Part shown: positions 1-43,484 of the stretch, piece after piece
How positions within the stretch are numbered: the first letter of the stretch is position 1
How the letters are laid out: each line of letters starts with the position of its first letter
Source: Diploschistes diacapsis
Lineage: Eukaryota
Assembly (NCBI GenBank): GCA_023645945.1
Contig: JALAIB010000035.1
Location: 1-43,484 of the forward strand
Direction of reading: 5' to 3'
DNA: 43,484 nt
Program-made: the position numbers and the translations under genes
The notes under the pieces: generated by a model
Databases searched by the model: none
Seen by the model: the letters and a program-made list of their open reading frames with translations, nothing else
Told to the model about the DNA's origin: nothing

Positions 1-162
1 GAAGAAGGGAGATAGGTGAGGGCGGGGGTGAGCTTACGTAGTGGGCAACGGCTGAGGTTTTGGTGTTTGGTGATCAGTTCGCGTTCGTTGAGTCGATGTG
101 TCAAGGAGTGTTATCTTACGCTTGAAAGCCTTGTCCGTGGAGATGGTTCTGATTTCAGACAT
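1..162 (-). CDS. RidA/YjgF/YER057c (Mmf1/Hmf1-like) family protein, 5' part only; gene continues off the window
   Basis: ATG at 162. Exon 1 is 162-120, followed by intron 119-52 (GTAAGA...CTGAT...CAG), a 14-nt exon 51-38, and a next donor GTAAGC at 37. The spliced peptide MSEIRTISTDKAFKPVAHY resembles the RidA N-terminus (T-x-x-A-P-x-x-x-G-P-Y-S-Q-A). Only 19 aa are visible. Confidence 0.65.
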
Positions 163-1194
163 CTTTCTGGCGTGTGTGGAGAAAGAGCCGTTTTACTGGC
201 GTGACTCGAGGATGGAAAGTGAAGTGCGACTGAGTTTTGCGGTGGAGCATATGGAAGGTCCCGGGAGAGCTTCGAGTATCTCGGATTTAGGCCCTGTTTG
301 GCTGCACATAGAGCAGCTCTACATCCACGTAGACGCACCTCTACGTGGCGCGTTTAGCAGCCAGCCCCATCACGCTATCGCTTACCATCCTCGGCCTAAT
401 AGTCCAGCCTCGGCCCAGCCTCCCAGCCTTCCTAGCCTTCTCTGCGATGCCCTCGCAGGCGTAGTATTTGTCGTAATGCTGGGTTGCGTATAGTTGCGCA
501 ACATCAGCGAGGGGGGAAATGGGCGGTGGAGGCGGCGGCGACAGGATTTCGGTCCATTTTGGATCAATTCGTAGAGCGCTCTCGAGCTCTCACAGCACTC
601 TACCAAGATTTTGGTTGGTCGCAGAGCGCGTAGACGCTCTACGAAAAGGGGCGTTTGGTGGCAGCGTAGAGTGTCATGTGACCTCGTACAAGCTACGTGG
701 AGGCTCTACACGTGCTCTACGCTGACCACCAAACAGGGCCTAAGTTATTGTGTAGGTAGGTCATCAAGTATCAATCAAGCCTCTACGCGGGCATCAAGTG
801 GTGAAAAAGTTATGAGTTTGTTTTCAATTGTCAAGTTCAGTTCAATTGAAGTTACCGCCCAGTGCTGGTGTGGTTGTGTGGCTGACGCGATAGAGTATTC
901 ATCCAAGTCTCACTCTTTCCACTATCTCTACGCCTTCATACTAGCCTGTGATTTTGAAGCACAATGTGTGACTGATTGCCGCACAGCGTCGCACACAGTC
1001 CAAGGCTGAAACCTCTGAGGTGAGTTAGCTGAAGTGCTACAAAAGAAGCTAGGCGACCGAGTTTCTATCAAGTCTTTCCACTTTGTTTCTTTTTGCTTCA
1101 GAGCTGTGTTCCATCGCACTTCTGGTCTCGTTCGTTTACAGATGGTGACATTGCCCGTATCTGCAGCTGGCGTCAGACTCGGTCCTTTGCAATC

Positions 1195-4100
1195 ATGTCA
1201 CAACTCACTCCAGAACAGGCTCGTGAGATAATTGCACGGATAAGAAGGGACAATGGCGGTATTTCCGCCGAACGCCGCAGATTTCTCAAGGCAGTAATGC
1301 CGGATGTCCTGGACGCTCTGACCGGGGTGCGGAGAAAACTCGCGGGCGCTACAAAGATGTATGGCTGCAGATCAATATTCGCTTGAGCTGTTCACTAACA
1401 CATGAACAGCCTCGTCAACAACCTTTACTCCAAGGACACACGCTTTCTTTACGAGCTCATCCAAAATGCGGAAGACAACACATACAGCAAAGCGGCAGAG
1501 AAGGGTGAAAAACCATTCCTCACGTTCAAGATCTACGCCGATAAGATTATCATTGACTCGAACGAAGACGGCTTCTCCGAGCGCAATGTGAGTGCGATAT
1601 GCTCTGTGGGGGAGTCAACAAAAGCAAACAGCGAAGGATACATTGGCGAAAAGGGCATAGGATTCAAGTCGGTGTTTAAAGTCGCTCAGAAGGTGCTCAT
1701 ACAATCACATCCTTTCTCTTTTGTATTTGAGCATACTCGAGAAACTGATGACGATGGCCTCGGCATGGTCACACCTGACAATGCGGACGCAGAAGAGGCT
1801 CCGCCAGGGGTACGCACTAGAATGGTATTAACTTTGAAAGATAGCATCAAGTTCGACCACCTTGTCTCCGAGTTTCGATCAATTCCAGATACTCTGCTAC
1901 TATTTTTGCGACAGCTCCAGCTGCTGACTGTTGAATTTCATCCTCAAGCTGGGAAGCAGTCTTCGGAACACTATGCCAAGCGCGAAACGAGACACGGATC
2001 ACTCTACACTACTTTTTTGACAAAGTCAACCCATGCACAAACTGAGCCCTTGAAATCCGAGAAGAAATTCTATACCACTAAGACGGCTCTACACGATCTT
2101 CCCTACGACGAAGCCCGGTTGGACAAAAAAGGCAACAGCATTGCTCATGCTACAGTCGTTCTGGCGTTCCCTGTTGATGATATGGATACGCCAGTCTTGG
2201 AGCAACAGCATACATTTGCTTTCCTACCCCTTCGTCGAGTTGGCTTCAATTTCTTAGTTCAGTCGGATTTTGTAACTCAAGCAAATCGAGAAGATGTCGT
2301 GAACTCGACTCGGAATCGGGCCATCCTGAAGGGTGTCGCGCAGGCCTTCCGGAGTGCCATGGTTGGTTTTTACACCCACCCCTCCTTACGATATCAGTGG
2401 ATGAGGTATCTTCCACAAGACTCCGTCGTGGATGAGTTCTGGAAGGGTTTGACCGATCTTCTCAAAGAAACTCTCAAAGAAACCCCTTTGCTAGAGTCAT
2501 GGAGTGGCAAAGGTCCCTACATTCCAACAAAACTTCAAAGACTACAGCATGAAGTATGCGATGGTTTTGGGAACCCTCTCCTCGCGGATCTGGCCAACGA
2601 GGTTTACCTTTCCCGGAAATATACCGAAGGAGACTTTCAAATCCTAAAACAACTTGGAACACAGTTTCTAAGCGTGGGAAACTTCCTTGATCGCCTAGAG
2701 GTAGACCTTGGGTCTGCGAACTCTAGGTGGCGAAGCATGACGGAAATTGGAGATTGGCGCACCCGCATGTGCAACACACTCCTAATGCTTTTTCCAAACA
2801 GCGACCGTCAAAGCATTCCAGGATGTTTGCAAGCCCTCAAATTAATTCCAATGTACAACAACACTTGGCGGCCAAGCGGCGCAAATCTCTTTTTCCACAG
2901 TACGCAAGATTTCCTCAGTACGCAAGACGTACCGATTCCCACCGATTTAAACCTTAGCTTGGTGAACCCCATAGCGTTCAAGAACGATGCTTGGATAAAG
3001 CTCCTTGTTAAGTTAGGTGTAACCAGGTGTGCATCTGATGAGGTCATCAAGTCTATAAGTGTACGATACTCTTCCCAACGGCTCGATGGCATCACACAAG
3101 ATAACCGCATCGCGCATATCCGGTACCTATACTGGTTTCTTCCCCAAGACGTCCTTAGTCTGGACAAGAGGATTCGATTTGCAGATCACAACAACAATTT
3201 GCTATCTAGGGAAACGTCTCTGTATTTTCCCGACGTACACGATAGCTACAGTCCGGCGGAGCTGTTCAAGAAGGATGGAAAGCTACCTGGCTATAGCGTA
3301 CACTACCTACATTCTACGTATCTAGAGGCAGTGGACGCTACGGTAGCATGCAACGGCCGTTCATGGATCGCGTGGCTGGAGGACGTGGCTGGAGTTTGTC
3401 GAGCTCCTAAGCTCTGTGGAGACGGCCCTCACAAGATATCAGGTGAATTTCAGTATATCATCAAATACCGGTCCGACAAGTTTCTTGGAACTCTCAAATG
3501 CTACTGGGCTCACTACAAGGCTTCCATCGCTGATGTTGCGCAAGAATTATCGGACAGTGAGGTTGATCTAGAAAATAGTGGAAAGGACGTTCTTACAGCC
3601 GCGTTTCTCCCTTTTCCCAAGTTGAAGAGAATAGCCGCCGAGCTTCATGTTGACCAAGCGCTAGGATTCATCTCTATGTCCGAAAAGTTGCAAGACGAAG
3701 AGCTGACGAACTGGAAGTTCCTCGAACAACTCAATTACACACATTTTGAGAACGATCTTTTCTTTTACTCAAGTGTCTTGATTACATTTGTCGAACTCAA
3801 CCAAGCTCTCCAAACGTCATCCATCGAGTCATCCCTTTATACGATATACAACAAGATACAGTCTTTATGCCACGAAGACCTGGAATATGCACGGTCTGTG
3901 TATATTGGCTTTTTTCCACAAGCTATTCGCTAACAAAGTTTAGTGATTTGTTCTCGAATAACGATTGTATCTATGTGCCACCGCCAGATAGGCGCGGAGA
4001 TGTTTGGGTGGCGGCTAGTGAATGTGTATGGAGTGGCCCTCCGTGGCTTAAATCAAAACAGCGCTTGAATGTGGAAGCGTACCAACCTTTCGAGCCTCTA

Positions 4101-7100
4101 TTTAAGACATATTTGCAAATCTCCGACGCTTCCCAGGCGGACATCCTTGAAGACTTGGTGAGGCTTAAGGAAACTGCCACAACAGGCATCAACGCCGAAG
4201 ATGTCAAGGAAATATATGACCATTTCTACCATGAATTTATCAAATCAAAGGATAGAGAGAGCTGTAGCCAACTTGAAAACTTACGGTATGTAAACCTTTG
4301 CCTTTGTTTGTGTTCGAAACTGACTCTTCAGCAACTCATTTGAAGATTCAGCTTTGGTATACGTGCCCCATGAGCATGCCTGGGTCCCTCCCTCAAGGTG
4401 CGTATGGGCAGATTCACACGTGGTCATTCCAGGACAAAGCTCACTAGCCACGGCCTATTCTAACCGCAAGACTTTCTTTACGCGAGCATTGAAAGTTCCA
4501 GAGCCGTCTACTGCAATGTATATCAAGTCACTGAAAGCGGAGGCGTCTGGAAACAAAAGAACAGCAAAATTGAAAGAGATCATGGCGCTTATTAGTCGCC
4601 TTGGAGTTAAACCTGCAGACGTTGAGAGCCTCGCTGGGACACGGATCTTTCCAATCAGGCTCGCCAACGGTGAGACCTGCTTGGCATCTGCCTCGTCACA
4701 CGCAGCTTCGGTGGATTTTGCCATTATCGAGAGATTGACACACGACAGTGGGTTCAGTGGTAAAATCGCCATGCTTGACTTTTCTATAGAAGATATCCGA
4801 GACATCCGGCCTTTTCTGCTTGCAAATGGACTCGAAAACCGGTTCTCAAGCACGCTCGTTAAGGAAATAACCGATGTGAAAGGAGGCGTCCTAGAGCAAG
4901 ACTTGACCAACAGTCTCCGGCTCAAGACTCGAGCTATCGTACGGTATGACAAATGTTCTCGTCTAGCACGTAAAGTGCGGTAGTAGACCGCCTCTAAATC
5001 GCTAATTCGCTGATAGTTGCGTACTGAACTATGCCGGACCTAAGAGAACGTTTGACACCCAATCGCTGTATCGTATCTTCCGACAGGCCTCGGTCTTTTC
5101 GAGTGACCGTATCCGACTATCTATGAGGATAACCCAGAGTGGGAAGAGCATCGAAAGCGCTTATAGTAGCGCTAACTTCCACCTTGACAAAACTGAGGAA
5201 GGCCTGTATCTTTATCTACCAAAGGATGAGGATGAACGCGAGGTTTGCTTTGAACGTCAACTTCCTCGAAGACTTTGCGATTTCCTAAACATCAATGATA
5301 AGGCCGCAGAAGGTGTGATTGGTGCTATATTTCGAAAGGACAAGCCAGCTGTGATAGAAAAAATTCTGGTCGATGCGGGCGTCGCGCAGGTAGACTGTGA
5401 TTTTGAACTCTTAGAAGAACAGCTCATGACGGATGAGCCGGAAGTCCAAGCACTGATCACCAGAACAAGTGGCTTGGAACTTTCACCAACACCAACGAGA
5501 AATCTCGAGGTTTCGATTTCAACCGATGAGCTCGCTCCACTCTCATCAGGCCGTGCATGGCAGCAGTCGCATGTATCGAACCATGTATCCTACCAAAGAA
5601 CGCAAAACGCAACGCTCAACTTCAATTCTAATGCGCTTTATGAAGGTGCTGCGTCAACAACGAGCTTTTCTAGAAGCGTCTTAACCGAAACGCAAATATC
5701 AGCGTATAAGGAAATCCTCGAAGATCTGGTCAATGTTGCTAGGAAGCGCGCGGGGAATGATGTTTTTGAAGTAGGAGTTCCTAGAGTAAGCGGCCAAGCC
5801 ATCGGCGGAGTCTCGTATGATGTCGTTCAAGAAGCCTTTGGCTACCGTTCCTTGGAACGCGATTTCAAGCTTGGAGTGGCTGGAGAGCTCTATGTATGCA
5901 AACCATGGTCATCGGGCCATCCGGACCGTCTCGTTAACGATTTAACAGATGTTCGAGTATCTGAAGGGGCTTGAATTGCCTGGCTTCGGTCTCGCCAATT
6001 GGATGAGCGAAATACGAGATCGAGTCGCCTCGCACCCTGACTATCATGGTATCCGAAACATCGTTAATCGGGATGCAATTGCTGATATCGAGTACACGGA
6101 TCATGAGGGCAAACTAACCGACTTTTTAATCCAGAAGGGCCATCTCGAAGAAAATCTCTGGGCGGATGAACGTCCTCACTACCATTTTGAAGTTAAAGCG
6201 ACGATTAGTGGAAATTGGCAAGAGCCGTTCTTTATGAGCAAGAATCAGGAGCGTCATGTACGTTGTCTAGAAGCTTGTTTTGGGGCATACTGAGTGTAAA
6301 TGCTAGATTCGAGAAGCGTACATTGGACGAGGTAAAACCGGTCCAAGAATTTATGTCATTTGTCGCATCTTCAATATTGGAAGAGGCGAGGCAACCGGTA
6401 TGCTAATATATGTCGACCCGGAGGCAAGAAAACGATCCCGGCAGCTGGAATTTGTGAGTCAGACGTGGGCCGTGAAGCCAATGTGGTATCTCGGCATGCA
6501 AGGTTGGAAAGATGAAAACAGTTCAACAAGCAAGGACTTTGCCGGTGTCAAATCACAAGCAAGTAAATCGAACCCCTTCGGCCAAACTGAAAGTGTTGGC
6601 GGCTCGTCTTCGACTCCGTTATTCGGCGGTGCCTTCGCATCCTCCTCCAACGGCAGCATTCCAGGACCATCGACCTCTAATGGGCCCTCCTTTGGAAACT
6701 TCAGCCCCCTTAGGTTTGGATCAACTGGACTTGGATCTGTTGGGTCCAGCACAGCAAACTCGGATACGAGTGGCTTCGGGTCGCTTGGTTTTGGATCGAC
6801 GAAAGCCAAGTCCGAGACAAATGGGTCATTCGGTTCACCAAAACAGCCGGCAACTGATGCCTCTGCAAGCACTGCTGCGACTGCTTCCACCCCTAATCTG
6901 CCAAAGGATAAGGGTCCCTTGTTTCCATCCGGTACGACGTCTACGCCTGGCTCTCTTCCAAAACTTGGCCTATTCAACCAGCCTTCTACAAGCCGCTCCA
7001 CCCCAAGCAGCGGCAGTGACCCCTTGGCGGCCCTCTTGAAAACGACTGCAGCTAGCACTGGAGGTCAGGCAGACAGCGGCAGCAGTCCTCTTTCATTTTT

Positions 7101-8213
7101 CTCGAAACCGGCTGCCGCTCCAGCAAGCAGCGGGTTGTTTAGCAGTACATCCGCGACTGCAGCTAGCACTAATGGTCAAACAGGCAGCGGCAGCAGTCCT
7201 TTTGCACTTTTCTCGAAACCGGCTGCCGCTCCAACAGGCAGCGGGTTGTTTAGCAATACATCCGCGACTGCAGCTAGCACTGGAGGTCAGGCAGACAGCG
7301 ACAGCAGTCCTTTTGCACTTTTCTCGAAACCGGCTGCCGCTCCAACAGGCAGCGGATTGTTTAGCAGTACATCCACGAAGACCACCGCAACCGCGTCCGG
7401 ACTGTTTGGTACAGCTACGACAGAAACCGCACACCAAAGTACATTCGGTCACTTTCTAAGAGGTAATACTTCGTCTAGCTCAAAAGGTTCGGGAACAAGC
7501 AGTAATCTACCTGGAGACGCCAGTTTCGGTCAGAGTCAGCATACATCATCACCATTGGCAGAGCCAGCTACAGTAAATCGTGCATCTGGAAGTGGCGGTA
7601 CATTCGGAGGAGGTGGTGCATCTGGAAATGGCGGTACATTCGGAGGAAGTGGTGCATCTGGAGGTGGCGGTATATTCGGAAGAGGTGGTGCATCTGGAAG
7701 CGGCAGTATATTCGGAGGTGCCAGCGCCTTCGGCCAAGGTTCGTCTGCAACATTGGCCGGCAGAGGCATCGCCAAGGATACATCGAACAACAACCCGCTT
7801 TTTGGCCAAGCCCCTCCAGCGAAGTCAGCGTTAAAAGGGGAAGCTATAACAAACAACCTTTTCGGAGGTGGACAGTTGTCAATACCTTCAACAGTGTACA
7901 GCAGCACAGGTCCATATTACGTTGAGTATTACGTTGAGAATTTGCTCGCTATCAAGAACTATTTTCAAAGTATAACGCTAGCTGAAAGGTTCCAACGTTT
8001 TTCTTTTGAAGTAAGTCACCCTTTTCTCTTAATTTCCTGCCTTGCTTCAGTCTAAAGCCTATAATGGTGACAGGGGTAACAGCATATGTCACGTCTTTAT
8101 AATGATATGAAGCACCTTGGATTGTTTGTGAAGCTAAGAATGAATAATAATAACCTATTTGATAGGAGCTACGTCTAGCAGATTATGCCATAATCAACGG
8201 CAAATCCATCTAG
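1195..8213 (+). CDS. Sacsin/NO VEIN-like GHKL ATPase + DUF3883-like nuclease domain + FG-repeat region + C-terminal GLEBS motif (~2,179 aa)
   Basis: Exons 1195-1358, 1410-3893, 3944-4285, 4332-4943, 5017-5893, 5949-6257, 6307-8010, 8166-8213 total 6,540 nt in one frame, and all introns are GT-AG. GHKL boxes: RFLYELIQNAEDN, IDSNEDGF, IGEKGIGFKSVF. DUF3883-like motifs: GVAGELYMFEYL...ADIEY...FEVKAT...FFMSKNQ...YVICRIFNI. About 17 FG dipeptides in exon 7. The protein ends in FQSITLAERFQRFSFE|ELRLADY. Confidence 0.85.
7044..7376 (+). repeat. Coding tandem repeat, ~3 x 111 nt (37 aa, TAASTGGQADSGSSPFALFSKPAAAPTGSGLFSSTSA-like)
   Basis: GACTGCAGCTAGCACT recurs at 7044, 7155 and 7266, and the units are near-identical at the DNA level. 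Confidence 0.95.
7580..7720 (+). repeat. Coding tandem repeat, ~4 x 36 nt (GASGxGGxFGGx)
   Basis: GTGCATCTGGA...TTCGGA recurs with a 36-nt period. Confidence 0.9.
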
Positions 8214-8884
8214 GTCCCTGTTCCCTTAGCACAGAGAATATCACAAAAAGCAACAAGTTACACCGACTTGAGTGCAAGCCGTGTCAACCGATGACTCCTT
8301 TTCATTGGGATTGGAAATGGGAGATTATCTATTATTATCTTTGAACCCACGCATTTGGGCTCAGCGCATCACGGGGCTTTCCACGTACGGGTTCAGGCAC
8401 GGAACGTTCAGTCATAAGGCGTTTGCGACGCTTTGGTGTGAATATTGAAACAAATTACAGATATAGGCGCCATATATGGGGAGGGTAGGGCATCGAAAGC
8501 GATTGTAATATCAGTCTGTCTGCGTTAATAGGCTATGTTCTATAGATGTACAACTTATGTGGCTAAGTTGAATGTCTCGACCCAGCACAGAATTGCTAGA
8601 GAATCATGTAATCAGGGGGAAATATCCCATCCCTGTCTCCAATAGCTGCTCCTTGGAGGATATCTGCTATCCGGTGCATAGCCTGATAGAGTCAATTATA
8701 CAACTAAAAACAGCAGAATCTACACAGAGCTGCCTCAGGGTCCTGACCAATCACCTCCCCCCCCCCCCGGACAGCTCCAATGCTTACCTAACCTAGACTT
8801 CGACCTCACTTCACCATTTCCAATCTCTACTTTCACGCCCATCTTCCCCATTGCTCGCACACTACAGCTCTCCTAAAAAACAAT

Positions 8885-10600
8885 ATGTTCCTCCGCCGTT
8901 CCGCCTTCATCGCCTCGCGGCATCTCTCCCGCTCCTCAACAGTCACACGCAGCTTCAGTACTGCCATCGCGCGCCGTACGTTCGATAATTGACATATCAT
9001 AGTCTCAGGAGCTTGAGGTAGCTAATTCGAGCTGCAGGGGAAGCGCAGACGCACCAGGCGAAAGACACGCATGAGCACGGGCACGGAGCTGTAGCTCACA
9101 AGGGCGTGGACATGGACACGCCGGCGAAGCTGGCGAAGTTTGAAGGTGCGTCCCTTCAGTGCCTTTGGGTTCCTACAGAGCTGGCACCGTGGATATGGAG
9201 TTCCAGCATTAGATCTAAGGGATTAGCGATTGGTAGCTGAATAACTACACAACGCGCACCATTGCTGCTTATTCCGCCAGCTATACGGCGTACGAGAGCT
9301 CTTGATGATCAATAGCTAACGTGTCTACCTTGCAATTAACAGAAGTCGAAAGCGAAGCCGACCTGATCCCACCGGGCGCTGAAGTAGGCACAGTGCCGAC
9401 CGACTACATCCAATCGACCGGTCTCGAGCGTTTGGAAATTCTAGGAAAGATGCAGGGCATCGACATCTTTGACATGCGGCCTCTGGACTCGTCGCGAAAA
9501 GGTGCGCTGCAACACCCTTCTCCTACTTGCTAGCATCACGGAGTGAGGCCAGAAAGTGGATCGGAACACTACAATACTGTGTCACTGCGCGTTAAAGCTT
9601 GAGGTCGTTGGCTGGAAATAAAGAAAAGACGGCGTGAAGAAGGATATTGCACAATCGATGTAGAACGACGGCTGACACCTAACCCGCGGAAACAGGCACA
9701 ATGGAAGACCCCATCAGGGTCAAGTCCGCCGGCGACGAGCAGTACTGCGGCTGCACTGGCTGCCCCGCCGACTCCCACCACGTTGTCTGGCTAGCCGTAA
9801 GTCTCCACCCCCTCCAATCCAGCCTCCTCAATCTCCCTCTCTACCTATCACGATATATCCCCTTCTACTCCCCACATCAACGAACGGCGGGAAACATAGG
9901 ATCTCCCTCTCTGTCGTATACACCTCCAATAGTAACAAGTATAACCGCACAGATGTCCCGCGACCGCCCCCTCGAGCGCTGTCCCGAGTGCGGCAGCGTG
10001 TACGAGATGGAATACATTGGCCCGCCGGATGACCCGCACGGACACGACCACCACGGGCGTGAGTTGACTTCCTTTTCCATCCTGTGTCTTCCGCCTCATC
10101 TAGTTACCCTCTCGTCTCATCGCCCCGCCTGTCCCATTTACCTTCCTCAAACCCGCTTTCCATCTCCCCTTTCCCACTTCCTATTCCCCTACTCTCCTCG
10201 TCCTCGTCCTCGTCCTCCTCCTCCTCCTCCACCACCACAACTTCCCTCATTCTTTCCCCCTCGTCCTCAATCACCACCTCAATACATCTACCCCTCTCGC
10301 AATCCATCCATCCATCCATCCATCTATCTATCTATCCCTCCATCAATCCATCCACCCATCTACGTCCCTTTCCCCACCTTCCCACGTCCACACGCCATCA
10401 CCACCAACCTGTCCACGCCAACGCATTACTACATACGCCACAGCCACATCACGCACACACACAGACACACACACCCTACGTATGGAGTGGGCTAACCACG
10501 CAACATACGAAACACAGACCACGGCGACGGCGCGCACAACTACGAAGGCGAACCCGTGACCTTCGCCGACTTCATCAAGCCCGAGTATCGGTACCGGTGA
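8885..10600 (+). CDS. COX4: Cytochrome c oxidase subunit IV (Cox4/COX5B family), mitochondrial, ~215 aa
   Basis: Exons 8885-8975, 9038-9145, 9343-9501, 9696-9796, 9953-10058, 10518-10600. Arg/Ser-rich presequence MFLRRSAFIASRHLSRSSTVTRSFSTAIAR, conserved VPTDYIQSTGLERLEILG, and zinc-ligand motifs CGCTG..SHH and RCPECG. Confidence 0.95.
10190..10475 (+). repeat. Microsatellite cluster in COX4 intron 5: (TCCTCG)n/(TCC)n, (ATCC)n/(ATCT)n, (CA)n
   Basis: Directly visible simple repeats in a strongly C/T-rich intron (10059-10517). Confidence 0.9.
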
Positions 10601-11166
10601 GGCTTCGTTGATGCAGAGGTCGAGGCCGAGGGAGGATGCTGGAAGAGGGGGATACAGCGGGGGGGGGAATGGAGTTGAGGGCGAGAGTGGAGGTAGAGAG
10701 GTAGAGGTAGAGGGTAAAGGTAAGGGGAGAGGAGGGGCGCAAGATAGATTACAGCGGAGGAGGGGAGGAAAGGTGAAGGGAGGGGTTGTTTTGCTTGCAT
10801 AATTAGGAATGCATTCAAGTTCCCGTCTCTTTATTCACGATTTATTTTCTTCGCTTTCTTCGCTTAGATGGTATCTGTATCATTCCCGAAGCTGCACTGA
10901 TCTCCCTTCATAATAATACATTGCAACGTAATTGGTCATCGCCACGTTCTGCCTCCATCCAAGCGCCGACCGTTCGTTAAGTACTGTTGTCATCCACTCT
11001 GCAGCGCAGTTATATTTTTGGGCATATGCCCTGTCCCTGTCCCTTGCTTTTCCAAGATCAGTCCCATCGATTTCGAATAATCCTTCTAATACTACAACTT
11101 CCCAACGCAACAAACAGTCGCCCAGTTCTCTCCCACCTTTCGTGCTCTCCAAGCTTTCGACCCCAT

Positions 11167-14100
11167 CTAAGCGAAGTTATCGCTCCTGTCCACCCAAATG
11201 TCCTCCAACTCCGCGAAACTCTGAAAGTGCAACGGCCGATGGGCCGCAGCGTAGTACGGCTCCGGAGTATCGACCTTCATGTGCAAGGCCTTCTTCTCTA
11301 CGCCCGGAAAGGCACCGCCCATGAAGCCGTAGTTCCACACCCCGCTCTCGGGGACCAGGAAATAGCCTCTGAACCGATCGCTCAGCAGCAGCTGCGTCTT
11401 CTCGCCGAAGCTCGTGCTGAAGCCCTGTGGCGCGTCCGAGCTCGTGTCCTTGTTCTCCGCACCCCACTTGTATCCCTGGGGCGTCAGGGCCCAGGCCGCG
11501 AGAGCGACGGAGCCGGGCGCGAAGGTGACGGTCATCGTGATCGTTTTGCGGTCCCAGGACTTGTGGGAACTCATAAGGCGGGCGTGCTGTGTGACGTCCG
11601 GAGCGGTCATGTAGGGAGGTTCGTTGCCGGCGTGCGTGTGGATCACGCCCAGGGGCTCGAGACCGGACAGGTACTCATGCTGCGGCAGCTGCTGAGGTAG
11701 CTGCACCTCGCGAGTGTTGCCCACTTGCGGGACCATGGCTATGGCCCGGATCTCTTTGACCTTGGAGTTATCCGGTGGGGAGGCCCCGTAAAGATACGCG
11801 GCTATTTGCACACGCAGGTCGGCGATGATTATGAATCGCTTGAGGACGTTCTTGGGAAGGACGTAGGTGAAATGGTCCTCGTCTTCGCGAATGTCGTCCG
11901 AGTTGATATAAATATTGTTGGACCGGGTTCGGAGGTTGGTGGTGGCTAGTGCCCGCATTCGCCATTCCGCCTTTGACGCGAAGGACTGTTGCTCGTATTG
12001 CGAAGTTGTGGTGACAATTAACTTCTCTCCGTGCGCATTTTGAATTTCAGTCGTTACCGCCGTGAGCTGTTGTTGCTCCTGCTGCTGTTTGTCGATTTCG
12101 GCTGCTTGCTGCCGTTGCATCGATGGTGCACTGATTTCCATACCCAAAATAATGTCTCGCACTTCGCTGCTTGTTAAGCTACTTACATTGACACCATTCT
12201 TCTTTGAATAGTCATTCAATATGAGATCACGAAGCTGGGTCTCGACTTTGATCCATTCTTCGTCGGACAAAGTTGGCCAAATGTGATGTTCCAAAGTGAT
12301 GGTCTTGGAGTCGGGTCGGAGGAGCAGTTTTGTTTTGTCCATGTTCACATGCAGAGCCCGCAAAATGAGGATCAACCGTGAGAACGCCGTATAGGACGAG
12401 ATGTTGCCCGACTTGGTCCACTCGTCGTAAAGATTGCAAAGGACCATCTTGGGCTCCGTTGCCTTGAGAATCATGTCTCCTAGCTTCTCGACCTTCATTG
12501 CGGCCTGGAACGGCAGTTGCAACTCGGAAGCTCGGATAGAGATGTTGGGGAAATCGAGTAAATGCACTTCTAGAGGATCTAGGAGACCCTTTCGAGTTAC
12601 TATCAACTGCTTCGGTTGTTCTTGAACAGGTAGCGACCGAATGAGTGCTGCTACTTCTTCGGCCGTCTTCCACTTCGCAAGCTGTCCAAGACGCTTCTGA
12701 CCGGCCCATACACTGGTATGAATGATCTTTAGGAAGAGCTGTCCTGTACGCGGGTTGAAGATGAAAATGGCACCATTGATTGGTTTTGTCGTGAGATTGC
12801 CTGTGTTCGGTTAGCCAAAGGCCTCCCAGCCCATTTAATTACATACCTTCGAATGTCTTGTGGATCGTGACACGATATACATTCGTGTCATCGATGAAGA
12901 GCTGGATCTGGTTACTGAAAAGTTCAGAATAGTTCTGTGAATTCAAGAACTCCTGGCTGCTTTCCGATGCGTAGAGCTGGAGACCCTTTCTTATACGCTC
13001 TCGTAAGACATAAAGTGCAGGATTGGCCTTCATAATCTTAGCCATAGCCTGTTGCATAAGAGTCTTGAGACCCGGGAAATAATGCCCATAACCAGAGTAG
13101 ATATTGTAGGCCAAATCGATACCAATCATCAGACCAGTTGCCGAAGGGTAGATGCTCATGCTGTCCTGGGTGTAATCCAGGAATTTGGCCCTAACATATC
13201 GTTCGATGTCATGGGAGTCGTAGTCACCATATCGAAGTTGAATGTCAATCCAGAACTTGTTTGTTGTGGTTGGCTCAGTAATGTCCTTTGAATCAAACAG
13301 GATGGATGGCTTAGTAACGTTCCACTTGTGGGTCGCGAATAGGAGGATATCAGAGGTGCTCGAACTGAGTTTGTACGATTTCCTCGGATGGATCTTGCGA
13401 AAGATTAGCTTGGGTGTTGCAAATACGTGCAGGAGAAGGGGACTCACCGTCTCTTTCTGCACGGTCTCGATTCCGAGACTCTCCAACTCCTGATCAAATA
13501 CCTATCGACGAGGTTAGCACAATTCAGAATTTTTTAGGGCATGAACCTACTTGACACAGATCCATTGTCACTGACTCGTGGATCTTCTGCCACAGATGGG
13601 CACGGAAGATCTGGATCAAAGAAATTTTCAGTGTTGGAATTTTGCCGTGCAAGAAGATACCCGTCAGATCAAGCTGCACTTGGAAGCCAACGTAGACGTT
13701 GGCCCTGTTAATGGTCGGTGACCACCACAGGGTGAAGCGACGATTCGGAATTTGGTTCAGACCAGATCTCTGGGCGTTAGTCAATTTCTTGAACTTCATA
13801 GACTCTTCAAATCCAGACGCCTTCTCCCAGAACAAGCCTTCCCAAGAAGGAAACGCGGTAGCTTTGAACAAAGTGTGCTCCAGTATCGTTTCGACTCCTC
13901 CAAGGGCTTGAATGACATCCGTTCGATATGCATTGAGATTCCAAAGCTTCCCGTCGTGTCTTTGACTAGTCCACCAAAAGGGGTTACTCTTCATCAACTG
14001 ATATTGTTTGAACTCGGTTCGAGCGCGGAAACCCTTGTCGAAGCTCAGGGTGCTCCTGTCCTTTTGGAAGAGTGTATTGATACGAGGTAAGCCACGATCC

Positions 14101-17100
14101 CAACTGTCTTCGAGGTCTTCCAGTGTCAAGCGTCGATTTTGTTGGTTAGCCTCAAGACGCTTCTGCGAGTACTCCGTCCACACCCTTTGAGAGTCGATGA
14201 ATTCTGCCTCCCAGGGGATGATGTAGCGAAAGATGTTGGGGATCAAGGTTTCTTCATCATGGCCCATACCTGACCGGTAATGTGTGATGCCTGTATCAGT
14301 CTGCTTGGACCATCGCTTGTCGCTGGTAGGAATGAGGATATGGGATCCTGAGATCATGCCGAGACCGCCAAGCTCTTTGGGAGTGTAAAAGACAGCAGGA
14401 GGGAAACGTGACGGCATCTTGGAGTTCAAGCCAATCTTGACACGGGTTTGGATCTTAGTCTCGCACTTGACGATCGTGTCGAGGAGTCCAACGGTGGCGA
14501 CTGCGGCCTCTCGGTAGTAGGTGAAAAGGGCTATCAATGCCGTGTTCCATTTGTTAGCTATCTTTGTAAATGTTGTGGACCCGGAAGACATCAGGATTTG
14601 CCGAATGCGGTTATTGAATTTTTGAATATCCTCTTCAGTGACTTGCAAGAAAGCGTGAGCAGTCCTCTCCTTCGTCCTATTGTCAACCAGCGACCACACG
14701 CTGTCCTTCACCGGAAATTCGTCGTTTTGATTTCTCATCTTTGGAAGGATTCGCACTTCGAAGCCGCACATGGAAAAGAGAAGGTTTGGATTGTCCCTAC
14801 TGTAGACACTTGCGAACGTGTCATCCCACTCGATTGTGGTAATAGACCGAGGTAGCCTATTCTTCAGCTCCCAGAAAACGGCTCTGCCCAGATTGACATC
14901 GTGTCTCATCAGACGCATTCGCGAGTCCCTCGGCCAGCATTTCTTGTTGCGGTAGCCAATAACATTTTCAAAGTTAGGGTCCGGCTGTTCCGTTAGGAAC
15001 CGTTGAATCAGGTCGCGAGATTCATCCGCCGAGAAACGGAAGAACACCCAAATCTTATCGATGTAGCGGGTATAAAGTCTTATGGGCGAGCGAACTTCTT
15101 CCTGCTCGGATCGAAACTGAAGGAAGTCGTTGGGACTACCTGGGGGGCCTGCAATTTCACTAGCTCGCTGCAAGCCCAGCAGAAGCAAGTCGAGCACCAA
15201 GCCATAGTACTGGAAGACAAACCCGGAGAACTGGAGGCCTCGAATAAGACCAAAGGAGTTGACGTGATTCATACTGGAGAGCTGTTAGAAGGAATCCAGA
15301 ACGTGGGAGGGGGGGGGGTTGGACTCAGGGATACGTACTCTTTGTAAGACAACTGGACATTGCTTTTCGAGGAGATATAGTCCGCCAAGTTGTGGTCCAT
15401 GATCAGTCGCAGTAGACGATTAAGAAGAGTAAGATCAATTTTCTCGTAGACCTTCGACAGTTGCGTCTCAAGCATGACGTTGCATTCGCCGTCAGAGGTC
15501 TCCCAGACCTTTGTCAGATTGTTGATACCCTGTGCCCACTTGTACGTGAGAAGAGGCGGCACCTCGGAGTCGGATGGCTTGATCCAAGCCGGGAACAGAT
15601 TGCGCTGATCGGCTTGATACCAGAGATATTGATCGAGATACGCGTCCGTAATTTTCTCAATCGGCTCAATATCATAGACGGGATTGATGCTACTGTAGTT
15701 ATCATTCATGTCTATACCCACTTCCTTGAATGCCCGCTGCGTTAGCAGGAAGCGCTTGATCCGGGTCAAAGTCGTGCCTGGAGAGTCATAAGCTTGTTCG
15801 ATAAGTGCCAGCTCTTCCCTTTGACTCTGATTCAGCCGGCCTTTGACAGAGTATGCTTCCCTAAGGCGCTCCAAGGCAAGGATGAGGATCTTAGTATCAT
15901 GCTTGTACGACACCGCGGGAAATGGAATGGGCGAGAACTTCCGTGACTCGAGCCAGTGGACAGTGGTGGTATATATGGCAACGCCTTCTTCCGAAGAGAC
16001 ATAAGGTCCATCCTTCATATAGTTGTGCTGGCGTTCTTGCTCTGCCTTGAGCCACAGTCTGGTCAATCGACCAAGGTTCTTCTTGGCGACTGTCTTGTCC
16101 ACTGTGGCGCCTCTTCGGATCCGTTCGCGGTTATAGTGTGCTACGCTGACCCACCAATCGGCCTAAAACTCAAATCAGCTACCGTGGTCAATATGTTTCC
16201 CGAACTTCATACCTTTGATTTCACGTATCGCAGAATGATACTCTCTATAGGCTGTGGAAGTCCCGGTACCGACCATGCGATGTTCGATTTCCAACACCTC
16301 CAAGCCTCCGACAAGTGCTGCAGAACAAGATTGGCTTTGTTCTGTTTGATCCCCTCCGGCATCATGTCCATCAAGTCGGCCATGACCGATGCTCGAAGCT
16401 CCAGGTCGAAATGAGATTCGACTCTTTGCTTAGTGACTGTCTTGGCCACTCCCTTGCTGTGTCGCCCTTCGAACTGGCGAGACAGAAGATTACCAAGCCA
16501 TCTTTCCAGCAATGGGATGATGCCCCTCAAGAAGAATAGCCAGACTCTCCAAGCAGGAGCCCAGAAACCGCAACCTGGGCCTTTTCCAACAGGACCAGAG
16601 TTGAACCGATAGTAAATCAGATGCTTGAGATCTTTGCATGACCGGATCTGGTGCATGAGCTTGTACTTGTAGCGGTACATCCCAGTCAGCTGTCCAACGT
16701 GGTTGAAGGCGTAGAGGATACCATCGGCAAGCTGGAAGGCATCAATGTTCCCCAGGCGATATTGCACTTGAGCATCCACAATAAGCTTCGTCAATCGTAA
16801 TATTTCCCGCATCAGATGAAAAGCATTGCCGAACCTGGACTTCTTCCGCTCCTTCGTAGTCAATGTTTTCACAGGCTTGAGATTGAAGTTGTAATCGAGA
16901 TGCAGGTAAGTAAGATTCTTGCGATGGATGAGTAGATTGAGCATGTTGAAACCTTGACGACAGACTTGAAGACCGGCTTCAACCCAACTGTAATACAAAT
17001 CAGCTTGTAGTCAGACAAGGAGGGGGTGGGAGTTCGACTTACTCTATGGTTGTTGTTTGGAAATACTTTGTCTGTTTGAGCGATGTCAACAAGTCTTGCT

Positions 17101-18553
17101 TATTCTGCGGTTTCGGTTTCTTTTTGTGTAGTTCATTGAGAACATAAGTCTTCAAGAGCTTCTGATACGACACCCGGACCTTGACTGGCTGCCCCTGTGG
17201 TACATGTTCGAGGTACCACTGTTTCACCAAAGGCACGTCTTGTGCTCGAACCATCTTACCTGACCGCTTGTTGAATGGATAGGGAGCCCACCACAAAGCA
17301 ATGGCCGACGAGGTGTCCGTATTGTGCAGCTCCTCATCAACTAAGAATGGCTCCATTTTCTTGGGCAAGACGAATTCGTCCTCCTCGTTACCGTATCCGA
17401 AGACCTCGTCCTCATGGGATAGTGTCAAATTCTTCGGCGCAACGGAGCGAGAGGAAATGGGATTGATGATTGGGTCGAAATAGAAGGCGGGCAGATTGGG
17501 ATCCTCGGTGGCTACGTAGACGACCTGGGGATGAGAGTACCAGGATATGTGTACGCTCCGTGGGAGTGAGTTGTAGAGATAGGGAAATGCCACCCTATAC
17601 TCAGTCCGGATCGGGGCACGGAAGATGATGCGGTCGATAGCGTTGAACTCGCCGAAGTCCTCCTCATTAGGATCGACGTCCTTGTAAAGAGGTTCGAATC
17701 TGGGACCACCTGGTATAGCAACATTAAGAGCCTTTGCAGTAAAAAAGGATTCTCGGTCGAACATATGAAAATAGTTCTGGTCTACAGTGTCACTCAGAAG
17801 TGAGCGACTTAGGCGATATAAGGTAGCCAGCTGGGGCAGCGAGAGGTTCCACTTCTTATAGCCTGGGCCGTTGGTATGTGGTGTTCCGAGCAGGGCTCGA
17901 TGTTCATAGAACCAGTCAAAGACAGGCCCATCTTCAGTTTCATCAAGTTCCATCTGTATGGGTTCCAGAGGTTCCACATCTTCGATATTCTCCGACCAAG
18001 ATAGGGGTGGTTCTTCATCATCAAAAGGAGGGAACCGCATTCGCTTGAAATGTCTTCTGTCGCTCTTTTCTCTCCTCATACATACCCACATAGAAGCCCA
18101 CTGTGCATGAAACAGAGGTCCTATGACTCGAGGAGTCTCGTTGACGAGGGTAAGGCAACCGTTGACATGGTACAGCACTTTCACCTCCCTCGAAGACTCC
18201 CAAGGCATGGGCATGTTCTCCAGTAGTTTGAGCACAGCGTGTGGCATAAATTTCAGAGCACCCAGATAGCTTCGCTTGTCGTTGCTGAACTTCTTCTGCG
18301 AGACATCTCCGATATCTTTGACAATCTTCCGCAGATGCTCAGGCGGCATATCCGCCTTTTGAGTTTCGACATATCCGGCCTTGCGCTTCTCACCGAATCT
18401 GTTGTGCTGCAGCCTCAGCCATTCCCTCTTTTTCTGCGCCCATTTTGCTGCATTGGGGTCAGCTGTAGGACGATAACCTGGTGGCGGAGGTGCTGTGGGC
18501 AATGAAGGTGGTCCGGCACTCCACCCGGGAGGCGGAGGAGGAAGAGTAGACAT
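11167..18553 (-). CDS. PRP8: Pre-mRNA splicing factor Prp8 (U5 snRNP), ~2,355 aa, no intein
   Basis: Exons 18553-17043, 16987-16213, 16162-15339, 15273-13551, 13501-13448, 13393-12847, 12800-11167 total 7,068 nt in frame. Hallmark sequences include [55 protein letters not shown], the RNase H-like region, and the C-terminal Jab1/MPN region (HRPLHF). Confidence 0.99.
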
Positions 18554-21500
18554 GACGGTTGTGGGCAGATGTTGAGAGAGGGTAGAAGGTATCTGTATTT
18601 AGATAGGAGGTTGATGTCCTGCTGTCAACTGCGATGAATTTCGAGTTTCCAGGATAGACGTTAGTCAAATAGCCTTGGCAAATTGCCCGGATTGTGGCCC
18701 AAGCCTCGAAAACTACCTCTTCTCCAGATGTCAGGTAACAACAGTCCAGCTCCAAATCCTTAGAAAGCCCCTCGATGTTGCTTCTGCATCAGCTTCTGAC
18801 CCAAGCTCTACGCGTTGAGGGGAAAATCTTGACGAACGGCAGAAAAAGCTCCCGCAAATGTTTTAGCCTCCGTATGGTAGCAGGGGGTGGGATGGAGATA
18901 GTGTGTTATCGCCGCTTCACTCAGCCCTATCAGATCTCGAAAAGCATTTAGGAAGAGCTTAACCTTCAAAACAACACACATAACTCCACAAAGAACAATC
19001 CAACACCCTCAATGCCTCATAGCGACTATGTTTACACTTGTGGTCTGATTGGTATTCATCAATCACAAAGAAGTAGTTGGGGTTCCGATTGTCCTCACCG
19101 TGGTGATGCGCCCGAATATCCCGTTACCTTCCAAGCTCAGCACCAGAAGCAATAACATAAAAGCCCATCATGGAATACTTGTGTGGGAAGTGAAGTATCC
19201 GTTTATCAGGAAAATGCTCTGTTCCGCAAAGTGCATGATTTGGAAATTCGAGTACCCTATGTATATATGCGTATGTATCTCAGCTAGATCCCTCTTTATT
19301 ATGAAAATTTCCATAATTGCGAGCTTTTCTCGTCCTGTTTTCTTACTGACACTACCAATCTGGTTTCATTTCCACAAATGCTATTCTCTTCTGTAATGTC
19401 GATGTCATACTGTACTGCCGACGTTTGTTGAGAGCAGAGGCAACGAGCTGTCATCTCCCGACCAAAGGACTTCCTACTCCGCCTACTGACCCTTAATATA
19501 CATCTACTTTATGAGCGACGTGAAAGCGCCTGGGTTTTGTTTTTGGGGAGCGGAAGATTTTCAAGGCTGTGTTGTAAGAGTCAGAGGAATAGAAAGTATT
19601 CCGCAAGACACATAGCTGCACCAGGAACAGGTGCTCGGCTTCCAAGCAGCATCGAGTTTTAGAATGGGAAGAAGTTTCATAGATACCTGCCCGAGTAAAT
19701 GGAATCCAGTTACTGATAGGAATCAGAGCTTCCTATACATGCTTCACTCCGAGCAATGCAGCGGCCCTAGATGCGCTGTCCCATCACGCTGCTGCATGCG
19801 CTTCTCACATTCAAAGGTGGGAATCCTAGCACTGATCGCCATAACCTGAAAATTGATAATATTCGAAGTTTGTTCATTTCTGAATTTTCTGTCTTATGTC
19901 GGTATATGTCATACTCGCGGGTACCCGTGGGGGAATCCAGCCATCCCGTCTCAGTGCGGCCGAAAGGCTCTTCGCGTGAGCGAATATGTTAGGGGAAGAC
20001 AAAATAGATTCTGCGGTGGCTGGATTCCATGGTGATCTTCAGGCAGGGGAAAACGCGTTGGAGGCATTTGTACCCTGGCCATGGCTGATATGGCGAGTTA
20101 GGGAAGTTCATGACATAGGCACATAAGCTGTTATGCTAGCTTATTTCCCTCTTCATCCTGTTGGCTCGAGTCATGAGGCTTTGGACTAGACTAAAGCGTA
20201 CTTTGTAAAAAGCGCACTGCAGTCCGCGATGCGCCGACCAACCATGACAGAGTACTCCAATTGAGACTCTCTGCATCTCGGCTCCGCACGTCATCTCTCC
20301 GTGATGATTGAGTCTTACCAACAGCCACAAACTCGCGGCAGTGGTTGGCCTCGTGCAACATGATTGCTCTACGGATGACAGCTGTAGCGAGACGAGACAC
20401 GCGGATGTCAGAAGCGGATAAGGAAATCCAAGCCTAGTCCCTCAAAGCCGATATATACCCCCCTGCCAAGTCAGTACCTGGTTATTGTAAGATGCCTTCC
20501 GAGACCCGTTGGTCGATCAACTTGAGCTTGCTAACCCAGCAAGCATGTTCAGGATTGGACACAGACTTGCAGCCGTTTCTTAGGACCTGGGCTTAGAGAG
20601 AACTGGGCGCATTGGTATGCTGCACGCTTCGGACGGCCAGCAATACTAAAGCCCAGCAAGTATCTCACTTGTTACCAGCCCATAGATCGCCTTGGATCTC
20701 CGGCAAGCGCGCGATCCGTAGCAGCGAGTGGAGCTGCAATCGAGTCCCGAGATGCAGGTGTTCCTCACCTTCGTAGATTTTCTCTTGAATGAGGCACAGA
20801 ACACTCGAAAAGAGAGTGCATGGCAGGGTCTAGCCCGTTCGATTTGATTGGTTTAGGTCCGTTGCTTAAGTGAACGGAAATGCGCGAGCTGTAGCCGGCA
20901 GGTCATGGCCATGGAATTTTGTGTAGCTCCCTGCGTGCCTCATCTGATGTCAATGCTAGCCCGGTCCTTTTCTTCCTTAGAAGCTCCTTGCTGGGAGAAT
21001 TCGGGTGCCAGAAGGGTATATCAGGCTAGTGACGGTAGGAGATGCAGGCTCCCTTCCTGACAGAAGAGGCCAAAGCTTACCTATGAAAGTGGTAAAAGCC
21101 CTGAGATAGGGTACCAGTTCGACTGCAAAGCTCATATTGATGCCAAGCTGGACGTTGGAACACCAGATGCCTATTACACGAGGCTACGCCGATTAAAATC
21201 GCTGCGCTGCAGATGTATGCACCTTAATCTCAGAACTCCTCCGTTTCATCGAGGTCAAGGCTCCACGCGGTGTGAAGTGGCACTTTAGATATAGCGATAG
21301 ACTTTCAAAATTGCCAACAGACTTTTTGCTGAATCCAAGTTATATTGGGCAAAAAGGCATGCTGCTTGGATTATTTCTTCGGTGATTTCGTACGTCTTGA
21401 GGTGCAGTGGTTGGTGTCCACGCCCTCTTAGGAAACTGGGTTAGGTGTGAACAATCGGGCATAATCCCTGTTGTTTTTCTTAAGGACCTGCGAATGACAG

Positions 21501-22375
21501 CGCAAACTATGGCAGTGAGTTACAAACAAACAAAGCTCAAATGGCTGTCCAATCATTAGCACTGCGTAAAGACTTATTTCACGATACAGTGCATCATGGC
21601 TTGCAGGCCGTTCATACTCACATCACGTAGCATGTCAACGGCTGTCGTGCGGCCTCGTGTGGCCCGTCTTTTCGGCTTCAGCCATAATATCATATCATCT
21701 GGATGTGACACAGGACACGATGTCAAAGTTGGTATGAGCTGCAGTGGCTGTTGGAAGATGGTGTGGAAGAGCAAGCCTTGATTTGCTAGAAGCACCTTCT
21801 GAATGCCAGGATCTTCGATCCGGTATCCTTGCCATGTTGTTTAGGACCTGGAGTCAATTGTAGGGGTCTGAGCTTTATTTAAAAGATTATCTTTGAAGTG
21901 CGGAGTTCGGGTGCATCGGAGACGTTTCTGCCAGACTGAGTCACACAACGTGAAGTCTAACCGATATTTCATTTCTATCCAAGTATCCAATAAACCATAT
22001 CATCAACAAGTCCCAGGGGGTATTCCTGTCTTCACCGGCTCTCTATGCCGCTAGAAATACATCAAATCAGAGTACAGACCACCCCAAATCACACAGGACA
22101 CAGTTACTGAGCCACTTGAAGCGAATCTAGAAAATTGACCCACGATCGCAAGTTCCGCCTGTGTCCAGAACAAGATTCTTCATCATCACAAGTGGCCACC
22201 CATGGCTTGTCAAAAAGTTAGATCGAGGATCCCTGCAATCCATGGCGCCAAACTTGCTTCGCTACCTCGTCCTTGCCATGAAACGATCGTAAATCTTATA
22301 GACGGGATAGGCAGAAGCTTTTCGATGGGGGTTGTCGTAGCTTTTTCACAGCATCTGGATAGATTGGTAGCAGCT

Positions 22376-23929
22376 TCAGTAGTTCAAATCAAGTTCGCCG
22401 AAACGGTGGTATGCAGCATTCTGATTCCAATCCATGGAAATTGGTTCCTTGAAGTCGCTGTGCGAGTGTTCTGCAAGCCCTCCGCAGAATAGTACGCCCA
22501 TCCCATCGTACTCCGTACACCCAACGATCTGTTCGAGGTCGCTATTGTCAGGCTCGGTGAATGACGTGGGGGTCAAAGTTGGAGTAGGCGAGCTGTGCTG
22601 AGCAAAAGCAGGCTCGGGAGGGATAGTACAAGCACGAGATGCCCCAGTGTGAGCAACATTCCCGATGTTAAAGGTCTCTTGCCCAAGTGACAGCCCATGC
22701 TCCATATTGGTGTATCCTGCAAGGTAAGGTGAGATGTGACTCGTCTGCTTTTGTTCAAACTTGGCAGGGCCAATTTCGGTTTCAGTGTCGAAGCCATCAT
22801 TCTGCGCGAGAAGTGGAGGGTGGGAGGAAGCCCCGCTTCTTCGGTGTCGATATTGCTTGCCCTTGGATGCCCGACCACCTTTAGCTCCCGAGCGCTGTCG
22901 GTGGAAGGCAGCATCCGACTTGGTAACGCGTTTATGCGCGCCGGGTCTGCGATATCTCGTCGTTGACTGAACTTCGCCGGCATCGATGGCTGACTGCTCA
23001 AGAACCCAGACGTAGTTGCGCTTGCAGTCTTCCAGTGATGTCAGTTGTTCTTCCTTTCTGAAAGCCTAAGGAAATGTAAGCCTCAGTGGAGAAAAGGGGG
23101 AAGATCTTGGATTTACCCCATTCATAGAAAGATTATGGCGGATGCTATTCTGCCAGCCTCTACTTTTGGGGTCTTTTGCCTTGTCCGTGTTCCGTTCGAA
23201 CCAGTCGTAGATCTCCTTTAGCACCATCCGATGACGAGGCGCACTCTTTAGAGCGCGGAATATGAGTCTAGCGTACGGCTCGCTGTTGAGGTCTTCGGCG
23301 GTAGAAGCCACTGCACGGTTCGTAGGCAACGGACTGCCGAAGGGAGAAACCACCTTCGGATATCCACCATCTCCAGTAGATCGAAGACCAGCAGCTTCCC
23401 CGGTCGAGGAGGCCGACAGAGGCGATATGGAGGCGTAATGAGGGTACATACCATGGGATAGCAAGGGCTCGGCGGAGTAAGACATATTCTCGTTGAAAGC
23501 TAGAGTGCCGTGAGGGTAGAACACTGGCAGAGTCATAGTTGGTTCTGTCTCCAAGGTAGAGGCCCCGGTTGTTGTGTAGGATGACAAAGGACAGGAGTAA
23601 GAGTGTTCAAGAGATGAAGGAGTTTGTGCAGCGCGACTTATATCATAGACAAAGGGTGAATGATCAGTTTGCGGATCGTTGGCTGGGGCCTGCGTCCATA
23701 GTGAATCCCTGTGCACCCCGCTATTTGCGATGTGAGAGAGATTGAAGCAATCCTGCTGCTCAATGGAGTCTATAGGAAAGGTTGTGCGAAGCAGAGCCTC
23801 TTGTGGTGGGAAGGAGGTAGATTCATCCGAGATTGTAGCGAATGACGATGACAGCGAATCGAATAAAGGCTGTCTCAGGTACGGATTTCTGAAACTGTAG
23901 TCCTCAGAGGGGATCTCGTCGGTTGCCAT
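22376..23929 (-). CDS. Forkhead (winged-helix) transcription factor, ~500 aa
   Basis: Exon 1 23929-23117, intron 23116-23066 (GTAAAT...TAG), exon 2 23065-22376. Forkhead core PYARLIFRAL...LKEIYDWF...GWQNSIRHNLSMNG|AF, followed by the fungal motifs VQSTTRYRR and RQRSGAKGGRAS. Confidence 0.9.
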
Positions 23930-25381
23930 CTCATTGATAGAATAGAATGTAGACAAATCACTCTTTGACCAAAGACACAATGAGATTCAAAGCTGTGACA
24001 AGTCGCCGGCTTTCTGATATCGGGAGAGGGAACGGATGCAGGCGGATCCTGACTAAAGTACGTGCTGTCTCATGCAAGGCCAATGCAGGAAGGGCATCAA
24101 GGCGAGATAAGGCGTACGGTTGGCCAAGCAGATTGTATGAAGGATCGGAAACAAGCGTGGTGAATGGAATATACTCCTTGGGGGGGGGGAGGTTTGCAAA
24201 ACGAAGCAGTGAATGGAAGCATTCTACCGCGCCGCGCGATTTCAGTACCGCACGGCATTACTGCACATGTTGTGGGTTGACAGCGCTCTACTTACGATAG
24301 CGAGCAAAGATCGAGCATCGGCAACCAGGTCCAGGTTGACACAGGCTAGGGCTGAAGGTTTGCTGGCTGCTCTGGCGATGGACTTCAGTTATGGGGCAAT
24401 CGTTCCACGAAAGCAATCGTTGGTCTAAGGGACAGCTGCCTTGCAACTGGAGTGCCAATTAGTTGTTGCGAACACAACGCCGTGCAAATTTTTCTTGCTG
24501 AGAGCATGGTTTTAGTCTGCCTGCAGAATCGGTTAACTGCATTAGCAGGGAAAGCGATGACTGGAAGGATGGGTGCTTGGGTGTAGCATCCGGGCCTGCG
24601 CCTGGTTGGTATGACAGAAACTCTTCTAGAAAAATGCTTGGACATCCTGTTGAGGCGAGTATTTGCACGGGGAAAAAACACATCACCACAAGCTCATGGA
24701 TGCTTCTGTATTCCACCCACCCCACAGTACAAAAATGGTGCGCAGATTCAGTGGATTCGTCAAGAAATGATGGGTTTTGGGAATGCAAAAGCTCGTCTGG
24801 TGTTCCGATTTGAGATAAAGGTACTTAGGGCCTGCTTATGCACGGAAGTGCGGCTCGATAACGTATCAAGTATCTGCTGTGTAAGCCAAGTGAACCAAGG
24901 TGAAACGATTTGACGGGCTCAGAAACTTCCTCAATTGGCAAGCTATGGATGGCACGGACACGGCTCTGGACGTGGTGGACTTTGACTTCGCTGTCTGTCG
25001 TTCTTGTTCCACCAGCTCCCGGATCGTTGCTGGGAACGAGCACGAGCTATGGATTGGACCGTCCAGGTGGAGGTAAGGAAGGTCTGTACGGCCAAGCCAC
25101 ATGGACACCGGATATGCCTGTTTACTTTACGATACACTCATGGAACCTAAACCGCACGACCCAATCGGCACACGTGGCAGGTTTTAGACTCTGGGAGCCC
25201 TTGTGAACCGTGGCTGCTGCACTGTCATACCAGGAATCCACAACGTCGAATGAGAACCCGTGTATCCGCTGGAAGCGGCCCGTAACATCCTTAGTCTGCA
25301 GAGTACCGATGGCCGCAAGAGGCATTCCAAAGCATGAAACGGTCGACCGGTGCGGCGGTGGCTGACGCTGATAGAGCACGC

Positions 25382-27149
25382 TCATTTTCTATAATAGACC
25401 TTGGCACAAGTCAGATCAAATTCGGTGCTAGCAACTCGAGGTTACTTACCTTCTTGAACTGGAAGTGCAACTGAAGGATGCCCTGCGGTGCGACGCATTA
25501 GCAAGAACTGAATAACTAACTAAATAACCCTCACTGGGCTGGCTTACTTTGTCAAAGCTACTCCGGAAGCCGCGATCTCTCTTTGCACTATAATCCCACT
25601 CTTTGTCAACGATGCGAAAGGCGACATCTTCATAAGGCGGCCCGCTCATGAATCGTATGAGGCATGTATCTTCTTCCCCAGCCGGCGCGAACGACTGGCC
25701 CTTTTTCCTGCCATGCTCACGTTCGATGCGATACGTCGGCGCTCGTGTGTTATCTATGAGATCTGGATAGAAGACGTTGAACTTATAGCCTTGAACAACC
25801 TTTGGTGGGGGGTTGTCATGATCATAGTGCGTCTGGTTGTATTTATTCCACTCGTAGCCCATTTGAACTCGGTTGAAATATCTGGGCTTCCTTGGTCGAT
25901 ACTTGTTCGCCCACTGAGACTTTGAAGCGGTGGAGACTTCCTCTTCTCCTGCGAATACTTCTTCGTCTTCATCCACGCCTCTGGCAACTTCGCGGTTGTA
26001 CAGTGCGTTGGTTGCTTGAGAAAAGTCTTCCGTGGTTGACGCAGCAAACCTCGCGTTCGACAAACCTTCTTCCTGGGAAGGTTTCAGGGTCTGCGCAACC
26101 AACTGCTTGCCCTGTTTACGCTGGTGCTGCGTAGGAATATAGCTTAGTTTCTCGACCTTAGCACGCGCAGCAGAAGTTCGCGCCAGGAAATCTGCTTCAT
26201 CCAATACTTCCAATTTTTTATCCTCGGCGCTGATTTTGAGCATCGACTCAGGTTCCAAGTCATTCGAGTATTCAACTACGCCTTTCGTGGAGTTCATTTC
26301 ATCAGTCTCGCGGTGTAAGCTGCGGCACATTCGACGAGCCTCCCGAATCTGCTGAGTCGCCACCTGATTGAGCCGAGCTTCAACCACAGCTCTATAGAAA
26401 TCCTTCAGCTGTGCCTTGGACTGGTAAACCTTGATATTGTCTAAAAGTTGCTCCCAGTACTCCTCATCGATTGGTTCGTTGGACTGTAGTTTGGCGTGCA
26501 CCTGTCCTTCGAGCCCACGTAGCTGCTCCAGAGATTTAGGACCGAGAAGCCGATCCACGTCCTCGGATACTGCGTTCATGCCTCTCCCACCAAAATCTGA
26601 AGGTCCAGAAAGTTGCTGCCGTTTCTTGCAGACAGTCTTCAGAGACTGCCAGTAGACGCAGCTTCTGTCGTTACTTTCCAAGACAAGGTAGTAGTCTATC
26701 TCCCTCACTAACTCTGGAAGATCAGCAACGGGGACTTCCTCAATCACGGCTTCTGGATCCTTGACGTCAAGTTCGGCATCGTCATCCTCATCCGCAAGCA
26801 GGTCTTTTTCCTCGTCAGCAATTGTAAGCACTGCAACAAGCCAGTCGATCGGCTTTGCGCGACCATCGCGTACGCGAATCTTTGCTTTCTTCCTCGACTG
26901 CTTCAACACGAATTCATCTTCTTTCGAGACCCATTCTCGCATCTGCGCGTTCTCGTGATCATGATTTCTACGAGCATAGTCTCGAGGGAATGCGGCACGA
27001 CCTTGGCCTTCGATCCCTGCACGACCTCCAGAGAAACCGTGGTCTCTTTGGCCTCTGGAATTATCGTAGCGCTGTCGTGGGCTTTTCGGCTGGCGACGCC
27101 AGGGTGGTGGAGACTGCGATCTTGATCTTTTTAGACCTGACCTTTCCAT
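25382..27149 (-). CDS. Cactin (spliceosome C*/P complex factor, Cay1-like), ~550 aa
   Basis: Exons 27149-25548, 25482-25450, 25399-25382. Cactin_mid motif EDEFVLKQSRKKAKIRV..RAKPID and C-terminal KYRPRKPRYFNRVQMGYEWNKYNQTHYD...GILQLHFQFKK|VYYRK. Confidence 0.95.
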
Positions 27150-27401
27150 TTGTTCAAGTCCTCAGAAGTTGAAGTTGCTGGGCTCCGAGAATCTCTAGGG
27201 AAGGTTGTGTTCGAATTCTAGGCCGGAAAAGTGGTTTATCCTGTCCGACGTCATCCGGCATGGGTTCTGGTTGCTGTGGATTAGAGCTGAGTAGGGTATC
27301 TTTTCTTTCCTTTGTCCTACGTATTCCCAGGCCTGGCATTTTCTAAAAAGAAGCTAAATAATCTGTATTCCAGGCTGCTTTAAGCATTGAACGGAAGTAC
27401 C
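27150..27401. promoter_or_regulatory. Compact divergent (bidirectional) promoter region between cactin and UAP1
   Basis: Only 252 bp separate the head-to-head start codons. A branch-like GCTAAA plus TTCCAG at ~27353-27373 suggests a UAP1 5'-UTR intron. Confidence 0.55.
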
Positions 27402-29108
27402 ATGGCTGAGGCAATCAAGGATACTGTTAACAATCTACTGGAGAAGCTGAATCTTACTTCTTCTAAAGATGAGAGCGTGTCTACGAAGCCGCCCTCTGAT
27501 GAGGAGGTTAAGGAGTTGAAAGAAAAGTATGAGCAGCACGGCCAGGAACATGTGTTTACTTTCTTTGATGAATTGAATGCTTCGGATAAGGCAGCCTTCT
27601 ATCAGCAGCTAAAGGGCTTCAATCCTGAATATATTAATGAGATTGCCGAGAAGGCCCTGCATCCGCCCAAAGAAGAGGAAAGCGAGAGCAAGCTCGAGCC
27701 TTTGCCAGAATCTGCCACAGCCTCTGTGCTAGACTCTGAAGCATCGGATCTGGACTCTTGGTATGATCATGGCTTGGATCTCGTCTCACAGAATAAGGTG
27801 GCTGTGATTCTTATGGCTGGCGGCCAGGGCACTCGTCTCGGAAGCTCTGAGCCCAAAGGATGCTTCAATATTGGTCTCCCAAGCAATAAATCTCTATTCC
27901 AGATCCAGGCCGAGAGGATATGGAAGGTTCAGAAGCTGGCCGAAAAGAAGCATGGCAAAGAAAATGTCGTCGTTCCTTGGTATGTGATGACTAGCGGTCC
28001 AACAAGAGGTCCTACAGAGAAGTTCTTCGAGGAGCACAACTACTTTGGACTATTGAAAAAGAATGTTATGATCTTTGAGCAGGGAGTCCTCCCTTGTATA
28101 TCCATGGACGGCAAGATTCTACTCGAGAGCAAGTCAAGGGTAGGCAGCCTCGTTTTCTTTCTTACTTCTTAACTATCTGGTGTCAACCCAACTGTTGGGG
28201 CCTTACATGCCAGCTGCCCCGATGTCGATATCTCCTAACAATCCAGCCAGGTCGCAGTGGCGCCCGACGGGAACGGCGGCATCTACCAAGCCCTCCTAAC
28301 CTCCTCCGTCCGCACCGACATGCGCAAGCGCAGCATCGAGCACGTCCACGCCTACTGCGTCGACAACTGCCTCGTCAAAGTCGCGGACCCCGCCTTCCTC
28401 GGCTTCGCTGCCTCGAAGCACGTCTCCATCGCCACCAAAGTGGTCCGCAAGCGCAACGCCAAGGAATCCGTCGGCCTCATCCTACTGAAAGACAACAAGC
28501 CCGGCGTGGTCGAGTACTCGGAGATCGACAAGGACACCGCCGAGGCCAAGGACGCGAAACACCCGGATATACTCAAGTTCCGCGCCGCCAATATCGTGAA
28601 CCATTACTATTCCTTTGCGTTTTTGGAGAGCATCGAGGAGTGGGTGCACAAGCTCCCGCACCATGTCGCGAAAAAGAAGATTCCCTACTGCGACATCCAG
28701 AATGGCGAGACCGTCAAGCCGGACAAGCCCAACGGCATCAAGCTTGAGCAGTTCGTCTTTGACGTGTTTCCGCTGCTGGAGCTGGACAAGTTCGCGAGCA
28801 TGGAGGTTCGTCGCGAGGATGAGTTCAGCCCGCTGAAGAATGCCCGCGGTACGGGTGAAGATGACCCGGACACGAGTAAGAGGGATACCATGGTGCAGGG
28901 CGCCAAGTGGGTGCAGGCTGCCGGGGCGAGGGTGGAGAGCGAGGGCTCGGAGCTGGAGATCGAAGTGTCACCGCTTATTAGCTATGTGAGTTTCATTGCG
29001 CATTCATATCTGACGGGCGATTGACTGTGAATACAGGGAGGCGAAGGCTTGGAGTTCTTGAAGGGCAAGACCATTAAGGCTCCAGCCGTCATTGAAAAGG
29101 AGGAGTAG
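27402..29108 (+). CDS. UAP1: UDP-N-acetylglucosamine pyrophosphorylase, ~514 aa
   Basis: Exons 27402-28139, 28251-28985, 29037-29108. Motifs [57 protein letters not shown]. Confidence 0.97.
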
Positions 29109-30237
29109 ACAGACACGGGTTGAAGAACGCGCTTTGGTGCTCCGCCAGTGCTGGATATGCTAAGATAGTTTTCGATTTGAAGTCGCAATGGTTGATATGG
29201 ATAACGATCACGCCCACAGTTCTTTGGCTCCTCTAACCTGAACGGAACTGGAAACGTCACTTACAATCCTCCTCCACCTTCTTTTGACGCTGTATCTTCC
29301 AGGTCCATCATAACACTTCGCCCATAACCACTAATCCATACAGCCGTAAGCCACAAGCCACAGACGGACCGCAGTCACATCCCCATATAGTTAGTTCATG
29401 TTGCCTCCATCCCACAGAATCTACCATACATGCGACAAGTAGCAGCCACAGCCCCTTTATTCCCCCACATCCATCAAACAACCGTCGTCATCATACATCA
29501 TAGGATCTTTGTCGGAGGTTGCCCAACGAGTTCACCATAGCCTTAGCATACCCCGTATATCTTCTATCTTAAAGCACAATATATGTTGTGGATCCACTGA
29601 CCGCGCCCATCACCCCGCCCGCCCCTGTGTCTTTCTATCGAGCCTCTCTCTCTCTCATTCTCTATTTCACAGATGCTCTTGGCCACCACCGATAGCAAAT
29701 AAGATACCGTTGCCATTGTCCCCTCGTCCTCGACGCTTTACCACGTCCTGTCCCGTCCTGTCGCCGACCGTCATACCTTCATGCCCCTAATCTGCCACTT
29801 CCGTAAGCCCAGCCCTTTCTCTGGCGCATCCACCTTCTCGACCCCTTCCTCGGACTTCGCCTCTATCTCTGTCTCTGCTCTGGCCCCTCCGTCCATGCCC
29901 CCCGATGCAATCCATCTTTTGCTTAGCTGCCATTGTAGTATCGCCACTCTGCCTGTCTTTCGCCTGATGGGACTCTCCGCGTATTTTCCAACCGCTGCTC
30001 CGCACGATTCGACTTAAGTTCTCCGATCTGCTTGCTTTTGCGTGCAACGAGAGTAAAAAAGGTGAACAGTCAGCGACATGGATGAATTTAGATTTCTCCG
30101 CATATTCACCGACATCTGCTGGACATGGCACCTCATATGATAGTCTGATCACCGACTCGCAGCAAACACTGTAGCCTGGCTGGTCCTGTCCCCATGTAAA
30201 GTGCGCTCATTTATGAGCTCACTCGTTCCACCACGAT

Positions 30238-31260
30238 ATGCATTTCGTCAACCGAGGCAATGGCATCACCGCTGAGAAATCGTGCAACGGAATGGAAAAA
30301 ATCACTTGTGATCGCCATGCTGTCCACCCTGGCACATGTATACCCAGCATTCCACCCCCCTCAGTGGGGATGTCGTCGTATCCTGACAAAAGCACCGTCG
30401 CATCACTCTCCCTTCCCGCTTCTGCTTCCAACATAGCAGTCGCTGCCACACCCATCCTGCCCCTGCTGAGCATCGTGGCATGATCATCGATATTTTCGCC
30501 TTCTCTGGTTCCGGACACGACCAATGTCTCCTCGAATTGCCCAAGTGAGCATAATGGCCAGGGAGAGTAAACCAAACTCACCCCGCTACGCAAGACCCTT
30601 CTCGAGGGCAATGGTAATGATTGACTTCCCCCACCGGTCCGCCCGCAAGGCCCCACCGTCTCCCTCGCCGATGTCTCCTCCATCCGTCCAGGTACGTGCA
30701 AGGACTGAGAGAAGGAGAAGGCAGACTAAGTGCGGCAGGTTCGACAAGACGGACCCCTCTGGAAGCCATTGACAGCATTGACCACCCGACCGACTCACGA
30801 ATGCTCGGACTTTCACTGGGAAGAATACGTCAACGAACTAACGAACCTCATGGAGCGGATCGAGCAGACTCCTGAGCCGAGACGAATCTCAAGAAGCGCA
30901 TCTGACAAGCCTGCAGTGATCATATCACTGTCAAGAACTCGGGTGCCGCTCATAGCTGATTTCTGACAGAAGAGAAGAAGGGGATTAACGGCAGTCGCAG
31001 ATGATCAGACATGATAAGAAGAAAAATGCGGAAAGAGGCTGCCCCATTGAAGAAGACAAATTGGAAAAAGCGCAGGGAAAGCGGATGGTCCTATCAAGAA
31101 GCAGGTTTCGCGCAACGAGCGCTGCGTCCTAGAAGTCTGCGGCCGTGCTTTTGCGCAGCTTTCCCCTGAGCAGGTTGTCACTCTTCAAAACATGAATATT
31201 GGCGGTGGAAGTTTCCAGAGCTGGACAAGGAAGGTGTCGATATGAGCCACCGGCGATGCA
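30238..31260 (+). pseudogene. Possible decayed protein-coding locus, product unknown
   Basis: A canonical-looking 47-nt intron at 30692-30738 (GTACGT...ACTAAG...CAG) joins ORF 30524 (..SPPSVQ) in frame to VRQDGPLWK..WEEYVNELTNLMERIE. Flanking frames are broken by multiple stops, and no family is recognised. Confidence 0.3.
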
Positions 31261-33420
31261 AGTGCGTCTTCTGCACGCTCCATCATCCTTCTACAACCAG
31301 TATTACTCGATTTGGGGCTCGATCCCCTCAACCCTTGCCATTTTGTCAAGCTCAGGGGTAGGGGTAGGGGTAACGGCGAAAAGCCGTTTCTTTACCTTTA
31401 CTTCATAGTCACCCCCATCAGGCATATTGGCGTATGTCCTGTATGGGGGTGACTAGAGTTGGTCGTATTGACCACATCATCGCCCCTAACACCACATCCA
31501 CGCATGAACAGGTTTTAGGAATACTAGGCGATCAGACGACATAAGCAACAGTGGCAATAATGTCAGACATGGCTTTGCCAGCTCCATCGACCTTGATTTA
31601 TCCGCCCAGACATACTCTGCCACCATAGAACTATAAATCGGTTGCAGCTAGAAGTATTGAGCGGTCGCCGGCTTTGCAGGCCTTGCAAATCAGGTCATCT
31701 CTCAAACCATGCAAACGAGTACTCAACGAATACCAGGGTCAATACGATCCCGAAGCAAGTGGCATCTTGTCCGGAAGGCTTCAAGGCCTGCCGGACCACA
31801 GAGAGCTTTCGGTCAGCTCAAAGAACGGACAGCCTATGATACGTCCAGATAACTCGCCGGAGCAAGCGAAACGTAACACGAAGGCTTGGACCCCAGGGGA
31901 CAGCCAACCGCCGCCACTCTTAGAAGCGAAGCGTGATACCCAGGCATGGACAAGAGCGAAAATCCCATGAAAAGCGATCGCAGCGAACGACTTTCTCGAC
32001 CCGCTCACTTAAGAGATCTTGAAGATTGTCGATATATTTTCCGCAATTGCTGTCAGACAGGAGGGGAGAATTGATTTGACACAATGCCAGGGGGGATATC
32101 CGCATGATGAGGGACATTGAACAGGTCAGCGGCACCACCTCCGCTGTCAAGAAGAACTTTGGGGTCTTTTCGCCAATGTTCAGGGTCCTTGCCAGATGTC
32201 GAATTGGAGACTCCTTTGGAAAACGCCAGGTGGATGTTTCCACATAGCAGTGGGCGCCGACACAGCAACAAATAGCAAGGCTGAGTCTGAGGATTTAACG
32301 CCATTGAATGGAGCATCAAGGGCGTCGACGGAGAGCATGCTATACACTCCGTTCAATGTTCAGACGCGCAGAAAAGCTCAACGACCATCTGTCAACCTAC
32401 TTCAACCTCATGCATCACCATGTGCCCTTTCTACACCCAGAGTCCATTAGGTCTGCTCAAGTGGTTGGCCCCTCACTTCTTGCTGTTCTGTCAATTGTGC
32501 TTCGTACGCAAAATGGTGTAGAAATATTAGCCGCTTAGCTTCAATGAATATTATCTTGCGTGTGGCTGCCAAGACGGGGCAGGTCTAAACCTAATTGGAA
32601 GTAGGTGTGAGCAGCATAAATTTAGCATAATTTAATACACGAGTAAGTACTTAAGCTTTCCAAGCTTTTTCTAGAAGAAGCACCCAGTGGCATACCAAGC
32701 ATTCCAACGCAACTTAGCAGGACGGGTAATTGCGATATTCCGTTGCAATTGCGACCTTTCCCCTGAGCTAAGCCTAGTACAGTAAAGCTCGAAGCAAATC
32801 TCCCGCCCCTGTCAGATATTAGTATATTAGTAGACATTGCCCCAATCAAAGCGTTACAACCTTGGGATAGCTGCAATCACAGCCTGTTAATAGGTCCGCT
32901 GAATGAGCATTTTCCCGGGTTACAACTTACAAAGATAGAGCTTTGAGTAACCAATCAAAAGCCAATCAAAACCGAACACTTCATCTGTCTCTCCTGCTCC
33001 AAGCCTCTCTTCTTTTACCCGTGCAAAGGTTGCCTCTTCCTTCCTTCTTTCTTGTCGTGTGTGTTGGTATAGCATTGGAAAGACCGTCGTTGCTGGAGAT
33101 AGAGTGCTCGTAGCTGCCGTTGATCGACTCTGCTTCCTTACCATCACCCTTTATATTGAGGTCTCGAGGCATTTCATTCTTTTTTGCCAACGCCAACCGC
33201 TCATTTCTACATTCATTACCACGAAGTATCTTTAGATCAAACGGTCACACAACAGCCATACCTCTTGATTCAAACCAACGTCCTATCTCTGCGCCGCTGG
33301 TCCCTTGAATAAGCATCGCGGAAGAATCTCTCACTTTCGCTCTTCCTCACAAGCTCGCCTTCATCACTGTCGCCAACTTCCCTCAACCACCTCAACCATC
33401 CTCTCCCAACACCCACCACA

Positions 33421-33793
33421 ATGACCGCCGTCCCCCGCGACCCGGCCTTCTGGAAGCGCTTCTCCGTGGCCGCGCACATGGCTGAGGACATGGAAGTCCA
33501 GAAAACGGGCTACAGCTCCTCCTCGAGCTCCACCAGACCCTCTCTCAAACACCAGTGCGTCCCAAATCCCTTACCCCCCTCCCTACGCAACGATTTCAAA
33601 AATGCTGACCCGTTTCCTCCCCCGCAGGGACTCCTGGCTCGAGCGCCAACAGCACAAGAACCGCAGAAACAAGGTCGTCCTCTGGGTCTACGGGCTTAGC
33701 GTCGCGGCTCTCGTTGCGGTAATGGTCCTCATCATCGTCTGGGTGTCGCAGCACGGCTTCTTCCTGCACGGGGAGGAGGTTACGTTCCCCTGA
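33421..33793 (+). CDS. Small fungal membrane protein with a C-terminal TM helix, ~99 aa
   Basis: Exons 33421-33554 and 33628-33793 (intron GTGCGT...GCTGAC...CAG). Peptide MTAVPRDPAFWKRFS...Q|DSWLERQQHKNRRNK followed by a hydrophobic VVLWVYGLSVAALVAVMVLIIVWV stretch. Codon usage is GC-biased. Confidence 0.8.
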
Positions 33794-34596
33794 TCACTCA
33801 CGCGTGGGGTGTGTTTCCTTGGAAGCACCAGGGTCATTCGGAGGTGTCATTCACAGGACTGGAATGGACGTTAGCGATTGATTTGGGATTCCATTCGGTC
33901 GACCCTTGAAGCTCGGATGGACGGACGGAACAAAACACGGCCTAACGCTGGGGGCGGACGCAAACATACACGGACGGTTGGCTTGGACCGGGATGGTGGC
34001 TGGCCTGCGAGCCATGGAGCGAGAAGGCTGGGTCCTCTACCTATCACACAAACGCCTAGTACATTTGCCCCGACGAAGAAGTCCGGAGACTTGGCCCGGC
34101 TTGCAACCCAACTCTGTGGATGGGTCTCCGGTAATGCTTTGCTGCGTAGTATGGGCCGGCCAGAGCGTCGAGGCTGGTGGGTAAAAAGGGACTTTTCGTG
34201 TACATAATTCGAATGAAAAGCACCCAACTGACAACTGCAACCATGGCCCGATGTGAAAGAAGCGATGCATGCATTATCGTAGAAGTATTTCTCGAGGCAC
34301 TCTTGATCCCCAGTCTGGAAATTTTTTTATCATCATACAATGCCTATCAGCATATTTTTGAAACACACGTGGCAGGTAGTCTCGCTCCGCGAACTGCAAG
34401 TAGCCGCCTTTTCAGCCGTCCTCGTCGTGCCGTAAGGCCAGTGCGTGCGGCCTTGTTGCCATCGACCTGCTTTGAGCTATTGAGCGGAACAACACCCCGC
34501 AAGCTCTCCTCCTCTGCACGCTTTGCTCTCCGACACTGCACTCGCCTCGCCACCAACATGCTTGCTCCGCGACCGCTGGTATCTGACGCCTAATGC

Positions 34597-35377
34597 CTAA
34601 TGCCTCCTCCTGCCCGCCTCGGGACTCGGACTCCTCGTCAGGCTTCTGTCGTCCCGGCCCCGCATCTTCAGCCACTTCTTCGTCGCCAGCTCCAGCTCCC
34701 GCTCCAGCTCCGCGCTAGGCTCCTTCCTGTGGATGAAATTGCAAAACCCGCCCCGCACGCACCCGTCCCCGCTGTTCAGCCGGCAGCAGGCCTCGCGGAA
34801 ATCCGTGACCGGGGACAGTTCGGCGTAGATGGGCCGCGCCGCGTACCAGCGGCTGTTGAGCTCGTCGCAGGCGGCTTGCGCGCTGTCTTCGTATTTGAAG
34901 CGCGCGTAGACGTTGCCTATTAGGTCTGTCTCGTGGGCGGAGGCAAGGGACATACGTTAGCGGAACTGTCTTGAATTGTATAAGGATGGCCCATGATCTT
35001 GGTGCTAGGGCGCACAGGCCCAAGAGAAAGGGGAGAACAAAGGAGGCAGGAGAAAAGGGCAAAAGGGGAGACCTACGATCGTTGTTGTTGTCGCAAACCA
35101 CCACCTCCTCCACCTCGCCGAACCGGCACATCTCGCACCAAAAGTCCTCGTAAAAGGCATCGAAGTGGTTTTGCAGCTGGCTGGCGTTCATCTTGTTTTT
35201 CGGGTCGTAGGCCGGGTTCTGGTAGAGGTTGGGCAGGAGGATGGTCTGCGAGTACGAGGGCTTGACGTGCTTGCGCGAGCAGCGGTCGCCGTGCCGGCAC
35301 GCGCCGATCTTGTAGTAGAAGGAGCAGTTGACTTTGTCTTGCTCTGTGCCGAAGATGGAGGCGAGATAAGAGGCCAT
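34597..35377 (-). CDS. U2AF1: Splicing factor U2AF small subunit (U2AF35/U2AF23), ~209 aa
   Basis: Exons 35377-35077 and 34925-34597. MASYLASIFGTEQDKVNCSFYYKIGACRHGDRCSRKH (CCCH1), a UHM with VCDNNND|HLIGNVY, then ELSPVTDFREACCR...CVRGGFCNFIH (CCCH2). Confidence 0.98.
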
Positions 35378-36672
35378 GGTGCTTTGTTGTGGCTTTTGAA
35401 ATAGGTAGAATGGTAAGGGTGCCGGGTGGCAAGGCGCGCTGTGGGAGAGGGAAGGAGGGAAAGCAGGAGGGAGGGAGAGGTGTGTTGTCACTTCGTTGGG
35501 CGGATTGAACTTGAGGTCTAGCTGTTGGAGAATATTAAGTTGGATTTCAAGAAGCGCAGCTATGCTTTGCTGTGAAAGCTATCACAGAAGCTTCAAGAAC
35601 TTGGAGAAGCCGCGGCAGAGCACTAACGCGTTTGGGTAAAGTGCTTTCGCTAGCCGCTCGCTTCCACTTCAAGACTTCACTCAAACTGTACAGTATACAG
35701 CGGCACTAAAGTTGTTGGCCAATTGCTCGTCATGCAATTGCACGGGAGTCTTACTCTTTTGTCTGGATTTTGGTGATAGATGCGGTATGGATGAAATATT
35801 GGGTAATTAGACAACGTGATCCATGTGCGGCTTTGACCACAATCGAAACAGAGAAGTGAAATCTTCGGTTCCAATTCACTGTCAGAAAACGTAATGTCTC
35901 TTTCCTGCCACGAAGATCAATGTTTTTGTGCTGCTCGCTGTATGGAAATCTTCTATTTCTTTGTTCTCTGGGATATCTTGGAATCTTGTATTTTGCTTTC
36001 ATGACAGTTTGAAATATCTGTAATCGTTTTCTGCCCTAAGATGGATCTGAACTCTGCATGTTGGTGCAGGAAATATTTTCTTGGCCACAAGACGGACCTC
36101 TCTGGAGCCTAGAAAGGCAGAAGTGATACTAACAAAGGAAGACGGGGTTTAGAAAGTAATGCTTCGATTGTTCCTAGCAATTGAGAAGAGGAGGCGTTCA
36201 AGCTGGAGGGTCACACGATAGTTGTCTAGCTCTACGGGCAATGGAGTCCACCTCCCCCGGTCCGTAGAGACGAACGCGGGGAGAAATATGATTAGAGACA
36301 CTAAGTTCTTTCGAAATGAGGAACATGGTGCAGTTCCTTCAAGACAGACATACTACTGCAGAGCTTTGGCGAGGGGCACTGTCGTGGAAAAATGCGGAAT
36401 CTCATAGCAATTAAGAGAGTATTCACGGGATGATAGTAAGGGCAATTGACCTCTCATCACTGGTGTGTCCTTATACGACAAGCTTCTCGTTTGTGCTGCA
36501 CGCCTTGGGACCCCTTTTGCTCTTCATGTAAGGAGTCTGCTCCTATGTCCGACTCTTCATACCTTTTTTTACTACTTCCCAGGCTTCTGCGGACTCTGCA
36601 TTAATTCTCCGTGACGAATCCCTTGTGCGCACCGTGTTCGCTTTCTCATCGTTTTCCCATCGTTTGCAAGAA

Positions 36673-37623
36673 ATGGCAACCAATGAAGTGACCGTGCACC
36701 CCTATGGGCCTGACGTTCCTGTCAGACTGGCGCATGAATGGACGATTCTGGGGCTTAAGCTGCAGGCTTCGAACTTTGAGAGAAATTGTGCGGATGTTGG
36801 TAGGAGGCTCTCCCAGGCCGAAGAGCAGCTCGCAGCAGTCAGGCTCGGTTACGCAACCAGCATGGATGCGAAGCGAGCAGGCGCCCTCTCATACAGCAGA
36901 TCAGAATCTGTAACGAATGATGCCGCACATGATCCATCCCAAAGCTCCATCTCCCAAGTTTCAGCAGCACGAGGCCAAGTTGAGCTCTGTGAAGAACTCT
37001 GTGCTGACGCCTTCCACACCACCACAGCAACATTAACTTCTCCTGGTCAGTCGACGCGAGACGGGTTCGAATACCTTGAAGAGCTCCTTTTTGACGCCTA
37101 CTACACCGCGACAGCCGCATCCAACACTCGAACCTCCCGCTCGCGCGTGCTCATACCTGCGGCAGACCCGATTATGGCTCCGAGCAGGGGCGAGTCGAAG
37201 CTGACACGCGAGATCAAAGGATTGGAGACGGAGCTAGCAGTACACAGCAGGAAATGGGTCAGAAAGCGCGAGGAAGTCCACTTTGAGCGAAATAAGCTGT
37301 TCAAGCATGTAAAAAGGGCCCTCCAGGGGCGAGCGGACAGGAAGCAAAGGATGGAAGCCGATGGCGTCGTGTGGACTGCGGAGGAAACGAGGTATTTACA
37401 AGAAAGTGATCGAGCTTTCGCGAACTTTGGGGGTGAAATGTACCCTCACCTGTGGGAGAAAGAGCCGAGCGTGCCCTATGGCGTAGCAGACTTGAGTCGG
37501 ACTCTGAGGGCGATGGACATCGAGGAAGGGTCGGGGGGGTGGAAGGAGGAAGCGGTGATGGATGAGCCGGATAGTGAGGAAGATGAGGAAGATGAGGTCG
37601 AGATTATCATACTACCTCGTTAG
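36673..37623 (+). CDS. Hypothetical intronless protein, ~316 aa, with an acidic C-terminus
   Basis: Long open frame from ATG 36673 (MATNEVTV...). It has helical/charged segments and an EEDEEDE tail. No family is recognised. Confidence 0.6.
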   Translation: MATNEVTVHPYGPDVPVRLAHEWTILGLKLQASNFERNCADVGRRLSQAEEQLAAVRLGYATSMDAKRAGALSYSRSESVTNDAAHDPSQSSISQVSAARGQVELCEELCADAFHTTTATLTSPGQSTRDGFEYLEELLFDAYYTATAASNTRTSRSRVLIPAADPIMAPSRGESKLTREIKGLETELAVHSRKWVRKREEVHFERNKLFKHVKRALQGRADRKQRMEADGVVWTAEETRYLQESDRAFANFGGEMYPHLWEKEPSVPYGVADLSRTLRAMDIEEGSGGWKEEAVMDEPDSEEDEEDEVEIIILPR

Positions 37624-39075
37624 GTAATTAGAGTAAATTACAAAAGACCGAGATATGGAGCTATTCCATACGTTGCGGGCGAGATATTGCATGGAAGTAC
37701 TTCGTACAAGTACTACGGAGATGAGGCTTGAGGGGCTCTGAGCGGTATGGAACACATGTGGTCCTTATCTCGTACTTCGTCCACATGCGTATTCGAGAAC
37801 ATGTTTCCATCTCCTAGATGAGTGGTAGGTTTCCGCAGTTGGCCTGATGAACATTGCTGCCCTTGATGGCATGGAAAGAAGGCATAGAGGTGATTTAATA
37901 TTATAACAGCCATCTGCCAAAGACCCTTTCACAAAACCCATACTACCAGGTAATACCAATATCAACTGGTGAAAGAGGTAGTTTTGCGGTGCAAGTAATT
38001 AGGGAGATAACGGAGATAGGGGCAGACAGTTTACGGTAACGGAATAGTCACATAAGCCAAGCCACACAAGTCAAGCCACATCACAAGGTTTTTCCAGTCT
38101 TGGGGGCTTTTGCTTAGCTCCGTAGAAACGGCCCAATTACACACACCAGCTTCTTCAAAGAAGGAGATGCATTCCCTTGATGGGCAGATTGGCGAAGAAC
38201 AGGCATTACTTGGTGCAACACTTGGCAAGCCAACCATGCTCGTTGCAGTAGCAGTAGGTATAGTAGGGCAGACTGCAACCCTATCTTATAATAATGTGAG
38301 TAGGTCGGAGACCACAACCTAGAGCGGCCAATTTCCTACTAGTTAACTTAACTTAGTACTACATGGTCTTACTAATACCAACCTCTTATGTTGCAGTTCC
38401 CGTAGCCTTGTGCAAATTTCTTCAGAAGACATATCCTTTCTTATTTTCTCCTGTCACGAACGAACGAACGGACGATATTCCTTGAACTGCAAGAGAACAC
38501 GCTTAAGGCACACACACGCACCCGCTTTCAATGCTCTTCGCCCCGTTGCAACCGCCCGTCGACCTTCTACCTTCTACCTCTTTCTCCAGGCTCCGCCACA
38601 AAACGCTCGATTCAGACGTCTTCCTACAAAGCCTTGGGCACGAACAGAGCCTCATGCGAACTACGTGCATAGTACTGCCTGCTGCATCGTTCTTACCTTG
38701 ATCCTGGTGATCAGTCATCTCCTATTTTGAAAGCGACTTGATTCTCTTAACCAACCTTGGTTCCCGAAAAGGTTCCCGAAAAGGTTCTATATCTTCGTCA
38801 TTTGTACTTTCGTTTGCTTGGCACAGACACGCGACCATTTGCCTTTCCGAGACATAACAAAACAAACGTCTTGCCTCTTACGAACGGCACTGAAACCAAT
38901 ATCGTTGCCCTTGGAAAGTTTGCTTATCACTGTTTTCTTACCGATACTGGTCCCGGCCGCCCAGCGCATTACTACTTGGCCTCTTCTCAACGACAACACC
39001 CTTCACCCTGCTATGACTGCATGACGGTAGCGAGAATCCACATATCGAACTCTCTACTACCTTATCCCCGGATCA

Positions 39076-40284
39076 ATGGTGACGAGAACGCTGGCCTGGG
39101 CATGGCTGGCGCTGTTGGCCTGCTTATTTCCGTGGCCTGGAGTATCCGCAGATGCCGACTTTGAAAGTGTGAGAGTTAGCATGACCAGGGATTACAGCGG
39201 AAAGCCGGGCGATCCTTCGCAAAAATATTTCCGTAAGTGCAATATCTAGTCCGTCCCCCATATTTAGCTGACCTTTGTTCAGATGAGTCGGTGTAAGTGG
39301 TGCATATCCCTGGAGTGCCCCAGGTAAAGCTAATTCGAATCTCAAGTTTCCATCCCCATTACGACGGAAGGTGTGTTATTCTGCACGCCGCGCTGTATCA
39401 TACTAACAGCCTCCAGGTTCACGGACAGAGTGCTCAAGGAGAACGAACGCAGACCGCACCTCCTTACAATGGTGCAGGCCTATCTTTCCGCGATGGCAGA
39501 CCTCGGCGCCGAGACGTGGCTGATGCACGGAACCCTGATGGGATGGTGGTGGAATGGCAAGGTATGGCCGTCTCGGAAGCTCTCGACCTTGGCTCACGTT
39601 CTCTAGATTCTTCCTTGGGACTCGGACATTGACGTGCAGGTCACGGTCGATACACTTTCGTTTTTGTACAACTATTACCAGCTTTATGTTTTTCACTGGA
39701 CCAATCCAGAGTTTCCCGAAGGGAAAGACTATATGCTCGAAGTTAACCCAAACTACCTGTTTATGGACGAGTTCGACTATCTTAACGGCATCGATGCGCG
39801 TTGGATCGACATGCATACCGGTATCTTTATTGATATCACCGCTGTTCGGGTCAACGAAACCGCCAAAGCCCTGGGTGAGACGGACTTGATGTGCAAAGAC
39901 AGTCACAAGTACAACGTAAGGCAGTCAAGGCCCTTCGAGCGAATTGATTGCTAATTAGCACAAGTCATCCGATATTTTCCCGCTTCGCGATAGTTTCTTT
40001 GAGGGTGTCCCTGCCAAGATTCCCTTCGAGTACATCTGGGTTCTGGAAGAAGAATACACGAAAGAATCCCTCACCAGGACCGAGTGGGAAAGGTGCTTTC
40101 CCTCATCACATACTCGAAGAAAATCCGCTGACTCTGTCCCAGGCATGTTTTCAACGAGACTAGCTTGGAATGGGAGCCAGTGAAGTCAGTAACCCCCGAG
40201 TTCATGCGCGGTCTGCTGCGGCGAGGCCATGATGTGGCAGCGCAGGCGCTCAGATTCGCCAATATTCACATAGAAGAACATTGA
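39076..40284 (+). CDS. LicD/fukutin-family (Mnn4-like) phosphotransferase, secretory pathway, ~304 aa (alternative end at 40488)
   Basis: Exons 39076-39232, 39283-39292, 39347-39370, 39417-39561, 39607-39915, 39965-40092, 40143-40284. Signal peptide MVTRTLAWAWLALLACLFPWPGVSA and motifs KYFHES..HYDGRF, WLMHGTLMGWWWNGK|ILPWDSDIDVQ, IDARWID..TGIFIDITA, CKDSHKY, IFPLR. Confidence 0.88.
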
Positions 40285-43133
40285 AAGATCACTTCCTACC
40301 TACTTTGCAACTGGCATGAACATAAGCTAACCGCAATTAATTTTTGTAGGGGTCCACGTTACCCGTCCGGCAAACCAGGCGGCACGCCAGGATACAGGTG
40401 GTCGGGCCGCAGGAAGCAGCAGGGTACGGATCTACGAGATCGCATGCGCAGGGTCCGCGAGGGGAAATCAGCGGCTGTTACGCTGTGATACTCGGATGGC
40501 GGTGTGCAAACTGCACGAACAAACACGACAGCGACTGGCCAGCAGGGGGCCGCGGCCAACTATGTGGCCCTAGCCAGGCGTCGTAATGCTGCGTGGCGAA
40601 ACGGCATTTGGAACTCCCAGCGACCTGCCACACGAATGGACGATCTAGGGATCCGCATTGTTCCCTCTTGGGCAGGCTTTCGAGTGCCAGACGAAGTCTG
40701 AAATAAGAAGCATAGCCAGGCTTGGCTTGGCCGTTCCACGGCACAAGCTGCAGCGGGCCAATCAAGCGGTGAGAGCTCTCTACTTTATCCGGAGGGAGAA
40801 GGTGTTTCGAGCATGCCAACGCTTTGCACGGTAAGGTGAGGAAGCGGGAGCACCGGCGCTTGCAGAGCGGAAATATTGGTACTGAGGCGATTACCGGAAG
40901 AGGCTTGGCACAAGTCTGACTTGGCCCAGGATCCAGAACAACGGCACCGCAACTCTGCAAAACGTGGAGAATCTTCGGTATGTTTTCATCGAGGCTACGT
41001 CTACGGTTGCGACAGCGGGAACGGGAGCATCGAAGCTGTCTCGGGATTAGCGATAGGCGAAAGAGCGAAATCGCAGCTATCAGCAGGCAAGCTTAACGCA
41101 CTGTCCCATGCAAGGCAAGCGAATGAGCGCTCAGCGGTTTTCTTCAAATCGGGCGAGCAAGCATAACCGGCAAGCTCCAGCCGAGAGGGACGCGCGTACG
41201 TCTAACAGTGGGTCCTTGGATTACGAACGTTGAAATGGGAAGTATTTGTGAGGCAGAGCGCAAGCCGCATGAAATGAACAAGAGCGGATTACGTCATCAG
41301 TGCTACCCGTTTGGTGCTCTGATGCTTGGAGTTTGTTTTCGCTTCCTCTTGTCCGTACTGCATCTGGGGAAGGTTTGCTTCTCTTGGCGGCCTATGGCTT
41401 CTTCTCAGTTTGTGAAATTCCGCGGTATGGTGTGCTTGGCCCATCACATAGTGTTTTGAGGGCGAGTATAATGCGCTGATAGCTTTTGATACCCTTTGCA
41501 CATTCTGTTCATACTTTTTGTTAATACTGCGGGCTGTTGGTACGTTGTATATTTCGAGGCCCAAGGGAGAGGGGACGGGACATATTCTGTATAGAAAACT
41601 TGGCGATATCTATGGACCGAAATCTGCACATATCCAAAGTTAATGGACTCTTTCTTACATACAAACTCGGGTACTGGATTCAAATTCTCACGAAAGGCAA
41701 ACCGTGTTGTATGCTGATTACTTTAACGTCCACAAAATAGTTATTCATCACTTGCATGCGCCAGCGCCCGAGCATAAGCCCCCCCAACGCCAACATTACT
41801 TGGTATGTGTATCGATTAATGGGCCGTTTAATCGGTTAATCTGTCCAAACGTGGGTTGAAGGGGGCTTGGTTGCTTCCGATTGTGGTTAAAGTTGCGAGC
41901 TTCTTCCGGATACATGTATAAATACATACATATTTGAATATTAATCGTCATTCGTTGGGGCATTAAATCAACTAACGATTTAACGCTTCTCGTTTAATCG
42001 ATTCTATTAATCGTCCCAAAAACATGGCCCTCAACAACGCCTCCCCCTTCCTCCTTCGAGCTTTTTTGCTTTACAACAACTCGCCCGGGCAAAAAGACCT
42101 AAACTCAAGCTCAACTTTTCCCCCTCCTTCCCCCCACGATTTCCTCCCCCGCTTGCTTCGGGTGGCCGGTAGTAAGGGGATAAGATAAAGCCTGCCGCCC
42201 GATCCAGCATGGCGAAGCTTATTGTACTTTTTAGCGCACCGCTGTTTTTGCGTAGGGTAATGGTACGTTCTGGGCAGTGGAGATGAGGTGAGAAAAAAAA
42301 TGAGATTATTAATCGATTTGTGCGGCGCCGGGGGATAATAATATTAGTAGTTGAGGAGTTGGGGTGGTGTTGTTGGTTGCCGTTGTAGACTGCAGTCGTT
42401 CTCCGGTGGGTTCGGGGATCGGATCGGAGCGGATCCCGGATAAGATGGGGGGGGGGGGGGCTGGTAATTCTGGAGAAGACAGTACTTTTGTACAACGTTG
42501 CGAGCGTCTGAGCGGGCGTCGTGAAGGGGGGACGTCGAATTAGATGGAAGGATGTATGTACAGTATACTGTATACGTACAAAGATCGAGGGTCCCTTGTC
42601 GCCAAGGTATTAATGCGATATCTGTACTTGGCAAAAATCTCGCTGCAGTCACCGTTGGTCAACTGGTTAGGGACATGTTCTTATTGCAAAGCCGAACTCG
42701 AGATAGTAATGTAGTCTCCAGTATTGATCGCATTTCTGCTGTCGGCAGTAGTGCCAAAGCAGAAGAACTCACGCTACTTCTCTAGGATACTTTCGACGAG
42801 GTGCATATGTATAGTTTACGGTGTTACTACCTACCGACGCTTCTGCTGCCGAAAGATGTTTAATGGATTAGCCAATTAGAAGCTCAGCGCACCAGAGCTT
42901 GATGTTAGTCAGCTATCGATAAAGCCAACTTCGAAAAGCTATTCCAAACCGCTTACATTATTCTAGACTCACATCATAGCTGATCCTACTCAAAGTCCTG
43001 AGCTTATGAACACTGAAAGACTGCAGTAACTCAATACAAGTCGCAGTGGTTATTGAACATGCCCTAAATTGTGGGCTATCCTAAGCTCGCTAGACCTCCT
43101 GCGTCCCTTATACAACAACCCGTTAAGATTACG

Positions 43134-43484
43134 ATGGATCCGCAACAGACAGCAGCCCTGAACGCACTCGAACCCTTCATCGCTCTCTCTTCCTCCGCTA
43201 CGTCGTCTCGCGCCGCAGCAGAGCTCATATCGCAAGCGGTCGGTGCGCCAAACACCTACGTCTTCGCCGAACTGCTTCAGACACCGAACATCCAAGCCCT
43301 ACGGAACGCCGAGGCCCAGCATGCTCGGTGGCTGCGGCTTCTCGAGATCTTCTGCTGGGGCACATGGGCAGACTACCAAGGTATATTGTCCAAACTCTCC
43401 CATCTTCCTCTCCCACCAAAATGTCCCAATCTCAACTACCTCCACCCCCATTTCCCACCGACAAAACCCCCACAACTAATGGCC
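43134..43484 (+). CDS. CSN7: COP9 signalosome subunit 7 (PCI domain), exon 1 (43134-43380) plus start of intron; gene continues off the window
   Basis: MDPQQTAALNALEPFIALSSSATSSRAAAELISQAVGAPNTYVFAELLQTPNIQAL...LLEIFCWGTWADY matches the CSN7 N-terminus. Donor GTATAT at 43381 and branch ACTAAT near the window end. The ORF is absent from the ORF track because no stop is reached. Confidence 0.85.
   Translation, partial: MDPQQTAALNALEPFIALSSSATSSRAAAELISQAVGAPNTYVFAELLQTPNIQALRNAEAQHARWLRLLEIFCWGTWADYQGILSKLSHLPLPPKCPNLNYLHPHFPPTKPPQLMA

Follow-up and report, generated by a model that had tools for sequence, protein, structure and literature searches.

The closest described systems are the proteins of the Tiamat/NO VEIN type, which carry a SACS-type GHKL ATPase, a long solenoid and a C-terminal NOV_C nuclease of the PD-(D/E)xK kind. 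The B. cereus Tiamat protein is reported to have ATPase activity, to nick dsDNA and to cut ssDNA (10.64898/2026.09.30.754977), and fungal homologs have been assigned to the family in two preprints (10.64898/2026.09.30.755639, 10.64898/2026.09.30.754977). Eukaryotic homologs are stated to have gained non-defence roles (10.64898/2026.09.30.754977), animal homologs carry LOTUS domains, which point to RNA granules (Tiamat preprint, section 20), and an antiviral role of eukaryotic Tiamat/NO VEIN proteins was left open by these October 2026 preprints. The fungal fusion that both describe is to a het-6-like or HET (heterokaryon incompatibility) domain. The core family is already described, while the Nup98-type module reported below is not in the main texts of the two preprints, where the terms nucleoporin, GLEBS, FG repeat and nuclear pore have no occurrences. 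A parallel outside this family is provided by the Vasa helicases GLH-1/2/4 of C. elegans, genome-defence nucleic-acid ATPases bearing FG repeats that tie them to pores; those of GLH-1 link P granules to nuclear pores (PMC3063144, PMC12050070). They differ from the gene reported here in belonging to an unrelated enzyme family, in lacking a GLEBS motif and in their animal germ-granule setting.

The window analysed is a 43,484 nt stretch of DNA from Diploschistes diacapsis (assembly GCA_023645945.1, contig JALAIB010000035.1, positions 1–43,484, forward strand). It carries a gene that resembles the Tiamat/NO VEIN proteins in all three parts and differs from them in a 519-aa C-terminal extension derived from Nup98. 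As in other fungal homologs, the N-terminal region of the plant and animal proteins is absent (10.64898/2026.09.30.755639).

Gene Structure

The features of the gene, all on the + strand, are as follows.

1195–8213, +, whole gene, Tiamat/NOV-like core with Nup98-derived tail (splice model and translation; 8 exons, 2,179 aa)
1195–1358, 1410–3893, 3944–4285, 4332–4943, 5017–5893, 5949–6257, 6307–8010 and 8166–8213, +, exons of the predicted splice model
1417–3342, +, GHKL (SACS-type) ATPase and first part of the solenoid, exon 2 (YELIQNAEDN, DSNEDGF, GEKGIGFKSVF; TmtA and SACS HMMs)
5860–6480, +, NOV_C / DUF3883 PD-(D/E)xK nuclease domain, end of exon 5, exon 6 and start of exon 7 (GELY, ADIEY, FEVKAT)
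6481–7887, +, FG-repeat tail, 469 aa, 17 FG, sharing one stop-free frame with the end of the nuclease
7043–7378, +, in-frame tandem repeat, 111 bp x 3.0, 37-aa unit ..SPFALFSKPAAAPTGSGLFS..
7580–7718, +, in-frame tandem repeat, 36 bp x 3.9, GG(T/I)FGG units
7888–8010, +, first part of the GLEBS hairpin, ..TGPYYVEYYVEN..YFQSITLAERFQRFSFE, end of exon 7 (alignment, HMM)
8011–8165, +, predicted last intron, 155 nt, GTAAGT ... ATAAC ... GATAG, dividing the GLEBS between SFE and ELR
8166–8213, +, exon 8, ELRLADYAIINGKSI and stop (second adjacent Glu and remaining GLEBS core)

Predicted splicing gives a CDS of 6,540 nt (2,179 aa plus stop), the same length as the single spliced frame proposed in the first-pass annotation, and both the N-terminus and the total length agree with homologs P0001–P0004. 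Six introns are 46–73 nt long, with GT..AG ends and branch-like CTAAC, CTGAC or TTAAC motifs. If the last intron were retained, the predicted protein would end ..FSFEVSHPF.. and lack ELRLADY. Exon 7 is a single stop-free frame (6307–8055) that contains the last strands of the nuclease as well as the entire tail, which bears out the earlier observation that the DUF3883 region reads into the tail without a stop. Since the exon is shared in this way, the full nuclease domain could not be translated without running into the tail, and the fusion is, as judged from the reading frame, obligatory.

The ATPase–Nuclease Core

By its motifs and profile matches, the core is a fungal Tiamat/NO VEIN-like enzyme consisting of a GHKL ATPase, a solenoid and a PD-(D/E)xK nuclease. 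Eight TmtA models match exon 2, one of which (PDLC03966) also matches exon 4; the PADLOC TmtA model PDLC03972 covers residues 3–644 of the exon-2 translation (E 7.3e-72, 241 bits). The link to prokaryotic defence loci, at first drawn from the occurrence there of sacsin/MORC-type GHKL ATPases paired with nucleases, is stronger than was claimed, as the core matches the models of a specific defence system, Tiamat. The ELIQNAED and GEKGIGFKSVF motifs on which the sacsin/NO VEIN-type assignment was based are present, Pfam SACS (PF25794) scores above its cutoff (39.5 versus 32.8 bits), and the GHKL catalytic motifs (E/N box, DxG, GxxGxG) are intact and conserved in an alignment with 15 homologs.

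The nuclease motif reads GELY..ADIEY..FEVKAT..FFMS, and the E..D..ExK columns are conserved in the same alignment, with homolog P0002 having G for D (residue roles follow preprint 10.64898/2026.09.30.755639). For the DUF3883-like module noted in the first-pass annotation, the motifs stand whereas the Pfam assignment does not: with exon 6, NOV_C scores only 14 bits against its cutoff of 22.1, because two introns interrupt the domain and exon 6 alone was scanned as one piece. Human sacsin shares the SACS-type GHKL domain and differs in having three ATPase‒solenoid units instead of one, and in lacking the PD-(D/E)xK nuclease end. Identity with sacsin proper was rejected, as there is a single SACS match and Pfam searches of this gene gave no matches to UBL, DnaJ or HEPN.

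The FG Tail and the GLEBS Hairpin

The tail (aa 1655–2123) is rich in S (20%), G (17%), A (12%), T (10%) and P (7%), with 3.6% DE and 5.3% RK. Its 17 FG dipeptides compare with a mean of 5.5 (sd 2.0) in shuffled sequences, and 17 or more were found in 0 of 10,000 shuffles. Longer motifs comprise GLFN, three GLFS and one GLFG. The FG-rich, S/T/G/A-rich character originally described thus holds for composition and motifs and fails at the level of the profile, Pfam Nucleoporin_FG scoring only 16.1 bits where 32.2 are required. The three copies of the 37-aa repeat differ mainly non-synonymously, so that the spacers appear to be without visible constraint, and large searches with the tails detected no sequence similarity to anything.

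The hairpin at the C-terminus is complete only after splicing, when ..TGPYYVEYYVEN..YFQSITLAERFQRFSFE is joined across the last intron to ELRLADY. Of its two adjacent glutamates, the first is encoded by the final codon of exon 7 and the second by exon 8; in published work, this pair forms salt bridges with Rae1/Gle2 (PMC3783196). Seven residues separate the GLEBS core from the end of the protein. Against an HMM of five other proteins, the spliced GLEBS scores 33.0 bits (E 1.6e-9, aa 2147–2172), whereas the last 80 aa, shuffled 500 times, reach 5.4 bits at best, which agrees with the Nup98-type GLEBS originally placed here. The first part also aligns with six GLEBS segments of the family and with Tothia Nup98 (pairwise match to aa 159–201 of the latter, E 1.5e-4). 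In homologs, Pfam Nup98_GLEBS gives 23.5, 18.4 and 24.2 bits, below the gathering threshold of 27; only Tothia lies above it (28.1).

Bub3 binds GLEBS-type motifs of Bub1 and Mad3, which the SFEELR core presumably resembles, and both points would favour a link of the enzyme, through its hairpin, with kinetochores or the spindle checkpoint and not with the pore. A family GLEBS profile (five family segments and the exon-7 part of this gene, with Tothia left out) was compared with the PDB. It matched eight distinct sequences with E values up to 5.5e-5, all eight being Nup98, the best of them 3mmy_B from the Rae1–Nup98 complex (E 4.2e-9). Three weaker matches (E 0.07–0.15) were unrelated, and no Bub1, BubR1 or Mad3 chain was among the matches up to E 10. 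As the copy in Tothia comes from Nup98 itself and the adjoining FG repeats also suit Nup98, kinetochore binding is extremely unlikely. On the evidence of these alignments, the hairpin is a Nup98-type GLEBS derived from Nup98.

Comparison with Nup98/Nup116/SonB

Like Nup98, the protein has a disordered stretch with FG motifs and, after it, a hairpin of the Gle2-binding type with the conserved adjacent Glu pair, in the same order as at the N-terminus of Tothia Nup98-96. Unlike Nup98, it has no FG domain after the GLEBS, and the module is joined to an enzyme. The tail has 3.6 FG per 100 aa versus 8–12 in Tothia Nup98, about one third of the Nup98 density, and its charge is ten-fold higher (Tothia Nup98, DE 0–0.3%, RK about 1.3%). 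Published values for Nup98 FG domains are a median of 9 FG per 100 aa, DE 0–0.5% and RK about 0.1–2.3% (PMC4283134). As a nucleoporin mimic, the gene is imperfect in FG density and charge. Two assignments were rejected. That the tail is a cohesive FG domain is at odds with its FG density, its charge and the presence of only one GLFG. That the gene is a genuine NUP98, already denied in the first-pass annotation, conflicts with the same density and charge; neither the Nucleoporin2 autoproteolytic domain (PF04096) nor Nup96 gave a match in exon 7, and the next identified gene downstream is COX5B.

Relatives and Repeated Capture

The gene falls in a clade with 100% support that contains six members from lichen-forming fungi (Xylographa, this gene and four Teloschistaceae). 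Five of the six carry the FG tail; the sixth model (P0005) ends inside the nuclease domain. Every gene model of the clade that reaches the C-terminus, i.e. five, has the FG tail. Two tail-bearing models, P0001 and P0017, are without a GLEBS that could be found. The GLEBS and the position of its intron are common to this gene and that of Xylographa, and the sequence of homolog P0002, which is marked 'partial', stops at the same point, ..YSFE.

Across the family, a GLEBS occurs in seven of 121 proteins, plus one truncated copy, and 113 of 121 are without any such module. Its location varies among four positions, two of them lying beyond about aa 620 and about aa 969, a third in the linker that precedes the nuclease and a fourth at the C-terminus. 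The three non-C-terminal positions, with or without FG, belong to family members of other fungal classes. In Tothia, the GLEBS copy shares 80.7% identity over 119 aa with the Nup98-96 of the same fungus. FG motifs do not always accompany the hairpin, as the Macrophomina member has only two FG in the whole protein and that of Tothia has at most three in any 150-aa window. On a 39-row tree, at least four changes are required for the GLEBS and at least five for any module, counts in which gain and loss are inseparable. A single clade was rejected (delta lnL 503, p-AU 1.8e-37), the tested group having been named after the tree was seen. Taken from these distributions and alignments, a piece of Nup98 has been captured several separate times in related fungi. 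Selection on the module is indicated, because it is conserved in the lecanoromycete clade and repeatedly captured elsewhere, and the repeated capture suggests that the enzyme works at the nuclear gate.

The low FG density, the freely changing spacers and the lack of tail homologs in large searches would also fit read-through into a decaying partial duplicate of NUP98, barely expressed or removed and functionless; similar models in other genomes would then reflect habits of gene prediction, and the relatives do come from automatically annotated, partly metagenome-assembled genomes. However, the tail frame has no stops in 511 codons, whereas the remaining five have 7–23, and the periods of the repeats are divisible by three. 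Although this gene and that of Xylographa are only 52% identical over exon 2, both have kept the GLEBS and the place of its intron, the whole hairpin is retained together with its Glu pair, and the internal in-frame GLEBS inserts of other classes cannot arise as read-through. Debris or an annotation artefact is accordingly a very unlikely explanation.

Possible Function

The reading favoured here, and held to be probable by a modest degree, is that the gene encodes a defence or surveillance nuclease of the Tiamat/NO VEIN type, docked by its Nup98-derived module to Gle2 and the nuclear pore. The family either reached eukaryotes from a bacterial anti-phage protein or is common to them and that protein. 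Loss of the stop codon that followed the nuclease domain would have let translation in this lineage run on into a module that originates from the N-terminal portion of Nup98, a disordered FG stretch followed by the GLEBS hairpin. The hairpin would sit on the top face of the Gle2/Rae1 WD40 propeller by way of its adjacent glutamates, and the FG motifs may give the protein an affinity for transport receptors as well as for the pore's FG phase. Hairpin and FG motifs would jointly put the ATPase‒nuclease on the pore and mRNA-export path, in a position to meet foreign nucleic acid or particles entering or leaving the nucleus. Gle2 binding, pore localisation, the targets of the nuclease and a role in defence are what we infer from this architecture.

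Alternatively, FG and GLEBS could serve the nuclear import, or partitioning into condensates, of a 240-kDa enzyme of chromatin or RNA metabolism, comparable to plant NO VEIN in development or to the FG-bearing GLH/Vasa helicases of nematodes in perinuclear granules. The non-defence roles stated for eukaryotic Tiamat homologs, the LOTUS domains of animal homologs and the tie between GLH-1, P granules and pores (all cited above) agree with this, as do the housekeeping neighbours of the gene (COX5B, PRP8, cactin and UDPGP). Yet the absence of the module from 113 of 121 members implies that it is dispensable for the basic function of the family, and patchy, repeated gain is more like innovation driven by conflict. 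Such a housekeeping role is therefore considered improbable.

The captured piece of Nup98 could instead be bait and not an address. As an integrated decoy, it would rebuild with Gle2 the composite Rae1–Nup98 surface, or display FG motifs, that viruses or retroelement capsids target, and binding of such a factor would switch on the ATPase‒nuclease. Plant NLRs with integrated decoys and TRIM5-CypA are immune effectors with a repeatedly captured piece of a host protein that parasites use or target; they differ in effector chassis, and a bait function in the present case is hypothetical. The module was copied from host Nup98 (81% identity in Tothia) repeatedly and at different sites, which is the pattern of integrated baits, the shared element is the GLEBS and not the FG (Macrophomina and Tothia being FG-poor), and the family is immune in bacteria. 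We know of no fungal virus or element that targets Gle2–Nup98, which counts against a decoy. Elsewhere, according to PDB titles and abstracts, Rae1–Nup98 is bound by VSV M, SARS-CoV-2 ORF6 and KSHV ORF10, HIV-1 capsid is reported to bind FG motifs (PMC3795039), and yeast pore genes to show Ty-linked selection (PMC5918913). The FG tail of the lichen clade is longer than a minimal bait requires. A decoy is on balance rather unlikely, and the same low credence is given to the broader proposal that an immune nuclease repeatedly took up the host Nup98 hairpin, sometimes with FG, as bait or guard of the Gle2–Nup98 mRNA-export node. Bait and address are indistinguishable in sequence, and nothing in the analysis separates the two functions first proposed, a tether (to the pore or to Gle2-bound mRNPs) and a decoy.

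For the favoured docked nuclease and the decoy alike, a lineage-specific module of known partner specificity (GLEBS for Gle2/Rae1, FG for transport receptors and the pore) gives a direct handle on the target and location of Tiamat/NO VEIN proteins, and predicts partner, location and simple mutants (the GLEBS Glu pair, the GHKL Glu and the nuclease D/ExK). If the module is an address, an immune-type nuclease would be posted at the entrance to the nucleus. If, instead, the module serves as bait, the logic of integrated decoys would extend to fungi and to a further effector family; a true guard or bait would be a fungal counterpart of the plant NLR decoys and the first sign that the Gle2–Nup98 node is contested by fungal parasites, for example mycoviruses, retroelement capsids or invading DNA. 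The gene also offers a clean case of the reuse of a nucleoporin fragment outside nucleoporins. In the Tiamat preprint, one of 918 proteins is computer-predicted to localise to the nuclear pore complex, and is listed there without comment.

Gene structure and enzyme core

The gene under study encodes an intact-looking, predicted ATPase-nuclease of an immune family that is fused to a module (FG repeats and a GLEBS hairpin) of evident Nup98 derivation. Seven successive stop-free frames on the plus strand, starting at 1195, can be joined via short introns that have GT..AG ends and branch-like CTAAC, CTGAC or TTAAC boxes. The resulting coding sequence (6,540 nt) specifies a protein of 2,179 aa, the length given in the first-pass annotation. 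An alternative start of the second intron, 6 nt later (3900), alters two residues. The last intron exceeds the others in length, and its removal is required to complete the final motif of the protein.

Splice model of the gene (window coordinates)
1195–1358, plus strand, exon 1
1410–3893, plus strand, exon 2
3944–4285, plus strand, exon 3
4332–4943, plus strand, exon 4
5017–5893, plus strand, exon 5
5949–6257, plus strand, exon 6
6307–8010, plus strand, exon 7
8011–8165, plus strand, last intron (155 nt, GTAAGT..GATAG)
8166–8213, plus strand, exon 8

Profile matches and motifs mark the core as a Tiamat/NO VEIN-like enzyme. The exon 2 translation is matched by eight PADLOC models of the Tiamat anti-phage protein, TmtA (top model PDLC03972, E 7.3e-72, 241 bits, residues 3–644), and by Pfam SACS at 39.5 bits, above the curated cutoff of 32.8. 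In an alignment with 15 homologs the GHKL boxes YELIQNAEDN, DSNEDGF and GEKGIGFKSVF are kept, and the initial identification of a GHKL ATPase is upheld. The nuclease that had also been proposed is supported by its motif (GELY .. ADIEY .. FEVKAT), which is kept in the same alignment, but the Pfam model of the PD-(D/E)xK nuclease domain (NOV_C) gave only 14 bits with exon 6 scanned alone, because two introns cut the domain.

The core family is already known. ATP hydrolysis, nicking of duplex DNA and cutting of ssDNA by the Tiamat protein of B. cereus are described in parts of a recent preprint (10.64898/2026.09.30.754977, bioRxiv, 1 October 2026), which also reports that Tiamat homologs are common among eukaryotes. 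Parts of another (10.64898/2026.09.30.755639, bioRxiv, 1 October 2026) tie plant NO VEIN to virus interaction, and describe the fungal homologs as having the Tiamat-like core only, with HET domains in some. The fusion is unmentioned in the main texts of both preprints, in which nucleoporin and GLEBS have no occurrences; FG repeat is likewise absent from the main text of the former, and nuclear pore from that of the latter. The former includes, in the part covered here, one protein out of 918 that was computer-predicted for the nuclear pore complex. In the full-text literature no paper was found that joins GLEBS with sacsin, and GLEBS was absent among the matches listed for the Tiamat, nuclease, lichen, Pezizomycotina or integrated-decoy literature.

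A word-indexed search of long proteins with exon 2 gave 2,182 matches with E ≤0.001 among 6,620 candidates. Among the 120 matches listed, all but P0034 (no name) bear ascomycete names, and most are 1,550–1,750 aa in length. Five Fusarium homologs (P0070, P0071, P0074, P0083 and P0094) are 2,093–2,241 aa long, about 500 aa above the usual size, and showed no FG enrichment, no GLEBS and no Pfam match beyond SACS. A metagenome scan with exon 2 (40 loci) returned no close kin, the best identity being 35–42% for matches of more than 400 residues and reaching 45–65% only in shorter fragments; the GLEBS core was absent from all 40 loci in six frames. About 30 of the contigs (L006–L037) match only the first 300–440 residues of exon 2, at 28–34% identity, and probably encode prokaryotic Tiamat-type ATPases. 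In L001–L004, which are fungal in look, nearly all 827 residues are matched at 35–36% identity.

The FG-bearing tail

The final strands of the nuclease domain (..IYVICRIFNIGRGEATGMLIYVDPE..LEFVSQTWAVKP) stand at the start of exon 7, which belongs to one open frame (6307..8055) that then continues with no stop, as had been claimed for the passage from the DUF3883-like module into the tail. A complete nuclease domain therefore requires translation into the tail. Between 6478 and 8010 the tail frame has no stop in 511 codons, and the other five frames have 7–23. This genome's codon bias is too weak for codon-usage scores to be informative (0.016 for the core, 0.003 for the tail and -0.04 to 0.07 for the other frames).

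The tail proper (aa 1655–2123, 469 aa; plus strand) is composed of 20% S, 17% G, 12% A, 10% T and 7% P. It contains 17 FG dipeptides, in agreement with the approximate count made previously, while 10,000 shuffles averaged 5.5 (sd 2.0), none of them reaching 17. The residue most commonly preceding the 32 phenylalanines is L (11 cases); G follows in 17 cases and S in seven. Recent multiplication of FG units is indicated by two tandem arrays that keep the frame (111 bp x 3.0 and 36 bp x 3.9). The three long repeat copies show 6–9 non-synonymous versus 1–2 synonymous codon differences, with the F positions of GLFS kept.

The proposed likeness of the tail to Nup98 is imperfect, its FG density being lower and its charge higher than in Nup98 FG domains. 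The tail has 3.6 FG per 100 aa, 3.6% D + E and 5.3% R + K, compared with 8–12, 0–0.3% and about 1.3%, respectively, in the Nup98-96 protein of Tothia (P0121). Published values for Nup98 FG domains, from part of PMC4283134, are a median of 9 FG per 100 aa, D + E of 0–0.5% and R + K of 0.1–2.3%. Pfam Nucleoporin_FG scored 16.1 bits (cutoff 32.2). In composition the tail is disordered and FG-bearing, but it does not qualify as a typical cohesive GLFG domain.

A word-indexed search for tail homologs among proteins of 995–2840 aa found none at E 0.01 in 8,000 scored candidates, and a full HMMER search of 1.84 billion representatives returned a single match (P0122, E 5.4e-4), a glycine-repeat protein judged to be unrelated. 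The absence of usable homologs fits fast-evolving FG spacers, and leaves the FG part without homology support. The nearest named clusters in a protein language-model look-up (ESM Atlas) were Nup42, Nucleoporin_FG and NUP98A, at 0.86–0.88, a lead only, as this is below the level where such matches mean much.

The GLEBS hairpin

The final 56 residues read ..STGPYYVEYYVENLLAIKNYFQSITLAERFQRFSFE before the intron site and ELRLADYAIINGKSI after it. An alignment with Tothia Nup98 and six segments from the family allows both hairpin arms to be recognised, with the pattern G.P.[FY]..[VT]E ... [FY]Q[ST]I[TS]......[YF]...S[FLY]EELRL.D[YF]. An HMM built from five family segments, with the window and Tothia excluded, scored 33.0 bits on the spliced window protein (E 1.6e-9, aa 2147–2172) and 54.1 bits on the real Tothia Nup98, while the last 80 aa of the window protein, shuffled 500 times, reached 5.4 bits at best. 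All other family proteins scored 3 bits or less, apart from the five training proteins, the two Tothia proteins and P0002, which is truncated (9.8 bits).

A profile of the five family segments plus the exon 7 part of the window's motif was searched against the PDB. It returned eight distinct sequences with E ≤5.5e-5, all of them Nup98, the best being chain B of 3mmy, a Rae1-Nup98 complex (E 4.2e-9); three weaker matches (E 0.07–0.15) were to proteins with no relation to it, and Bub1, BubR1 and Mad3 chains were absent up to E 10. Both the HMM and the profile matches bear out the GLEBS motif recognised in the first-pass annotation. The exon 7 part alone gave only a chance match (E 0.58), so the motif needs the spliced end. 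The window protein has the two adjacent Glu residues of GLEBS, a pair (E201 and E202 in Nup98, E154 and E155 in Nup116) described in part of PMC3783196 as forming salt bridges with Rae1/Gle2.

No Pfam match to Nucleoporin2 or Nup96 was found in exon 7, and the protein ends seven residues past the GLEBS core, the next gene identified being COX5B. As originally surmised, this is not the genuine NUP98 gene.

Distribution and repeated capture

The top five exon 2 matches (51–54% identity) are all named as lichen-forming fungi: Wetmoreana (P0001), Xylographa (P0002), Ikaeria (P0003), cf. Caloplaca (P0004) and Fulgogasparrea (P0005). In P0001–P0004 an S/T/G-rich, FG-bearing tail of 362–529 aa follows a shared ..WAVKP / ..WRVTP ending; the gene model of P0005 terminates within the nuclease domain. 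Icmadophila (P0017) bears a comparable tail of 895 aa, and ordinary members (P0006, P0013, P0016 and others) stop no more than a few residues past the domain. The Xylographa entry ('partial') ends ..KFQSVTAAESLQNYSFE, matching the end of the window's exon 7, and GLEBS and the intron position are therefore common to both. Tails exceeding 62% S/T/G/A/P/N/Q occur in six of the 121 family sequences, and stretches of 150 aa with at least five FG in eight, the other 113 having four or fewer. P0016, with six FG in such a stretch of its linker and no GLEBS, was not counted as a carrier.

GLEBS is present in seven of the 121 sequences, plus a cut copy in P0002, and lies at four different places. A regular-expression match in P0012 was rejected, being absent from the HMM search matches up to E 100.

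Position of GLEBS in the family
C-terminus: window protein, Xylographa
Insert of 84–87 aa after the residue aligned to P0006 aa 969: Teloschistaceae P0003, P0004, P0005
FG-plus-GLEBS insert (234 + 91 aa) after about aa 620–631: Hyaloscypha P0118
Variable pre-nuclease linker: Macrophomina P0015 (aa 1381–1438), Tothia P0063 (aa 1333–1389)

Pfam Nup98_GLEBS matched four of the homologous carriers at 18.4–28.1 bits, with only Tothia passing the cutoff of 27. A search with the Tothia P0063 segment, which listed two of six candidates and so is no survey of proteins with GLEBS, retrieved this fungus's own Nup98-96 (P0121), for which precomputed Pfam matches include GLEBS, Nucleoporin2, Nup96 and FG. 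Residues 1331–1449 of P0063 and 149–267 of P0121 are 80.7% identical over 119 aa (E 4e-30), and the segment may be a very young copy of GLEBS and flanking FG, or possibly a chimera of assembly or annotation. The Hyaloscypha protein aligns with P0121 aa 51–206 over 185 aa (E 3e-8), with FG and GLEBS in Nup98 order.

A tree was inferred by quick IQ-TREE (LG+G4, SH-aLRT) from the first 900–950 residues of 39 rows, sparsely filled columns being dropped; its 38 homologs, out of the 120 listed, were hand-picked so that every carrier was represented along with its closest neighbours. The window protein groups with Xylographa and four Teloschistaceae (100% support). The sisters of Macrophomina, Tothia and Hyaloscypha all lack the module, and Icmadophila is placed at an unresolved fork outside the window clade. 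Forcing all ten carriers together, a group named after the tree was seen, was 503 log-likelihood units worse (p-AU 1.8e-37). The minimum number of state changes on the tree is five for any module (FG and/or GLEBS) and four for GLEBS, counts in which gains and losses are not distinguished. Separate gains are favoured by the four different insertion sites and by the near-identity between the Tothia segment and that species' own Nup98. One clade has conserved the module, and elsewhere it was captured repeatedly.

Within the window clade, GLEBS is internal in the Teloschistaceae, with the FG tail C-terminal, and lies at the very end in the window protein and Xylographa; either the hairpin moved, or there was a second capture inside the clade. 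The Teloschistaceae inserts are about 85 aa long (P0003 963–1049, P0004 960–1043 and P0005 867–952). Near this site the window has only a 46-nt intron (4286–4331).

Possible function

From the established behaviour of these elements, the hairpin would recruit Gle2/Rae1 and the FG motifs would strengthen binding to the pore and to transport receptors, together placing the enzyme on the pore and export path. The nearest functional parallel is found in the GLH helicases of C. elegans, the FG repeats of which tie germ granules to pores, as described in parts of PMC3063144 and PMC12050070. The main rival explanation is that the module is a bait and not an address: the common element is GLEBS rather than FG, the copies derive from the host's own Nup98, and the Rae1-Nup98 surface is, in the portions of the literature covered, a known target of animal viruses. 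For the enzyme itself, whether addressed or baited, the bacterial function of the family and the patchy, repeated gains suggest that its role may be in defence or surveillance.

Genomic neighbourhood

The neighbours are housekeeping genes, including PRP8, a forkhead protein, cactin and UDP-glucose pyrophosphorylase. The PRP8 gene appears complete (11167–18598, minus strand), and its six stop-free pieces carry PRO8NT, PROCN, RRM_4, U5/U6 binding, domain IV and PROCT; the piece at 12839–13501 has no Pfam match in its first 185 residues. The zinc-finger exon of COX5B lies inside a 270-aa stop-free frame (9683–10495, plus strand) that continues into a proline-rich stretch, and a mitochondrial-presequence-like start (MFLRRSAF..) is seen near 8900, upstream of this exon.
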